From assembly GCA_963787835.1 (NCBI GenBank), contig CAWBEI010000007.1, forward strand, positions 1 to 64,000: 64,000 nt of DNA. The letters are read 5' to 3'. The stretch comes from Ignavibacteriota bacterium (GTDB lineage Bacteria; Bacteroidota; Ignavibacteria; Palsa-1295). The notes under the pieces were generated by a model. It did no database searches. It worked only from the letters and a program-made list of their open reading frames with translations, and was not told the origin of the DNA. The position numbers were made by a program, and so were the translations under genes. Below are positions 1 through 64,000 of the stretch, in pieces (position 1 is the first letter of the stretch; every line of letters begins with the position of its first letter).

Positions 1-1
1 C

Positions 2-28
2 GGGCCAATCACCATCACAGGGCTGTAA
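2..28 (+). CDS. 3' end of an upstream (probably phage) gene, truncated by the window start
   Basis: Frame 2 reads GPITITGL-TAA, 6 nt before the next ATG. Confidence 0.4.
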   Translation, partial: GPITITGL

Positions 29-34
29 CGATCG

Positions 35-292
35 ATGCTTTCAGGAACCCACACCTTCACCGTGCTTGCAACGAACACCTATGGCGTTGCACAGGTCAGC
101 GTGCAAGTCGATGGCGTATTGATGGATACGCAGGTCGCCGCGCGCGCTGGCGGCCTGTGGACCTTCTCGATCGATACCACGAAATATTCCGGCACGATCG
201 CAAGCCCTGGCACGCACACCGTCACCGCGATCGCATACGATCTCGCCGGTAACACCTTCACTACCACGCACACGATCGTTATCGCGAATTAA
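35..292 (+). CDS. Small stand-alone Ig-like (Big-type) domain protein, phage tail accessory-like
   Basis: Thr/Val-rich beta strands and a GTHTVTAIAYDLAGN motif typical of bacterial Ig domains; lies next to the tape measure gene. Confidence 0.7.
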   Translation: MLSGTHTFTVLATNTYGVAQVSVQVDGVLMDTQVAARAGGLWTFSIDTTKYSGTIASPGTHTVTAIAYDLAGNTFTTTHTIVIAN

Positions 293-360
293 CGATCGCA
301 CATCTCACTCACCTCATAGCTCCGCAGATCTACTTCACCTGATAGCAAAGCACATCTAAT

Positions 361-3300
361 ATGGCAATCGAAGTAATGGCGAAATTATCGGTGGACGCAT
401 CCGGAGCGGATGCGGCCATTGATTCCATTGCCAAAAAAGAAAAAGAGCTTGAGAATGCGAAGGCCAAGATCGCCGTCGATACGACGGAAGCAGAGTCGAA
501 ACTCGAGGGTCTGAAGGAAAAAGCCAAGGATGCGCTCGGTGGATTGGGCGCGGGAATCGCAGTCGGCGCTGGCCTTGCGGGTATCGATCAGATGATCGAT
601 AAATACAAAGAGCTTGCGAAATCGAACTCGGATCTCAAGATCGCGATCGCGGGAACCGGACAATCGCAAGAGGCACAGCAGGAGATCTTCAAGCAATCGC
701 AGGAAGAAGTCGATACACTCTCGCAGAAGTACCATGTTCACGAGGAAGCCGTGCGATCGGTCGAGACGGCCATCGTCGGCATCGGCGGCGTAACCGGCGC
801 GGCAAAGGGTAAGCTGACGGAGATCGGCCTTGCATTCGAGCAGCTCAACATTCCCGCGAAGGCACTCAAGGGTGTGATCGCCGGTGCGAATGATCCTGAT
901 TCGCAGCAGGCGCTCGATGCGCTGCAAAAGAAGATCGGCAATTTGGGTCCCGCGTTCACGAATGCGACAACGCCGGCTGAAAAGATGGACGCGCTCTACA
1001 AGCGATTGCAGGGTACGTTGGGCGGTATGGCCAACTTGGATCCGCAGCTCGCCGCGATGGAGCAGTTCGATGAGACGACGAAGAAAATGGAAGCATCGGG
1101 CGGCCAGCTCATCGTCGGGTTCCTATCGCCAGTACTTCCGATCCTAACGGGGCTTGCCGGTGTGATGACAAGCGATGTGGTACCAGCACTCGGATCAGTT
1201 TCTGATTTCATCGATAAGAATAAAGTTGCAGTAGGAATTCTTGTTGCTGGTATTGGTGCGCTCACGATCGCGATGAATGTTGGCGCGATTGCGTCTAAGG
1301 CCAAGGCCGTTGCCGATGGCATCGGCACTGCCGTAACTGATGGCATGACAATTGCTCAGAAGGCATACAACATCGCTCTGAAGGATAATCCTATCGGTTG
1401 GGTTGTCACGGCAGTTGTTCTCCTTGGTACAGCGGTGGCGGCGCTCTATGGGCATTTCGATCCCGTCACAAAGGCGGTCGATGGCTTCTGGGCTATTTTG
1501 AAAGGCACTGCTTCGTTCATCGGCGCATTCGTTTCGACGGAAATTGCATCGCTCATCAAAGCATTCCAGGGCGTGGGATCGGTTCTTCATGGCATCGTTA
1601 CGCTGAACTTCGATGAAGTGAAGAAGGGCGTCACGGATGTAGGATCGGCCGTTGGATCGTACGCGACGGCTGGCGTTGCCGGTGTGGGCGCATTCAAGAA
1701 ATCGATCGATGATTCCGCAAAATCGCTCGCCGATCAAAAGGGCAAAGCGAAGGAAGCAGGCGATGCCGGTGTCGATGCAGCGCAGGCCGCAGCGCAAGCG
1801 CAGGCCGATTATCAGAAGGCGATCGAAGATGCCAACAACGCATTCGATGCTCAGACGAAATTTGCAAAGGCCGCGCTCGATGATGCCAAAACGACCTACG
1901 AGCGTCAGGCGGAATACGTCTCGACCGGTTACGCCAATGGCCAGAAATTGAGCGATGCACAGATCGCCGCGTATGCTGCTGCGAATGTAAAGCTGAAAGC
2001 TCAGGCCAAGGACACCCAGGATGAACTGAAGCGCATTGCCAAGGAAGGTCAGGAGTTCGATGGTACCGAACCGAAAAAGAAAAAGGGTAACGAAAACCTG
2101 CTCGCCGAAGCGAAGACACTTGCCGAAGAAAAGGCCAAGGAGCTTGAGACCACGCTGAAATTGCAAGCTGCGGAGCGTGGCGTTGCATATTCATCCAGCG
2201 ATGAGTTAGCGGTCGAGAAAGAGAAGATCGCGGTGTTCAATGGCCAGGTCGATAAGCTGAAGCTGATGACGGCCGAAAAGGGTAAATACAAAGAGAAGAC
2301 CACGCAGGAACAGAACGTCAATACCACGCAGGAATTGACGCTCGAAGCCAAGGTCCATATCGATGCCGAAAAGGTAAAAGAGGAGTTCAACAAATCGGTG
2401 TCCGATCTGACCAAGAAGAAGATCGAGATCGGAGTACTCCCGAAGGATGAAGGCTTGAAGCTCATCGATGGCGAGATCGATGAGATCAAGCAGAAGCTCG
2501 TAGTGCTGAAGGCAAATCAGATCGTCAATCCGAACGATCTTACCATTGCATCCAAGCTGAACGAGACGGAAGCGCAACTGATCGATCTGGAAAAGCAACG
2601 CCACGATCTGGGCATCCAGCTCGATACCGATCTTGCCAAGGCGAAGATCGCGAACATGAAGGATGGCACCGCGAAGACCATCGCGGAGCTAACATTGCAG
2701 TTCGAAACGGACACGCAATTTGCCCGCGATGCCGCAGCGCAAGGCGTTCAACTGACGGAAACACAGCTCCTTCAAAAATCTGCGCTTGAGGCGAAATATT
2801 ATGCCGATCTCGCCAAGCTTCAGCAGAAAAATGAGACCGACGAACTGAAGCTTGAGACGATCGGCGTCAATTCCGCGATCGCATTATTGCAGACCGAGCT
2901 TAATGCCAAGCAGAAGTTCGATGAGTTGGCCTACGAGTCGAAAAAACTCTCACTCGATAAGGAGCAGACTGCCAATTTGGCGGCCTATCAAAAGGGCACG
3001 ATCTCCGCGCAGGAATACAACCTGAAGATCGCGCAACTGACGCAGCAACGCACCGATCTTGAGACGCAGAAGGTGCAAGCGCGCTGGGCGAACGAGGAGA
3101 AGCTCGCGGAGCAGGGTTACAAGGCGATTTCCGACGATCTGACGAAATATATCCAGGCCGAGATCCAGGCAGAGGTGTTACGCGCGGCCGGCAACAAAGT
3201 TGGTGCCGATAGCGAAGAAGCGAAGGCCAATGCGACGATGTTAGGCTCCGTTGCCAACACCATCTCGGGTTTTACGGCAACTATCCCGATTATCGGGCCA

Positions 3301-3642
3301 GTACTCGGAATTGCCGCTGGAATCGCGCTCATGGAAGGATTTAAGGGCCTTGAGCATCTGCTTGGATTCGAAACAGGCGGTATCGGTGTTGTTGGCGAGA
3401 ACGGTCCCGAGATCATGGGACCCACGAAGGATTTCAGTCAGATGGCCACACAACTCGTTACGAGCACAGCGCGCGCAGTATCGCAATCGATGAATGGCCA
3501 GAATGGATCTTCGAGAGGCAGCAAGCACCAGTTCAACGTTCGAGTAACCGGCCAAACAAAGGCAGCCGGCCGCGACCTACAAACGGTATTCAATAACGAG
3601 GGACTGGCGCGCCAAAACGAGTCGTTACTGCACACCAATTAG
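361..3642 (+). CDS. Phage tail tape measure protein
   Basis: 1093 aa, Ala/Lys/Glu/Gly-rich and helical; hydrophobic NPIGWVVTAVVLLG segment; long coiled coil; C-terminal FETGGIGVVGENGPE motif. Confidence 0.88.
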   Translation: MAIEVMAKLSVDASGADAAIDSIAKKEKELENAKAKIAVDTTEAESKLEGLKEKAKDALGGLGAGIAVGAGLAGIDQMIDKYKELAKSNSDLKIAIAGTGQSQEAQQEIFKQSQEEVDTLSQKYHVHEEAVRSVETAIVGIGGVTGAAKGKLTEIGLAFEQLNIPAKALKGVIAGANDPDSQQALDALQKKIGNLGPAFTNATTPAEKMDALYKRLQGTLGGMANLDPQLAAMEQFDETTKKMEASGGQLIVGFLSPVLPILTGLAGVMTSDVVPALGSVSDFIDKNKVAVGILVAGIGALTIAMNVGAIASKAKAVADGIGTAVTDGMTIAQKAYNIALKDNPIGWVVTAVVLLGTAVAALYGHFDPVTKAVDGFWAILKGTASFIGAFVSTEIASLIKAFQGVGSVLHGIVTLNFDEVKKGVTDVGSAVGSYATAGVAGVGAFKKSIDDSAKSLADQKGKAKEAGDAGVDAAQAAAQAQADYQKAIEDANNAFDAQTKFAKAALDDAKTTYERQAEYVSTGYANGQKLSDAQIAAYAAANVKLKAQAKDTQDELKRIAKEGQEFDGTEPKKKKGNENLLAEAKTLAEEKAKELETTLKLQAAERGVAYSSSDELAVEKEKIAVFNGQVDKLKLMTAEKGKYKEKTTQEQNVNTTQELTLEAKVHIDAEKVKEEFNKSVSDLTKKKIEIGVLPKDEGLKLIDGEIDEIKQKLVVLKANQIVNPNDLTIASKLNETEAQLIDLEKQRHDLGIQLDTDLAKAKIANMKDGTAKTIAELTLQFETDTQFARDAAAQGVQLTETQLLQKSALEAKYYADLAKLQQKNETDELKLETIGVNSAIALLQTELNAKQKFDELAYESKKLSLDKEQTANLAAYQKGTISAQEYNLKIAQLTQQRTDLETQKVQARWANEEKLAEQGYKAISDDLTKYIQAEIQAEVLRAAGNKVGADSEEAKANATMLGSVANTISGFTATIPIIGPVLGIAAGIALMEGFKGLEHLLGFETGGIGVVGENGPEIMGPTKDFSQMATQLVTSTARAVSQSMNGQNGSSRGSKHQFNVRVTGQTKAAGRDLQTVFNNEGLARQNESLLHTN

Positions 3643-3761
3643 GGCAGTTATCCACACCGGTTACAAAAGAGAAAAAGTCGCCAAAAAGAGAAAACCGCTC
3701 CGAGGAGATTTATTGCAGAAACGGGTGCGAATATCTCAGAAAAGGACAGGGCTTCGAAAAT

Positions 3762-3930
3762 GTCGTATATTGAAAGTACTTTGATAGGCACCTATCTCAA
3801 TTACGAATTAAGAATGACGAATTACGAATGGAAAAAAGCGATGCATAAATTCATGAATAAAAGAGAGGCGTTCATTAAATGACAATTCAATTGAGAGTAA
3901 AAGGCACCAATTGCTATTGGACAGCTATCG
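3762..3930 (+). other. Bipartite conserved intergenic element, copy A
   Basis: GTCGTATATTG-N6-CTTTGATAGGCACCTATC and a downstream GGCACCAATTGCTATTGGACAGCTATCG block; both blocks recur at 62008-62286. Confidence 0.6.
3799..3830 (+). repeat. Degenerate heptamer tandem repeat (AATTACG-like)
   Basis: aattacg aattaag aatgacg aattacg; similar tracts near 12004-12098 and 45371-45396. Confidence 0.55.
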
Positions 3931-4041
3931 AAAATCGCTCAGAAATGATATAGTACATGAAACACAAATGCGTTGCGCGCTTTGAGCACCCTTTTTTCAT
4001 AGAAACAATTTGCATAACACTTGCATAAAAATTACACAACA

Positions 4042-4794
4042 ATGAAATATCGAGCAATACTATTTTTTTTCGTTCTATCGTCGCTTTCGGCTTCGAATGC
4101 ATTTGCCTGGGGCAGCGAGGGGCATGATGTTGTCGTAAAAATGGCGCTTCGCATGATGAAGCCCACGGAACGCAAGGCAGCGTATGCCTTGCTTGGCACG
4201 CACGATACGTATTTGATCGGGAATTGGGCGGATTCTGTTAAGAAATTGAATGGAACCTCTGATTGGAATTATGTCGATATACCCGAGCGAGATACGCGAT
4301 ATGACCCAGCGCGCGACTGTCCGAACAATAATTGCATTATCGCGAAACTCGATATGGTACAGGCGGAGATACGGAATCATTCGTTAAATCGAAAGACGCG
4401 GCGCGAAGCGCTTTTATATTGGTTTCATCTTATCGGTGATCTTTACCAGCCGTTTCATTGCTACGGCGATAAACGCGGCGCGAACGATATAACCGTTTAT
4501 TTCAAAGGTGAGGAAACGAACCTTCATAAGCTTTGGGATGTCAATATCATTGAATATAAGAACCCATCGCATTGGAAGCTGGCCTCGGATATTTACAATG
4601 GCTCCCACCGGACTCCTGCTCCTACAACAACGTTTATCGAAGCGGCAGAGCAAAGTCACGCGCGGGCTGTTAGTATGAAGCTAAAGAACAATTCTGATGT
4701 TACAGGAGAGTATGTAGCGCGCTCGTGGGCGATGATCCAAACCTGTCTTTGGGAAGCCGCTTGTATGGCCGCGACCATCGGGCCGGACGTATAA
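4042..4794 (+). CDS. Secreted S1/P1 nuclease family protein
   Basis: Signal peptide followed by WGSEGH, WAD, HLIGDLYQPFH and NLHKLWD Zn-ligand motifs; start taken at the ATG at 4042. Confidence 0.88.
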   Translation: MKYRAILFFFVLSSLSASNAFAWGSEGHDVVVKMALRMMKPTERKAAYALLGTHDTYLIGNWADSVKKLNGTSDWNYVDIPERDTRYDPARDCPNNNCIIAKLDMVQAEIRNHSLNRKTRREALLYWFHLIGDLYQPFHCYGDKRGANDITVYFKGEETNLHKLWDVNIIEYKNPSHWKLASDIYNGSHRTPAPTTTFIEAAEQSHARAVSMKLKNNSDVTGEYVARSWAMIQTCLWEAACMAATIGPDV

Positions 4795-4800
4795 TTAACT

Positions 4801-5181
4801 ATGCCACACATCTTTCATTTTATTAACCGAACGGACCTCGATCAACATCTGAATGCGGACTCCCTTGAGGTGCCATCGCTGGAGACGAGCGGGTTTATTC
4901 ATTGCTCCACATTGGAGCAGGTGATCTCTGTTGCGAACTACATCGCGCCTTACGATGAGGAAATGCGATTGATCGAGATAGACCCGGATAGGCTCCAGTC
5001 GGAAGTCCGTTATAAAAATACGGACGGCGGAGATGAATTATTCCCTCATATTTATGGGCCGGTCAATCGGGGTGCGATCGTTGGTATCCATCGGTTAGAG
5101 TGGGATGGCGAAGAGGGGTACCAGTTGCCGGAAGGTCTGATGGAAGCATCGATAGTCGATAATCGAAACGATTTGGCATAG
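4801..5181 (+). CDS. DUF952 family protein
   Basis: SLETSGFIHCS and FPHIYGPVN motifs. Confidence 0.88.
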   Translation: MPHIFHFINRTDLDQHLNADSLEVPSLETSGFIHCSTLEQVISVANYIAPYDEEMRLIEIDPDRLQSEVRYKNTDGGDELFPHIYGPVNRGAIVGIHRLEWDGEEGYQLPEGLMEASIVDNRNDLA

Positions 5182-5209
5182 ATGACGTTTAGCACTCGCC
5201 TTTACAAGA

Positions 5210-5277
5210 GTAGCCGTGACCTTTAGGTCACGGGTTGCAGTTCAAAGAACACACCGTGACCTCAAGGTCACGGCTAC
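5210..5277. repeat. GTAG-type REP doublet (REPIN)
   Basis: GTAGCCGTGACCTTTAGGTCACGG ... CCGTGACCTCAAGGTCACGGCTAC inverted pair; same family at 43178-43244. Confidence 0.8.
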
Positions 5278-5288
5278 GAGGCAAACAT

Positions 5289-5361
5289 CGGGGCGTGGCG
5301 CAGCTGGTAGCGCACCTGCTTTGGGAGCAGGGGGTCGCACGTTCGAATCGTGTCGCCCCGA
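5289..5361 (+). tRNA. tRNA-Pro(TGG)
   Basis: Acceptor stem CGGGGCG/CGCCCCG; anticodon arm CCTGC-TTTGGGA-GCAGG; GTTCGAATC T-loop; CCA not encoded. Confidence 0.96.
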
Positions 5362-5653
5362 CACATGGTCAAAGATGAGAGATGAAGTATGAATGAGGAA
5401 GCTTCTTAATGACCAAGAATTAAGCGTAGTATGCGCACATAAGTGATATGGTGGTGGTTATTCTTAGTGATATTCCACTGAACTTTCGAGAATCTTTGGG
5501 ATGTTGCTTAGTTGCGGTTCATTTTCCATCTCGGCACAAGACTTGTTCGAAACTTGTAATAAATTATTACCGTACCATTAAGAACACACTTTCCTGTTAG
5601 CTGGCAGTTTGTCCAGGGAAGAACGACCATTGCGATCAGTTATCCTCGTCATC

Positions 5654-7282
5654 ATGCAAAAAATATTTTATAGCCCTCGCCGCCTTGCCATTTCCGGGGT
5701 GGTTCTTGTCGTAGTCAGCGTACTCCTTGGATCACGTATCGAACGAGCGTTCAGCGATGACAGCCCAATGGAGCTGGTTGAGAAATATGCCGACGTCATG
5801 AAGATGGTTAACCAAAAATATGTCGATACGGTCAATCTTTCGGAATTAAACGATGCAGCGATCGTCGGTATGCTTGGCAAGCTTGATCCACATAGCGTCT
5901 ATATGCCGCCAAAAACGGTAGATGAACAGGGCGAACAATTCGAGGCAAAATTCGATGGTATCGGCGTAACGTTTACGCTAATTCATGATACGATCACGGT
6001 AGATTCTCCCATTCCAGGTGGCCCGAGCGACCAGCTTGGTATTCGTGCCGGAGATAAGATCGTCACTATCGAAGGGAAGTCCGCGGTGAAGCTGAAAGAG
6101 GATGATGTCAAGAAGGCACTTCGCGGTCCAAAGGGAACAAAGGTCACTGTTGGCATCGAACGCTATGGCGAACCGCAACTCATCGATTATACGATCACCC
6201 GCGATGTGATCCCGATCGTCAGCGTCATGGCTCATTTTATGGTCGATCCAACGACAGGCTATGTGAATGTTGGCCGATTTGCCGCAACCACCTACGACGA
6301 GCTTATGGATGCCATGAAAGACTTGAGCGCCAAAGGTATGAAGCGTCTTGTGCTGGACTTACGCGATAATCCTGGAGGATATCTTGAACAGGCAGTGAAG
6401 ATCGCCGATGAATTTATCGGTGGCTATAAAACGATCGTCTATACCAAGAGCCGTCACACGAATTTCGATGAAGTTCTCACGTCACATCCTGGCGATGAGT
6501 ACGAGAAGACGCCGCTGGTGGTGCTGGTCGATAATGGTTCTGCCAGTGCGAGCGAGATCGTATCCGGGGCTTTCCAGGATCTGGATCGCGCGCTGGTTGT
6601 TGGACAGACCACCTTTGGCAAGGGGCTTGTGCAGCAGCAGTATTCGCTCCCCGATGGAAGTGCGATCCGGTTGACAATCTCACGTTATTATACACCAAGC
6701 GGCCGGTCGATCCAGAAACCGTACGAGGATGGGAAGTATGTTAAGAATACGACAGCGTTGGCTGCCCAATCCGAAGAGGATGAAGATAACTATTCGCACT
6801 CGTTCGATCTAAGTTCAGCTGACACTTCCCGCCCGAAGTTCAAGACGGCTTCAGGCCGCACGATTTACGGCGGTGGTGGAATCACACCGGATTTCCTTGT
6901 TCGTAACGATACAACTCAGCGCACCACCAGAAGGATCTGGGCAGCTGGTGTTCTGAATAATTTTTCGGAAGCCTATGTGGAGCATCACATCGCCGACATC
7001 AAGGCGAAGGGCAATGCCGATTATTATGTCAAGAATTTCAAGATCACCGATGCGATGTTCGATGATATTCTCAGCCGAGCGAAGGATAAAAAGGTCGATG
7101 TCAACATGAAGGAATTTAATATCGACAAACCCTGGCTTTCGGTGCTGCTACGCTCCATGATCGGCCGCCAGATATTTGGGAATGATGTTTATTACCGTGT
7201 TATTCTCGAAGACGATCGCCAATACCAGAAAGCCTATAGCGTGCTTGACGAAGCAACACGGCTCGCCGCAGATTTTAAATAA
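5654..7282 (+). CDS. S41 family C-terminal processing protease with PDZ domain
   Basis: LDPHS, DLRDNPGG, SASASEI, GQTTFGKG and YYTPSGRSIQ motifs; N-terminal TM segment. Confidence 0.93.
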   Translation: MQKIFYSPRRLAISGVVLVVVSVLLGSRIERAFSDDSPMELVEKYADVMKMVNQKYVDTVNLSELNDAAIVGMLGKLDPHSVYMPPKTVDEQGEQFEAKFDGIGVTFTLIHDTITVDSPIPGGPSDQLGIRAGDKIVTIEGKSAVKLKEDDVKKALRGPKGTKVTVGIERYGEPQLIDYTITRDVIPIVSVMAHFMVDPTTGYVNVGRFAATTYDELMDAMKDLSAKGMKRLVLDLRDNPGGYLEQAVKIADEFIGGYKTIVYTKSRHTNFDEVLTSHPGDEYEKTPLVVLVDNGSASASEIVSGAFQDLDRALVVGQTTFGKGLVQQQYSLPDGSAIRLTISRYYTPSGRSIQKPYEDGKYVKNTTALAAQSEEDEDNYSHSFDLSSADTSRPKFKTASGRTIYGGGGITPDFLVRNDTTQRTTRRIWAAGVLNNFSEAYVEHHIADIKAKGNADYYVKNFKITDAMFDDILSRAKDKKVDVNMKEFNIDKPWLSVLLRSMIGRQIFGNDVYYRVILEDDRQYQKAYSVLDEATRLAADFK

Positions 7283-7298
7283 AATAGTTACTTGATCG

Positions 7299-7332
7299 AA
7301 AAAGTAGCGCATCGAACGAATGCGCTACTTTT
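7299..7332. terminator. Bidirectional intrinsic terminator
   Basis: AAAAAGTAGCGCAT-loop-ATGCGCTACTTTT hairpin between convergent genes. Confidence 0.8.
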
Positions 7333-7837
7333 ATTTTAAGGGCGGAAGATAATGAAGATCGGTGATCTTGGGGGCATTTTTGTCGTCGGCGTCGTCGAGC
7401 TTCATGGGATGCGGGGCAGAGTCGAGAGCAGGTTTGGCCGGGGTAGTCTTTGTAACGATCTTTGTTGACTGGCTCACCGAAGTTATCTTCGGAGTGTTTT
7501 GCATCCCATAGACTGGTGATGCCGGAGGAGCATCAGTTGCACCTTTTGAGGTGGGAGCGATAGCTGGTGCGGGCTGTGCCACAATCGTTGTAGAATGCCA
7601 GTTGGGAATGATATAGAGCGCCGTCCCAAGGATCGCTGCTGCACCGGCATAGAGTGCGATCTTTGCGGTAACTGAACTTAAAATGCCCCGCGTTGCAGGT
7701 GTAAGTGCAAGTTTGGAAGTGAGCCGAGCGCTGGGTTCAGCGGCATAACGCATGCGGGTTTGTTCGGCATCCCGAGCAAGGGTTCGCTCGATAAGTTCAT
7801 CCAGCGAATCCGGGTTTTGATCGATTCTATGATTCAT
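7331..7837 (-). CDS. Putative anti-sigma factor (one TM segment, Pro/Thr-rich tail)
   Basis: ATG at 7837 overlaps the sigma factor stop codon (ATGA); one TM helix IALYAGAAAILGTALYII. Confidence 0.6.
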   Translation of the reverse strand: MNHRIDQNPDSLDELIERTLARDAEQTRMRYAAEPSARLTSKLALTPATRGILSSVTAKIALYAGAAAILGTALYIIPNWHSTTIVAQPAPAIAPTSKGATDAPPASPVYGMQNTPKITSVSQSTKIVTKTTPAKPALDSAPHPMKLDDADDKNAPKITDLHYLPPLK

Positions 7838-8451
7838 ACTTTTGCCTCGATTTTTTCGGTGGTGTTTGCGGAGGATTTGTTCATGGGTGGGAGTGCGATG
7901 CCAGTTCGTTTTGCCTCTTCGATCACAATAGTTCTTAGCTTCATCCGTGCACGCGAAGCTTGCTTCCATATCGCATCGGTCGATTTTCCAACCATCTCAC
8001 CGATCTCGCCAAAACTATATCCGCTATAGATATTTAGGACCAGCAGTTCACGGTCGTCGGGTGGAAGCTGTTCGAGCGCATCGATCACGATCGTCTCGAT
8101 GTCGGAGCCATGTGAATCGTGCATAGTGGTTTCCGGCATCTCTGCTTCATCGATAGAAACGGCGGTTCCCAACAGCGCCTGGCTACCACGATAATGATCG
8201 ATCGTGAGGTTCTTCAGCATTCGGAATAGGAACGCCGATGGATTTACGACCTCCAGCTTTCGTTTTCTGCCAGCCGGACTGCGCATCGCGATCACCCGCT
8301 CCCAAAGTTCCTGCATGAGATCTTCGGCATTATCGCGCGATAGTTTATGGCAATAGGCCGAAAGCCGAGGATTCAGATAGCGGTATAGCTCCGCAAAGGC
8401 CGCATCGTTACCGGCCAAAAACGCTTCGAAAAGCCTGCTGTGATCTGTCAC
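7834..8451 (-). CDS. ECF RNA polymerase sigma-70 factor
   Basis: AFAELY and AEDLMQE (region 2); ALEQLP...GYSFGEIGEMVG (region 4); GTG start. Confidence 0.9.
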   Translation of the reverse strand: MTDHSRLFEAFLAGNDAAFAELYRYLNPRLSAYCHKLSRDNAEDLMQELWERVIAMRSPAGRKRKLEVVNPSAFLFRMLKNLTIDHYRGSQALLGTAVSIDEAEMPETTMHDSHGSDIETIVIDALEQLPPDDRELLVLNIYSGYSFGEIGEMVGKSTDAIWKQASRARMKLRTIVIEEAKRTGIALPPMNKSSANTTEKIEAKV

Positions 8452-8583
8452 CTGCGTATCAACTGTTCTGCCTCCATTAGAAATCCGATAGAAGACGTTG
8501 GAACCTGCGAAAACCTGACATGTCAGGATTTTGAAGATCCATCCGTCTTGTTCATGTCAATAACTTTTTCTGACGACGAATTT

Positions 8584-10323
8584 ATGAAATTACGACTGAT
8601 TCCACTCCTGCTCATTATTATTGTAGCTTTTTCAAGTTGCAAGGATAAGCTCGTCGGGCCTCCGGCGTCTGTGCAAAAGACACAGTCAACCAACGATACG
8701 CTGGCCTTTTATCCTCATCCTTTAGTCGATGGCAAAGACGTGAGTGGAAATGGGCATAATGGAGTAGTTGCAACATCGGGGCATGTGCCAGTAAGTGGAA
8801 TGGATCGATTTAAAAAAGACTCACTTATTTCATACGGCCCGGTTACTGTAACCAATACTACAGGACTCGATTTCACGAAAAACGATTCTTACACGGTGAG
8901 CGTGTGGTGTAAGCTATTTGGAGGATCGGGCACCTTTCCTATCGTGAGTCTTCCCACAGGATGTATGATTGAGACGTGGGAGTCTGGTGGATTAGATCCC
9001 GCTTTTGGAACGAACCTGATTCACTTTGATTCTTTGGGGAATACTAAAGACTCTGCTTCTGGTTACTTAGGTTACGCTGATACCACTTCGGCATGGAGTT
9101 GGCACATGGTAACGGTTATCGTGAATCCTCAGGATAATTATCCTAATGGCCTGCAAATCTATATTGATTCCCAATTAGTCGGCGTTGGCAGCGCTGGAAC
9201 AATGGCTTCGAGTCCCAAAGCATACTTCCCGATGTATTTAGGCAACAGTGGTTGCCTTGTAGATGATATTATTATTACGACCGGAGTAGCTTCGGCATCG
9301 TGGGTTGCTGCTCGTTTCCACGAAGGTGGATGGAGAGGAACAACACAGTCTGACACGGCCATAGATACTGTCACTCACTGGCATGGACCTACTGTGGTGC
9401 CAAGCGGCATTCTTGGAATGTGCTGGGTTAACGATGCAATTGGTTATGCTTGTGGTCAGCAGGGCATAATCTACGAGACTACCGATAGCGCTCATACGTG
9501 GCAGAAACAAAATCAGACTGCTACCCAAAGCGATCTTTATGCGATAAGCTTTATTCAAAATAGTCCAAAGCAGGGTGTCGCGGTAGGGTATTCCAATGGG
9601 CCAGTAATTGTTACCACAAACGATGGCGGAACGACATGGATTCGTGATACCATTCCTCCTGGTATCGCCACGATTCGCGACGTGATCACAGGTGTCGGAG
9701 GATTTCCCTTTAGTGTTGCAGTTGGCTCCGATTCTGATGGAAATGGTATCATACTCTTTTCAAATTATTGGGGGTACTGGGACATTTCACTTAAAACTCC
9801 GAAGCCACTCTATGCACTTACCGATGCCGGACAATCTAATTATCTGGAAATAAACTATCCTATGATCGCTGTTGGGGATGGAGGGCAGATTTATGTTGCA
9901 ACCGCGTTTTCACGAATTCCCGATAGTATTGAATGGACAGACTATTCTACTGGAAGCGAAAATCTCCGTTCGATTTCGATCATTGGGGGATATCCCTATT
10001 TTGCAGGTGCGGCTCTTGCCGATGATGGTTCTACGCTCTGGTCAACTGACTTCGGTAAAACCTGGACCGAGAATTCCCAATCAATCTCGACCTATATTCC
10101 AAACAGCGCCATCTATATCTGGTCTCCGACGCCATTAGACCTCCCAGGAATGAAAGTGCAAGCATGGATATCTGGATCGAATATCGGGCAAACGCTTGAT
10201 GGTGGTACCACCTGGACTAATATCAATCCGGCGGCTGGAATGACGTGGACATGTATCTCGGCACGCGATGGAGGACATGTTGCGTTCTTAAGCAACAACA
10301 GTTTGTATTGGTTTACACCTTAA
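8584..10323 (+). CDS. Lipoprotein with a LamG-like domain and YCF48/BNR beta-propeller repeats
   Basis: Lipobox FSSC; DVSGNGHNG, WHMVTV and IYID LamG motifs; repeated TxDGGxTW. Confidence 0.78.
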   Translation: MKLRLIPLLLIIIVAFSSCKDKLVGPPASVQKTQSTNDTLAFYPHPLVDGKDVSGNGHNGVVATSGHVPVSGMDRFKKDSLISYGPVTVTNTTGLDFTKNDSYTVSVWCKLFGGSGTFPIVSLPTGCMIETWESGGLDPAFGTNLIHFDSLGNTKDSASGYLGYADTTSAWSWHMVTVIVNPQDNYPNGLQIYIDSQLVGVGSAGTMASSPKAYFPMYLGNSGCLVDDIIITTGVASASWVAARFHEGGWRGTTQSDTAIDTVTHWHGPTVVPSGILGMCWVNDAIGYACGQQGIIYETTDSAHTWQKQNQTATQSDLYAISFIQNSPKQGVAVGYSNGPVIVTTNDGGTTWIRDTIPPGIATIRDVITGVGGFPFSVAVGSDSDGNGIILFSNYWGYWDISLKTPKPLYALTDAGQSNYLEINYPMIAVGDGGQIYVATAFSRIPDSIEWTDYSTGSENLRSISIIGGYPYFAGAALADDGSTLWSTDFGKTWTENSQSISTYIPNSAIYIWSPTPLDLPGMKVQAWISGSNIGQTLDGGTTWTNINPAAGMTWTCISARDGGHVAFLSNNSLYWFTP

Positions 10324-10346
10324 CGGATTGTGTGATGCGTTCTGTA

Positions 10347-10380
10347 AAGCCCGCGCACTCTCGTTCGCGCGGGCTTTTTT
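10347..10380 (+). terminator. Intrinsic terminator
   Basis: AAAGCCCGCGC-loop-GCGCGGGCTTTTT. Confidence 0.8.
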
Positions 10381-10400
10381 GTTTTGAGAATATTGTATCG

Positions 10401-10408
10401 TATATTTG
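10401..10408 (+). promoter_or_regulatory. Bacteroidota-type -7 promoter element
   Basis: TATATTTG matches TAnnTTTG and lies 4 nt upstream of the GTG start. Confidence 0.55.
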
Positions 10409-10412
10409 TTCT

Positions 10413-11837
10413 GTGATTCGCCCGCAACTCATCATTCTAATCTTATTTTTTCCCTGCTTTGCAAAGGCCCAAAATTCTGTTTCCATTTCTCCACTCCTTT
10501 CTGTTGACTTTGGTTCGCCTTTGTTCATCAATCGCACCACGGGATTGCTGAATCCCTTTGGGATTTCGCCAACCGGGAGCAGTTCGGATCTTTCGTATGG
10601 ATTGGGTGCTGAGATTTCTATGCCGGGCATCATCTCAGGAAATTTTGGACTCGATGGCCGGTTGCTTGGAATGTATTCCTCCGGTCGTTTTACGTTTGAT
10701 GCAGCAAATTATTCCGTTTCTGGTATCGACCGAACACTTGAGGTTGAACTTGGAGCGACATGGAGCAATGAGCATCTGAATGCAAGAGTGGGACCATGGA
10801 TATTGCAGTCGATCTCAAGCGATGTTTACGAAAATGATCCCAACGGGAATAATGTGACTCCAGCAAATGCGAAAGCTGCATCAACGCAATTAGGGCTCGT
10901 GGCAGGTGTTGGATTCCAGATCTCCAATTTCCCTATACGTCCTGAACTGAATGCCCATCTCGATCTTACGGAACTTTCAACGGCAGGAGTGAATGCCTTA
11001 AGCGTTGGTATCTCTCTGTCATACGTATTCGGATCGTCTCCGGCTTCAACTAAGACAGTCCCCAATACACTTGAAGTCAAACCTATACCAACAAAACCGA
11101 CGGTTGCCACGCGAGTACATTTTCTCGTCAACGGATCGAAAGTGCATGGCGACCCACCGCTCGAACGCGTTGAAACACATGTCAAACAGTACGAAATGGT
11201 CGATTCGGCGAATGCCTCACCAAGCGTTACGCAGTGGGTGGAGGAGTCGTTTCATTTGCCACATCTTTCACTTGCGTGTGAATTTGACAGGCGCGCTCCG
11301 TGCGATCTGATACTATCGAATAAGGGCGTCAGATTCATCGAAAAACATTTCGAAAGAGATTCGACAAATGTTAATACCTTCGATACCACCATCGATCTTG
11401 AAAGAGATGACGCATGGAACGATGTTTTGTCTCATCTGAATACAACCGAGGATAATTATTTGATCGCTGTATTACGGTTCAATAGCGGACTTCATTCGGA
11501 TGCAATAGATACATTGGTTCTGCCGCCGGCAGATACCTCGCGGGTAGTCGGGACGACGGTAAAACGGCAAGCAAGGTTCGTTCTTTCGGATCATTATCAT
11601 AATGTTTCGGGTGGTGGAGCATCGCTCGATCTATTGCTCGGTAAACTACGATCGCTGCTGGATTCGAATGCTGCTGTTTCTGTGTCTATTATTGAGTCAG
11701 CCCACGATAGATCGTCTGCATCTTACAATGATCTTCGGGCGCTGGCGTACCATTCGCTTGGCGCATCAGGGCAGCGGGCCAGCCGTCAAGAGAGTTCCGA
11801 ACCGAACGGCACGATCACGGTAATTCTGGAATATTGA
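10413..11837 (+). CDS. Secreted/outer-membrane protein with a beta-barrel-like N-terminal half
   Basis: Signal peptide ending AKA-Q; alternating beta strands ending in ISLSYVF; C-terminal domain not recognised. Confidence 0.6.
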   Translation: MIRPQLIILILFFPCFAKAQNSVSISPLLSVDFGSPLFINRTTGLLNPFGISPTGSSSDLSYGLGAEISMPGIISGNFGLDGRLLGMYSSGRFTFDAANYSVSGIDRTLEVELGATWSNEHLNARVGPWILQSISSDVYENDPNGNNVTPANAKAASTQLGLVAGVGFQISNFPIRPELNAHLDLTELSTAGVNALSVGISLSYVFGSSPASTKTVPNTLEVKPIPTKPTVATRVHFLVNGSKVHGDPPLERVETHVKQYEMVDSANASPSVTQWVEESFHLPHLSLACEFDRRAPCDLILSNKGVRFIEKHFERDSTNVNTFDTTIDLERDDAWNDVLSHLNTTEDNYLIAVLRFNSGLHSDAIDTLVLPPADTSRVVGTTVKRQARFVLSDHYHNVSGGGASLDLLLGKLRSLLDSNAAVSVSIIESAHDRSSASYNDLRALAYHSLGASGQRASRQESSEPNGTITVILEY

Positions 11838-11917
11838 GTAAATATTGAGCGGAATCTCCGCCGGAACCGCGAACACCGTGCATTCTGTTCAGACGACCCT
11901 TAGAAATGACGATTATT

Positions 11918-11991
11918 GGGCAATTGGCGCAGTTGGTTAGCGCGCTTCCTTGACATGGAAGAGGTCACAGGTTCGAATCCCGTATTGCCCA
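11918..11991 (+). tRNA. tRNA-Val(GAC)
   Basis: Acceptor stem GGGCAAT/ATTGCCC; anticodon arm CTTCC-TTGACAT-GGAAG; GGTTCGAATCC T-arm. Confidence 0.95.
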
Positions 11992-12102
11992 CACATCAAT
12001 TAATAGTTAAGAATTGAGAATTAAGAATGTTATGGGAGCGAACGTTCACGATGGCTCCGTTCTTGGTTTTTAATTTTTTATTCTTTATTATCAATTTTCC
12101 CT

Positions 12103-13545
12103 GTGTTCCAGCCAAAGACGAAAATCATCGCGACGTTAGGTCCCACGAGCGCGACGGAAGAAATCATCGAAAAGCTCATCCTTGCCGGGATGGACATTGC
12201 CCGTCTGAATTTCTCTCATGCCACGTTCGAGACTCATTTAGGAATTGCCCTTAAGGTCAGATCGGTGGCAGAACGCCTCGGTAAACATATTGCCATTTTT
12301 GCCGATCTTCCCGGCCCTAAAATTCGCACCGGCGATGTTGCCGATCCAAATGGAGTGCTCCTGACGGCAGGGAATATTGTAAATTTGGTCTATGACCCGG
12401 ATATCATTACGACCGCCGAGCGAATCACCACCGGCTATCCATACTTAGGTGTGGATGTGCGACCCGGTCATCCGGTTCTGTTGGATGATGGAGCCATAGA
12501 GCTCATTGTAAAATCGATCGTTTCAGAGACAGAGATCACTGCAACAGTCAAGTCGGGAGGGTTTCTTAAAAGCCATAAAGGCATTAATTTTCCGGCAACG
12601 ATACTTCGTATTCCCACGGTAACAGATCACGATAAAGAGATCGCCAGATTTGCAATCAAAACCGTGGGGGTCGATGCACTGGCGATCAGTTTTGTGCGGC
12701 GAGCCGAGGATATCCGCAATCTGCGGGAATTTCTTCAGGTGGAACTGAATGATAAGACCACCCCGATCATTGCAAAGATCGAAAAACCGGAGGCTGTTGA
12801 GAATATCAACGATATTCTGGCTGAGACGGACATGATCATGGTCGCGCGTGGGGATCTTGGCGTTGAAATGCCGCTGGAGCGTGTGCCGCCCATTCAGAAA
12901 CGCATTGTCGATCTAGCCAATGCTCGGGGCATTCCGGTTATCACCGCAACGCAGATGCTGGAATCCATGATCACGCATCCGCGCCCAACCCGCGCAGAAG
13001 CCAGTGATGTTGCTAATGCGGTGTTCGATGGCTCGGATTGCGTCATGCTTTCTGCGGAAACAAGTGCGGGAAGTTATCCGGTTGAAGCAGTCGCAACGAT
13101 GCGCGAGATCGTGATCGCCGCAGAACGCAGTGGATATGTTCGCATCGAGCATGATTTTGTTCTGCCACATGAAGAGGCGGAATACGCCACGGATTCTCTC
13201 GCGCGCGCAGCATGTGTGCTTGCAGAGGAAGTAGATGCACAAGCCATTATTTGTGCAACACTCACGGGGCGAAGCGCGCGATATATCGCCAAATACCGAT
13301 TCTCACAATTAGTGGTCGGGATGTCCACGGAAGATGCTGCTTTACGCCGTATGGCATTCTATCATGGAGTCGTGCCGCTAAAACTTGAGCAAGTCATGAG
13401 CTTTGATGACACCCTTGAATTCATGGTTCGAGACGTGCAAAAGAAAGGGCTTGTCGGCAATAGCGGATGGATCGTTATCACGGCCGGTCACCCGATCTTC
13501 CAGGTGAGCCATACCAATATTGTGAAGGTGCATTTCCTCGGCTAA
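12103..13545 (+). CDS. pyk: Pyruvate kinase
   Basis: KTKIIATLGP, ARLNFSH, DLPGPKIR, MVARGDLGVE, TATQMLESM and PTRAEASDVANA motifs. Confidence 0.97.
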   Translation: MFQPKTKIIATLGPTSATEEIIEKLILAGMDIARLNFSHATFETHLGIALKVRSVAERLGKHIAIFADLPGPKIRTGDVADPNGVLLTAGNIVNLVYDPDIITTAERITTGYPYLGVDVRPGHPVLLDDGAIELIVKSIVSETEITATVKSGGFLKSHKGINFPATILRIPTVTDHDKEIARFAIKTVGVDALAISFVRRAEDIRNLREFLQVELNDKTTPIIAKIEKPEAVENINDILAETDMIMVARGDLGVEMPLERVPPIQKRIVDLANARGIPVITATQMLESMITHPRPTRAEASDVANAVFDGSDCVMLSAETSAGSYPVEAVATMREIVIAAERSGYVRIEHDFVLPHEEAEYATDSLARAACVLAEEVDAQAIICATLTGRSARYIAKYRFSQLVVGMSTEDAALRRMAFYHGVVPLKLEQVMSFDDTLEFMVRDVQKKGLVGNSGWIVITAGHPIFQVSHTNIVKVHFLG

Positions 13546-13603
13546 TGTAGCGCAAACTTTAGTTTGCGTTGCCCGGGAGTCGCAAACTAAAGTTTGTGCT
13601 ACA
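13546..13603. repeat. GTAG-type REP doublet (second family) overlapping the gatA 3' end
   Basis: TGTAGCGCAAACTTTAGTTTGCG ... CGCAAACTAAAGTTTGTGCTACA. Confidence 0.78.
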
Positions 13604-14947
13604 TATCTCTTTTGCAAGCGCGAACATCGTTTCTTCATCGAAATGCTTTGTGATGAGTTGCGCTCCGACAGGCAATCCTTTTGAATCAAGTCCGACAGGA
13701 ACACTGATGGCTGGCGTTCCTGCAATGTTGGCGCTGACGGTAAAGATGTCGTTCAAATACATCGCAAGCGGGTCACTTGCTTTTTCGCCAAATTTGAATG
13801 CTGTCGTTGGGGTTGTAGGCGTGAGCAGCGCATCGCATTGCTCGAAGGCATGGACGAAATCCTGCGCGATAAGCCGCCGCACTTTTTGAGCGCGGATATA
13901 ATACGCATCATAATATCCGGAAGAAAGCACGTATGTTCCGAGCATGATCCTTCGCTTTACCTCTTTGCCAAATCCTTCGGATCGGGATGCTCGATATATT
14001 TCTTCGAGCGGAACCACCCCCTGGCCCACTCCTTCTTTAGGAGCGGGAGCTGCTCGGCGACCATAACGAATGCCATCGAATCGGGCAAGGTTGCTGGAGG
14101 CTTCTGCGGTGGTCAGGATGTAATAATCCGCAATACAATATTTCGTATGCGGAAGTGAGACATTCACGATCTTACAGCCTGCTTCGACAAGTTTCTTCTT
14201 AGACTCCTCGACAAGTCGGCGTACATCCGGCTCGATGCCTTCACCGAAATATTCGGTTGGAATTCCAATGGTAAGTCCGCGGACGCTTTTATTCAGGGCA
14301 TCAGAATATTTAGTTACTGGAACTGTTGCGCTCGTGGAATCCATCTCATCATATCCGGCCATGATCTCCAGTGCGCGCGCGGAGTCTTCTAATGTTCGGG
14401 AAAATGTGCCAACGGTGTCGAAGGACGAGGCGAATGCAGTAAGTCCAAAGCGTGAAATGCGACCGTAGGTCGGTTTCATCCCAACTACTCCGCAAAATGC
14501 TGCAGGCTGGCGGATAGAGCCACCGGTATCCGTGCCAAGGGCAACATTGCATGCGCCGATCGCTGCAGCAACGGCACTGCCGCCGCTGGAGCCACCCGGG
14601 ACCCGAGAGGTGTCCCATGGATTGAGGACGGTTCCATAATAGGACGTCTCATTCGATGAGCCCATCGCAAACTCATCCATATTTGTTTTGCCAACGATGC
14701 GGACTCCGGCATCGATCAACCGCTGTACGCATGTGGCTGTGTAAAGCGACTGGAAATTCTCAAGAAATCGAGAGCCACATGTAAGGCGAGCGTCCTTTAA
14801 AGCAAGCACATCTTTAACGGCGACCGTCATGCCGGAGAGGGGGCCGGCGTGGGAAGGAAAGCGGTCTTCCTCGAAGGTTTCGAGGAAGGCGTTAAGCCCA
14901 GAACCACGATTTACTGGATTTTGCGGATTTGTAGGATGAATGTTCAA
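13559..14947 (-). CDS. gatA: Asp/Glu-tRNA amidotransferase subunit A (short N-terminus, start uncertain)
   Basis: AVKD, GKTNMDEFAMGSS, PGGSSGGSA, GTDTGGSIRQPA, SSNLARFDG and EVKRRIMLGTYVLS motifs. Confidence 0.93.
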   Translation of the reverse strand: MNIHPTNPQNPVNRGSGLNAFLETFEEDRFPSHAGPLSGMTVAVKDVLALKDARLTCGSRFLENFQSLYTATCVQRLIDAGVRIVGKTNMDEFAMGSSNETSYYGTVLNPWDTSRVPGGSSGGSAVAAAIGACNVALGTDTGGSIRQPAAFCGVVGMKPTYGRISRFGLTAFASSFDTVGTFSRTLEDSARALEIMAGYDEMDSTSATVPVTKYSDALNKSVRGLTIGIPTEYFGEGIEPDVRRLVEESKKKLVEAGCKIVNVSLPHTKYCIADYYILTTAEASSNLARFDGIRYGRRAAPAPKEGVGQGVVPLEEIYRASRSEGFGKEVKRRIMLGTYVLSSGYYDAYYIRAQKVRRLIAQDFVHAFEQCDALLTPTTPTTAFKFGEKASDPLAMYLNDIFTVSANIAGTPAISVPVGLDSKGLPVGAQLITKHFDEETMFALAKEICSTNFSLRLPGNAN

Positions 14948-15125
14948 GATTTTTTACAGAATTAACTCCTTAACAAACGTAAACACTAAATCAATAAAAT
15001 TCAGCGCAATTCTTCACATCTAAGTTTCATCAAACCACAGCCTAATAATTTCATCTTAGTGATAGCATCTTCCTAAATCCTATAATCCATCCTGCGAATC
15101 CGCAAAATCCAGTAAATCGCGGTTC
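14901..15125. repeat. Element bounded by 38-bp inverted repeats (MITE-like)
   Basis: 14901-14938 matches the reverse complement of 15088-15125 at 35 of 38 positions; partial copies near 20473 and 62065. Confidence 0.7.
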
Positions 15126-16632
15126 AGGAGCTTCTTCTTAATTTTGCTACACATTCGATGTGATAGGTTTGCGGAAACATATCGACGGGCTGCAATTCAA
15201 GTAGTTCATAGCCTGCCGCCAACAGTGCAATATCACGGGCTTGTGTTGCGGGGTTGCAGCTTATGTAGGAGATGCGCTCTGGCGCGAGTTTCAGGACTTC
15301 GCTGACGACATCGGGGTGCATTCCATTACGCGGAGGGTCGATGATCATTACATCTGGCCGTTGATGATCGGCCAGAAAATCGGGGGTGGTAAGTGCGCGG
15401 CGAAGATCGCTGGACACAAACGCCACATTCGAAATTCCGTTGGATTCTGCATTTGCCCGTGCATCGATCACGGCTGATTCCACGAGTTCGATGCCTAAAA
15501 CGCCCTTTACTTTATCGGCTACAAAAAGGGAGATCGTGCCTGTGCCGCAATAAAGATCCCAAAGCACATCGCTTGGCTGTAGCTCCGCGAATTCAGCAGC
15601 AATGGAATAGAGGCGTTCTGCTTGCGGCGTATTCGCCTGAAAAAAGCTGTTGGCAGAAATACGGAATTCGGCATTGCCAATTCTGTCGCGAATCGTGCCT
15701 TCGCCATGATAGACGATCTCATAATCACCGACCGCTACTTGCGCCCGGCGAGTGTTGATGTTATTCACGACCGTTGTAACAGATGGAATCTTTTCTAATA
15801 GTTCTTTTGAATATTTTATTAACAGGTCGGACTCTTCCCGGTTCGTAACGAGGTTGACCATGATCTCGCCGGTTGCATGGCTTGTTTTCACGACGAGAAA
15901 TCGGAGAAGATTCGCTATGGTCGGCGCACCATCTTCCGGAACAGCCGGAGCATGATCCGAATACACCCCAATACGATTTTCGATGGTAAATTGGCGAGTG
16001 AAATCCAAAATTTCTGTGACGATCGGTTTTGGTAGATAGCATATCTCGGCATCGATCACGCGATCGTAGCGTTCCCGAACATGAAGTCCGAGCGCGAAGC
16101 GATCCTGAACATCTCCGCTGGCGATCTCTTCATCGGTCAGCCATCGCTGATCTGAAAAGGAGAATTCCATTTTGTTTCGATAGTAGTACTCATTCGGCGC
16201 CGCGAGCACATCACGAACCGGAGGATTGGCAATTTTTCCGACGCGCTCGAAGAGATCGATCACTTGCTGTTTTTTCGAACTAAGCTGCGCCGAATAATTC
16301 ATGTGTTGAAGCGAGCAACCTCCGCAGATCCCGAAATAGGGACAGATGGGAGAACGGCGGTCCGGGCCCGCGGCAAGGATCTCTACAAGTTTGGCTTCGG
16401 CAAAATTGGATTTCGCCTTCTTAATTTCCGCAATGATACGCTCTTCAGCCAGTGCGCCTTCCACAAAAACGACATATCCATCCTCGCGCCGGGCGACGGC
16501 TTTACCTTCGAATGCGAGCGAAGCCGTTGTGAGTTCGAGGCGTTCGCCGCGTTCTGGTCTTGGCAAACGAGATGAAATATTCGATTGTGAAATGTTCGAA
16601 TCCGATATTTCGTTAGTTTCTTTAATTGGCAT
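15124..16632 (-). CDS. rlmD: 23S rRNA m5U1939 methyltransferase
   Basis: TRAM domain; CPYFGICGGC, YRNKMEFSF, DLYCGTG, DPPR, YISCNPATQARD and DMFPQTYHIE motifs; start uncertain. Confidence 0.92.
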   Translation of the reverse strand: MPIKETNEISDSNISQSNISSRLPRPERGERLELTTASLAFEGKAVARREDGYVVFVEGALAEERIIAEIKKAKSNFAEAKLVEILAAGPDRRSPICPYFGICGGCSLQHMNYSAQLSSKKQQVIDLFERVGKIANPPVRDVLAAPNEYYYRNKMEFSFSDQRWLTDEEIASGDVQDRFALGLHVRERYDRVIDAEICYLPKPIVTEILDFTRQFTIENRIGVYSDHAPAVPEDGAPTIANLLRFLVVKTSHATGEIMVNLVTNREESDLLIKYSKELLEKIPSVTTVVNNINTRRAQVAVGDYEIVYHGEGTIRDRIGNAEFRISANSFFQANTPQAERLYSIAAEFAELQPSDVLWDLYCGTGTISLFVADKVKGVLGIELVESAVIDARANAESNGISNVAFVSSDLRRALTTPDFLADHQRPDVMIIDPPRNGMHPDVVSEVLKLAPERISYISCNPATQARDIALLAAGYELLELQPVDMFPQTYHIECVAKLRRSS

Positions 16633-16688
16633 TATATCGAGGCCCATTGGCCGAATGTTCGTAAATTTGCCAGTCAAACCAAGAAATC

Positions 16689-17516
16689 ATGATTAACCTT
16701 ACCAAGAAATTTGGGCTTTTTATTGCTTTGTTTCTCGTGATATGCACTCCACGCTGGGCTGCAGCACAGATCCAGAGAGACACAACGCACTGGAACGACG
16801 AAGAGCTGTACCAGGATGAAGATCAAGGCTCGCCTTCATTTTTCTCGGTTGGTGGTGGAATATTAGGCGCGTATTTTAGTCCGAATCTCTCAAGTTTTAA
16901 TACGAACGTAGCTCAGCCGTTCGTGGGCAAGAATTACCGTGACGAAGTATGGATGATCGGCGGACAGGGCTTCGTTACGCTTCCGTGGGTGAAAAACCTT
17001 CGGGTTGGTGGCATGGGATATAGCGGAACCAGCGTCGATTGCGGATGCACCAATGATACGATCACCCAGAACAGTACTCCAGTCAATCGTTACCTCACGT
17101 ATTCGGTGGGATATGCCGCACTCACGATCGATTACGTGCTGCCACTTCGAACGGGTCGCTTTCATATCGTTCCAGGGATCGCGCTTGGGTATGGCGCAGT
17201 GAACATTTATGCACGGCAAGCAGCTAATAGAATCGATTTTAACATTGGAGATGAGTTCGGTGGGGTTGCGCCTGATAACGTTTATACCACGCACACCTAT
17301 ACCTCGAACTTTTTCCTTTACATGCCGCAAATTCAATTCGAATACTCGCCGTTGGGATATTTGATGTTCCGGCTTACGGCAGCGTATCAGGGAACCTCGA
17401 TGGGATCATGGAGTGTAGATCAGGGTGTATCGCTGGGTAATACCAGTGGGCTTAACGGCGTCAATGGGTCAGGACTTGTCATTAGCCTTGGAGCTTTTTT
17501 AGGAATATTTCAGTAA
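16689..17516 (+). CDS. Outer-membrane beta-barrel protein, function unknown
   Basis: Signal peptide, amphipathic strands and an aromatic C-terminus. Confidence 0.6.
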   Translation: MINLTKKFGLFIALFLVICTPRWAAAQIQRDTTHWNDEELYQDEDQGSPSFFSVGGGILGAYFSPNLSSFNTNVAQPFVGKNYRDEVWMIGGQGFVTLPWVKNLRVGGMGYSGTSVDCGCTNDTITQNSTPVNRYLTYSVGYAALTIDYVLPLRTGRFHIVPGIALGYGAVNIYARQAANRIDFNIGDEFGGVAPDNVYTTHTYTSNFFLYMPQIQFEYSPLGYLMFRLTAAYQGTSMGSWSVDQGVSLGNTSGLNGVNGSGLVISLGAFLGIFQ

Positions 17517-17524
17517 TTACAAAC

Positions 17525-18247
17525 ATGAACGCAGAAAAAGAAACACAATTTTACGAAGGCAAAGCCAAGAAACTCTTCACAGTGCGCGGGAATGACGACT
17601 TGGTCATTCAGGAGTTCAAGGATGACGCGACGGCATTCAACGCGCTGAAGAAGGGAAGCTGGGCGCACAAAGGGGAAGTTAATTGCGCAATGTCCAGTGC
17701 GCTGTTTACGATGCTGGAAGCGAGTGGTATTCGCACGCATTTTGTCGAACAGCTTTCGCCGGTGGATATGCTGGTTAAGCGGTTGCAGATCGTGCCGCTC
17801 GAAGTCATCGTGAGAAATATCGCAGCCGGATCGTTCTGCAAGCGGTACGGCGCAGAGGAGGGTATTGAGTTTAAGCATCCCACATTTGAATTCTCCTACA
17901 AAGATGATGCCCTTGGCGATCCGCTAATTAACGATAGCCACGCACTTGCTCTTGAGTTAGCAACGGAAGATGAGATCGATCACATCCGACATACTGCGCT
18001 GAAGATCAATGACATTCTAAAAGCATTCTTCCGCGAGCGCGGTATCATTCTTGTCGATTTCAAACTTGAGTTTGGCAGGCATAAGGGAGAAATTCTCTTA
18101 GGAGATGAGATCTCACCGGATACCTGCCGGTTCTGGGATGCCGTTACTCGAAAGAAACTCGACAAAGATCGATTCCGCCAGGATCTTGGTGGTGTTGAGG
18201 AAGCCTACGCCGAAATGCTCAAGCGTGTCACAGAACCTGTCGCATAA
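17525..18247 (+). CDS. purC: Phosphoribosylaminoimidazole-succinocarboxamide synthase
   Basis: YEGKAK, FKDDATAFN, LVDFKLEFG, DEISPDTCRFWD and DKDRFR motifs. Confidence 0.97.
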   Translation: MNAEKETQFYEGKAKKLFTVRGNDDLVIQEFKDDATAFNALKKGSWAHKGEVNCAMSSALFTMLEASGIRTHFVEQLSPVDMLVKRLQIVPLEVIVRNIAAGSFCKRYGAEEGIEFKHPTFEFSYKDDALGDPLINDSHALALELATEDEIDHIRHTALKINDILKAFFRERGIILVDFKLEFGRHKGEILLGDEISPDTCRFWDAVTRKKLDKDRFRQDLGGVEEAYAEMLKRVTEPVA

Positions 18248-18254
18248 TTAAGAA

Positions 18255-18914
18255 GTGAAATTGACTCGATACGGAAGGGACGTATTAACTGCCGTCCTCA
18301 TCATAGCTGCTGTTCTTTTCGGACTTGCGATCTGGACAGATGAATTGTGGCTTCGCACCGTCCTGATCGCTGTCGGGCTTTTTCTTTCTATATTCTCTTT
18401 AAATTTCTTTAGAGATCCTGATCGCACCATCGAGGCGAAAGGGAAGGATATTGATAAGCTGATCGTCTCTCCGGCGGATGGGCTGATCGTCGGTATTAGC
18501 GAGGCGGAGGAACCCGAGTATATGAAAAGCCGGGCGACGCTTATTTCCATCTTCATGTCGCCGCTGAACGTGCATGTTAATCGCGCGCCGATAGCGGGGA
18601 AAGTGGAGCATCTCCGATATGTGAAGGGGGAATTTCTTGTTGCAAGCACTCCGGAATCAACACACAGAAATGAACGGATGCTCATTGGGATGTCGGGCCA
18701 TTGCAAGATACTTTTCGCTCAGGTTACGGGATATGTTGCCCGAAGGATCGTGTGCGAGGCGAAGATCGGCGACACACTTCAGGCGGGAGAACGTTTCGGT
18801 ATGATAAAATTTGGCTCCAGGGTCGATATTTACATTCCTGAAGGGGCAACGATACTCGTGAAGAACGGCGACACTGTAACTGGCGCTCAGACGGTGTTGG
18901 CAGAGTTTTTGTAA
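18255..18914 (+). CDS. psd: Phosphatidylserine decarboxylase proenzyme
   Basis: FFRDPDR, SPADG, IFMSPLNVHVNRAP and the FGSRVD cleavage motif. Confidence 0.93.
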   Translation: MKLTRYGRDVLTAVLIIAAVLFGLAIWTDELWLRTVLIAVGLFLSIFSLNFFRDPDRTIEAKGKDIDKLIVSPADGLIVGISEAEEPEYMKSRATLISIFMSPLNVHVNRAPIAGKVEHLRYVKGEFLVASTPESTHRNERMLIGMSGHCKILFAQVTGYVARRIVCEAKIGDTLQAGERFGMIKFGSRVDIYIPEGATILVKNGDTVTGAQTVLAEFL

Positions 18915-18941
18915 GTAGATAGTGTAGTAAACCTCCTGATC

Positions 18942-19403
18942 ATGAAAGCACATCTACACTTAGACCAAGGGTTGCGGCTTATTGGCACCAATGAGAAAGG
19001 CCACCGAACTATTTTTGACACAACACATGCCGGCGAGGGGCTTGACACTGCGGCAAGTCCTATGGAAACAGTACTTCAAGCGATGGCAGCATGTATGACG
19101 ATGGACGTTGTGCCGATCCTGCGCAAGCAACGGCGTACCGTCACCGATTTTTGGGTCGATCTGGCGGCTGAGCGTGCCACGGAGCATCCACGTGTGTTTA
19201 CGAAGATCGAGATGAATATTCACCTCGTAAGCCCGGATGCCACCGAGCATGAACTGGAGCGTGCCATCGAGCTATCCGAGACGAAATATTGCAGTGTGAG
19301 CGCCATGCTGCGTGCCTCCGGATGCGAGATCTCCTGGGACGCCACTCTGCAAAATCCGTTCACCCAATCGGTGGAAAAGATTTCCTCGAAGGTAATGCAT
19401 TGA
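18942..19403 (+). CDS. OsmC family protein
   Basis: SPMETVL..AAC and SETKYCSVSAML motifs. Confidence 0.9.
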   Translation: MKAHLHLDQGLRLIGTNEKGHRTIFDTTHAGEGLDTAASPMETVLQAMAACMTMDVVPILRKQRRTVTDFWVDLAAERATEHPRVFTKIEMNIHLVSPDATEHELERAIELSETKYCSVSAMLRASGCEISWDATLQNPFTQSVEKISSKVMH

Positions 19404-19509
19404 GGTGTCTGCAGCAGGTGTCGAGCGCGGGCTTGGTATTTTAAGGATTCAGGTAATTTCTCTGAAACGACTTTGGATGTTTATTGTTTAGAAGCGCCCG
19501 CACACGGGA

Positions 19510-19560
19510 TTTCCTGCTCCTGGCAAAGGGTCAGGGGCTACTTCAAGTATCCACAGGAAA
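19510..19560 (+). promoter_or_regulatory. S6:S18-binding rpsF leader RNA
   Basis: TTTCCTG/CAGGAAA closing stem; inner GCTCCTGGC/GTCAGGGGC stem; unpaired CCA (CCR motif) just upstream of the rpsF ATG. Confidence 0.65.
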
Positions 19561-19567
19561 CATAATA

Positions 19568-19972
19568 ATGGCTGAAAACAGATACGAATCGACATTTATA
19601 GTTAAAGGTACGCTCGACGATAAGGACATCGAGGCAATCGTAGCGAAAACCGAAAGTTTTATTCAGAAGAACGGCGGTACCGTTATCGACATGGAACGCT
19701 GGGGCCGCAGAAAGCTTGCGTACCAGATCGGAAAAGAGACGCAGGGAGCTTATGTTTCCGCACATTTCACGTCCGCCGGCGACCTGATCACCAAGCTCGA
19801 GCGCATGTACAGCTTGGATGAGAATATTATCCGCTTCCTTACGCTTGTGATGCCGGAAAGTGCCATCAAGGGACGTATTGCAATGAAAAAGAGAGAGGTC
19901 GAGCTTGCATCGAAGCGCGAAGCCGCCAGTGCAGCCAATGAGGCTGCCGCTAAGGACATCACGCTGAACTAA
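19568..19972 (+). CDS. rpsF: 30S ribosomal protein S6
   Basis: RYESTFI, WGRRKLAYQI and IIRFL motifs; start at the ATG at 19568. Confidence 0.96.
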   Translation: MAENRYESTFIVKGTLDDKDIEAIVAKTESFIQKNGGTVIDMERWGRRKLAYQIGKETQGAYVSAHFTSAGDLITKLERMYSLDENIIRFLTLVMPESAIKGRIAMKKREVELASKREAASAANEAAAKDITLN

Positions 19973-20023
19973 CACTGCAGCCATCGCAATAAGCACCATC
20001 AATAATCGAGATTCAGATATATT

Positions 20024-20467
20024 ATGAAAGTTATTCTTCGCGACGATATCGCAAAACTTGGAAATGCCGGTGAGGCAGTGAATGTCAAGAATGGGTTTGC
20101 GCGAAATTTTCTGGTGCCGCGTCAGCTCGCGTATGTTGCGACGCCTGGTGCGCTCAAGAAGATCGAGCATGAAATGCGCCAGCGTGCGCGCGTCATCGAG
20201 CGCGAGCGGATGAGCGCAGAGGAATACGCGAAGCGCCTCGAAGCCGTAACGATCACCATCCCGATGCGTGTCGGCGAGGAAAACCGCCTCTATGGTTCCG
20301 TCACCGCCCAAATGCTTTCGGATAGCCTGGAACGCCAGGGCTATGAGGTCGATCGCCGCATGATCCACTTAGAGGAGCAAATTCGCACGCTTGGTGCGCA
20401 TGAGGTAACCGTCCGGTTGAAGCACGGCGTTCAGGCGAAATTCCGCGTGAACGTGGTGTCGGAATAG
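20024..20467 (+). CDS. rplI: 50S ribosomal protein L9
   Basis: MKVIL..LG..G..V.VKNGFARNFLVP and LYGSVT motifs. Confidence 0.97.
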   Translation: MKVILRDDIAKLGNAGEAVNVKNGFARNFLVPRQLAYVATPGALKKIEHEMRQRARVIERERMSAEEYAKRLEAVTITIPMRVGEENRLYGSVTAQMLSDSLERQGYEVDRRMIHLEEQIRTLGAHEVTVRLKHGVQAKFRVNVVSE

Positions 20468-20625
20468 GAGCAGGATTTACAGGATTTCGCGGATTTTTTT
20501 GGTTCGGGTTGCCGCTTTGTGGCTGTAGGAGTCGTTCATTGCAGTTGATCGCGCAACTTCGAGTTTCCTCATGTGTTGATGTTGAAAGGACGGGAATTAA
20601 CCTGCTCTGTTGAAGGAGGAATCCG

Positions 20626-22449
20626 ATGATAGTTAGTATTCAGAAACTTGTGGCACGAGCACTGGTTCTGCTTGGCACAGTATCGTTTATTTCTTCGATT
20701 AATGCTCGCCCAGTGATCCATAAGAATGTCAGCGGTGGTGAGGCGATGGTATTTCTGAGACAGATGAATACCGTGAGTAATGTAGATTTTTATTACACGA
20801 ATCGAGGATCACTCTTTAATTCCGGTGGAGATAGTGCAGGCCTTTCCTGGCCGCGTGGTTCTGGAAATGGCTACATGTTTGGGGCTGGTATGTGGTTCGC
20901 TACTCAAAAATTTGTCGAAGAAAGAGTGACAAAGCTCGTCGAGCTTGGATACAATCCAAACACTGGGGAAGGTTGGTTCACAGAAGGCGAGGCAAGTCAG
21001 GTTGGACTCACCATTGGTAGTGATGGTGCCGATCTTGCATCGAAATATATTAGCTATGTTAGTCCCCGTTATGACAAGAATACGGGAGAGTATATTTCGG
21101 GCAGTTCTACCGTAGTGCCATCGCCATATTATTCATGGCCACTTTGGGATACAAGCTCCAGTAAAACGCTGCTTCGCAATTACTATTTCGGAGATTATAT
21201 TTCGGATGTGACTATGCGTAATGTAGCTAGCCTCGGATCAGTAAATCCTGAACTCGAGAAGATTGGCAAAATGGCCAAGCCCGCGATGGTCTCACAAGAG
21301 GACATTCTCAATTTATATTCGGATGCGGACTCCTCGAACAATCCTGAATTCGTGTCGGGCTTGGGATATCCCTTTGATATCGACGTTCAGGAAGAAATAT
21401 ATTCATGGGGATATGGAAGTTATCGGGACATGATATTTGTCCGTTATAAAATAAAGAATTCATCAAATGACACCTTGTTCAATTCCTGGATCGCGCCAGC
21501 CTACGATCCAGACTTGGACGCGGCCGCTGGTGGGGCTTCGAATGATGCGAACAGTTACGTAAGCGATTCGCTCGTTGCTACCACAGCGGATTCGACGATG
21601 GTTTCCCAGCTTAGCGAGCCCTATCGCTCCGATCCGACTAAACTTAATATGGCGGTTCAGTGGAGGAACTACACACAGCCTCCGAATGGCAAACAATATG
21701 GTTGGTTTGGGGTGAGCTTTGTCGAAACCCCTGTCGTTGATGATGCCGGGATACTTGTTCCAAATGACGATAGTTCGGCACTTCAGGGATATGGCCCAAA
21801 TAGTGTTTTTCAATCGAATCAATTAGGGCTCGTGACATGCAAAGATTGGACGATATTGGATGATCCTCCAACGACAAATCTCCGCTATAATTTTGTCTCC
21901 TCTGGCGATCATGATTCTTGGAATGGAATCTATCAAGATCAGCGATTGCTGATCGCCACCGGGCCGTTCAATCTTCCACCCGGTAAATCTGTTGAAACGA
22001 CCGTTGCTCTTACTTTTGCGCATGTGAGCGATACGAGCTATAAACAGAATTTCGGTGCTCTGTTGTTGCTGACAGAATTAGCTCATGAAGTTTTTGTACA
22101 ATTGGATTCTACTCAAACGGGTAACTATTTCGTGAATAATTTCCAAGTGTCTCCGCCAAGCTCGGTAAAGAGTTCTGAAAGCATAATCGGTCTCACGATG
22201 GAGCAGCCTTATCCCAATCCTTTCTCGACAAAGTGCTCGATCTCTTACCAAAACGCTGTTGCGGGACCAGGCACTGCGATACTTACCGATGTATTGGGAC
22301 GAACATTTGGATCTATTTCGCTGGGTGAGGTATCCACTGGGGTGCATACTCTAACGATTGATGGTGCCGATCTTCCCGCTGGAGATTATCATGTTATGAT
22401 AATCGTCGGATCTGAGTCATCAAACCAAATGCTTGTCCATATTCCATGA
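20626..22449 (+). CDS. Secreted protein with T9SS C-terminal sorting domain
   Basis: Signal peptide; WPRGSG.YMFGAGMW and ATGPFNL motifs; C-terminal YPNPF...LPAGDY. Confidence 0.8.
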   Translation: MIVSIQKLVARALVLLGTVSFISSINARPVIHKNVSGGEAMVFLRQMNTVSNVDFYYTNRGSLFNSGGDSAGLSWPRGSGNGYMFGAGMWFATQKFVEERVTKLVELGYNPNTGEGWFTEGEASQVGLTIGSDGADLASKYISYVSPRYDKNTGEYISGSSTVVPSPYYSWPLWDTSSSKTLLRNYYFGDYISDVTMRNVASLGSVNPELEKIGKMAKPAMVSQEDILNLYSDADSSNNPEFVSGLGYPFDIDVQEEIYSWGYGSYRDMIFVRYKIKNSSNDTLFNSWIAPAYDPDLDAAAGGASNDANSYVSDSLVATTADSTMVSQLSEPYRSDPTKLNMAVQWRNYTQPPNGKQYGWFGVSFVETPVVDDAGILVPNDDSSALQGYGPNSVFQSNQLGLVTCKDWTILDDPPTTNLRYNFVSSGDHDSWNGIYQDQRLLIATGPFNLPPGKSVETTVALTFAHVSDTSYKQNFGALLLLTELAHEVFVQLDSTQTGNYFVNNFQVSPPSSVKSSESIIGLTMEQPYPNPFSTKCSISYQNAVAGPGTAILTDVLGRTFGSISLGEVSTGVHTLTIDGADLPAGDYHVMIIVGSESSNQMLVHIP

Positions 22450-22522
22450 TAAATAATTTTGATGTGAGGGACTAAGAAAAATCAGTGCTGATTTTCCGCT
22501 AATTGTTGTTCACAGGCGCAAT

Positions 22523-24034
22523 ATGGCAGAAATACTTATACCCACATCCGAAAATATAACTGTTGAACTCAAGCCGGTAAAGGCAATTCCGAAAGCAGGA
22601 AAGCTTTTCATAGGCGGTGAATTCGTCGATTCACTTTCCGGACGTACTTTCGAGACCCGCAATCCTGCGACAGGCGAAGTAATAGCTGAAATAGCAGAGG
22701 CAGGAGCGGCGGATGTCGATCTCGCGGTTCGCGCTGCACAGAAGGCATTTGAAGAGGGAAGTCCGTGGCGGAAGATGAATCCGAGAGATCGCTCCCGAGT
22801 GCTGTGGAAGCTCTCTGAGCTGATCCGTGCCAATGCGGAAGAGCTTTCGGAGTTAGAAACACTCGATACGGGCAAGCCGATCTTTGAGTCCTCACGATTC
22901 GATATTCCACTTTCCGCTGAATGCTTCGAGTATTACGCAGGCTGGCCGACAAAGATCGCTGGCGAAACTATTGCTAATACGGCAGGCGGTGATGCGTTAG
23001 TCTATACGCTGAGGGAACCCATTGGTGTATGCGGCCAGATCATTCCCTGGAATTTCCCACTCCAGATGCTCGCCTGGAAAGTAGCTCCCGCGCTTGCGTG
23101 CGGTAATACGATCGTGTTGAAGCCAGCGGAGCAGACCCCACTTACAGCGCTCCGTTTTGCCGAACTGACGCTTGAAGCAGGCATACCTGCGGGTGTATTT
23201 AATGTCGTAACAGGATTTGGCCCGACAACCGGCAAAGCAATGGTCGATCATCCTGGGATCGATAAGATTGCATTTACGGGCAGCGTAGAAGTAGGGAAGG
23301 AGATCATGCGCGGCGCGGCGAACACCCTCAAACGTGTCTCCCTTGAACTTGGCGGGAAGTCACCAAATATCGTTTTTGCAGATGCCGATCTTGAAACCGC
23401 AGCAAAATTTGCGCTTGGTGGTATCTTCTTCAATCAGGGCGAGATGTGTACCGCTGGTTCTCGTATTTTCGTTGAAGAAGCTGGATATGATGAGTTCATG
23501 TCTGTGCTTCGAGGACGTGCGGCGAAGATGGTGGCGGGCGACCCACTTCATCCCAAGACGCGCCTCGGTTCCCTTATTTCGCAGGAGCATCTCGATCGTG
23601 TGCTGAATTATGTCACGATCGGAAAGAACGAAGGCGCTTCCGTAGCCATTGGCGGCGAGCGAATTGGCTCGGCAGGATATTTTATGAAGCCAACTGTGCT
23701 CGAAGGTGTGACGAATTCCATGCGCGTTGCACAAGAGGAAATTTTTGGCCCGGTCGCATCAGTAATTAAATTTAAAGATCCCGAAGAGGGAATTCGCGAA
23801 GCAAACAATTCCCAATTCGGGCTCGCTGCTGCCATTTGGACCCGCGACATAAAGAAGGCACATCAGATGGCTCGCCGAGTGAAGGCTGGAACGGTGTGGG
23901 TTAATACTATTTCTACTACGGACAACGCCGTTCCCTTTGGCGGCTACAAATCGAGTGGCTTTGGACGGGAACTTGGCAGAGCGGCTATTGATCTTTACAC
24001 AGAGACGAAGACAGTGTGGGTGGATTTGAATTAA
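22523..24034 (+). CDS. NAD-dependent aldehyde dehydrogenase
   Basis: IIPWNFP, KPAEQTP, FTGS, LELGGKSP, NQGEMC and EEIFGPV motifs. Confidence 0.95.
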   Translation: MAEILIPTSENITVELKPVKAIPKAGKLFIGGEFVDSLSGRTFETRNPATGEVIAEIAEAGAADVDLAVRAAQKAFEEGSPWRKMNPRDRSRVLWKLSELIRANAEELSELETLDTGKPIFESSRFDIPLSAECFEYYAGWPTKIAGETIANTAGGDALVYTLREPIGVCGQIIPWNFPLQMLAWKVAPALACGNTIVLKPAEQTPLTALRFAELTLEAGIPAGVFNVVTGFGPTTGKAMVDHPGIDKIAFTGSVEVGKEIMRGAANTLKRVSLELGGKSPNIVFADADLETAAKFALGGIFFNQGEMCTAGSRIFVEEAGYDEFMSVLRGRAAKMVAGDPLHPKTRLGSLISQEHLDRVLNYVTIGKNEGASVAIGGERIGSAGYFMKPTVLEGVTNSMRVAQEEIFGPVASVIKFKDPEEGIREANNSQFGLAAAIWTRDIKKAHQMARRVKAGTVWVNTISTTDNAVPFGGYKSSGFGRELGRAAIDLYTETKTVWVDLN

Positions 24035-24131
24035 TCGTCTGAACCTTGAATTTATATGATTTTAGAAATTATGTAAGATAGGATTCCGCTCCTAATCAAT
24101 TAATCGTCTCGAATAACGGTTCAGACATGTA

Positions 24132-24611
24132 ATGTTCGAACACCTTCCCATCAAACGCCGGCGCGTGCTTCGCGGACTTCTTGCTGGAGGGATTCTTGCA
24201 GGGACCGCGCCCTTTGTGTATGCTGCGGCGAAATTTCTTTCGTTCCAGAGCGTACTCGGTGGGAGTTCAACTGCAAAGGTTTCTGCCGCTGACCTTACGC
24301 CCGATAGTCCATCCACACTTGTTGAGATCGAGGGCGAGCCTGTGATTGTTGTGCGCGAGATGGATAATCAAATCCGAGCATTCACAGCATCTTGCACTCA
24401 CTTGGGATGCATTGTGTCTTATCGAACTCAGCTTGCGATTGGTCAGGAACAGAAGCCGGGATTTTATTGCAAATGCCACGGCGGGAAATATGATCTGAAC
24501 GGAGTGAACATTCCCGGCACACCTCCCAAATCTCCACTGACGGAAATAACGGTCGTCGCGGTTGCGGACGATCTTACTATTTCACTAACGCCAAAGACGA
24601 AAGGGACGTAA
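24132..24611 (+). CDS. Rieske 2Fe-2S subunit of a cytochrome bc-type complex
   Basis: Twin-Arg signal; CTHLGC and CKCHGG boxes; stop codon overlaps the cytochrome b ATG. Confidence 0.9.
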   Translation: MFEHLPIKRRRVLRGLLAGGILAGTAPFVYAAAKFLSFQSVLGGSSTAKVSAADLTPDSPSTLVEIEGEPVIVVREMDNQIRAFTASCTHLGCIVSYRTQLAIGQEQKPGFYCKCHGGKYDLNGVNIPGTPPKSPLTEITVVAVADDLTISLTPKTKGT

Positions 24612-25870
24612 TGGATCTGATCGATGCCCTACATTTACGTGAACCCTGGGAAGCGATAAAGGCGAAAACTGTCCCGCGCCACTGTAGTTCGATCTGGTAT
24701 TATATGGGTGGTCTTGCGCTCTTTTTCTTATGCATCCAGATCGTGACAGGCATTCTCCTAATGTTATATTATCGGCCCGTTCCGGAATCAGCGCACGACA
24801 GCATCCAATTATTAATTACGAAAGTACCATTTGGTGAAGTAATACGGTCCGTTCATGCGTGGGCTTCGAATGCGTTGATCGCACTTGTCTTGATCCACAT
24901 GTTCAGCACTTTTTTTATGAGGTCCTACCTGTCTCCGCGTGTGATCCTTTGGGTAACAGGTGTTGTGCTGCTGATCATTATGCTCGGCTTTGGATTTACC
25001 GGCTATCTGTTGCCATGGGATCAAACTGCTTATTTTGCGACACGAATCGGAACTGAAATTCCTAGATCTGTTCCTGTTTTTGGCGACTGGATAGCAACAT
25101 GGCTGCGAGGCTCGAAAGAAGTTACCGGCTCGACACTCACCCGCATGTTCGCGTTGCACGTTACTGTGCTGCCGATGATCGCCTTTGCATTCGCAGCAAC
25201 ACATATTGCTATTACTGCACTTGCTGGAAGCAGTGTGCCTTCGGGTGCAAAGATAAAGAGTACTATTCGTTTTATTCCAAATTACATTATGGGTGAGGCT
25301 ATAGTATGGCTGATTGGACTGGCCGTCCTTTTAGCTGTTGCTGTGCTTTATCCCTGGCCGCTTGGTATTGGTTATGATTTGTTGAAACCATCTGAACCAC
25401 CTGCTGGAGTTCATCCAGAATGGTATTTCATGTTCCTGTTCCAAAGCTTGAAATACATTCCTGAATGGGCGGTGGTTGTTTCATATACTCTTGTTCTTAT
25501 TTTTTGGACGCTGGTTCCCTGGCTCGACCGGAGATCACGCTCTGACGGGAAAAGTCCAGCATTTACCATCATCGGAATTGTTAGCATTGCTGGGATGGCT
25601 GTTCTTACGTCACTTGCGTATATTTCAGTCGATCAGGAAATAACCACGGCAAGGATGGAGCAGGGAAGTGTTTCGATTTCGACAAACGTGCATTCAAGTT
25701 CGGGTATATCGATCGATACGGTGACTAAGGCAACCAATAATCCGGCGGTGCAGCACCCAGGAAGCATCGACACAACCACTTGGTCGTTCTTGTCGATAGC
25801 GGCTATTGCATTTCTGATTTTGCTATTGATACTTGTCCGTTCGGCGATAACCAATCGACAATCAACATAA
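24611..25870 (+). CDS. Cytochrome b (fused b6/subunit IV type)
   Basis: WYYMGG, four heme-ligand His residues, GYLLPWDQ and PEWYF motifs. Confidence 0.92.
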   Translation: MDLIDALHLREPWEAIKAKTVPRHCSSIWYYMGGLALFFLCIQIVTGILLMLYYRPVPESAHDSIQLLITKVPFGEVIRSVHAWASNALIALVLIHMFSTFFMRSYLSPRVILWVTGVVLLIIMLGFGFTGYLLPWDQTAYFATRIGTEIPRSVPVFGDWIATWLRGSKEVTGSTLTRMFALHVTVLPMIAFAFAATHIAITALAGSSVPSGAKIKSTIRFIPNYIMGEAIVWLIGLAVLLAVAVLYPWPLGIGYDLLKPSEPPAGVHPEWYFMFLFQSLKYIPEWAVVVSYTLVLIFWTLVPWLDRRSRSDGKSPAFTIIGIVSIAGMAVLTSLAYISVDQEITTARMEQGSVSISTNVHSSSGISIDTVTKATNNPAVQHPGSIDTTTWSFLSIAAIAFLILLLILVRSAITNRQST

Positions 25871-25889
25871 GACAGTTTTTGTATTTCAA

Positions 25890-27176
25890 ATGAGAACTGT
25901 TTTGAAATCCATCATTTTCGCATCCATTCTCTTCTGCCTCGCACTTAACGCACGAGCGGAGCAAACCCAGCAAATCGATAGCATTATTACATCGCCGTGG
26001 GTGCAAGTTCATACACCCTCTCCTGGCGGGGCCGCACTTTATTACCTCTCACCGGATACAACGTGGGCAATCGGCACCTCTGGTCTTATGCTTTCCACCG
26101 ATGAGGGTAATTCCTGGCAAAATGTGCCTCGGAATCCGCCATTCGGATTAGTATCGATGCGAACCGCGGATGAAGGCTACAGTATTTATCCGGACCAAGG
26201 CTATATTTATAAAACCTACAATACGTGGCAGACCTGGGATAGTGTCCCGAACCCACTGACAAGCGTTGGTAGAGTTTATATCTTCGATTCGCTCCATGTT
26301 TTTTTTGGTGGTGGCGTTAGCAGTAATGAACTTGAACGATCCACTGATGGAGGCAAAACGTGGGCGCACTCATTTCTCGGGGTATTCGATGCAATGGGAA
26401 TGGCTGATGATCTCGTGGGCTATGCCGTCGGGCCTGTGCAGCAAGGACCGAAACAAGGCGACCAAGGAGTTGGCGCATTTAAGACCACCGATGGCGGCGG
26501 TTCATGGGTTCAGCTTTATCCCGGTGATTCACTGGTGGGTCTCTACAACGCATCAGATGTTGCAGTGATTGACGAGAATACCGCCATAATGGTAGGTTCT
26601 CATGACCTCATCGCACGAACAACTGACGGAGGGAATACCTGGCGACAAATCCAACCGCCCCCTAACAATGGAAATGATATTTTAGAGGCCATAACAATTC
26701 ATGGAGCTATTGGATACATCTCAGGTTTCCCCGGCATCATCTGGCGAACAACGGATACTGGGAATACATGGTCAGTTGAGCTGAGTGGTCGTCCGAATGA
26801 TGATCTCACGAAGCCATTTATGTATGGTGATTCGCTTGCAGCGATTGCTGCGGATAATGGAATTATCCTGATCCGGAATGGGAGTTTAGCAAGCGTGCTT
26901 CCACCTCAAACAGATTCTTTATCCATCGTGGTTTTTCCCAACCCTTCCCAGTCATTAGTGACGCTTTCCTACAGTCTTCCTACTTCCCAAGTCGTAACAT
27001 TAACTCTGTTCGATCTTAATGGGAATCCTGTATCAACACCACTAAATTCCGCACAGCAGGGTATGGGTAATCAATCAATTCCGATCAGCATCGCAAATCT
27101 TTCGTCCGGAACCTATTTCTATCGCTTTTCATCGCAAAATTATTCAGCAAGTGGTTCCTTCATCGTAACACAATAA
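25890..27176 (+). CDS. YCF48/BNR beta-propeller protein with T9SS domain
   Basis: Signal peptide; (S/T)TDGGxTW repeats; FPNP...LSSGTYFY C-terminus. Confidence 0.82.
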   Translation: MRTVLKSIIFASILFCLALNARAEQTQQIDSIITSPWVQVHTPSPGGAALYYLSPDTTWAIGTSGLMLSTDEGNSWQNVPRNPPFGLVSMRTADEGYSIYPDQGYIYKTYNTWQTWDSVPNPLTSVGRVYIFDSLHVFFGGGVSSNELERSTDGGKTWAHSFLGVFDAMGMADDLVGYAVGPVQQGPKQGDQGVGAFKTTDGGGSWVQLYPGDSLVGLYNASDVAVIDENTAIMVGSHDLIARTTDGGNTWRQIQPPPNNGNDILEAITIHGAIGYISGFPGIIWRTTDTGNTWSVELSGRPNDDLTKPFMYGDSLAAIAADNGIILIRNGSLASVLPPQTDSLSIVVFPNPSQSLVTLSYSLPTSQVVTLTLFDLNGNPVSTPLNSAQQGMGNQSIPISIANLSSGTYFYRFSSQNYSASGSFIVTQ

Positions 27177-27185
27177 GAGGCAGCT

Positions 27186-27332
27186 ATGAAAACAATTCTT
27201 GTTCTTTCACTCCTCGGGTTCGGCGGATTAGTTCATTCTCAGTCGCGTACGGCAGGCCGCATGGTCGTTCCAAGCGGCTATGAGGCTTTTGATTCGCCCC
27301 GTTTTGGGCAACCTACAATCTTTTATTGGTAA
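27186..27332 (+). CDS. Possible 48-aa small secreted peptide (below the ORF track cutoff)
   Basis: AAGAGG upstream; translates as MKTILVLSLLGFGGLVHSQ...PTIFYW-TAA. Confidence 0.35.
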   Translation: MKTILVLSLLGFGGLVHSQSRTAGRMVVPSGYEAFDSPRFGQPTIFYW

Positions 27333-27398
27333 ATACGTCGCTCCGGAATCGGCTGTGCAATTTATTCGTTGCAACACCAGTCGTCTTTTTCCTTGATT

Positions 27399-29219
27399 AT
27401 GAAACTTCTTTTCGGCTATCTCAAAGGTTATCGTAAACTGTTCTCGCTTGCGCTTTTTCTGGCCGCGATCAATATTCTGTTTTCGCTGATCGATCCATAC
27501 ATTTTTCGGCGAATGTTCGATGATTACGTGATGAAATTCACGCACATTTCGAGCAGTGATTTTTTCAGCGGCGTAGGGGTGCTTGTGCTTCTCATGATGG
27601 GGGCTGCCTTTGTCTCGCGTGTTGCAAAGAATTTTCAGGACTATTACACGAATGTACTTACCCAGCGATTGGGAGTTCAAATCTATAGCGAGGGTGTCGA
27701 GCATTCATTAAAACTGCCATATCAGGTTTTCGAAGATCAGCGAAGCGGAGAGACGCTCGGAAGACTCCAGAAGGTGAGGCTGGATACCGAAAAAGTGATT
27801 CAGTCCGTAGTCGGATTTGTGTTCCCAACGATTGTAGGGATCTTATTCGTGATTGTTTACTCCCTCTATGTGCATTGGGCGATCGCCCCTGCATATTTCT
27901 TTGGCATGCTGGCAATCGGCTGGATGAGCTGGGTGCTTGGTAAGAAGATCAAGGCCATTCAAAAAACTATCGTCGCAAAAACCACTGCTCTTGCCGGTTC
28001 AACAACGGAATCGCTCCGCAATATCGAACTGGTAAAGAGTCTTGGATTGGCAGGTCAGGAAATATCGCGCCTGAACTCAACGACGGATAAGATCCTACAG
28101 CTTGAACTTCAGAAAGTGAAATACGTGCGCTGGCTGAGCTTTCTCCAGGGTTCGGTGGTCAACGCTTTGCGAAATGGAATATTATTCATGATGATGTATC
28201 TCGTATTCATGCATGAGATAACCATTGGTCAGTTCTTTTCGCTCTATATTTATTCTTTCATTATATTCAGTCCGTTGCAGGAGCTGGGGAACATAATCAA
28301 TACGTTCAGGGAAGCAGAGGCCTCCCTGAACATCTTCGATGAGATACTAAAAATGCCGATCGAGCGCAAACCAGCGCATCCGATCCCACTTGGAACGATC
28401 GAAACGCTCTCATTCGAAGATGTTTCCTTCAAGCATCTTACTGCATCGACGTTTGCGTTGACTAATGTCAACTTCTCAACAGGACGCGGACAAACCATCG
28501 CGTTCGTCGGACCATCGGGAGCAGGTAAAACAACGCTCGTTAAATTGCTTGTTGGATTATACCCACCGCAAAGCGGGCGCGTCTTATATAACAACATCAG
28601 CAGTGCCGACATTGACGTCGATGAACTTCGGGAACGCATTGGATTTGTTACGCAGGATACCCAGCTTTTTAGCGGTACCATCCGTGAGAATTTACTTTTC
28701 GTAAATCCGAAGGCAACCGATGAAGAGTGCATGCAAATGCTGGAGAAAGCTTCCTGCCAGAGTTTGCTTGCACGCGCTCCGGAAGGCCTGGACACCGTGA
28801 TCGGGGAGGGTGGGGTAAAGGTCTCAGGCGGGGAGAAACAGCGCCTTTCCATTGCTCGCGCTTTGTTGCGCAGGCCAAATCTATTGGTGTTCGATGAGGC
28901 GACTTCGTCACTTGATTCACTGACCGAGGAAGAGATCACTTCAACAATCCGAGATGTATCCTCCAGCACGGATCTTATTACGATCCTAATTGCCCACAGG
29001 CTTTCGACCATCATGCATGCGGACCGCATTCACGTTCTCGAGCAAGGGCAAATTGTCGAAGCGGGACGTCATCACGACCTGCTCGAAATGAAGGGGCTGT
29101 ATTATGCCATGTGGCGCCAGCAGATCGGGGAGCGCTCAAATGCCCATAAGAATGGTCAGCATGCACAAGCACTTGCGAACGGAAAGGCTTCGAGTACTGT
29201 GGTTGCTACCGGAGTTTGA
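27399..29219 (+). CDS. ABC exporter, fused permease/ATPase
   Basis: Six TM helices; GPSGAGKT, VSGGEKQR, FDEATS and IAHRLST motifs. Confidence 0.93.
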   Translation: MKLLFGYLKGYRKLFSLALFLAAINILFSLIDPYIFRRMFDDYVMKFTHISSSDFFSGVGVLVLLMMGAAFVSRVAKNFQDYYTNVLTQRLGVQIYSEGVEHSLKLPYQVFEDQRSGETLGRLQKVRLDTEKVIQSVVGFVFPTIVGILFVIVYSLYVHWAIAPAYFFGMLAIGWMSWVLGKKIKAIQKTIVAKTTALAGSTTESLRNIELVKSLGLAGQEISRLNSTTDKILQLELQKVKYVRWLSFLQGSVVNALRNGILFMMMYLVFMHEITIGQFFSLYIYSFIIFSPLQELGNIINTFREAEASLNIFDEILKMPIERKPAHPIPLGTIETLSFEDVSFKHLTASTFALTNVNFSTGRGQTIAFVGPSGAGKTTLVKLLVGLYPPQSGRVLYNNISSADIDVDELRERIGFVTQDTQLFSGTIRENLLFVNPKATDEECMQMLEKASCQSLLARAPEGLDTVIGEGGVKVSGGEKQRLSIARALLRRPNLLVFDEATSSLDSLTEEEITSTIRDVSSSTDLITILIAHRLSTIMHADRIHVLEQGQIVEAGRHHDLLEMKGLYYAMWRQQIGERSNAHKNGQHAQALANGKASSTVVATGV

Positions 29220-29294
29220 TGTTAGATGTTGTGGTTCGGACACTTCCTAATGCGTCCTCCTGTTTTACGCGTTTAGGTTGCGATTCATCTCTAC

Positions 29295-31037
29295 ATGGCC
29301 GAGCTCTTCATTTCCTACTCGAGGCGCAATGCCCCCCAAGCGCTTGATCTGGTAGCCGATCTTCGGGCGGAAGGGTATTCCGTATGGATTGATCAGGGAG
29401 GTATTGAGGCGGCGCAAAATTGGTCATCGAGAATAGTTGAGGGTATCAACGATTGTTCCACCCTCGTGCTTCTGGTTTCTCCATATTCTGTTTCTTCCCA
29501 CAATGTCGCCAGGGAGCTTCAACTTGCGTTCGAAAAACGGAAGAATCTTCTTCCAATTATAATCGAGAATGCCGCTCTTCCGTCGAATTTCGAGTACCCT
29601 CTCGCTGGCATTCAGCAAGTTCAATACCATGATCGGTCCGGCATTCTACAAGCACTGAAATTGCTGCGGAGTGGTGTTGCTGCCACCGAGTTGCCTGCTC
29701 AACCTGAAATTGATGATACCTATATCCGAGTTGCCGTTCTGCCGTTTGACGATCTTTCACCTCAGCACGACAATCAATGGTTCGCCGACGGGATGATGGA
29801 TGAGCTTATCGGCACACTGGGTCAACTCGATCTTGTCAAAGTACCCTCACGTTCCGATGTGTTGCATTATCGCGACCGCCGCGCAAAGAGCCGCGAGATC
29901 GCTCGAGAGCTTGGCGTTCGCTACCTTATCGAGGGGGCTGTCCGTAAAGCAGGAGAACGCATACGCATCAATGCAACGCTCACGGATTCGCGGCAAAATG
30001 AGCAGCTTTGGGGAAACCAGTTCAATGGTATTATTAATGATGTTTTTGAATTTCAGGAGTCGGTTGCGAAGCAAATTACCGATGCGTTGCAGCTAAAACT
30101 GACCCCGAAAGAAGCGGAAGTGATCGAATCGAGGTCCACCCAAAATGTGGAAGCCTATGAGCTGTTTCTTAAAGGTCGGCACGAACAGTATTATTACACG
30201 AAAAAGAGTTACCTACGCGCCCTTGACTTATACGAACAAGCGGCCACACTCGATCCACAGTTTGAGAGAGCATACATTGGCATCGCTTCTATTTCGTGCG
30301 TGTATTACCGAGAGTTTTCTAAAAATCCTCAATGGCTGCAGCGCGCCGACGACAGTGTGGCAAAAGCGGAGGTTATTGCCGGCGAGACCTCGAAAACGCT
30401 ATATATTCGAGGCATGATCGAGTGGCTGAGAGGCGACACTGAGCACGCGATCGCAACGCTCAACAGGTCGGTTGCGATCGACCCCAATTACCCCAACCCT
30501 TTTAATGTGCTTGGAGCAATCCATCTGGAGAACGAGAATTTCAGCGAGGCAGCAACGGCATTCCAACAAGTAACTGAACTGAGTGAAAACGCGATGGATT
30601 ATTTCAACCTCCTTGCTGCTCTCGATGGCTCTGGGGAAACGGAGAAGCTCTCGCAAGTCGCTCAAAAAGCAATCCCGGTCCTTGAGCGGTATCTGCTTCG
30701 GGAACCCGATGATGTAAATGCCATTGTCACCAAAGGATTTGTTCTCCATTGGGCGGGAAGAAATGCTGAGGCAGGCGAAATTGCCGATCGCCTGTTCGAT
30801 CAGATCGATCTTGGCGCGCAGGTGCAGAGCCGCCTGGGATCGCTGTACCAGACATTAGGAAAACCCGAATTGTACCTTTGCTTGCTCCGTGAAGCAATTA
30901 AGAATGGCTACCGTGGGATAGAGCAAACGCGCAAGACTTTTGAGACCGAGGATCCAGCATTGGCTCGGGAATTCCAAGCGATCATCTCCGAACTCGAAGA
31001 GTTAATCGAGCGAGAAAAGTCCTCAAGTCCGGCGTAA
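29295..31037 (+). CDS. TIR domain + TolB-like alpha/beta domain + TPR protein, paralog 1
   Basis: LFISYS, VWID and NVARE TIR motifs; VAVLPFDDLS..WFADG..ELGVRYLIEGAVR domain; TPR repeats. Confidence 0.88.
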   Translation: MAELFISYSRRNAPQALDLVADLRAEGYSVWIDQGGIEAAQNWSSRIVEGINDCSTLVLLVSPYSVSSHNVARELQLAFEKRKNLLPIIIENAALPSNFEYPLAGIQQVQYHDRSGILQALKLLRSGVAATELPAQPEIDDTYIRVAVLPFDDLSPQHDNQWFADGMMDELIGTLGQLDLVKVPSRSDVLHYRDRRAKSREIARELGVRYLIEGAVRKAGERIRINATLTDSRQNEQLWGNQFNGIINDVFEFQESVAKQITDALQLKLTPKEAEVIESRSTQNVEAYELFLKGRHEQYYYTKKSYLRALDLYEQAATLDPQFERAYIGIASISCVYYREFSKNPQWLQRADDSVAKAEVIAGETSKTLYIRGMIEWLRGDTEHAIATLNRSVAIDPNYPNPFNVLGAIHLENENFSEAATAFQQVTELSENAMDYFNLLAALDGSGETEKLSQVAQKAIPVLERYLLREPDDVNAIVTKGFVLHWAGRNAEAGEIADRLFDQIDLGAQVQSRLGSLYQTLGKPELYLCLLREAIKNGYRGIEQTRKTFETEDPALAREFQAIISELEELIEREKSSSPA

Positions 31038-31055
31038 CCTCCATATATTTGGCTC

Positions 31056-31565
31056 TTAATGCCCAGCACACGGAACCCCGAGATCCCGAATGGATATTGC
31101 AACGGAATTACCACTTGCATCGGAATAGATCGTGGTTCCAGAGCCCGTATTGTTTGGCGATGCCGCAGGCACGCTGGTGACGGTGGAGTAGGAGCTACCA
31201 GCAGCATCCGTTGCGGTGACGGTGATGTTGGTTCCGTTGGCAGGGGCGCATTGGGTACAACTAAGCTTGGTTGGGCTTAACGTGCATGACCCGGCAGACC
31301 CTCCAGAAACCGTTACCGATTGGGATGGAGAGCCATTGAAGGATACCGAAAAATTAACGGAATCAGGGGACATTCCCGGTTGAGTCGTCACGTTAATTGG
31401 AAGAGAGGCTGCTGCAGGTGGCATGATCTGCGCGGTGTACGCTCCGGTCGTATGGGTTGGGTGAAGAGCAGAGTTATGGATCGTTCCAATTTGAGGATGG
31501 AATGCAAATCCAAAGAGTGCCAGGATCGGAATTATCAAGATCGCGGGAATAAAACGTTTAAGCAT
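31056..31565 (-). CDS. Small secreted protein, convergent partner 1
   Basis: Signal peptide MLKRFIPAILIIPILALFGFA; Ser/Thr/Gly-rich with 4 Cys; own TATATTTG promoter. Confidence 0.7.
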   Translation of the reverse strand: MLKRFIPAILIIPILALFGFAFHPQIGTIHNSALHPTHTTGAYTAQIMPPAAASLPINVTTQPGMSPDSVNFSVSFNGSPSQSVTVSGGSAGSCTLSPTKLSCTQCAPANGTNITVTATDAAGSSYSTVTSVPAASPNNTGSGTTIYSDASGNSVAISIRDLGVPCAGH

Positions 31566-31640
31566 GGTCGCAATAATTAGGGATATGAAAATGTTAGAAA
31601 ACAACCGGATGAGCAGGACTTTCGCTCAACCAAACAAATA

Positions 31641-31648
31641 CAAATATA
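31641..31648 (-). promoter_or_regulatory. TAnnTTTG -7 element for partner gene 1
   Basis: CAAATATA on the plus strand. Confidence 0.55.
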
Positions 31649-31746
31649 CGATGAAAATATTTCTAAAATATTAAAATCATGGGTAAGGGAGCTTCCCAAA
31701 CGGTTGCAATGTTCCGTTTCCTCCATTTGGCTGCGATACTTCATTT

Positions 31747-33489
31747 ATGGCAGAGCTTTTTATCTCCTACTCGAAATCCGACCAGCCTTTGGCACTTGAA
31801 CTGGCGGATGAGCTACGCGGGCGTGGATTTTCGGTGTGGATCGATCAGGGTGGGATTGAAGGAGCAAAGAACTGGTCTGCCGAAATCGTTGAAGGAATCA
31901 AATCTTGTTCAACGTTTATTGTTCTGATCTCACCGAATTCCATCGCGTCCAGGAATGTCGCAAAAGAGGTGCATCTTGCATCCGAAAAAAGCAAGACCAT
32001 CCTTCCAATTGTTATTGAAAAGGTTTCTCTTCCCGCTGATTTTGAGTATTCTCTTGCTGGTCTTCAGCACGTCTATTACCACGACCGCCCGGCGATCTTT
32101 CGCGCGCTTGACGGGATGAAAGGAGTCGCAGCGACGGAGCAATTTACCACCATTCGAGAAATGGACGAATCCATTCGGGTGGCCGTGCTGCCATTTGACG
32201 ACCTTTCGCCTCAACACGATAACCAATGGTTTGCAGATGGCATGTTGGATGAACTTATCTCTACGCTTGGAACCATTGACAAAATGAGGATTCCCGGTCG
32301 CTCGGATGTGCTCCATTATCGCGACCATCAGAAAAAAAGCCGCGAAATAGCAAATGAGCTTGGCGTCCGCTACCTTATTGAAGGTGCGGTTCGAAAAGGC
32401 GGCGAGAAAATTCGAATCAATGCTTCCCTAACTGATACCCTGCGCGGTGAACAGCTTTGGACCAACAAGTTCGATGGGACATTTGATGATGTCTTTGCAT
32501 TCCAAGAAGCGGTTTCGAAAAATATTGTGCATGCGCTTCAGCTTACCCTCTCCCCTGATGAGCAACACCAAATGGAAGATCGTGGAACCCAGAATGCCGA
32601 AGCGTATCAACTTTTTCTCAAAGGCAGGCATGAACAGTATTATGTTACAAAGGAAAGTTACCTTCGCGCTCTTGATTATTACGAAGAAGCAGCCAGGCTT
32701 GATTCGAAGTTCGAACGAGCGCATATAGGTATTGCTTCGATCTGCTGCGTATATTACCGAGAATACTCGAAGGATCCTAAATGGCTAAAACGTGCCGAAG
32801 CAAGCCTTACTAACGCCGAGGCTATTGCGGGAGAGACTTCGAAAACGCTATACATTCGTGGAATGATCGAGTGGTTAAAGGGTGACGACGAGGCTGCCGT
32901 CGCTACCCTCACGCGCTCTGCTCAACTCGATCCGAAATATTACAACGCCTTCAATGTGCTTGGAGCGATTCACATGGAGAATAGGAACTATCCTGCCGCT
33001 GCGGAAGCATTTCAGCAAGTAACCGAGCTTGTGGAAACGACCCAGGGCTACGCCAATCTCCTTAATGCTCTCATCCAGACCGAAGAGAGCGAATTAAGAA
33101 TGAAATTAGCTGAGAAAGCGCTACCGGTCTACGATCGTTATCTCCTTCATGAACCATCGGATCAGCATGCTCTAGTTTCCCGAGCGCAAGTTCTACTTTG
33201 GGCAGGGAAAAAAGAAGAGGCTGTGGAAGCGGCTTCCCATCTCCTTGACAAAGACGATTTAGATGGGCAAGCATTATTTAAACTCGGAGTTCTTTATAGC
33301 AACCTCGATAAGCCAGAAGTTTATATCACATTGCTTAGAAAAGCAATTGATTGCGGCTACCGCGAAATCGAGCAAACTCGGAACCACAGATTTGAGACTA
33401 AAGACTCAGCATATGAAGCCGAATTCAAGAAAATCATAAGAGAGCTCGAAGAGATCATTCGATCAGAGAGCCTTGTTCAGACAATGTGA
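31747..33489 (+). CDS. TIR domain + TolB-like alpha/beta domain + TPR protein, paralog 2
   Basis: Same 580-aa length and architecture as paralog 1; NVAKE motif. Confidence 0.88.
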   Translation: MAELFISYSKSDQPLALELADELRGRGFSVWIDQGGIEGAKNWSAEIVEGIKSCSTFIVLISPNSIASRNVAKEVHLASEKSKTILPIVIEKVSLPADFEYSLAGLQHVYYHDRPAIFRALDGMKGVAATEQFTTIREMDESIRVAVLPFDDLSPQHDNQWFADGMLDELISTLGTIDKMRIPGRSDVLHYRDHQKKSREIANELGVRYLIEGAVRKGGEKIRINASLTDTLRGEQLWTNKFDGTFDDVFAFQEAVSKNIVHALQLTLSPDEQHQMEDRGTQNAEAYQLFLKGRHEQYYVTKESYLRALDYYEEAARLDSKFERAHIGIASICCVYYREYSKDPKWLKRAEASLTNAEAIAGETSKTLYIRGMIEWLKGDDEAAVATLTRSAQLDPKYYNAFNVLGAIHMENRNYPAAAEAFQQVTELVETTQGYANLLNALIQTEESELRMKLAEKALPVYDRYLLHEPSDQHALVSRAQVLLWAGKKEEAVEAASHLLDKDDLDGQALFKLGVLYSNLDKPEVYITLLRKAIDCGYREIEQTRNHRFETKDSAYEAEFKKIIRELEEIIRSESLVQTM

Positions 33490-33491
33490 TG

Positions 33492-34058
33492 CTACGGAGT
33501 GGTTGCTGCAACGTCTGCAACGACTACCGTTGCAATATTATTGCCAGTGGGGTCTGAATAGGTCGATATTTCAACGCCATGGCCGGCGCCAACTCCAGCC
33601 GTATTGATGGGAGACGCGGTAACACCGTATGTGCTGTTCTGAATAGCGGCAGCGATCGGGAATTGCTGATTGGCATTGCTGCCTGGAATGCTGAATACGT
33701 TCCAGGTATTGGGCGTAAGCGCATTGCTCGCAAAAGTATGGAGAGGAGCATCCGCTGAACCAACCCTAATGGTTTGGACTGGTGGATTAGCTCCTGCAGC
33801 CACCGTGTAATACACAGCCACGAGGACATTGTTGGCCGACGCACCAGCATTAGGTGGAGTCAGAGTTACCGTCATGGCTATCGTATTCCCAGCGTTCGCA
33901 GGCATAATCGTTGTTGTCTGAGGATTATTTAAAAACATTTTCACAGATGTGGGTGCAGGTTTTGTTGAATCCATCGTACCATTTACCGTCTTCTTTTCGC
34001 AGCCAAAGCCACCAAACGCGATAAGAACAGCAAGTATGGGAATGTAGAATTTTTTCAT
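33492..34058 (-). CDS. Small lipoprotein, convergent partner 2
   Basis: MKKFYIPILAVLIAFGGFG-C lipobox; C-terminal motif shared with partner 1. Confidence 0.72.
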   Translation of the reverse strand: MKKFYIPILAVLIAFGGFGCEKKTVNGTMDSTKPAPTSVKMFLNNPQTTTIMPANAGNTIAMTVTLTPPNAGASANNVLVAVYYTVAAGANPPVQTIRVGSADAPLHTFASNALTPNTWNVFSIPGSNANQQFPIAAAIQNSTYGVTASPINTAGVGAGHGVEISTYSDPTGNNIATVVVADVAATTP

Positions 34059-34133
34059 ATTCGTATTTCTAAAAATGATTAAGAACTGCAACCAAAACAT
34101 CGGAGTGGGGAAGCCACTCAGAACACATAATTA

Positions 34134-34141
34134 CAAATATA
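34134..34141 (-). promoter_or_regulatory. TAnnTTTG -7 element for partner gene 2
   Basis: CAAATATA on the plus strand, in the same TACAAATATAC context as 31641. Confidence 0.55.
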
Positions 34142-34178
34142 CAACAAAAAATCGCCTGTCCGTGAAAAACGAGTAGGC

Positions 34179-35165
34179 TCAGGAAATACTTGAAGTTTTT
34201 TTCATCGCGTCGGCAAGACTCTGCCGTTTCGTCAGCACATCAGCGAACAGGTCGCCTTTCTTCTCAATTCGTGCTGGCATTGTCTTGATCGTGAACTGTT
34301 CGAGGGTGAGCTTTTTTGTTATTTCGTTCCATTCGACTGGAGCGCTTACCAAGGCGTGAGGTTTTTCGCGCACAGAATATGCCGATGCCATGCTTTTACC
34401 TTCCATATTCTGTAGGTAATCGATATAGACTTGGGATGCATTGCGGTCGTGAACCATTCGCCGAATGGTAGCTGATTTGGGATTCCGCTCTGCAACAATG
34501 GTGGCTATTTGTTTTGCGAAGGGAAAGATCTCGTCATACGTGTAATCGGGCTTGATGGGAACATAAATATGAATCCCACGAGAACCGGAAGTCTTTGGGT
34601 AGCCAACCAATCCCACTTCATCCAACACGGTCTTTATATCGAGAGCAATAGCTTTTACTTGTTCAAAACTTGCTTTGTCACCTGGATCGAGATCGAATGC
34701 TATATAATCGGGCTTCGCGATCGATTGCACTCGCGAGAACCAGGGATTTTGCGTAATCGTACCGAGATTGACAAGATATAATAACGCAGCAAGGTTATTA
34801 GCAACCGGGTTGAGAACCATTTTGCCATTCGGTTCGCGCTTCGGATAGATCTCGATAAAATCGGGAGCATCCTCAAGATTATGCTGATAAAACATTTGAC
34901 CAGTTATTCCATTCGGATATCGCTTTAGAATGAGCGGCCGGTCTTTGAGGTAGGGGAGGATGGTTTCAGAGATGGTATAATAATATTTCAGCAGATCGAA
35001 TTTTGTATAGCCTTTATCCGGCCAGAATATTTTATGGAGATTGGTGAGCTTGATTTTGACATCATCAATGGCAAGCGTAGCATCACCGTGGTATGCGTTG
35101 GCAGCAAAGAACTCTTTTGCTGAGATCGAAGCAGTGTTAGTCTTGTGATTTGCTATGCTTCCCAT
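34179..35165 (-). CDS. Stand-alone LigD polymerase (primase-polymerase) domain protein
   Basis: TKFDLLKYY, RYPNG, FDLDPG, KTSGSRGIHIYVP, YIDYLQN and AYSVR motifs. Confidence 0.9.
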   Translation of the reverse strand: MGSIANHKTNTASISAKEFFAANAYHGDATLAIDDVKIKLTNLHKIFWPDKGYTKFDLLKYYYTISETILPYLKDRPLILKRYPNGITGQMFYQHNLEDAPDFIEIYPKREPNGKMVLNPVANNLAALLYLVNLGTITQNPWFSRVQSIAKPDYIAFDLDPGDKASFEQVKAIALDIKTVLDEVGLVGYPKTSGSRGIHIYVPIKPDYTYDEIFPFAKQIATIVAERNPKSATIRRMVHDRNASQVYIDYLQNMEGKSMASAYSVREKPHALVSAPVEWNEITKKLTLEQFTIKTMPARIEKKGDLFADVLTKRQSLADAMKKTSSIS

Positions 35166-35178
35166 GATTGGTGCGTGA

Positions 35179-35724
35179 CTATGGTTTTGTCGCTGCTTCC
35201 CTCCGGGAGCCATAATCAAGAATTGGTTTCAAAACCCAGCTGGAGTCGGCGTAGTCATCGTGGTGCTTGAGCAGCAGCCAATATTTTGGACCTCGATTTT
35301 TCATTTGAATAAGATGAAATTCACCTTTGAGCTTTTTTCCATGAAGCAGGAAAGTTAGCTTACCATCAGTTAATTGTTGATCGATCGTGTGTTCTCCGAT
35401 TACCGCGTAGGTCCCTTTATCCCATATTCTTACTTCACCCGCACCATATTCGCCTTCGGGGATGGTTCCTTCGAATGTATTATATTCAATGGGGTGGTCT
35501 TCCGTCCTAACGGCAAGGTGCTTATCGTTCGGATTCATCGATGGGCCTTTTGGCACCGCCCAGGATTTCATCACGCCGTCGATCTCAAGACGGAAATCGA
35601 AGTGCAAACTCGTGGCATGGTGCTCCTGCACGACAAAACGATGCCCCTCAGACTTGTTCATTTTTCCTTTCGGCTCGGAAGTCTTCGAAAAATCGCGTTT
35701 TGTATGATATTCTGTGAGTGGCAT
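35179..35724 (-). CDS. Stand-alone LigD 3'-phosphoesterase domain protein
   Basis: KRDFSKTSEP, FVVQEHHA..LHFDFRLE, SWAVPKGP, EDHP and YGAGEV.IWD motifs. Confidence 0.92.
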   Translation of the reverse strand: MPLTEYHTKRDFSKTSEPKGKMNKSEGHRFVVQEHHATSLHFDFRLEIDGVMKSWAVPKGPSMNPNDKHLAVRTEDHPIEYNTFEGTIPEGEYGAGEVRIWDKGTYAVIGEHTIDQQLTDGKLTFLLHGKKLKGEFHLIQMKNRGPKYWLLLKHHDDYADSSWVLKPILDYGSRREAATKP

Positions 35725-35771
35725 GTTGAGTTCTAAATGAAAGAATTATGCCAAGAAGAAGTTAAATGTAG

Positions 35772-35779
35772 TATATTTG
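35772..35779 (+). promoter_or_regulatory. TAnnTTTG -7 element
   Basis: TATATTTG upstream of the ATG at 35816. Confidence 0.5.
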
Positions 35780-35815
35780 TAGTAGCAATTCATTTCACAA
35801 AAACACATAATCATT

Positions 35816-36889
35816 ATGAAACATCTTGCTTCCATTTTTCTTCTTTCAATCCTTGCGGTGAATGCCCGCGCACAGATCACCATCAACGAATCCGACTATA
35901 CCGCTGGGCAGCAGCTTAACCGATCGACGTATTCTGCAAGCACAGCTACTCTCGCATCGCTGAATGCCCTCATTGGGATGAGCGGTGAGAACCAGACATG
36001 GGATTTTACGTCCGCGACGTACACGCTGAATGCAGACACGGGTACTTCCAGTCTTGTTGCGTATCCGGGTGGTGCCGCAGATGCAAGCGATGCGGATTTT
36101 ACTTCTGCGACAAACGTTCTCGTCACGGTTCCTAACAATCCCTCCAAACCGACTTACTATGGGTTTATAGAACTTAATAGCAGCGGATCGTGGCTCCTTG
36201 GAGAGAGTGAAGACAGTATGGGTGTAGCAAAAAAATTGATCGGCTATAATCCCCCGTTGCAACAAGCGGCCTACCCGATGACCTACAACACCTCTTGGAA
36301 TAGCAAATCGACCTGGGATAGTCCCTTGATTCCGTCAGGCTATTCCTACACAACAACGTATAGTGCAAAGGTCGATGGATGGGGTACACTTAAAACGCCA
36401 GGGCAATCAACCCCAGCGCTTCGAGTTATGGAAACGACAACCAATACGCTCACTAATAACGGAGTGCCGGTAATTTCTACCACAACATACGCCTACGAAT
36501 GGCTCACGGGCGGGTCATACTCAGCCTACATGGCTCTAAATACAGCTCAAACTGCTGCTACCAGCGCGTATTATTATGCGCCCTCTGGAACCAATGCTGT
36601 GAATTATACTCCATCTACATCCGGAAGTGGACTGGGTCTCTTACTAACACAAAACCCAGTTTCCAATTTAGGAACCAACGTGATATATACCTTGCCAAAT
36701 GCGGGACCGGTACAAGTCCAGTTAATGGACGAGCTTGGTCGGAGCGTTCGCATGTTGCAAAATGGATTTGTATCGGCTGGCCCAAACATGGTCGCGATCG
36801 AACCGCAATCACTTACTCCAGGAACTTATTTCGTGCGCGTTGAAGCAAATGGAACGATCGCGATGCAAAAGCTTGTGGTTACGAGATAG
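35816..36889 (+). CDS. Secreted Thr-rich protein with T9SS domain
   Basis: Signal peptide ARA-Q; SGENQTWDF and VDGWGTLKTP motifs; C-terminal QNP...PGTYFVRV..KLVV. Confidence 0.8.
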   Translation: MKHLASIFLLSILAVNARAQITINESDYTAGQQLNRSTYSASTATLASLNALIGMSGENQTWDFTSATYTLNADTGTSSLVAYPGGAADASDADFTSATNVLVTVPNNPSKPTYYGFIELNSSGSWLLGESEDSMGVAKKLIGYNPPLQQAAYPMTYNTSWNSKSTWDSPLIPSGYSYTTTYSAKVDGWGTLKTPGQSTPALRVMETTTNTLTNNGVPVISTTTYAYEWLTGGSYSAYMALNTAQTAATSAYYYAPSGTNAVNYTPSTSGSGLGLLLTQNPVSNLGTNVIYTLPNAGPVQVQLMDELGRSVRMLQNGFVSAGPNMVAIEPQSLTPGTYFVRVEANGTIAMQKLVVTR

Positions 36890-38213
36890 GCTCTATTTTT
36901 AACTGCTCCAGTTTATGCCGGCGCTTCCGAGTGACGGTGAACCGAAGGCCGTGCGCCACGATCTTGTCACCTACATTCGGAATCTTTCCGGCATTTTTCT
37001 GAACATACCCAGAGACGGTTTGGTAATCGCCGCTTTCTTCGAGCGCGGGTAAACGGCCCTCGAAATGCTCGTTGAAATCGGCGATACTCATGGTCGGATC
37101 GACAAAGATCACGTTGCCGGATTCTATAACATCTGGCGATTCGCCTACGTCGGATTCATCACGAATATCGCCAACTAATTCCTCTAGAATATCTTCGAGC
37201 GTAACGATACCTTCAACACCACCGTGCTCGCTGACTACAATTCCCATGTGGACTCTGTTTTTCTGAAAATCGAGTAGCAGGTCAGCAATCGGCTGAGTCT
37301 CACTAACATACAGGGCGGGTCGAAGAGCGCGTTTTAGCAGGGCAAAAAATTCATCTTCACTTTCACGGCTTGGCACACTCAGACGTTCGAGCTGAGAGAT
37401 GGATGGAATAATATCTTTGACGTGCAAGACGCCTGCGATCTCATCGAGTGAATTCCGGTAGGCAGGCAGGCGTGAGTAGCCTTCATCCTCGACGATGCGA
37501 AGAAGCTCTCTGGGTTCGAGATCGAGATCCAGCGCAACGACTTCCGAACGGTGAACCATGATCTCACGGACGTTGGTGGCGCCAAAGTCAAAGAGCGATT
37601 CTATCATGTTCTTTTCACTTCGTTTCACAACTCCATCGCGCGTGCTCTCTAAGATCACGCCCATTAGTTCCTCGCGTGTGTGTCCGGCTTCTTCGGATGC
37701 TTTCGGCAAGCCAAGGACTTGCAACGTGACACTCACCATTTTATTCAACGTCCAGATTAATGGCCGGAATATCTGATAATAGATGGTGAGAGGCGTGGCT
37801 GTTGTAAGCGCAACTTCCACTTCGAAATTAATAGCTAACACCTTCGGTACTTGTTCGCCGAGAACAATGTGCAAGGCTGTCAGCACGAGAAACCCAAATG
37901 CGAAACTGATCGAGGAAGCAACGTGTGGGGAGAGACTAAGAAGTGTAAATAATGGGTCGAGCAAGTTGGACATCAGCGGCTCACCGATCCAGCCGAGCGC
38001 AAGGCTTGCTAATGTTATTCCGACCTGCGTAGCGGAAAGGAAAGAGTTGATATTATCCTGTACGCGCTTCGCAGAGAGTGCGCGGGCATCTTTTTGCTGG
38101 ATGAGCGCATCGATCTGACCTAAACGCAGCTTAACGGCCGCATATTCTGCGGCGACGAAACAGCCATTGAGTAAAACAAGAATGAGGACGAGGAAAACCT
38201 CGGCTATGACCAT
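36879..38213 (-). CDS. Hemolysin family / CNNM-CBS-CorC membrane protein
   Basis: FVAAEYA, QVGITLASLALGW, GEQVPK, GYSRLP and GIVTLEDILEE motifs. Confidence 0.92.
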   Translation of the reverse strand: MVIAEVFLVLILVLLNGCFVAAEYAAVKLRLGQIDALIQQKDARALSAKRVQDNINSFLSATQVGITLASLALGWIGEPLMSNLLDPLFTLLSLSPHVASSISFAFGFLVLTALHIVLGEQVPKVLAINFEVEVALTTATPLTIYYQIFRPLIWTLNKMVSVTLQVLGLPKASEEAGHTREELMGVILESTRDGVVKRSEKNMIESLFDFGATNVREIMVHRSEVVALDLDLEPRELLRIVEDEGYSRLPAYRNSLDEIAGVLHVKDIIPSISQLERLSVPSRESEDEFFALLKRALRPALYVSETQPIADLLLDFQKNRVHMGIVVSEHGGVEGIVTLEDILEELVGDIRDESDVGESPDVIESGNVIFVDPTMSIADFNEHFEGRLPALEESGDYQTVSGYVQKNAGKIPNVGDKIVAHGLRFTVTRKRRHKLEQLKIEPIS

Positions 38214-38315
38214 CTGAAGTATAGATTAAGAAATGCAATTTACGAAAAAGAAAGTAGGTAACGCTCAATTTTGTTTCTGAAAAACGTTTTTTTGGAATGA
38301 GGACTGCGAATGTGT

Positions 38316-38323
38316 TATATTTG
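38316..38323 (+). promoter_or_regulatory. TAnnTTTG -7 element
   Basis: TATATTTG upstream of the cytochrome c gene. Confidence 0.5.
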
Positions 38324-38390
38324 CACGCACTTGTCGATAATAAAGTACGTATTGTGCTGTTTTTCAACTCATTCCTAATTACCTAAAACA

Positions 38391-39089
38391 ATGAAGAATC
38401 GAACGTTTCGAATGCCGCACTCTGCTAAAAGCATTGGAGCGCTTGCGGCGATAGCTATTTCTGTGTTAATGGTTGGCTGCGCCAATAAGAACGCGGCACC
38501 AGGTGTGGATTCCACTACCGCTGTTGCGCCGACTGCGGAGCGGGGGAAATATATCGTTACTACTTCAGGTTGTAACGATTGCCACACCCCCTGGGCGATG
38601 ACCCCTCAAGGCCCCGCGCCGGACATGACTAAATTGCTTTCCGGACATCCAGCCGGGTTTGTTATTGCTGCGCCTGCCATGCTGCCGCCACCATGGTTGG
38701 CCGCTGGCAACATGACAATGACTGCATGGAGCGGTCCCTGGGGCGTGAGCTTTACTGCAAACCTGACGCCGGATTCTGCCACCGGAATTGGGAAATGGAC
38801 TCAGGACCAATTTGTAAACACGTTGAAAACAGGCAAGCATCTTGGCACCGGGCGCAACATCCTCCCACCGATGCCGTGGAATTGGTTCTCGCAAATGACG
38901 GAGTCCGATCTCGAGAGCATGTATCTCTATTTGCGGACGATTCCTGCTATTTCGAACAAAGTACCAGACCCAGTTCCTCCGGGAACGCCTCCGGGAGGAA
39001 TGCCAGGAATGCCTCCGGGTGCGGCACCAGTCCCACCGCGAGGACCCGGAATGCCGCCGCATGGAGCACCGCCTCCTCCGGCGCACTAA
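38391..39089 (+). CDS. Monoheme cytochrome c lipoprotein with Pro-rich tail
   Basis: Lipobox MVGC; CNDCH, NLTPD..TGIG.W and PPMPW motifs. Confidence 0.85.
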   Translation: MKNRTFRMPHSAKSIGALAAIAISVLMVGCANKNAAPGVDSTTAVAPTAERGKYIVTTSGCNDCHTPWAMTPQGPAPDMTKLLSGHPAGFVIAAPAMLPPPWLAAGNMTMTAWSGPWGVSFTANLTPDSATGIGKWTQDQFVNTLKTGKHLGTGRNILPPMPWNWFSQMTESDLESMYLYLRTIPAISNKVPDPVPPGTPPGGMPGMPPGAAPVPPRGPGMPPHGAPPPPAH

Positions 39090-39105
39090 CGCTGATTTCA
39101 AATAC

Positions 39106-39135
39106 AAAGGGCTGCCATTGGCAGCCCTTTTTTTT
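39106..39135 (+). terminator. Intrinsic terminator
   Basis: AAAGGGCTGCCA-T-TGGCAGCCCTTTTTTTT. Confidence 0.85.
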
Positions 39136-39153
39136 GAGAACCAAATTTTATTA

Positions 39154-40521
39154 TTAACGCGATTCCAAAAGCGCCTTATCAATACGAGTGGTATCTCCGA
39201 CGATAACCCAATTAAAATTTCTTAGATATTTGTTGGCAACTCGCTGAAGCTGGGCAGGCGTGACATTTTCAAGTTTATCGTAATTGATAAATGCATTATG
39301 CCAGTCCCCGGTAGTAAGAACTGCCTGACCAAGACTGATGGCCTGCTCCGCAGTTGTCTCTTCATTTAGATAGTTACGTGTGGCCCATCCTGCAACCCCC
39401 TCACGAATGGCAGACTCGCGAATTTGGTTCTGTTGAAAAAAATCAACATCGTTATAGATGAGCTTTATCGCGCTATCGACGTACGGAGTTTGCACGGTGA
39501 TAATACCGATCGAAGTGCGTCCATCCTGGTCATCTACGTTTGGAGCATACGCTAAATTATGTTCGACACGAATATGATTAAAGACGAAGCCGCCAAAGAA
39601 GTTGCGCAGCCGGAGATAGGGGTAATAATCTGAATCCCCCTTAGAGGGTACGAGATAAAGGCCCACAATGTAATCGGTGGGGAGCCTTCGAGTAAAAGGT
39701 GGAAAATACACTCCAGGCGAGAAAGCTTTTACTGGCGGAGTTATCGAGACGGGAGTATAACTTCCCTCCGGCAGACTTGCGATCGAAGCGTTGATCTTGT
39801 CCGTCAATTCACTTCGAGAGATGTTTCCAACGACGGAAAGCAATAATCGTGACTTCACCATTAACTCACCAAACCTCTTTTGCATCAGGGGAATCGACTC
39901 GCGTTGAACATCTGATGCTGAAAGCATCCTGCCGTATGGATGTCCAACGAAAAAGATAGAATCGGCTGCAATTTTGGAATACACATCAGGGTCGGTACTC
40001 CGTGAATTAATACCAAGCAGTACATTTCTTTTGAAGTTTTCATATTCGACCTGATCGAACGCCGGATGAAGTATCACATCGGTAAAATATTCCCAAGAAG
40101 TATCGAAATTCTCTAGAGTGCATTCCATGCTAAGAGCAGAATAATCGCGCCCGTCTTGCCCACCGATCCCAGTGCCCATGCTAAGCAACTTACGACGATA
40201 GTGTTCTTTGGCAATAATTTGGCTGCCGCTGGCACCAACGACGTTCATCGTAAAATACTCGTTGGAAATAGGCTCATCTTCTGGTGCTGCGCTTTCGCCG
40301 CCGCGAATGAATAAGATCGCGCTAACCACCGGTGCTGAAGCCGATTGACGCATGAGGACATGGATCCCGGCGACATCGAACTCCTGAACATCGCTGACGA
40401 CATTTGCAGAATAGGAAGCAGAATGTCCTTCAGAGCATCCGGTGAGTGCAAGGAATATAGGGAGTCCTGCCCAGAGCAAGAGCCGGAATCTTCCCTTCGA
40501 GGTAGTGAATGGTGCTATCAT
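39154..40521 (-). CDS. M16 family peptidase-like lipoprotein, non-catalytic type
   Basis: Lipobox LTGC; GHPYG, LSVVGNI and IRVEHNLAY motifs; no HxxEH. Confidence 0.75.
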   Translation of the reverse strand: MIAPFTTSKGRFRLLLWAGLPIFLALTGCSEGHSASYSANVVSDVQEFDVAGIHVLMRQSASAPVVSAILFIRGGESAAPEDEPISNEYFTMNVVGASGSQIIAKEHYRRKLLSMGTGIGGQDGRDYSALSMECTLENFDTSWEYFTDVILHPAFDQVEYENFKRNVLLGINSRSTDPDVYSKIAADSIFFVGHPYGRMLSASDVQRESIPLMQKRFGELMVKSRLLLSVVGNISRSELTDKINASIASLPEGSYTPVSITPPVKAFSPGVYFPPFTRRLPTDYIVGLYLVPSKGDSDYYPYLRLRNFFGGFVFNHIRVEHNLAYAPNVDDQDGRTSIGIITVQTPYVDSAIKLIYNDVDFFQQNQIRESAIREGVAGWATRNYLNEETTAEQAISLGQAVLTTGDWHNAFINYDKLENVTPAQLQRVANKYLRNFNWVIVGDTTRIDKALLESR

Positions 40522-40632
40522 CTATTTGGATTTACGAATTCTATGGTCATACGAAACATTGTAATTCCGTTTCAGTTGCGTAGAAAGTCAGGATGTGGCA
40601 CAATTTCAGAAACAAGGGCGTTCCCGTGCAGA

Positions 40633-41976
40633 ATGCAGCCATCACCAAGAACACGCCGAGTATCCCTCCATACCCTGGGGTGTAAGCTCAATTATGCTGA
40701 AACGTCCTCACTGGCAGCATCAATGGGCGAACATGGATTTACGACCGTTCCTTTTGGCGATGAGACCGATGTGTTCGTTCTTAATACCTGCTCTGTTACG
40801 GAAAATGCAGAAAAGGAGTGCCGCCAAATAATCCGGCGCGTTGCCAGACGGTCACCCGACGCTTACATGATCGTAACCGGTTGTTATGCACAGCTTCGCC
40901 CGGAAGAGATCGCCAGTATTGAGGGAGTCGATCTTGTGCTCGGCGCGAAAGAGAAATTCGATATTGTGAAATATGCAGGACAATTCGATAAATCTCAAGG
41001 GCCGCACATTTTTTCCTCAGAGATCGAAGACGCAACGGAATTCCATTTTGGTGCGTCAAGTGAGTCAGATAGCAGAACCCGTGCTTTTCTGAAAATTCAG
41101 GACGGCTGTGATTACAACTGCTCGTTTTGCACTATTCCCGATGCGCGTGGCGCATCCAGATCGGCGGAGATCGACCAAATTTTGAATCGAGCACGAACTC
41201 TGTCCAACGAAGGATTTCATGAGATCATACTTTCCGGAGTGAACGTGGGTGATTTTGGCAGAAAGAGTGGTGCAAGTTTTTATGAACTGGCTTTAGCATT
41301 GGATCACGATCCCGATGTCACTGCGAGGATCCGTATCAGTTCCATCGAACCGAACCTGCTGACGGATGAAATCATCGATCTTGTCGCTGGATCAAATAAA
41401 TTCTGTCCGCATTTTCATATTCCGATGCAGTCGGGTTCCGATAAGATCCTTCGACTCATGCAAAGGCGGTATAAATCGGAACTATACCGGTCTCGAGTGG
41501 CGCGAATTAAAGAATTGATGCCGAATGCTTGCATTGGCGCGGATGTCATTGTCGGCTTTCCCGGTGAGACAGAAGAAGATTTCCACGAGACCTGTGAATT
41601 TATCGAATCGATCGATGTTTCGTATCTTCATGTTTTTACATACAGCGAACGCCCCGGAACAAAGGCATCAAGTATGAAAGATGCTGTTCCTATCCACATT
41701 CGGCGCGAACGAAACAGGATATTAAGAGGAATCTCTGAGATAAAGCAGCGAGCGTTCTACGGATCGCAAATCGGTCGTGAAGTTACACTTATAATCGAAC
41801 GGACAGGTGATGCATACAGCGAGAATTATGTAAAAGCGAAGCTGATCGCGGATGTAGTTCCCAGAGCAGAATTGGTAACTGCTCGTTTGACTAATATTTG
41901 CGGAGATGTGTTCGATGCAGAACCTCTTGCGGTTCTCGCAACCCGCCGCGAAGAATTATTATTGCCGATCCTGTGA
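40633..41976 (+). CDS. mtaB: tRNA t6A37 methylthiotransferase
   Basis: TLGCKLN, NTCSVT, RTRAFLKIQDGCDYNCSFC and RISSIEP motifs; start at the ATG at 40633. Confidence 0.93.
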   Translation: MQPSPRTRRVSLHTLGCKLNYAETSSLAASMGEHGFTTVPFGDETDVFVLNTCSVTENAEKECRQIIRRVARRSPDAYMIVTGCYAQLRPEEIASIEGVDLVLGAKEKFDIVKYAGQFDKSQGPHIFSSEIEDATEFHFGASSESDSRTRAFLKIQDGCDYNCSFCTIPDARGASRSAEIDQILNRARTLSNEGFHEIILSGVNVGDFGRKSGASFYELALALDHDPDVTARIRISSIEPNLLTDEIIDLVAGSNKFCPHFHIPMQSGSDKILRLMQRRYKSELYRSRVARIKELMPNACIGADVIVGFPGETEEDFHETCEFIESIDVSYLHVFTYSERPGTKASSMKDAVPIHIRRERNRILRGISEIKQRAFYGSQIGREVTLIIERTGDAYSENYVKAKLIADVVPRAELVTARLTNICGDVFDAEPLAVLATRREELLLPIL

Positions 41977-43253
41977 GCAACAAAGTTACGCAGTTCATTG
42001 ACCGACTGGGAGAGCGGAACATTCTGCTCGCGATCGCTGCAATTGCATTCGTTCTGCAACTCCTAGAGCTTCACGCACCCAGCTTTTTTGGAGAGCCGTA
42101 TCTTGTTGCAAAGAATATCGTTGCGGGGAAGGGTTTTGTGTTCGAATATCCTCTGACGGGTAAGGTTCTTCCAAGTTGTTATGTAACGCCGCTCTACACC
42201 TATCTACAAGTTCCATTTCTGTATTTTGGTTTAGGCGAACGTGGTATTCAGATCATGAATCTTCTTTTCTTGCAGGGCGCTTGTTTCGTCCTGTATAGAT
42301 TTTTTCGAAGATTTACGTCGCGGGGTGTCGCATTACTAATTTTTATTGCTCTCAGCTTTTACATTCCATTTTGGATACTATCTTACACACTCGATCCCAA
42401 TTCACTGAATTTCTTATTACTGGGGCTCACGGTCGATGTGCTTTACTTGCTCTCGACGAATCCATCTCGTCTAGGATGGATTCAATTAGGAATCCTCATT
42501 GGACTTCAGCTACTTTTGCGTCCTGATATTCTTATTGGTGGAGTTCTCTTTGCTGGATGGCTGCTCTTTTGGAATAGATCGAGATCGACATGGCGAGGAA
42601 TAGTCATAGCCTTACTTATTTCTCTTGCTATTGTTGCGCCGTGGACGCTCCGGAATTACCTGACCTTTCATAAGTTTGTGTTGGTGAGCGCAAATTCTGG
42701 AATGAATTTATTTGAGGGGAATAATCCTGTCGCCACTGGTGAGTTCAGCGCAAACCCACCGACGCCTGAAAGTCAATCGTTGTTTGACAGAGTTTCTGAA
42801 TACCAAAGTACGCACGACGGAATCGACATCGACCGTTATCGCTTTCAGCTTGCAGAGCAGTGGATTTTTGCCCACCCCTCGGAAGTTATGATGCTCGATC
42901 TCAAAAAGATCTGGTATCACTGGTTCGGGCGCCCGATCATGGGTGAGCAATTTCATTATCAATATCAGGGAATGGCAAATGCCTTTCGAATTGCTGGAGC
43001 AGTCATGGTCGTGCTTGGTTTTTATGGGTTATATTGCATTCGTGATAATAAGCTTAGATCGCTCCTTCTTGTTATTTTCTTTTATTCCACGCTCGTTTCT
43101 GCCATCTTTTTCGTTCAATCTCGTCACCGAATTTTGAAGGTCGATCCGTTCCTGCTGCCACTGGCAGTGGTGGGACTTGTAGCCGTGACCTTTAGGTCAC
43201 GGTCGCGAAGTGACACACAGCGTGACTTAAAAGTCACGCCTACAAACACATGA
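41973..43253 (+). CDS. GT-C (ArnT/PMT-like) membrane glycosyltransferase
   Basis: Multiple TM helices; LLRP and PWTLRNY..F..VS.NSG.N...GNN motifs; GTG overlaps the mtaB stop codon. Confidence 0.75.
   Translation: MSNKVTQFIDRLGERNILLAIAAIAFVLQLLELHAPSFFGEPYLVAKNIVAGKGFVFEYPLTGKVLPSCYVTPLYTYLQVPFLYFGLGERGIQIMNLLFLQGACFVLYRFFRRFTSRGVALLIFIALSFYIPFWILSYTLDPNSLNFLLLGLTVDVLYLLSTNPSRLGWIQLGILIGLQLLLRPDILIGGVLFAGWLLFWNRSRSTWRGIVIALLISLAIVAPWTLRNYLTFHKFVLVSANSGMNLFEGNNPVATGEFSANPPTPESQSLFDRVSEYQSTHDGIDIDRYRFQLAEQWIFAHPSEVMMLDLKKIWYHWFGRPIMGEQFHYQYQGMANAFRIAGAVMVVLGFYGLYCIRDNKLRSLLLVIFFYSTLVSAIFFVQSRHRILKVDPFLLPLAVVGLVAVTFRSRSRSDTQRDLKVTPTNT
43178..43244. repeat. GTAG-type REP doublet inside the glycosyltransferase 3' end
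   Basis: Left unit identical to 5210-5233; right unit CGTGACTTAAAAGTCACGCCTACA. Confidence 0.8.
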
Positions 43254-44596
43254 GCATCCGCATCACATCCGTCGAACCCGGCACGATCGCCGAGGAGCTT
43301 GGCATTAAGCCTGGTGACGAATTGCTTACCATGAATGGTGAGCCGATCCATGACGAGCTGGATTTCAAGTTCTACATGCCCGGCGAGTCGCTGGAGATCG
43401 AGCTATATCTCAGTGGTGAACATACCGTTCTTGAGCTTGAGAAAGAGCAGGATGAGGAACTAGGTTTTGCAGTGCAGCCGATGAAGATGACGGCCTGTGG
43501 TAACGATTGTGTGTTCTGCTTTGTCGATCAAAATCCTCAGGGATTGCGGAAGGCGCTCTATTTCCGCGATGGCGATTACCGGTTCAGCCATCTTTACGGG
43601 AATTTTAACACGATGACGAACGTCGGGCCGAAATCGCTGGAGCGCATTGTGCGCCAACGGCTGATGCCGCAATATGTCAGCGTTCACTCGACGGATCTTG
43701 AAGTACGCACCAAACTGATGCGGCTCCGCAAGGACGACCATATTCTCGACAAATTGCGCTACCTTGCCGAGAACGATATTTGGATGCACACGCAGATCGT
43801 GCTATGCCCCGGAATTAATGATGGTGCAAGTCTTGCAAAAACTATCGAAGATATTTATGGACTTGGTGCTGCCGTGCAAACGATGGCGATTGTACCTGTT
43901 GGGTTAACGAGTCATCGTGGTACACTTACCGAGCTAAAGCAGGTAGATAAAGACTACGCCAGGAAAATGATCGAATATATTTTCGATCTTCAAAAGAAAT
44001 TCCGCAAAGAGCGCGGGATGAATTGGCTATATCTTTCCGATGAATGGTTTCTTGTCGCAGAAATGGAAACGCCGCCGGAAGGATGGTACGATGGTTTCCC
44101 ACAACTCGAAAACGGCGTTGGCATGGTGCGCGATTTTATCGAAGAGACAAGGAGGGAAGTGGTTGCGCTGAAAAAATCGCACTTACTAACCCAGCCACGA
44201 CTCCTCACGCTTGCTACCGCAACTCTCCCAAGTGGATTTATGCGAAGGGATATTGTTCCACTGCTGGAAAGCATTCCCAATCTTGAAGTCGATCTGGAAG
44301 TGGTCGTTAATAAATTATACGGCCCGGATGTAACGGTTACCGGGCTTCTCTCCGGCCAATGTTTCGAAAGCCATTTCCTCAATCGTGCAGCAACCGATCT
44401 GCTTCTGCTCCCGCCAAACGTTCTTAACGAAGACGATGTATTCCTCGACGATGAAACTCCGCTCGGCCTGAAACGCAAGCTGAACGACCGTCCCATGGCC
44501 ATCTTCCACGGCTCATGGGAAGAAGTGCTGCATTACATCGAACACCCGGAAGCTGAAATGTTCGATGCGAAGAAGATGAATCTGCCTGTATTGTAA
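43250..44596 (+). CDS. DUF512 radical-SAM-like protein with N-terminal PDZ domain
   Basis: CGNDCVFCFVDQ, QIVLCPGINDG and PQLENGVG motifs. Confidence 0.88.
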   Translation: MSIRITSVEPGTIAEELGIKPGDELLTMNGEPIHDELDFKFYMPGESLEIELYLSGEHTVLELEKEQDEELGFAVQPMKMTACGNDCVFCFVDQNPQGLRKALYFRDGDYRFSHLYGNFNTMTNVGPKSLERIVRQRLMPQYVSVHSTDLEVRTKLMRLRKDDHILDKLRYLAENDIWMHTQIVLCPGINDGASLAKTIEDIYGLGAAVQTMAIVPVGLTSHRGTLTELKQVDKDYARKMIEYIFDLQKKFRKERGMNWLYLSDEWFLVAEMETPPEGWYDGFPQLENGVGMVRDFIEETRREVVALKKSHLLTQPRLLTLATATLPSGFMRRDIVPLLESIPNLEVDLEVVVNKLYGPDVTVTGLLSGQCFESHFLNRAATDLLLLPPNVLNEDDVFLDDETPLGLKRKLNDRPMAIFHGSWEEVLHYIEHPEAEMFDAKKMNLPVL

Positions 44597-44605
44597 CAGC
44601 CCAGG

Positions 44606-45367
44606 TCACACCAGCACCAACTCGATCGGGCAGTGATCGCTGCCCATAATGTCGGGATAGATCGCGGCATTGCGGACGCGGGGCATCAGGCCTTCGGTGA
44701 CCATGTAAAAATCAATGCGCCAGCCGATGTTGCGCTCGCGATTGTTGCGGAAATTATCCCAATAAGTATACTGCTCGGGTTCCTGATTATAGACACGGAA
44801 GGCATCAACGTATCCCATGTCCGTGATCTTATCGAGCCACGCGCGCTCCTCCGGCAAAAATCCCGATTGTTTCGACCATTCCACTGGACGCGCAACATCT
44901 ATCTCTTTATTCGCGGTATTGTAATCGCCGCAGATAATTAGTTCACGACCATCCGAACGAAGTTCCTGCCATTGCTCCAACATGTGATCGTAAAAATCGA
45001 GTTTGTAACGCACTCGTTCCGGTCCGCGACCGCCGTTTGGGAAGTAAATATTGTAGAGAATGAAATCGCCGTAGTCGGCAGAAATGACGCGGCCTTCGGC
45101 ATCGAACCGGGTAGCGCCACAGCCAATAGCGACATTCTTTGGCTTCGGTCGCGTGTAGATGGCAACGCCGGAGTAACCTTTTTTCTCCGCACTTGCAAAA
45201 TGGGATGTGTAGCCATCGATATTGATGAGTTCTTCATCCAATTGTTCCGGCATGGCCTTAGTTTCCTGAAGGCAGAGGATATCAGGATTCTCTTTCTTGA
45301 CAAAATCGAGAAACCCTTTTTTCTGGGCGGCACGAATGCCATTAACGTTCCAGCAAAGAATACGCAT
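44606..45367 (-). CDS. xth: Exodeoxyribonuclease III
   Basis: WNVNGIRA, LQETK, GYSGV, YFPNG, GDYN, GWRID and GSDHCP motifs. Confidence 0.95.
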   Translation of the reverse strand: MRILCWNVNGIRAAQKKGFLDFVKKENPDILCLQETKAMPEQLDEELINIDGYTSHFASAEKKGYSGVAIYTRPKPKNVAIGCGATRFDAEGRVISADYGDFILYNIYFPNGGRGPERVRYKLDFYDHMLEQWQELRSDGRELIICGDYNTANKEIDVARPVEWSKQSGFLPEERAWLDKITDMGYVDAFRVYNQEPEQYTYWDNFRNNRERNIGWRIDFYMVTEGLMPRVRNAAIYPDIMGSDHCPIELVLV

Positions 45368-45411
45368 TTCAATTACAGATTACGAATTAGGAAATTATTG
45401 TTATCATCGAG

Positions 45412-46038
45412 TTACTCATCATTGAAGCCCTTCCCTTTGAGAATGTGAGGCATATATTTTTCAACCCGTGACTCCCGTGTTTTGGATAGTTTGGGTTGAG
45501 AAAAATAGAACAGGTAACCTCGTTGACGCCCGGGCGTGAGTGCATAAAAAGCCTTTTTTAAAGCAGGGATATCATCTAATTTATGTTGGAGTTCTTCAGG
45601 AACGTGATAGTCTTCTGTCTTCTTTAGCTGCACTTTCAAACCGGCTTTTTCTATTTCAATCGCTTCTAAGATATAGGATTTTATGATGGGTTCCATCTCA
45701 ACGATCTCTGCAAGATTGGTGAACCGAATATGCCGCCCAGACTGCACATTTTTCGTTTGCTGGATCAGAATACCATCAGGAGCACTTAACAGTACGCCTT
45801 TGACAAATAACAGCGCACAATATTCCTTAAAATCGTGTATGATAACGACGTTTTTATCCTGAAACGTGTAGCACGGAACGCCCCACTTTACTTCTTCGGT
45901 GAGCGGCGTATCAAGAACGATCGTTCTCAAAAGTTCCAACTCTCGCTTCCACTTTTTGGCTTTACGAAAATAAAAATCAACTTTAGGATTCATCCTCCCA
46001 GCAGAAGCCCTATGAATGGTCTTATTTTTCTTGGCCAT
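45412..46038 (-). CDS. YdeI/OmpD-associated family protein
   Basis: KWGVPCY, LTPGRQRGY and KTRESR motifs. Confidence 0.88.
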   Translation of the reverse strand: MAKKNKTIHRASAGRMNPKVDFYFRKAKKWKRELELLRTIVLDTPLTEEVKWGVPCYTFQDKNVVIIHDFKEYCALLFVKGVLLSAPDGILIQQTKNVQSGRHIRFTNLAEIVEMEPIIKSYILEAIEIEKAGLKVQLKKTEDYHVPEELQHKLDDIPALKKAFYALTPGRQRGYLFYFSQPKLSKTRESRVEKYMPHILKGKGFNDE

Positions 46039-46058
46039 ACCGTGTGAATATAATTCAT

Positions 46059-47360
46059 TTATTGATGCATTGCGGCATGTTTTCCAAGAACAACCGGAAC
46101 GATAATATTCTTACCGGCCCGCTGCACGGTCATCTGTACTTTATCGCCGGGATGGTGCTTTGCGAGGGCGTTCGTGTAATCGTAGATGGTCTTGATATTC
46201 ATCTCATCGAATTTCACAATAATATCATCCTTCAGCAGTCCGGCATCCTGAGCAGGGGAGTGCTCGCGGATTTCGGAGATGCGAATGCCATCGCCATCGT
46301 AACCGTAATCCGGTACGCCGCCAACATACACGCCGAACGAAGCGGCCTTTTGCTCGGTATCGCCGACGGGTCTAGTAAAGGCGATCTTGTCTGGCCGACC
46401 TGCGAGATCTAACAGAACGCTTTCTACATATTTTGCAATGCGAGCCTCACCAACAGAATTGATCTTCTCTTTTGTATCGGTGGCTTTATGATAATCCTCG
46501 TGAAATCCTGTGAAGAAGAAAAGCACTGGAAGATTTTTATCGTAAAACTTTGCATGGTCACTTGGGCCGGTTCCAGTTTGGAAATAGCGAAGGTGAAATT
46601 GCGCTGGTGTATTCAGGCTATCGATCATCGATCGAAAGGATGGCGAGGTGCCAAGCCCCTGCACGATTAGGGTGCTATCCTGCATTCGACCGACCATATC
46701 CATGTTTATCATGGCCTGCACATTTGCAAGAGGAGCCATCGGATTGTTGGTGAAATAATCGCTGCCGAACAAGCCTTCCTCTTCCCCTGAAAAAGAGATA
46801 AAGACAATGCTTCGTTTTGGTCTGACCTTTTCATTGGCAAGATTTTCGGCGATTTCGAGAAGTGCGCACACGCCGCTGGCGTTATCGTCAGCACCATAGT
46901 GAATGGCATGAACGCTATCGAGTGCAAACGGCCCGCCATAGCCGAGATGGTCGTAATGCGCTCCTAATACGACGTATTGTGAATCAAGTGCTGGATCGCT
47001 CCCTTTCAAAAAACCAACGACGTTCATTCCATTCGTTCGACCATGTTTAGTGGAGTCGAGCGCATGTTCCGAGAAATCGAATGGCTGATAATAGCTTGGA
47101 TGATAGGGAAGGTCCGCGATCACGGGATTATACGCGGTTAGGCCGATGCGCTTAAACTCTGAAGCGATATAGCGAGCGGCTTTTTCGGCTCCAGGCGCTC
47201 CGGTTCGCCGGCCTTCGAGGGAATCGCTTGCGAGAATGCTTTCGCGCTCCATGACATCGTGCGCCGTGATGGCTGGGGTGGTTTTCACCGGTTGCGCAAA
47301 AAGAGGCGCTGCAAGAGGAAAAACAAGAAAGGATGTAAATAGGAAGCTTCGAGGAGACAT
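46059..47360 (-). CDS. Secreted M28 family peptidase with PDZ domain
   Basis: LASDSLEGR, GAHYDHLG, GADDNASG, GEEEGL, NMDMVG, SDH and DYH motifs; C-terminal PDZ. Confidence 0.92.
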   Translation of the reverse strand: MSPRSFLFTSFLVFPLAAPLFAQPVKTTPAITAHDVMERESILASDSLEGRRTGAPGAEKAARYIASEFKRIGLTAYNPVIADLPYHPSYYQPFDFSEHALDSTKHGRTNGMNVVGFLKGSDPALDSQYVVLGAHYDHLGYGGPFALDSVHAIHYGADDNASGVCALLEIAENLANEKVRPKRSIVFISFSGEEEGLFGSDYFTNNPMAPLANVQAMINMDMVGRMQDSTLIVQGLGTSPSFRSMIDSLNTPAQFHLRYFQTGTGPSDHAKFYDKNLPVLFFFTGFHEDYHKATDTKEKINSVGEARIAKYVESVLLDLAGRPDKIAFTRPVGDTEQKAASFGVYVGGVPDYGYDGDGIRISEIREHSPAQDAGLLKDDIIVKFDEMNIKTIYDYTNALAKHHPGDKVQMTVQRAGKNIIVPVVLGKHAAMHQ

Positions 47361-47552
47361 GTATAGATAACAATCCCCCAAAGACTAAGTGCCGGAATCT
47401 GACGATGCGAACTCATACATTACTTTTTGCTCACACGTCAAAAATGGAGATTTATTCAAGGGATTTGTTGTTGAAACGCCCATTCAAGTCATCGGATGCC
47501 GCTATTGAAGCCGTCAAAGCTCAGCTCAGAATTATTCTCTAAGACGTAGACC

Positions 47553-50500
47553 ATGTGGATCGTTCGCTTTGCACTCCGCCGCCCGTATTCCGTGGCGGTC
47601 GTCTCAATATTGCTTATTGTGATGGGCATCCTCTCGCTCAGGAACATGGCGGTCGATATATTCCCGACGATCGATATCCCGGTAGTCGCTGTCATATGGA
47701 ATTACAATGGTCTTTCAGCAACGGATATGGAGCGCCGTGTCATCCTTCTCGATGAACGTGCACTATCTACCTCCGTTAACGGTATCTCGCGTATCGAGAG
47801 TGAGTCGATCAATGGGATTGGCATCATGCGTGTGTATTTCGAGCCAGGAACCGATATTGGTTCCGCCATAGCCCAGATCACGGCGGTCGGCGTCATCGTC
47901 ACGCATTCGATGCCTCCTGGAATGCAGCCACCGATCGTGATCCAGTTCAATGCGTCCAATCTACAGGTTGCGCAGCTCACTGCTTCGAGCGAGACGTTGC
48001 CAGAGCAACAGATCTTCGATTACAGCCTGAACTTCATTCGTATCAGTCTTTTCACAATACCAGGACTTGCAACGCCCGCGCCTTATGGAGGAATGAACCG
48101 GCAAATATCGGTTGATATCGATCCAAGTGTGCTCGCATCGCGAGGGCTTTCGCCATCGGATATAGTTACTGCGCTTCAAAATTCCAATGTTATTATCCCA
48201 TCGGGTGCTGCAAGAATTGGAGATGTTCAATATAATATCGAGACGAATGCAAGCCCGACGGCGCTCTCGCAATTCCTTCAAATTCCAGTTAAGGTCGTAA
48301 ATGGCCACTCGATCCTTTTGGGGGATGTAGCACATGTTAGTGATGGCTTTGCTCAGCAAACAAATATCGTTCGTGTCAACGGGCACCGTGCTACCTATCT
48401 TGCGATCCTCAAGAAATCGAATGCCTCTACACTTGCGGTAGTTCAGGCGCTCAAGGATCAGCTCCCACAAATTCAAGCGGCTGCGCCAGATGGTTTGAAT
48501 TTGAAGATTGACTTCGATCAATCCGTTTACGTTAGCAATACGATCTCAAGCCTTTTGCGCGAGGCCCTCATTGCGACCCTGCTTGTATCCTTGCTGATCT
48601 TGCTATTTCTCGGAAGCTGGCGGAGTGTCGTCATCGTATGCACATCGATCCCACTTGCGATCATGACCTCGATCATCGGTCTTAATTTGACTGGTAATAC
48701 GATCAATATTATGACACTCGGCGGCCTTTCGCTCGCGATAGGCATGCTTGTTGACGATGCAACGGTGGAAGTTGAAAACATCCACCGAAATCGACTGCTT
48801 GGTAAGCCTCTGACCGTCGCTATTTTGGATGGTGCCCGACAGATCGCGTTGCCTGCAGTCATGGCGACATTTGCAATCTGCATTGTATTTTTCCCCGTTG
48901 TATTATTGACAGGCCCAGCGCGTTATCTTTTTACTCCGATGGCGCTTTCGGTGGTGTTGGCGATGATCGCGTCCTATTTACTCTCTCGAACGCTTGTTCC
49001 CGTGCTCGCGCGATTCCTTATGCGCAGTGAGGAACATCCTGGCGCTCCGGGCGAGCATGATTCCGCAGAGAATCCGTCAAAGCGCCGTGGGCCGATCGCA
49101 CGATTTGCCCGACGCTTCAATGAAAAGCGGGACAAGATATTCGATCGCTTTCAAGGTGCATACGGTCGTTTACTGGAGCGAATGCTCAATTTGCGCGGAT
49201 TCGTTCTTATCATTGCATTGCTCATATTGGTGCTTACTTTATTCCTTCCCAATTATATTGGAACGGATTTTTACCCTACATCCGATGCGGGCCTGATGAA
49301 ACTGCACATGCGCGCTCCCGTCGGTACACGTTTGGAAGTGACCGAGCAGATCGTCATCAAGGTGGAGCAAACGCTGCGAAGACAGATCCCGGCAAAGGAG
49401 CTTTCGACGATCAATGTCAATATCGGGGTTCCAGTATCCTATAATCTCGCCTTCGTCTCGACGGATAATACTTCGCCCATGGATGCGGACATCACCATTT
49501 CTCTTCAACCGGATCACCATCCGACGCAAGAGTATATGAAGAAAATTCGTAAAGCACTCGCTGCCGAATATCCGGGATGCGTCTTTTATTTTCAGGCGGC
49601 CGACATCGTTAGCCAGGTTTTGAATTTTGGACTGACTTCACCAGTAGATGTGCAGGTGCAGGGTTCGAATTTAGATACCGACTATAAATACGCGCTAAAA
49701 CTTCGTGACGAAATGAAGATCGTTCCCGGAACTGCTGACGTAGCGATCAAGGAAGTGCTCGATTATCCAGCAATTAAACTGAACGTCGATCGAACCCGCG
49801 CCGGGGAGATGGGATTGAATGTACAGGACGTTACGAGTAGTATGTTGATTTCACTTTCATCGAGCGGTCTTGTTGCTCCCTCATTTTTCCTGAATCCGGT
49901 CAATAATGTCAATTATTCGGTCATTGTTCAAACTCCGCTCAACAAAGTCACGAATGTATCGGATCTGCTCTCTACACCGATCACCTCCTTAGGAGGGTCG
50001 CATTTGGGGCCAACAAATTTATCATCCAGTGCACCCGCTCCGAATACACAGACCCCACCTTCCACAGCGGTCGCACTGCCAGGCACACAGAGTGAGCCGC
50101 TTGGCAATCTTGTGACCGTCTCGACGATCGCCGAGCCAAATCAGATCAATCACTATACGGTGCAGCGCATTCTCGATGTTACCTCGAATATCGAGGGGCG
50201 CGCGTTGGGTTCGGTTGCGGCAGATATTCAAGCGAAGGTCGATGCCATAGGGAAGCTTCCAAAGGGAATGCTGATCACCGTTCGTGGGCAGAACGAGGTG
50301 AAGACCGAGTCGTTCAAAGTATTCGGCCTTGGTATTATTTTGGCAATTCTGTTGGTGTATCTTTTGATGGTCCTTTGGTTTCAGACATGGCTCGATCCAT
50401 TTATTATCATGGTTGCGGTTCCCGGTGCGCTGATTGGCATATTGTGGATGCTCGCCATAACCGGCACGACCATCAATGTCGTTTCGCTGATGGGATCAAT

Positions 50501-50981
50501 CATGGCTATTGGTATCGCAGTGTCGAATTCGGTTCTGCTTGTCAATTTTGCGAACGACATTCGCGTTGAGGAACATCTCGATTCCTTTGATGCCGCGCTT
50601 GAAGCAGGGAAGACGCGTCTCCGGCCCGTGATCATGACTGCACTTGCGATGATCATTGGTATGATACCGATGGCGCTCGGTCTTGGCGAGGGTGGGGAGC
50701 AGAATGCCCCGCTCGGACGTGCAGTGATCGGCGGACTCATCATGGCGACGTTCGTGACGCTCTTTATCGTACCGATCGCGTATTCACTCCTCCGTAAGAA
50801 GTTACCAGGAAAGCATGTCATGGAGGAGCGTTTTGAAGCAGAAGAACGCGGCGAAGAATTTGACGAATCCGCCGAAGAAAAATTAGAGAAGCATCATTCT
50901 GAAATATCGCACGCAGATCAAATTGGATCGTTTGGAGTGCATAAAGAAGGGCACAGTGTGCCTGAAGGCGGTCAAACGTAA
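47553..50981 (+). CDS. RND efflux permease (AcrB/CzcA-like family)
   Basis: DIFPTIDIP, GMLVDDATV, RLRPVIMT and PLGRAVIGG motifs. Confidence 0.94.
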   Translation: MWIVRFALRRPYSVAVVSILLIVMGILSLRNMAVDIFPTIDIPVVAVIWNYNGLSATDMERRVILLDERALSTSVNGISRIESESINGIGIMRVYFEPGTDIGSAIAQITAVGVIVTHSMPPGMQPPIVIQFNASNLQVAQLTASSETLPEQQIFDYSLNFIRISLFTIPGLATPAPYGGMNRQISVDIDPSVLASRGLSPSDIVTALQNSNVIIPSGAARIGDVQYNIETNASPTALSQFLQIPVKVVNGHSILLGDVAHVSDGFAQQTNIVRVNGHRATYLAILKKSNASTLAVVQALKDQLPQIQAAAPDGLNLKIDFDQSVYVSNTISSLLREALIATLLVSLLILLFLGSWRSVVIVCTSIPLAIMTSIIGLNLTGNTINIMTLGGLSLAIGMLVDDATVEVENIHRNRLLGKPLTVAILDGARQIALPAVMATFAICIVFFPVVLLTGPARYLFTPMALSVVLAMIASYLLSRTLVPVLARFLMRSEEHPGAPGEHDSAENPSKRRGPIARFARRFNEKRDKIFDRFQGAYGRLLERMLNLRGFVLIIALLILVLTLFLPNYIGTDFYPTSDAGLMKLHMRAPVGTRLEVTEQIVIKVEQTLRRQIPAKELSTINVNIGVPVSYNLAFVSTDNTSPMDADITISLQPDHHPTQEYMKKIRKALAAEYPGCVFYFQAADIVSQVLNFGLTSPVDVQVQGSNLDTDYKYALKLRDEMKIVPGTADVAIKEVLDYPAIKLNVDRTRAGEMGLNVQDVTSSMLISLSSSGLVAPSFFLNPVNNVNYSVIVQTPLNKVTNVSDLLSTPITSLGGSHLGPTNLSSSAPAPNTQTPPSTAVALPGTQSEPLGNLVTVSTIAEPNQINHYTVQRILDVTSNIEGRALGSVAADIQAKVDAIGKLPKGMLITVRGQNEVKTESFKVFGLGIILAILLVYLLMVLWFQTWLDPFIIMVAVPGALIGILWMLAITGTTINVVSLMGSIMAIGIAVSNSVLLVNFANDIRVEEHLDSFDAALEAGKTRLRPVIMTALAMIIGMIPMALGLGEGGEQNAPLGRAVIGGLIMATFVTLFIVPIAYSLLRKKLPGKHVMEERFEAEERGEEFDESAEEKLEKHHSEISHADQIGSFGVHKEGHSVPEGGQT

Positions 50982-50983
50982 TT

Positions 50984-52129
50984 ATGGACGAAACATCACA
51001 AAATACTTCCTTGAATCCAAATGAGAAACCCGCTCCGAAGCGGCGTGGGTCGGCATATCTTATTGGCCTACTTCTCGTCCTCTCGGTCGGGATTCTTATT
51101 ATTCTTTTAACGGCCTCCAGGAATTCGAGCGAGAGAAAACAAACAGAAAGCCTCACGAAAGAAGCAGCCTTAGGGCCGGTGGTTCAGACGGCAAGCACAA
51201 TTGTTTCGCCACAGGAGGATTCCATTCAGGTGGAAGGCGATGCGCTTCCATACGCGAGCGCTACGCTGTATGCGAAGATCAGTGGGTATCTGCGCTCCAT
51301 TAAAGTGGATAAGGGCGATCGGGTCTCGGCGGGTGAATTACTTGCAACGATCGAATCTCCGGAAACGGACAAGCAATATCTTGCTGCTATCGCAACGATG
51401 CAGAACGATTCCCAGGTTGCTGCGCGAGATCTCGTTCTATATAAAAAGCAGTTGATCTCGCAGCAGGACTATGAGCAGGCCGTTTTTACTGCGGAGCAAG
51501 CAAAACAAACCGCAGCACAATATAAAGACCTGATGAGCTATGAGGAGATCCGAGCGCCGTTCGCTGGAACCGTAACCGCGCGCTATGCCGATCCCGGGGC
51601 GCTCGTACAAAATGCAGAAAATGGGGCAACCAGTTCGCTACCGGTGGTTTCTATTGCAAACCTCGATAAACTGAGAATAGAATTATACCTCGATCAACGC
51701 TATGCTCCATTCGTTCGTAATGGGGACACCGTAAAGATAACGCTTCCAGATCGACCCGGTTTTGTGGAAAAAGCTACCATCACTCGGTTCACTGGTGAGC
51801 TTGATGTTCAATCTCGAATGCTGCTGGTAGAAGTGGAAGCGCAGAATGCTCAACATGAGATCGTTGCTGGCAGTACGGTCCGCGCGGAAGTGAGAGTTAA
51901 GCATGCTCGTTTGCTTCAGATCCCTGTCGCAGCGCTGATCGTGAAAGGAAATAAAAGTTTTGTGGGTGAAGTCACAAAGGATAATACGTTCCAATTGGAC
52001 TCGATAACGACCGGCACCAATTACGGCTCAACTATCGAGGTCGTTTCCGGGTTAACCGGCAGCGAGAAGCTTGCGCTGAACGTTGGCAACACGCTCCCCA
52101 ATGGCGCACACGTTCAATTGATGAAATAA
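50984..52129 (+). CDS. RND periplasmic adaptor (membrane fusion protein)
   Basis: TM anchor; VDKGDRV..G.LLA and IRAPFAGTV motifs. Confidence 0.92.
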   Translation: MDETSQNTSLNPNEKPAPKRRGSAYLIGLLLVLSVGILIILLTASRNSSERKQTESLTKEAALGPVVQTASTIVSPQEDSIQVEGDALPYASATLYAKISGYLRSIKVDKGDRVSAGELLATIESPETDKQYLAAIATMQNDSQVAARDLVLYKKQLISQQDYEQAVFTAEQAKQTAAQYKDLMSYEEIRAPFAGTVTARYADPGALVQNAENGATSSLPVVSIANLDKLRIELYLDQRYAPFVRNGDTVKITLPDRPGFVEKATITRFTGELDVQSRMLLVEVEAQNAQHEIVAGSTVRAEVRVKHARLLQIPVAALIVKGNKSFVGEVTKDNTFQLDSITTGTNYGSTIEVVSGLTGSEKLALNVGNTLPNGAHVQLMK

Positions 52130-52141
52130 TCTATTATATGA

Positions 52142-52294
52142 CAGCGCCGTCAGGTCCGGCCTGTTTGTAGAAATCGTTGTGGCCTTTTTTTATGAGTCAA
52201 GCTCCGATAGGAGTGGCCCGTAGGCCGCTCCTATCGGAGCTTAAAAATGCGCGAGAAGCAATATCCTACAAACGGGCCGCACCTGACGGTGCTG
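52142..52294. repeat. Nested palindromic element (REP/MITE-like)
   Basis: Outer inverted repeats CAGCGCCGTCAGGTCCGGCCTGTTTGTAG / CTACAAACGGGCCGCACCTGACGGTGCTG; inner hairpin at 52199-52242. Confidence 0.75.
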
Positions 52295-52345
52295 CTCGGA
52301 AATCCTAAATAAGCAAATCAGAGATAACAGTATGCGCTGGAGGTT

Positions 52346-52861
52346 TTATTTCGCCTTATTGAGTTCGGCGATGTCCTTCAATAATTCTGTGCTGTGGTTA
52401 TGAACATCCACGCTATGATAGACCTTTGCGATCTTGCCATCCTTACCGATGAGGAAGGTCCAGCGTTTGGCATGACCGTTAGCAATGGGAACTCCATAAG
52501 CATTGCAGATGGTATGGCTGGTATCGACGAGGAGTGGGAAGTTCAAGCTGTCCTTCTTCGTAAACTGCTCATGCAGTTCGCGCGAGTCAGTAGAGACGCC
52601 GAGCACGACGGTATGCGCGGCCTTATATTTTGAGATCTCGTCGCGGAATGTGCATGCCTCCACAGTGCAACCGCTCGATAGATCGGCAGGATAAAAATAC
52701 AGCACGACATTCGACTTTCCTAGGAAGTGATGAAGCGAAATATGCGAGCCGTTAGTGGATACGGCGCTGAATGCGGGAGCTTTATCGCCCTGCTTGAGAT
52801 CCACTGGCGCACCAGCAAAAATAGCTGCTAACAGTATTCCCAAAAGAGTTTTCATGATCAT
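52346..52861 (-). CDS. Peroxiredoxin BCP/PrxQ with signal peptide
   Basis: VLYFYP...GCTVEAC.FRD motif; hydrophobic N-terminus. Confidence 0.88.
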   Translation of the reverse strand: MIMKTLLGILLAAIFAGAPVDLKQGDKAPAFSAVSTNGSHISLHHFLGKSNVVLYFYPADLSSGCTVEACTFRDEISKYKAAHTVVLGVSTDSRELHEQFTKKDSLNFPLLVDTSHTICNAYGVPIANGHAKRWTFLIGKDGKIAKVYHSVDVHNHSTELLKDIAELNKAK

Positions 52862-52887
52862 TACCTTAGATTAAGTATGCAAACTGG

Positions 52888-53376
52888 CTACGCGAGATTA
52901 TTCGCTGCAATGTCCCGCAGTATCTCTTCACTGTGAATTCTCGCATCGACTTTGCGGTATGTTTGCACGATCTTTCCATCTTTATCGATAAGGAACGACC
53001 ATCGATATGGTTGGCGATGTTCCCAGTCGATCGGAACTCCGTAAGCATTACATATTGTCGCATCGGAATCGACGAGCAGCGGAAAATTAAGATTTTCTTT
53101 TTGTGTGAATGCTTCGTGTTTCGCACGGTCGTCGAGCGAGACGCCGAGAATTACCGTATTCGCTTGGTCGAATTTCGATTTATCGTCCCTGAATTTGCGC
53201 GCCTCAACGGTACATCCTCCCGTCATATCTTCGGGATAAAAATACAGTACGACATTTGATTTCCCGAGGAATTGTGGAAGAGAGATATTTGAGCCATCGG
53301 TTGACTCTGCCTCAAAATTAGGTGCAATGTCGCCCGGTTTGAGATCGACGGTTGACGTTGTAGGAGTTTCTGGCAT
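52888..53376 (-). CDS. Peroxiredoxin BCP/PrxQ, cytoplasmic
   Basis: VLYFYP...GCTVEARKFRD motif. Confidence 0.88.
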   Translation of the reverse strand: MPETPTTSTVDLKPGDIAPNFEAESTDGSNISLPQFLGKSNVVLYFYPEDMTGGCTVEARKFRDDKSKFDQANTVILGVSLDDRAKHEAFTQKENLNFPLLVDSDATICNAYGVPIDWEHRQPYRWSFLIDKDGKIVQTYRKVDARIHSEEILRDIAANNLA

Positions 53377-53459
53377 TTTAGTTAAAAAATGTGATTGATA
53401 ATGTCGTTTATGAAGGCAATTTAAACCCGACGTGTTTCTTAATAGCTCATGAGAATAAA

Positions 53460-54302
53460 CTAATATTCGTAAAAACCTCGTCCCGTCTTTTTCCCAAGCC
53501 GGTTGGCCTCGACCATTTTTTGCTGGACCAGATGCGGGCGAAAGCGCGGTTCATCGAAATATTGATGATAAACCGATTCCGTTACAGCGAGATTCACATC
53601 AATTCCAATGAGATCCATTAGCTCGAACGGACCCATAGCAAACCCGTTGGCTTTCATAATGCGGTCGATCTGCTCATGCGAGGCAATCCCATCGTTAAGT
53701 AATCGGAATGCTTCCCCATAAAAGTTACGCGCCACGCGATTGACGATGAAGCCAGGTGTATCTTTCGCTAATACCGGTACTTTGCCGATCTGCTTGATAT
53801 ACCCCTCAGCGCGATACATCACTTCATCGGTTGTTTCCTGTCCGCGTATGATCTCAACAAGCTTCATGATATGCGCAGGATTGAAAAAATGCAGTCCAAG
53901 CACGCGCGATGGACGTTTCGTTGCACTTGCTATGGCGGTAATTGCGAGAGATGAGGTATTGCTTGCAAAGATGCAATCCTCGCTGCACATCTCATCGAGT
54001 TTTGCAAAAAGCTCCTGCTTGGTTTGGAGTTTTTCGATGGCGGCTTCGATGACGAGATCGGCAGTCTTCAGATGGTCGAAGTGGGTGGTTGTGCGAATCT
54101 TGATAGCTGCAGCATTCGCATCGGCGTGGGTCAGTTTGCCACGCTCGATGGATTTATCCATCATCGTGCCGATGCTTTTATATGCGCGTTGGAGAAAACC
54201 GTCGGAAATATCGTACAGCACAACGTCATACCCCGCGAGCGCGGAGGAAAGCGCAATGCCAGTTCCCATTGTTCCGGCGCCGATGATGCCAATAGTGGTC
54301 AT
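53460..54302 (-). CDS. 3-hydroxyacyl-CoA dehydrogenase (PaaH-like)
   Basis: GAGTMG, ASNTSS, HFFNP, GFIVNR and MGPF.L.D.IG.D motifs. Confidence 0.92.
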   Translation of the reverse strand: MTTIGIIGAGTMGTGIALSSALAGYDVVLYDISDGFLQRAYKSIGTMMDKSIERGKLTHADANAAAIKIRTTTHFDHLKTADLVIEAAIEKLQTKQELFAKLDEMCSEDCIFASNTSSLAITAIASATKRPSRVLGLHFFNPAHIMKLVEIIRGQETTDEVMYRAEGYIKQIGKVPVLAKDTPGFIVNRVARNFYGEAFRLLNDGIASHEQIDRIMKANGFAMGPFELMDLIGIDVNLAVTESVYHQYFDEPRFRPHLVQQKMVEANRLGKKTGRGFYEY

Positions 54303-54305
54303 GCG

Positions 54306-55094
54306 TTATTTCCCAGAATATTCCGGTTTGCGTTTTTCCTTAAATGCTTCGACAGCATTCGTATAATCCTGCGTCCGTCCGGCAGCTTCTTGCATAAAGA
54401 CTTCGTAGTCCAATGCGTCATCGAGCGAAACTGCGGCTGCGCGATCCAGCATGCGCTTGATATAACCATAAGCTTTCGTTGGTCCTGTGGCAAAAGCCGT
54501 GGCAATTTTCAATGTTTCCGCTTCTAACTCCGCGGCTGGAACCACCTTATTTGTGAGATTCAATTCCAGTGCCTTTTGTGCGGAAATATCTTCGCCCAGC
54601 GCAGCGAGTTCAAATGCTTTTGCCACGCCGCAATTTTTTACGAGGAACCAGCTGGAACCGGAATCTGGAACAAGTCCGATGCGCACAAATACTTCGATGA
54701 GCTTTGCATTCTCGGACATTATCCGGTAATCGCATGCGAGTGCCAGCGATGCGCCTGCACCGGCCGCTACGCCGTTAACGGAGGCGATGACTGGCTTCGG
54801 TAGTTTGCGAATAGCGCGAATGAGTGGATTATAGCGTCGTTCTAAGGAATCACGCAGGGAGCGTTTACCGCTGCCCGTCGGCGCATCTTTTAGATCCTGG
54901 CCGGAGCAGAATGCTTTTCCTGCGCCCGTCAGCACAACGACGCGTATCTCATCATTCTTGGAAGCTTCCTTGAAAGCCTCGATGAGATCGGTCGTAAGCT
55001 GCTCGTTGAAGGCATTATAAACTTCCGGCCGGTTCAGCGTGATGGTGAAGATACCGCCGGAAAGGGAAGTCAATATTGTCTGGAAATCGGGCAT
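54306..55094 (-). CDS. Enoyl-CoA hydratase/isomerase (PaaG-like)
   Basis: FCSGQDL, NGVAAGAG and GLVPDSG motifs. Confidence 0.88.
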   Translation of the reverse strand: MPDFQTILTSLSGGIFTITLNRPEVYNAFNEQLTTDLIEAFKEASKNDEIRVVVLTGAGKAFCSGQDLKDAPTGSGKRSLRDSLERRYNPLIRAIRKLPKPVIASVNGVAAGAGASLALACDYRIMSENAKLIEVFVRIGLVPDSGSSWFLVKNCGVAKAFELAALGEDISAQKALELNLTNKVVPAAELEAETLKIATAFATGPTKAYGYIKRMLDRAAAVSLDDALDYEVFMQEAAGRTQDYTNAVEAFKEKRKPEYSGK

Positions 55095-55105
55095 ATAATT
55101 AGAAG

Positions 55106-55882
55106 TTATTTACCCTTCCACTCGGGCTTGCGTTTTTCGATGAAGGATGACATCCCCTCGCGCATGTCCTCAGACGCAAAAAGGAGATAGAAGTTCTTGC
55201 GTTCGTATTCCAATCCCATCTCGATTGTAGTGTCGAAGGATTTTAGAATGGCTTCTTTTGCGAGACGCACTGCAATGGGCGGCTTATCGGCAATATCACG
55301 CGCGATTCGTTGGGCTTCTTCGAGGTAGAATTCGATGGGTACAACTTTGTTTACTAAACCAGCCTTAAGTGCTTCATCCGCAGAGATTTGGCGTCCGGTT
55401 AAGATCATCTCCATCGCCAATCCTTTACCGACAGCTCTGGTGAGTCGTTGGGTTCCTCCAGCGCCGGGCATTACACCAATTAGAATTTCTGGTTGGCCTA
55501 TTCGAGCTGTTTCACTTGCAATGATAATATCGCAATGCATCATCAGTTCACAGCCTCCACCAAGTGCAAAGCCAGAGACAGCAGCGATGATCGGCTTCTT
55601 TATCTTTCGTATTCGATCCCAACGCGCAAACTGATCGCGGCTAAGCATATCAACGGCGGAGGCATCGGCCATTTCTTTAATGTCGGCACCGGCAGCGAAC
55701 GCGCGATCACTACCGGTGAGTACGACTACTCGAACGGAGTCATCTTGATCCAACTCTTCGAGGCAATCGACGAGTTCGGTCATCAGCTCGATATTGAGCG
55801 CGTTGAGAACTTTAGGGCGGTTAAGAGAAACGGTTGCTACAAAGCCGTCGCGAGCGACGAGAAGGTTCTTAAATTCTCGCAT
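55106..55882 (-). CDS. Enoyl-CoA hydratase (PaaF-like)
   Basis: FAAGADIKEM, GFALGGGCE and GQPE..IG..PGAGGTQRL motifs. Confidence 0.92.
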   Translation of the reverse strand: MREFKNLLVARDGFVATVSLNRPKVLNALNIELMTELVDCLEELDQDDSVRVVVLTGSDRAFAAGADIKEMADASAVDMLSRDQFARWDRIRKIKKPIIAAVSGFALGGGCELMMHCDIIIASETARIGQPEILIGVMPGAGGTQRLTRAVGKGLAMEMILTGRQISADEALKAGLVNKVVPIEFYLEEAQRIARDIADKPPIAVRLAKEAILKSFDTTIEMGLEYERKNFYLLFASEDMREGMSSFIEKRKPEWKGK

Positions 55883-55893
55883 GAACGAGGCGA

Positions 55894-56187
55894 TTAATCT
55901 CGGCTGGTATGTTTTTCTTCTTTGAATTTTCCGACAATGGTTTGAAGCTTCTGCACGACCTCGCTTCGCTTCAATCCAGCTTTAGCCTGGAAGACCGTCA
56001 TCTTGTATTGTGGGCGGGCACCACCGGGCGAAACAGAGCCTACAAAGAAATCGGAATGTTTCCAACCTGTTTCGCGCAGCGATTCCTGGATCAAAGAGAC
56101 CTGCAGGCGACTCAGCGGAGTTGCGATTCGAATATTCGGCTCTTCCGTGCCGGGTAATAGCTCTTTCTCTTTCGATTGCATTCGCAT
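55894..56187 (-). CDS. Hypothetical protein
   Basis: 97-aa ORF co-oriented with, and 11 nt upstream of, the hydratase gene. Confidence 0.55.
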   Translation of the reverse strand: MRMQSKEKELLPGTEEPNIRIATPLSRLQVSLIQESLRETGWKHSDFFVGSVSPGGARPQYKMTVFQAKAGLKRSEVVQKLQTIVGKFKEEKHTSRD

Positions 56188-56398
56188 AGGCGTGTCAAGA
56201 AATAGGTGAAAGTATGATAACTTTTACGGATGGCTTTGAACCGGATACTCTCTTGAATAGTGCCTTCGTTTCATTACGGTTACTTTGTGATCAAATTTAC
56301 TGGAACGCCGGGGATTTCAGTAGCGTTGATAGATTACCCTTTTCAAGTAACCCCCAAGTTGCTGAAAACATGTAATTTACTGAGTTTTCAAAAGTCTT

Positions 56399-56881
56399 AT
56401 GCTTAGAACGCGAACCCTTGCATATCTTTTCGCTTCTGTGCTTGCAGTTTCGAATGCATCAGCACAGATGGTACACACCACCATTATATCCCATAAAACC
56501 GATTCCCCGCAACTGAGCGAGGTCAAGCAAGCCGTGTCTATGCCTGACACGACTGCTAGCGCACTTTCCACCGCATCGGATATTACGAGCGTAAGCTCCT
56601 CGCCACATGCTGGGCTCGTTGTAACCAATGCCTGGCCAAATCCTGTGCATCCGGCTTCGACATTGCACCTTGAGTTACTGACCGACAAGGATGGTCCTGT
56701 TACAACCGGTATCTATGATGTTGCCGGTACGCAAAAGGCGACGCTCGAACTTGGTCAGGTAAGCGTTGGGTTGAATGAGCTTCAAGCCTCTGTGCCAGAT
56801 CTTGCCAGCGGAGAATACCTGATCCGAATTCAGCAAGGGACCGATAACCCTGTGATCGTCAAGATAAACTATATCAAATAA
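56399..56881 (+). CDS. Small T9SS-domain protein
   Basis: Signal peptide ASA-Q; Ser/Thr linker; WPNP..IYDVAG..LASGEYLIRI domain. Confidence 0.8.
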   Translation: MLRTRTLAYLFASVLAVSNASAQMVHTTIISHKTDSPQLSEVKQAVSMPDTTASALSTASDITSVSSSPHAGLVVTNAWPNPVHPASTLHLELLTDKDGPVTTGIYDVAGTQKATLELGQVSVGLNELQASVPDLASGEYLIRIQQGTDNPVIVKINYIK

Positions 56882-56989
56882 GGCGATTTATAGCCCTATT
56901 TTCCGATAATGCGTCTTGGCTCTTTTTGAGCCTGATTTACAAATCGTTCTTAGCTGTTGCAACAACATTACCATTGTGTTACGGCGTAA

Positions 56990-57220
56990 GTTCTCCACTC
57001 ATTATCCCAAAAACGGTTCCATTCGGAACCAATTAAGCCTAAAAACGGGTGTGAACTAAGGTCTCAATCAATCACCCTAATTTGCATGGAATGAAGGATT
57101 TCCAGAGTTATTAACTTGTCCGCATTCGTTTATTCACCTCCCTGTGGGTAACTACGGCGATATGCACCGACTTATCGACATATTACGGGATAATTTTCTC
57201 CGAACTCAATTCCACCCTTT
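56990..57220. other. Cluster of DnaA-box-like 9-mers, candidate oriC
   Basis: TTATTCACC at 57130, TGTGGGTAA at 57143, TTATCGACA at 57172 and weaker boxes, in a 430-bp gap between convergent genes. Confidence 0.45.
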
Positions 57221-57314
57221 ATTATCGCAATTCGTAATGTTAAGAAGAGAAATAAGCCAGTATTATCAAGCCGAAAAATATGCAATCGTTACCGGATCGC
57301 GTCCCATCAATGAA

Positions 57315-58041
57315 TTATTCATTATTAATCATTACTCTTGAAATAAAAGCCTCGATAGCAGCATTCACAGGCTCAGGTTTTGCCTGGCCGACAAGATGCT
57401 TGGCTTTGGGAATAATGATAACATTCGGTCCTGGTTGTGGGCAAGTGACGATCTGATCCTCAGCGCCGTGAATTCGAAGATAAGGCACTGTAGGGGGGAT
57501 AGCCCCATTTTTCGAGGCCCGCCATTTTATGAGCGAGTGATACGCTTCGCGAAAGAGGCCACGAGGAAGATCGTGGTACATCGATACTGCAAGTTGGATC
57601 TCATCCTCCGAAACATTGGAATAGACTCGCATGAACGGAGCAATGAAAGGCTCGGAGATACGGTAATACCATAAGGGAAGCCACCAACCCAGATATTTTC
57701 CGAATAGCCGGGGAATGGGGCCGATCTCAATAGATGATAACAGCCCGCCGATCAGAATGAGACCCCGAATCGGAATATCATCCATGATCTCCTGACCGAT
57801 CGCGGAACCCATGGAGTAGCCGGCAAGAAAAAGCGGCTGAGTGAGATCGATCTTGTGGGTATCAATCAGATAGTCACAAAAACGCTTCGCATAATGCTGA
57901 AGGCTCTCGCCATGCTCGAAAGGAATGTAATCCGGTGTGATGAAGCTTATAGGGCAATACAAACTGAGCATGAGCCATCCGGTGATCCCCGCCGAGGCCG
58001 GGAAGCAAAAGCAGTTGAATTCGTTTGGGATCCTGAAGCAA
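57315..58041 (-). pseudogene. Alpha/beta hydrolase with an apparent +1 frameshift near 57942-57971
   Basis: N-terminal LLLPGLGGDHR is in a different frame from the GYSMG, HGAED and KH motifs. Confidence 0.7.
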
Positions 58042-58231
58042 TGGAAAACCGGTGAGTGGAATGTGAAGCCATTAAAGTGAATTTAGATAGCTTGCATTCC
58101 AATCTTAGAGACAAGGTGTAACAAAACCGCCAATCAGAGATATTTATTATTGGAATATCTTGAGGATTCTGCTTAAATCCCTGTTACCTTTTTACGTTTC
58201 GTTGGTCTTATTTATCTATTGAGATTAGTCT

Positions 58232-60319
58232 ATGAAGTTACGAACTGCGGTCATTACATCTTTTTTGTTGATTTTAGGGATTTCTGCCCAAGCTCAATGG
58301 GTGCAATTGAATGGGCCTAAAAACAATATTCTCAAGTTTGGAGGAGACGTAGCATCTCTTGCTGCCTATGGAAATTATGTATTCGCAAGTGAGTCCACGG
58401 TGCTTCTTACCACCGACTATGGGGCAACATGGACTGTCAGAGATAGCGGTCTTGCCGGGTTGAGCGTCGGTCCATTGTTCTTTAGTGCTGGGAATTTATA
58501 TGTTGGAACCGACAATGGTCTTTATCTTTCAACGGATGTTGGCGTAAGTTGGAATCTCGTGCCCATCACTCCTTCCGGCATCCCCAATCCCGAAGTAAAT
58601 TTTATAGTCGTTAATGGTTCGAACATTATTCTGGCTAACGGAAATGGGATCTCAACAACTACTTTCTTTTCTACTGATAATGGCTCAAGTTGGAATACCG
58701 TGGATAGTGAATTGCCGCCTGCGGTTACATGCTTCGCCATTATGAATGGAAACATTTATGCGGGTTCAAATGGCGGCGATGAGAACCTTTCAGGGGTGTT
58801 TGTTTCGACCGACATGGGGGCAACCTGGTTGCCAACAGATACTGGTGAAAGGTCGGGGAAGAGGTTTGTTCTTGCACTGCTCGCGAACGAAGGCGATCTT
58901 ATTGAATCGACGCTTAACGGACCGTATCTTTCATCCGACGGTGGCGCAACATGGAGCGAGATCGACAATGGATTGCCTGATCCGACTCTTCTCGTGTCAC
59001 GTATCCATGCATTTGCTGTGAGCGGTCAGAACCTATATGCAGGCACCGACGGAGATGGCATTTTCGTCTCAACGAATAATGGCTCGACCTGGACTGCGCT
59101 GCCAGACATTGGGCTGACGGAACCATATATTTCCTCGATTCTGGTTAACAACGGTGTTCTTTATGCAGGCACCTTCGGCGGCGGCGTATTTTCCTCAACA
59201 GATAACGGAGTACACTGGTCCGTGAATAATCCGCTTTCGTCGGTATTTTCTACCCTCAACTCACTCGACACCATTGGTGGTGACCTTTTTGCATGTACTA
59301 AGGCTGGATTATTCACCACAATAGATAGCGGCGCAAACTGGACTATAGACAGCAATGGGATGGGCGTTGTTTCGGTCAATACCGTTTTCGGATTTGGCAA
59401 TAAACTGTTTGCGGGAACCGGAAGCAACGGTCTCTTCCAATCGACCAACAATGGGCAAAGCTGGACATCGGTAACTGGCGGGTTAGGCAGTGCAAATTAT
59501 TCGATCAACGCAATTACCGAAAATAACGGTGTGCTCTATGTGACATCGAACTACGGGTTGTTCGTCTCATCGGATAATGGAGTAACCTGGAAAAATCCTG
59601 GCTATGGCGGGCAGGGATCGAGTGCGAGCGCCTTTGTGGCTACGGATAAAATTTTACTTGAGGGCGGCAATCCGGGAATGAGCTATTCCCCGGATAGTGG
59701 AAAAGATTGGTATCCACTACTGGACGGGCCTCCTTATACTACGGTCAATACATTCGCGGTCATTGGCGGGGTTGTCTATTGCGGAACGAGCACCTACGGC
59801 ATATGGAGCTCGACCAATGGTGGGATGGACTGGACCGCGCTGCCAAAACAGCCGACCGATATTGATATTACGACACTGCTCGTAAGTGGCACTGATATTT
59901 TCGCAGGTACCGCAACAGGCCATATCTTTATTTCGCAGGATAGCGGCGCAAAGTGGACTTCGATCGGCAGCGGATTTCCGGTGGCTGTGGAGGTGCTTTC
60001 GCTCGCCGTAAAGGATGGGAACCTGTATGCCGGAACCGCCGACTCCGCGATCTGGGTGCATCCGTTGCAACAAAAGGTTACGCCACCACTCGCTGTCACC
60101 CCTTCATCGCCCGGTTCTGAGGTTATCTCCGTTTATCCGAATCCATCGACGAATATGCTGACGGTCGTTTCCGCGAGTGGTCCCTTATGGGTACTCGATC
60201 AGCTTGGCCGGAGCTATGAGGTAACGCGAACGGGGAGTACGCTCGATATATCTCAGCTCCCGTCAGGCGTTTATTTTGTGAGCGATGGGCACTCTCAAGC
60301 AAAATTTGTGAAAAAATAA
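58232..60319 (+). CDS. BNR/Asp-box beta-propeller protein with T9SS domain
   Basis: Signal peptide AQA-Q; many S(T/S)DxGxxW repeats; YPNP...LPSGVYF C-terminus. Confidence 0.85.
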   Translation: MKLRTAVITSFLLILGISAQAQWVQLNGPKNNILKFGGDVASLAAYGNYVFASESTVLLTTDYGATWTVRDSGLAGLSVGPLFFSAGNLYVGTDNGLYLSTDVGVSWNLVPITPSGIPNPEVNFIVVNGSNIILANGNGISTTTFFSTDNGSSWNTVDSELPPAVTCFAIMNGNIYAGSNGGDENLSGVFVSTDMGATWLPTDTGERSGKRFVLALLANEGDLIESTLNGPYLSSDGGATWSEIDNGLPDPTLLVSRIHAFAVSGQNLYAGTDGDGIFVSTNNGSTWTALPDIGLTEPYISSILVNNGVLYAGTFGGGVFSSTDNGVHWSVNNPLSSVFSTLNSLDTIGGDLFACTKAGLFTTIDSGANWTIDSNGMGVVSVNTVFGFGNKLFAGTGSNGLFQSTNNGQSWTSVTGGLGSANYSINAITENNGVLYVTSNYGLFVSSDNGVTWKNPGYGGQGSSASAFVATDKILLEGGNPGMSYSPDSGKDWYPLLDGPPYTTVNTFAVIGGVVYCGTSTYGIWSSTNGGMDWTALPKQPTDIDITTLLVSGTDIFAGTATGHIFISQDSGAKWTSIGSGFPVAVEVLSLAVKDGNLYAGTADSAIWVHPLQQKVTPPLAVTPSSPGSEVISVYPNPSTNMLTVVSASGPLWVLDQLGRSYEVTRTGSTLDISQLPSGVYFVSDGHSQAKFVKK

Positions 60320-60419
60320 ATCGTATTATTTTATTACACAATTCTGCAAAAAATATTAGAATTTCATCCAAAGTATGAGAATGTTGATTATATTTGTGGT
60401 GAATTGCCAGTCGTGATAA

Positions 60420-61985
60420 ATGATAGAAAGCAACGTGAGTGAGTTTTTCAATTATACGGAGTCGGTTTTGAAGACATTTTTAATATTCCTTTCAACATTA
60501 CTTCTTTTCCAGTCATCCCTTTCAGCTCAAAAGCTGAAAGGGAGCTGGACAAAGAAACTTGTTTGCGGACAATGCCTACCAGAAAATATTGCTTTCGCTG
60601 ATACTAATTCTGGATTTATAATTACAACCGGTGGGGATTATAACACACATAACGGCGGGATCACTATTCAACAATATAATGGGGATTTTTTCCTGGAATA
60701 CAATCTTCCTGACTTCCGCTGTGCGTACGCTCCTTCTCCCGATACGTTTATAGTAGTTGATGATGGATCACCACAAGATCGATATCCTCTCTCCATTGAT
60801 GGGGGGACGACATGGCAATAGCCTAATCCAGTATTCTATTATGATCCGATCCGGAGGGAGTCAGGTGTCGGTCCCGATTACTTTGGCACCATGCTATCGA
60901 CAGATACCATGCTTTTATTAGCTAATGTCGGTAGTTTCTTTCCTTCTCAAGGATTTCAACAATATTTCTTTTTTGATATATCCGATTCTACATTTTATCC
61001 AATAGGTGATACTATAATAAATCGGAATGTGATTGCGGGACAAGCTGCCAATGCTCAGGACTTGTTTGCTCTACTTGATCCAGGTGGGTCTTATCCTTAT
61101 TCTTCAAACTGGAAACAGTTTCTTGCACACAGCACCGATAGCGGTAAGAATTGGTCGTATTCTTATCCGGTAGACACGACAGCATGGAAAAAATGGACGA
61201 GCTTTGAGCCTATGGAAAAAGGATATGGCAATGGCCACTACTTCCTGACCGGTGGCCGAGTGACCGACACAATAGCTGGGGAACGTACCCTCATCGACGA
61301 TTATATGGAAACCACGGACGATGGGACAACCTGGAAAACGGTGAGTAACGTCAGCGGTGGCCGCGTGTTCCGGCTCGCCAATCCAGATTCCAATGTGATA
61401 TGGGCAGCGGTTGGACGCGTACCCGATCTTCCAGAGGGTGAGGCCGGGTTTATTACATCGGACACCGAAACCTACAAGGGAACTCGGATCAAGCTCGTCG
61501 ATTCCATGTTCACATCGCTCGATGGGGGAAAAACATGGAGTAAGGATGGCACGACCTTTGCCGGCGATACGATCTGTGCCATGCGTTGGCTGACGGGAAC
61601 GAATGGTTATGTCATTACTTATCACAATGACTCAACTTTTCTTTATCATTTCAGGGGTTACATCGATACCACTACCGATACTTCTCATTTAGGAGTTTTC
61701 ACGCAAACGTCAACGGCGAGCACGGAACTCCACAATCATCCGGTAAAGCTCACCGCATTTCCCGATCCGACGAATGACTTCCTTCATGTGAACATCCCTG
61801 CCAACGATGGCATTACGGATAAACACATTTACGATGTCGTCGAGCGAGAGGTACATCCTCCCATGGATTTTCAAGCAGGGGAGTTAACGGTTGATGTCCG
61901 TGATCTCTCGACCGGTTCTTATTTCATGCAAATTGCTGGTACGTCGGGTTATACATACATAGTACGGTTTACCCGCCAGCCGTAA
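60420..61985 (+). pseudogene. Asp-box T9SS protein interrupted by one in-frame TAG (60819-60821)
   Basis: ORFs 60420-60821 and 60891-61985 are in the same frame and joined by 23 open codons; signal peptide in the first part, sorting domain in the second. Confidence 0.75.
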
Positions 61986-62007
61986 TTTATGGTGAGTATG
62001 ATTTTTC

Positions 62008-62286
62008 GTCGTATATTGGTGCTTGCTTTGATAGGCACCTATCCGGGGAAAAGATGAAAGATGTACCACGATTTACAGGATTCTCAGGATTAGGGAAGGA
62101 TGGGTAGTTCATTGAAAATATATATGGGCGGTAGGTTTCGTCATGAACGAGTTCTCTGTGAAGGGACTTTTATGAATACTTGTTGGAACAAATGGCGAAA
62201 TTGGCCCGGAAACGAGGGATGAGTATGAACAATCGGGAACTCTGGAAGAAAAAGAAATGGCACCTATTGCATAGGGAAACCTATCG
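62008..62286 (+). other. Bipartite conserved intergenic element, copy B
   Basis: GTCGTATATTG-N7-CTTTGATAGGCACCTATC ... GGCACCTATTGCATAGGGAAACCTATCG. Confidence 0.6.
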
Positions 62287-62383
62287 TTCATGAACTCTGA
62301 AAGAACAAACACAAGAAAAGTGCATTTCTAAAAGAAATAAAAATTATTTTTGTAACCCGAGCGACCTTGTGCGTTTTAACTAT

Positions 62384-64000
62384 ATGAGTATTATGCTTCG
62401 GAAATCCCTGTTCGTCGTTATTCTGCTGGTCTCGTTTAATTTCGTCGTAAAGGCTCAATTTTTGGGTCAGCAGTCGTTATCGCAATCCTCGTATGTGATC
62501 GATCAGTCGGGTCAGCTATGGGCGTGGGGCGATAATTTCTACGGCCAGCTTGGTGTAGGGGATCGGGTGAACCGGAACACTCCCACGCTTGTCCCATTGC
62601 CGCCAGGGGCCAGCAAATGGGTTCTGGTGTCAGGCGGTGAGAACTTCGCCGTTGCGGTAACAGATGACAATACGCTCTACGCCTGGGGCCTGAACGACAA
62701 AGGGCAGATCGGTATCGGCACGGCGGATAATGGTATCTATCCATTGCCGATGAAGATCCAGAACCCTACGTTTTTCTATTCCTATTGGAAATGGGTATCC
62801 GCCGGAGCGGATCATGTCGAAGCGCTTACGAACGATGGTGAGTTATTCGCATGGGGAAATAATGAGAACGGGCAACTTGGAATCGGGAATAACGGATCGG
62901 TTACGACGCCGCAGTTCGTACCATTACCGACAGGGTTATCGGGATGGGCTGATGTCGCTGCGGGACCGGGGTACACACTGATGCTCACTCCTGGAGGGCT
63001 GCTTTTTGGATGCGGTCGAGATAACCTCGGAACATTCGGGGCATCGACGACTCCGCGTCTGGCACTGGTCGATGCTTTTCGCTGCAATTCACCACTACCA
63101 TGCTTAGCGGCATCGTATCAATTAGAAGCAAGAATCGATCAGAATGACGATGCTCCTGGGCCATTATACCCATTCAACCCGTTGGTGTACATCTCGCCAA
63201 CCGGAGGCGCTACCGACTCGGCGGCTGCGGTTGCCGATGGTGGATTTCATACCATGTTTCTATCGATGAATGGAACAGTGGGCACGCTTGGAGATAATAC
63301 CTTTGGGCAACTCGGACTTGGCAGTTTGGACTCCAATGCAAAGGGTGGAATTGTGGCGTTCCCAACCGGCGTAACACAATATGTCGCTATTGCTGCAGGG
63401 CTGCATCACTCGCTTGCTATTGGCAATGATGGCTGGCTTTATGCCTGGGGTGATAATAGTTTTGGGGAACTTGGTTTAGGGAATGCAAAAAATCAACCAT
63501 TACCGGTGAAGGTGCTGAACGTATGTCCACCGCTCGCCATGTCAGCAAGCCTGACGATACCGAGCAATTTTTTCAACCCTTATTCCATCACGCTTACAGT
63601 CAAGAATAAAAGTACAACCTCTACATTGGTGAATGCCGATGCTTATATGGTACTTGCAAATCCGCTAATTTATCAAGATAGTACACCGGACGTGCCGGTG
63701 CCGTCGCCATTACCCCCTGCGAGCAGCAAATCGGTCAAGTGGGACGGCACGATCGTCCCGCTCGCTTTAAATGTTACGCTTACTCCAATTTATTTTGCCT
63801 ATATCCGAGCTGCTGGTTCTGCTCCACTGCTGGTCTCGGTGGCGGCACGAACGATACCGCCAAACCCCTGGGTCTTTTGCGATGGAGCAAATGTGGAGGA
63901 TTCGTTGACGTTTGCCCCGCTTTCTGACGTCGAATTAGTTTTTCCCGGCCCACCGCCTGGTGTTTCCTTAACAGAATCTCCATTCGATTCTAATAAAATG
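62384..64000 (+). CDS. Secreted RCC1-repeat protein, runs off the window end (absent from the ORF track)
   Basis: MSIMLRKSLFVVILLVSFNFVVKA-Q signal; repeats LWAWGDNFYGQLG, YAWGLNDKGQIG and FAWGNNENGQLG. Confidence 0.85.
   Translation, partial: MSIMLRKSLFVVILLVSFNFVVKAQFLGQQSLSQSSYVIDQSGQLWAWGDNFYGQLGVGDRVNRNTPTLVPLPPGASKWVLVSGGENFAVAVTDDNTLYAWGLNDKGQIGIGTADNGIYPLPMKIQNPTFFYSYWKWVSAGADHVEALTNDGELFAWGNNENGQLGIGNNGSVTTPQFVPLPTGLSGWADVAAGPGYTLMLTPGGLLFGCGRDNLGTFGASTTPRLALVDAFRCNSPLPCLAASYQLEARIDQNDDAPGPLYPFNPLVYISPTGGATDSAAAVADGGFHTMFLSMNGTVGTLGDNTFGQLGLGSLDSNAKGGIVAFPTGVTQYVAIAAGLHHSLAIGNDGWLYAWGDNSFGELGLGNAKNQPLPVKVLNVCPPLAMSASLTIPSNFFNPYSITLTVKNKSTTSTLVNADAYMVLANPLIYQDSTPDVPVPSPLPPASSKSVKWDGTIVPLALNVTLTPIYFAYIRAAGSAPLLVSVAARTIPPNPWVFCDGANVEDSLTFAPLSDVELVFPGPPPGVSLTESPFDSNKM

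Follow-up and report, generated by a model that had tools for sequence, protein, structure and literature searches.

Why would a TIR sensor be encoded tail to tail with a small exported protein, twice in succession, on a contig of an Ignavibacteriota bacterium? The window (the whole stretch of DNA analysed, 64,000 nucleotides, positions 1 to 64,000 of CAWBEI010000007.1) harbored open reading frames at 29295-31037 (+, 580 aa), 31056-31604 (-), 31747-33489 (+, 580 aa) and 33492-34100 (-). These formed two convergent pairs with stop codons 18 bp (T1/S1) and 2 bp (T2/S2) apart, in agreement with a sequence-only reading that had described a TIR-TPR gene and a small exported gene as a unit occurring twice.

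29295..31037, plus strand: T1, soluble and cytoplasmic by prediction, with a TIR domain at about residues 1-125 (Glu74), a CadC-type alpha/beta domain at about 142-265 and a TPR superhelix at about 282-580.
31056..31565, minus strand: S1, a 169-aa protein of the new S family with a Sec-type signal; start at ATG 31565, the ORF reaching TTG 31604.
31747..33489, plus strand: T2, with the same TIR/CadC-type/TPR layout as T1 and 63% amino-acid identity to it.
33492..34058, minus strand: S2, a predicted 188-aa lipoprotein (Cys20) with a flexible linker, a TTxIxPP segment and a predicted LecB-like beta-sandwich; the ORF reaches ATG 34100.

The recent tandem duplication implied by that reading did not survive comparison. 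T1 and T2 shared 67% DNA identity over 1,345 bp, and S1 and S2 were 27% identical as proteins, with a homology visible only via relatives and no similarity detected between their DNA. Judged by these divergences, the two units are old alleles and a fresh duplication is ruled out. Four low-depth DNA runs from one study matched the window nearly letter for letter, and one contig from these runs spanned the T2/S2 junction, uninformative on alleles or expression; no RNA run was among the holders listed in the search of sequencing runs for the window.

Both T proteins displayed a Pfam TIR_2 domain at residues 5-113 (E 1.5e-21 and 3.1e-23) together with TPR families, while the TolB-like assignment made earlier was reduced to a weak TolB_N match. 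The predicted fold of this part was that of the periplasmic sensor of CadC (PDB 3LY7/3LY9), with which T shares the alpha/beta plus TPR architecture (residues 133-460, Z 20.0, rmsd 4.3, 296 aligned; TM-score 0.66-0.69, depending on the target). In the AlphaFold2 model of T2 (pLDDT 85), TIR, alpha/beta and TPR domains were the only ones. As had been claimed, no transmembrane segment was found: T is considered free of a membrane segment because hydropathy maxima over 19-residue windows reached just 0.98 and 1.16 in the two proteins. Three paralogs outside the partner-bearing clade possessed such a segment. The Glu at the TIR catalytic position was also kept, as Glu74 aligned with its counterpart in the solved structure 7UXR, also a TIR, and was invariant in the family alignment (101 of 101 ungapped rows). 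From this conservation we infer that the TIR domain of T, which aligned with the SPARTA TIR at Z 16.3, would be enzymatically active and cleave NAD. The sensor part held 24 clade-specific conserved positions, and TPR variability was equally high in partner-less arrays.

The partners appeared to be exported, again in line with the earlier claim, S2 through a lipobox (Cys20 counted from ATG 34058) and S1 through a Sec-type hydrophobic N-terminus without lipobox (from ATG 31565). On sequence and profile comparisons, S is a new protein family, mostly of predicted lipoproteins. A HMMER scan gave 68 matches, two of them long and unrelated, and 62 members were used; a word-index search recovered 6 proteins. 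Weak matches of a full-length S profile were set aside, being mostly signal-peptide matches that were gone with the mature profile. Partners were 155-220 aa long, with a folded part predicted as a beta-sandwich of about 130 residues. The top-scoring structures for the S2 model were LecB/PA-IIL (1GZT; rmsd 3.1, 106 of 114 residues, at a Z of 9.3 that is close to the range where common folds score) and thrombocorticin (7F91; Z 8.9), the next-ranked row having Z 5.8; Foldseek gave E 6e-4. Sequence similarity to the LecB family was weak (E 2-9, with one S profile), LecB was not recovered with the mature-domain profile, and none of the 62 members matched the PA-IIL Pfam family at E 0.05. The ESM Atlas search yielded best scores of 0.77 and 0.79 and no lead, and nothing in the viral structure library matched at E 0.001.

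Unlike LecB, S carries a lipoprotein signal, an extra conserved N-terminal strand and a calcium loop that is apparently short and acid-poor. The two-calcium site of LecB consists of Glu95, Asp99, Asp101, Asn103, Asp104 and the C-terminal Gly114 (PMC8752737). In 43 of the 62 S proteins, the loop between the last two strands, placed from secondary structure only, had at most one acidic residue, and on the modelled fold the LecB-type acidic two-calcium sugar site seems absent from S. The TTxIxPP segment was conserved just outside the LecB-like core. S1 and its ortholog in G002 were 85% identical in the mature part, and purifying selection was strong along the entire length of S (dN/dS 0.04).

In the family tree (106 rows, FastTree, SH-like support only), the partner-bearing clade comprised 28 rows. 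A convergent small exported gene was found in 24 of them, 19 of these belonging to the S family by profile; S-profile scores of five partners in other genera were no better than those of controls. The other four rows were directly upstream of a T-S unit (two), cut by a contig end (one) or a broken gene (one). Outside the clade, 68 of the rows fetched extended 300 bp or more past the T gene, and S was missing from all of them; 24 of 28 against 0 of 68 is more than chance would give. The mature-S profile gave 18 matches in 13 of 401 genomes of the class, all beside a clade T, and no S was found elsewhere in these 401 genomes. At least 80 loci were listed in a metagenome scan, two of them clade loci, both with S. 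Intact pairs were always convergent, and T-T-S (G005, G009) and T-S-S layouts (G001, G004, L167) were encountered as well. The expectation that homologs keep a convergent exported partner thus held for one clade, whose upstream flank was visible at 17 T-S loci and represented at least 13 distinct neighbourhoods. It failed for the wider T family, which is expanded in Kapaibacteriaceae, mostly as arrays that lack a partner and reach 10 copies. Because the clade keeps its partner in so many neighbourhoods, the view that T and S belong together is supported; they are likely linked in function, and likely represent a new two-gene sensing system acting across the cell membrane.

Two clade T genes were found without S and both were broken, one truncated C-terminally and the other lacking the TIR and alpha/beta domains; any argument for linkage from broken T genes comprises these two cases. 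In G007 the only S copy was frameshifted, the 5' part of its T being off the contig.

Regulatory candidates were located upstream of each gene, on separate sides and pointing inwards, S being encoded on the strand opposite to T and having a promoter-like box of its own.

29238..29264, plus strand: bipartite element GGACACTTC-N13-YTGTT, about 30 nt upstream of T1.
31688..31713, plus strand: a degenerate version of the T element ahead of T2, recognised by eye and missed by the strict pattern.
31641..31648, minus strand: TAnnTTTG box (motif) upstream of S1.
34134..34141, minus strand: TAnnTTTG box (motif) upstream of S2.

The bipartite pattern, with an invariant spacer, matched 13 times in 8 of 35 family genomes, 11 of the 13 directly upstream of a clade T, while its reversed control matched 3 times. 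It is likely to be a dedicated promoter or operator of T; no regulon was found in G000, where the strong site was single. TAnnTTTG, which we take to be the Bacteroidota housekeeping -7 consensus, occurred within 150 nt upstream in 16 of the 21 S starts examined (random 150-nt windows, 3%).

Whether each T recognizes its own S, as the sequence-only reading proposed with its cognate pairs, is a separate matter. Strict one-to-one pairing was weakened by the T-T-S and T-S-S layouts and by a weak T/S distance correlation within the genus of the window (rho 0.13-0.36). This correlation peaked near the gene junction, so linkage alone suffices as its cause. In three other genome pairs, S alleles at the same site were 27-28% identical between flanking genes 84-99% identical. 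Such tight within-allele and deep between-allele divergence resembles the pattern of exchanged specificity types. An allele swap between near-identical genomes has to be toned down for G023 and G043, since one flank showed 97% DNA identity and the other just about 80%.

The favoured reading, to which we give a probability of roughly 0.4, is that T monitors its exported partner S by direct sensing. S, a predicted lipoprotein, would be exported. Only if S, or a fragment that a protease releases from it, turned up in the cytoplasm, perhaps after failed export, envelope damage or proteolysis, would T bind it and switch on NAD cleavage. Other TIR systems are activated by ligand-driven oligomerisation, and the same may hold for T. 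A signal-less S copy adjoins an intact T in G001, which is awkward for the notion that any cytoplasmic S fires T. In favour of direct sensing stand the tight linkage in the clade, the two broken T genes, the allele pattern of S, the 24 clade-specific positions of T and the TTxIxPP segment. On the side against direct sensing, T and S finish in different compartments, their convergent genes involve no co-transcription, and the TPR variability of the clade is matched by that of partner-less arrays; the layouts with an extra T or S, the weak distance correlation, the frameshifted S of G007 and the five partners outside the S profile count the same way. If T reads S across the membrane, it would act as a guard over protein export or over an intact envelope, a logic not known to be described for TIR proteins.

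A more elaborate and doubtful form of direct sensing makes the soluble TIR receptor the guard of a polymorphic lectin-fold lipoprotein decoy. Jammed export or an envelope attack (by phage, a predator protease or a lipoprotein-pathway antibiotic) would bring the decoy, or a subtilase-cut piece, into the cytoplasm to dock on the CadC-type sensor and elicit NAD cleavage, the alleles being swapped as specificity types. S would then be the first genetically implied ligand for a widespread, ligand-orphan TolB-like/TPR sensor module. Many bacteria have this CadC-type sensor joined to an output domain (TIR, cyclase, kinase or DNA-binding), sometimes in long arrays; no ligand of its soluble forms was named, and no TIR/TolB-like/TPR gene with a convergent exported partner was found, in openly readable main texts. 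Since the partner gene of this clade is fixed, the question of the ligand can be put to a direct test with two small genes in a laboratory host. All pairs seen so far belong to a single family of uncultured bacteria from soil and freshwater, and their mechanism is a proposal; weaker readings would still leave a new family of lipoproteins, its predicted fold resembling LecB, and a promoter-like element that is conserved.

Cassettes of a fast-evolving sensor and an adjacent exported partner are described for the co-component systems ToxR/ToxS and VtrA/VtrC (10.1101/2022.04.08.487670). CadC and co-component sensors are periplasmic via a membrane helix, with HTH output, whereas T has a TIR output and lacks a membrane segment, so that T and S occupy different compartments, unlike co-component pairs. 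Co-component genes also form one operon, while T-S genes are convergent, with S predicted to be LecB-like.

Possible, though on balance unlikely, is that T and S meet only through a small ligand. S, with or without the subtilase discussed below, would make, capture or remove a sugar or peptide outside the membrane, as a processing factor or binding protein, T would sense the imported ligand and emit an NAD-derived messenger, and co-transfer would keep the genes together. The lectin-like fold predicted for S and the opposite compartments of the two proteins are consistent with this, as are the tolerated T-T-S and T-S-S layouts, the weak T/S co-divergence, the housekeeping-type flanks and the CadC sensor fold, which binds the small molecule cadaverine (10.1101/2022.04.08.487670). 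However, the acidic LecB site seems absent, no transporter or downstream effector travelled with the module at the loci examined, and alleles as divergent as those of S are more usual for recognition systems.

Linkage without any protein-level function is improbable. Overlapping 3' ends would couple T and S by antisense or transcriptional interference, or an inseparable block would hitch-hike. Gaps of -14 to 57 bp in 20 of 23 T/S junctions, most too tight for a terminator, chance-level terminator-like sites in the window (7 vs 5.7) and the unbroken convergent orientation of intact pairs would suit such coupling. Junction sequences were nevertheless not conserved, some gaps reached 80-222 bp, a lone S was absent from the 401 genomes, and the pair persisted while flanks changed at least 13 times; no such stickiness existed outside the clade, where 11 convergent neighbours of T were all unrelated.

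It is similarly improbable that S, a lipoprotein like the potempins, inhibits or chaperones a linked subtilase or serves as bait for proteases of foreign origin, with T reporting on the protease system. A subtilase preceded S in 8 of 22 fetched partner-bearing rows, co-directional and closely spaced, most of these loci having no separate box before S. According to PMC9890683, potempins are 98-132-residue outer-membrane lipoproteins inhibiting genetically linked peptidases, and the potempin/KLIKK pairs of Tannerella forsythia likewise link a small lipoprotein gene to a secreted peptidase, including a subtilase. Those potempins lie upstream of the peptidase and adopt an OB-fold or up-and-down beta-barrel, whereas S lies downstream of the subtilase with a predicted beta-sandwich; no potempin was among the structural matches listed for S2. 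The 8 loci belong to other lineages, none to the genus of the window, where S stays with T under purifying selection after loss of the peptidase, and by this distribution the T-S link has outlasted the subtilase-S link.

In RRNPP/arbitrium systems, a short co-directional precursor yields a small peptide. A version of the peptide sensing considered in the sequence-only reading, with a short peptide cut from S, taken up again and bound in the TPR groove to report cell density, is very improbable: T resembles Rap, NprR and AimR as a cytoplasmic TPR superhelix beside an exported gene (RapI Z 15.8, NprR Z 15.0), 8 loci include a linked exported subtilase and S alleles are many, but CadC fits T better, T has a TIR output with no HTH or Rap domain, and S is a predicted folded domain of 130 residues, conserved over its full length and convergent on the opposite strand with its own box.

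With Thoeris ThsB, TIR-SAVED, SPARTA TIR-APAZ and Avs/NLR-TIR, T shares the TIR fold, the Glu and a fused sensor, and both TIR immune systems and the T family show patchy distribution and gene turnover. Matches of curated defence profiles to T were TIR-limited and far below cut-offs (Thoeris NF058526, 34-35 bits, cut-off 220); Pfam ThsB_TIR gave 20.7 and 22 bits for the two T proteins (cut-off 21.2), in the TIR part only. The T-S locus harbored no ThsA, cyclase, Argonaute or STAND partner, and no P-loop family of a STAND NTPase (Avs/NLR) appeared in the Pfam scan or the T model. PADLOC gave no match for S1 and S2 and only 3 generic ATPase/methyltransferase matches among 60 flanking ORFs; flanks were of housekeeping type, with no defence islands. 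The anti-phage role raised earlier found no positive support, given these flanks and the lack of T relatives in the viral contigs searched, and we lean towards a signal or stress response as the output of T rather than anti-phage suicide.

A further element was observed in the leaders of both S genes.

31611..31627, minus strand: S1 leader hairpin, short, common to the S genes of the genus.
34103..34119, minus strand: S2 leader hairpin, followed by a T-rich run.

One of its five base pairs was changed on both sides, a weak covariation, and from its position the hairpin could possibly act as an attenuator.

The four open reading frames that the sequence-only reading had placed in the window were confirmed by ORF reading:

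29295-31037, + strand, T1, TIR-TPR sensor
31056-31604, - strand, S1, small exported partner
31747-33489, + strand, T2, TIR-TPR sensor
33492-34100, - strand, S2, small exported partner

As claimed, facing stop codons were 18 bp (T1/S1) and 2 bp (T2/S2) apart, T1 and T2 lacked a membrane segment, and the TIR glutamate was kept: Glu74 aligned with a Glu, taken to be catalytic, in the solved TIR structure 7UXR. Pfam TIR_2 and TPR families were matched in both T proteins. In an AlphaFold2 model of T2 (pLDDT 85), residues 1-126 matched TIR domains (Z up to 16.3) and residues 133-460 the CadC periplasmic sensor (Z 20.0). The proposed tandem duplication stood insofar as two T-S units adjoin, but the T proteins shared 63% identity and the S proteins 27%, S1 and S2 showing no similarity at the DNA level; on these identities, the units are best read as two old alleles side by side. 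The same site held only the T1-S1 unit in related genome G002, a T-T-S layout in G009 and a TIR-less T remnant (locus L329) in G012. LigD primase-polymerase and phosphoesterase genes (34179-35724) flanked the module, with an extra ligase-like gene between them in G002. The stretch 22523-25870, which holds an aldehyde dehydrogenase gene and then Rieske-type and cytochrome b-like genes, was syntenic in G002.

The genome of the window (G000) grouped with Kapaibacteriaceae, judging by labels of relatives. T-like genes have multiplied in the family: 24 of 24 genomes gave 4-29 matches each, mostly in head-to-tail arrays. In a FastTree of 106 T rows (100 deduplicated sequences of 380 aa or more, taken from the Kapabacteria-like loci that were fetched, and six from G000; Ignavibacteria-type and most metagenome matches were left out), 28 rows formed a clade (SH support 100). 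The expected convergent small exported gene was present in 24 of these; two others lay directly upstream of a T-S unit, one was cut by a contig end and one was truncated without partner. The pairing did not extend to the 68 fetched rows outside the clade that had 300 bp or more of downstream sequence: the next gene was another T (40), a same-strand gene (17) or an unrelated convergent gene (11), and S in none. Likewise, the four other full-length T paralogs in G000 had no convergent small exported neighbour. A further clade gene, from a later search, was a TIR-less remnant without S. Because kin rows are not independent, the useful number is that of neighbourhoods, at least 13 different upstream ones among 17 loci with that flank visible. 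The clade was patchy, occurring in 10 of 15 genomes of the window's genus; with the query used, it was not found in five genus genomes of 91-100% completeness.

When 1.84 billion representatives were searched with an S profile built from 15 partners, 68 proteins matched; 66 were shorter than 220 aa, and no Pfam family fitted S members. The N-terminus was hydrophobic in 55 of 62 aligned proteins, and a simple pattern picked out a lipobox-like Cys in 46. A mature-domain profile was run on 401 class genomes, with 10 candidates scored in each; it matched 18 times, in 13 genomes, always adjoining a clade T. Most matched sequences were already in the profile, so this test speaks to the absence of other sites. 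The S profile matched 19 of 24 clade partners, the five in other genera (L040-L043, L075) scoring no better than controls. Three divergent partners (L040:5241-5873, L041:3366-3941, L043:8451-9119) carried a membrane-anchor-like N-terminus, then a run of 4-5 Cys and a Gly/Ser-rich linker. Decayed S copies were common: frameshifted in L044 and L167, signal-less in L037, and inverted and frameshifted in L089 (1560-1992, between T and the intact S, resembling the L167 copy); three of these four loci held an intact second S.

Mature S of the orthologous G000/G002 pair was 85% identical, with a dN/dS of 0.04 resembling that of the most conserved part of T, and G019/G041 kept a single allele. Yet S was only 27-28% identical at the same site in G000/G009, G023/G043 and G020/G049, where flanking proteins reached 84-99%, a pattern in line with whole alleles having been replaced and not with steady drift. 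The predicted S2 model (pLDDT 78) was a beta-sandwich; its top matches were LecB (Z 9.3 over 106 of 114 residues) and thrombocorticin (Z 8.9), ahead of a next row at 5.8. Sequence evidence for LecB kinship was weak and not reproduced across profiles, and the acidic calcium loop of LecB (PMC8752737) appears to be missing, so the fold does not imply sugar binding.

T and S are very probably functionally linked: they stayed together where both flanks and the co-directional protease had been lost or had changed, and the only clade T genes found without a partner are broken. We tentatively propose, at a probability of about 0.4, that T would monitor S or a fragment of it. The allele-like diversity, the sensor residues specific to the clade and the breakage of lone T genes all agree with recognition. 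Objections to this reading are the different compartments of T and S, layouts that are not one-to-one, weak co-divergence and an S that lacks its signal next to an intact T. The main alternative, somewhat less probable, is that T and S share a pathway by way of a small ligand and do not touch. Transcriptional coupling or hitch-hiking is unlikely. The module is a self-contained unit with upstream elements pointing inwards, as each gene has its own: a TAnnTTTG box and short leader hairpin for S in the window's genus, and GGACACTTC-N13-YTGTT about 30 nt upstream of clade T genes, where 11 of its 13 family matches lay. A palindromic repeat preceded two non-clade paralogs (G000:C2:884530-884626 and C2:989860-989960).

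An exported subtilase gene lay just upstream of the small partner gene in eight loci (Pfam Peptidase_S8 in the four scanned, a local profile in the others), and the module was perhaps ancestrally three-gene. A potempin-like role for S (PMC9890683) is as unlikely as transcriptional coupling or hitch-hiking. No subtilase adjoined the module in the window's genus, the G000 homolog (C2:802918-806013, 1031 aa, with a C-terminal secretion-signal-like domain) being unlinked. Similar stand-alone copies occurred in G002, G006, G015, G018 and G044. RRNPP-like peptide signalling is very improbable, and the module falls outside the RRNPP, Thoeris, Avs and co-component systems. Its nearest functional parallel is a co-component cassette of sensor and partner (10.1101/2022.04.08.487670), here with TIR output, and it is a variant among TIR sensor-effector systems. 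Of the 72 flanking ORFs listed, 60 were scanned with PADLOC, leaving aside partners and some duplicates; this gave three generic domain matches and no defence system. The T-S pair is a real, conserved two-gene module, previously undescribed in the literature consulted, mostly abstracts.

Partner-less TIR/CadC-type/TPR paralogs formed head-to-tail arrays of 6-10 genes with overlapping stop and start codons (L046:5128-19156, L047:4471-20000, L048:2051-19999, L088), and Glu74 was retained in every ungapped row. In a small paralog clade, TIR and sensor were separated by a membrane helix, so that a TIR output is combined with genuine CadC topology (G000:C2:884627-886495, L047:9679-11535, L114:2407-4257). 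In L116-L135, from Ignavibacteria and relatives, arrays of ~705-aa proteins joined the sensor module of T to a different N-terminal domain, often preceded by recurring 430-aa and 250-aa genes.
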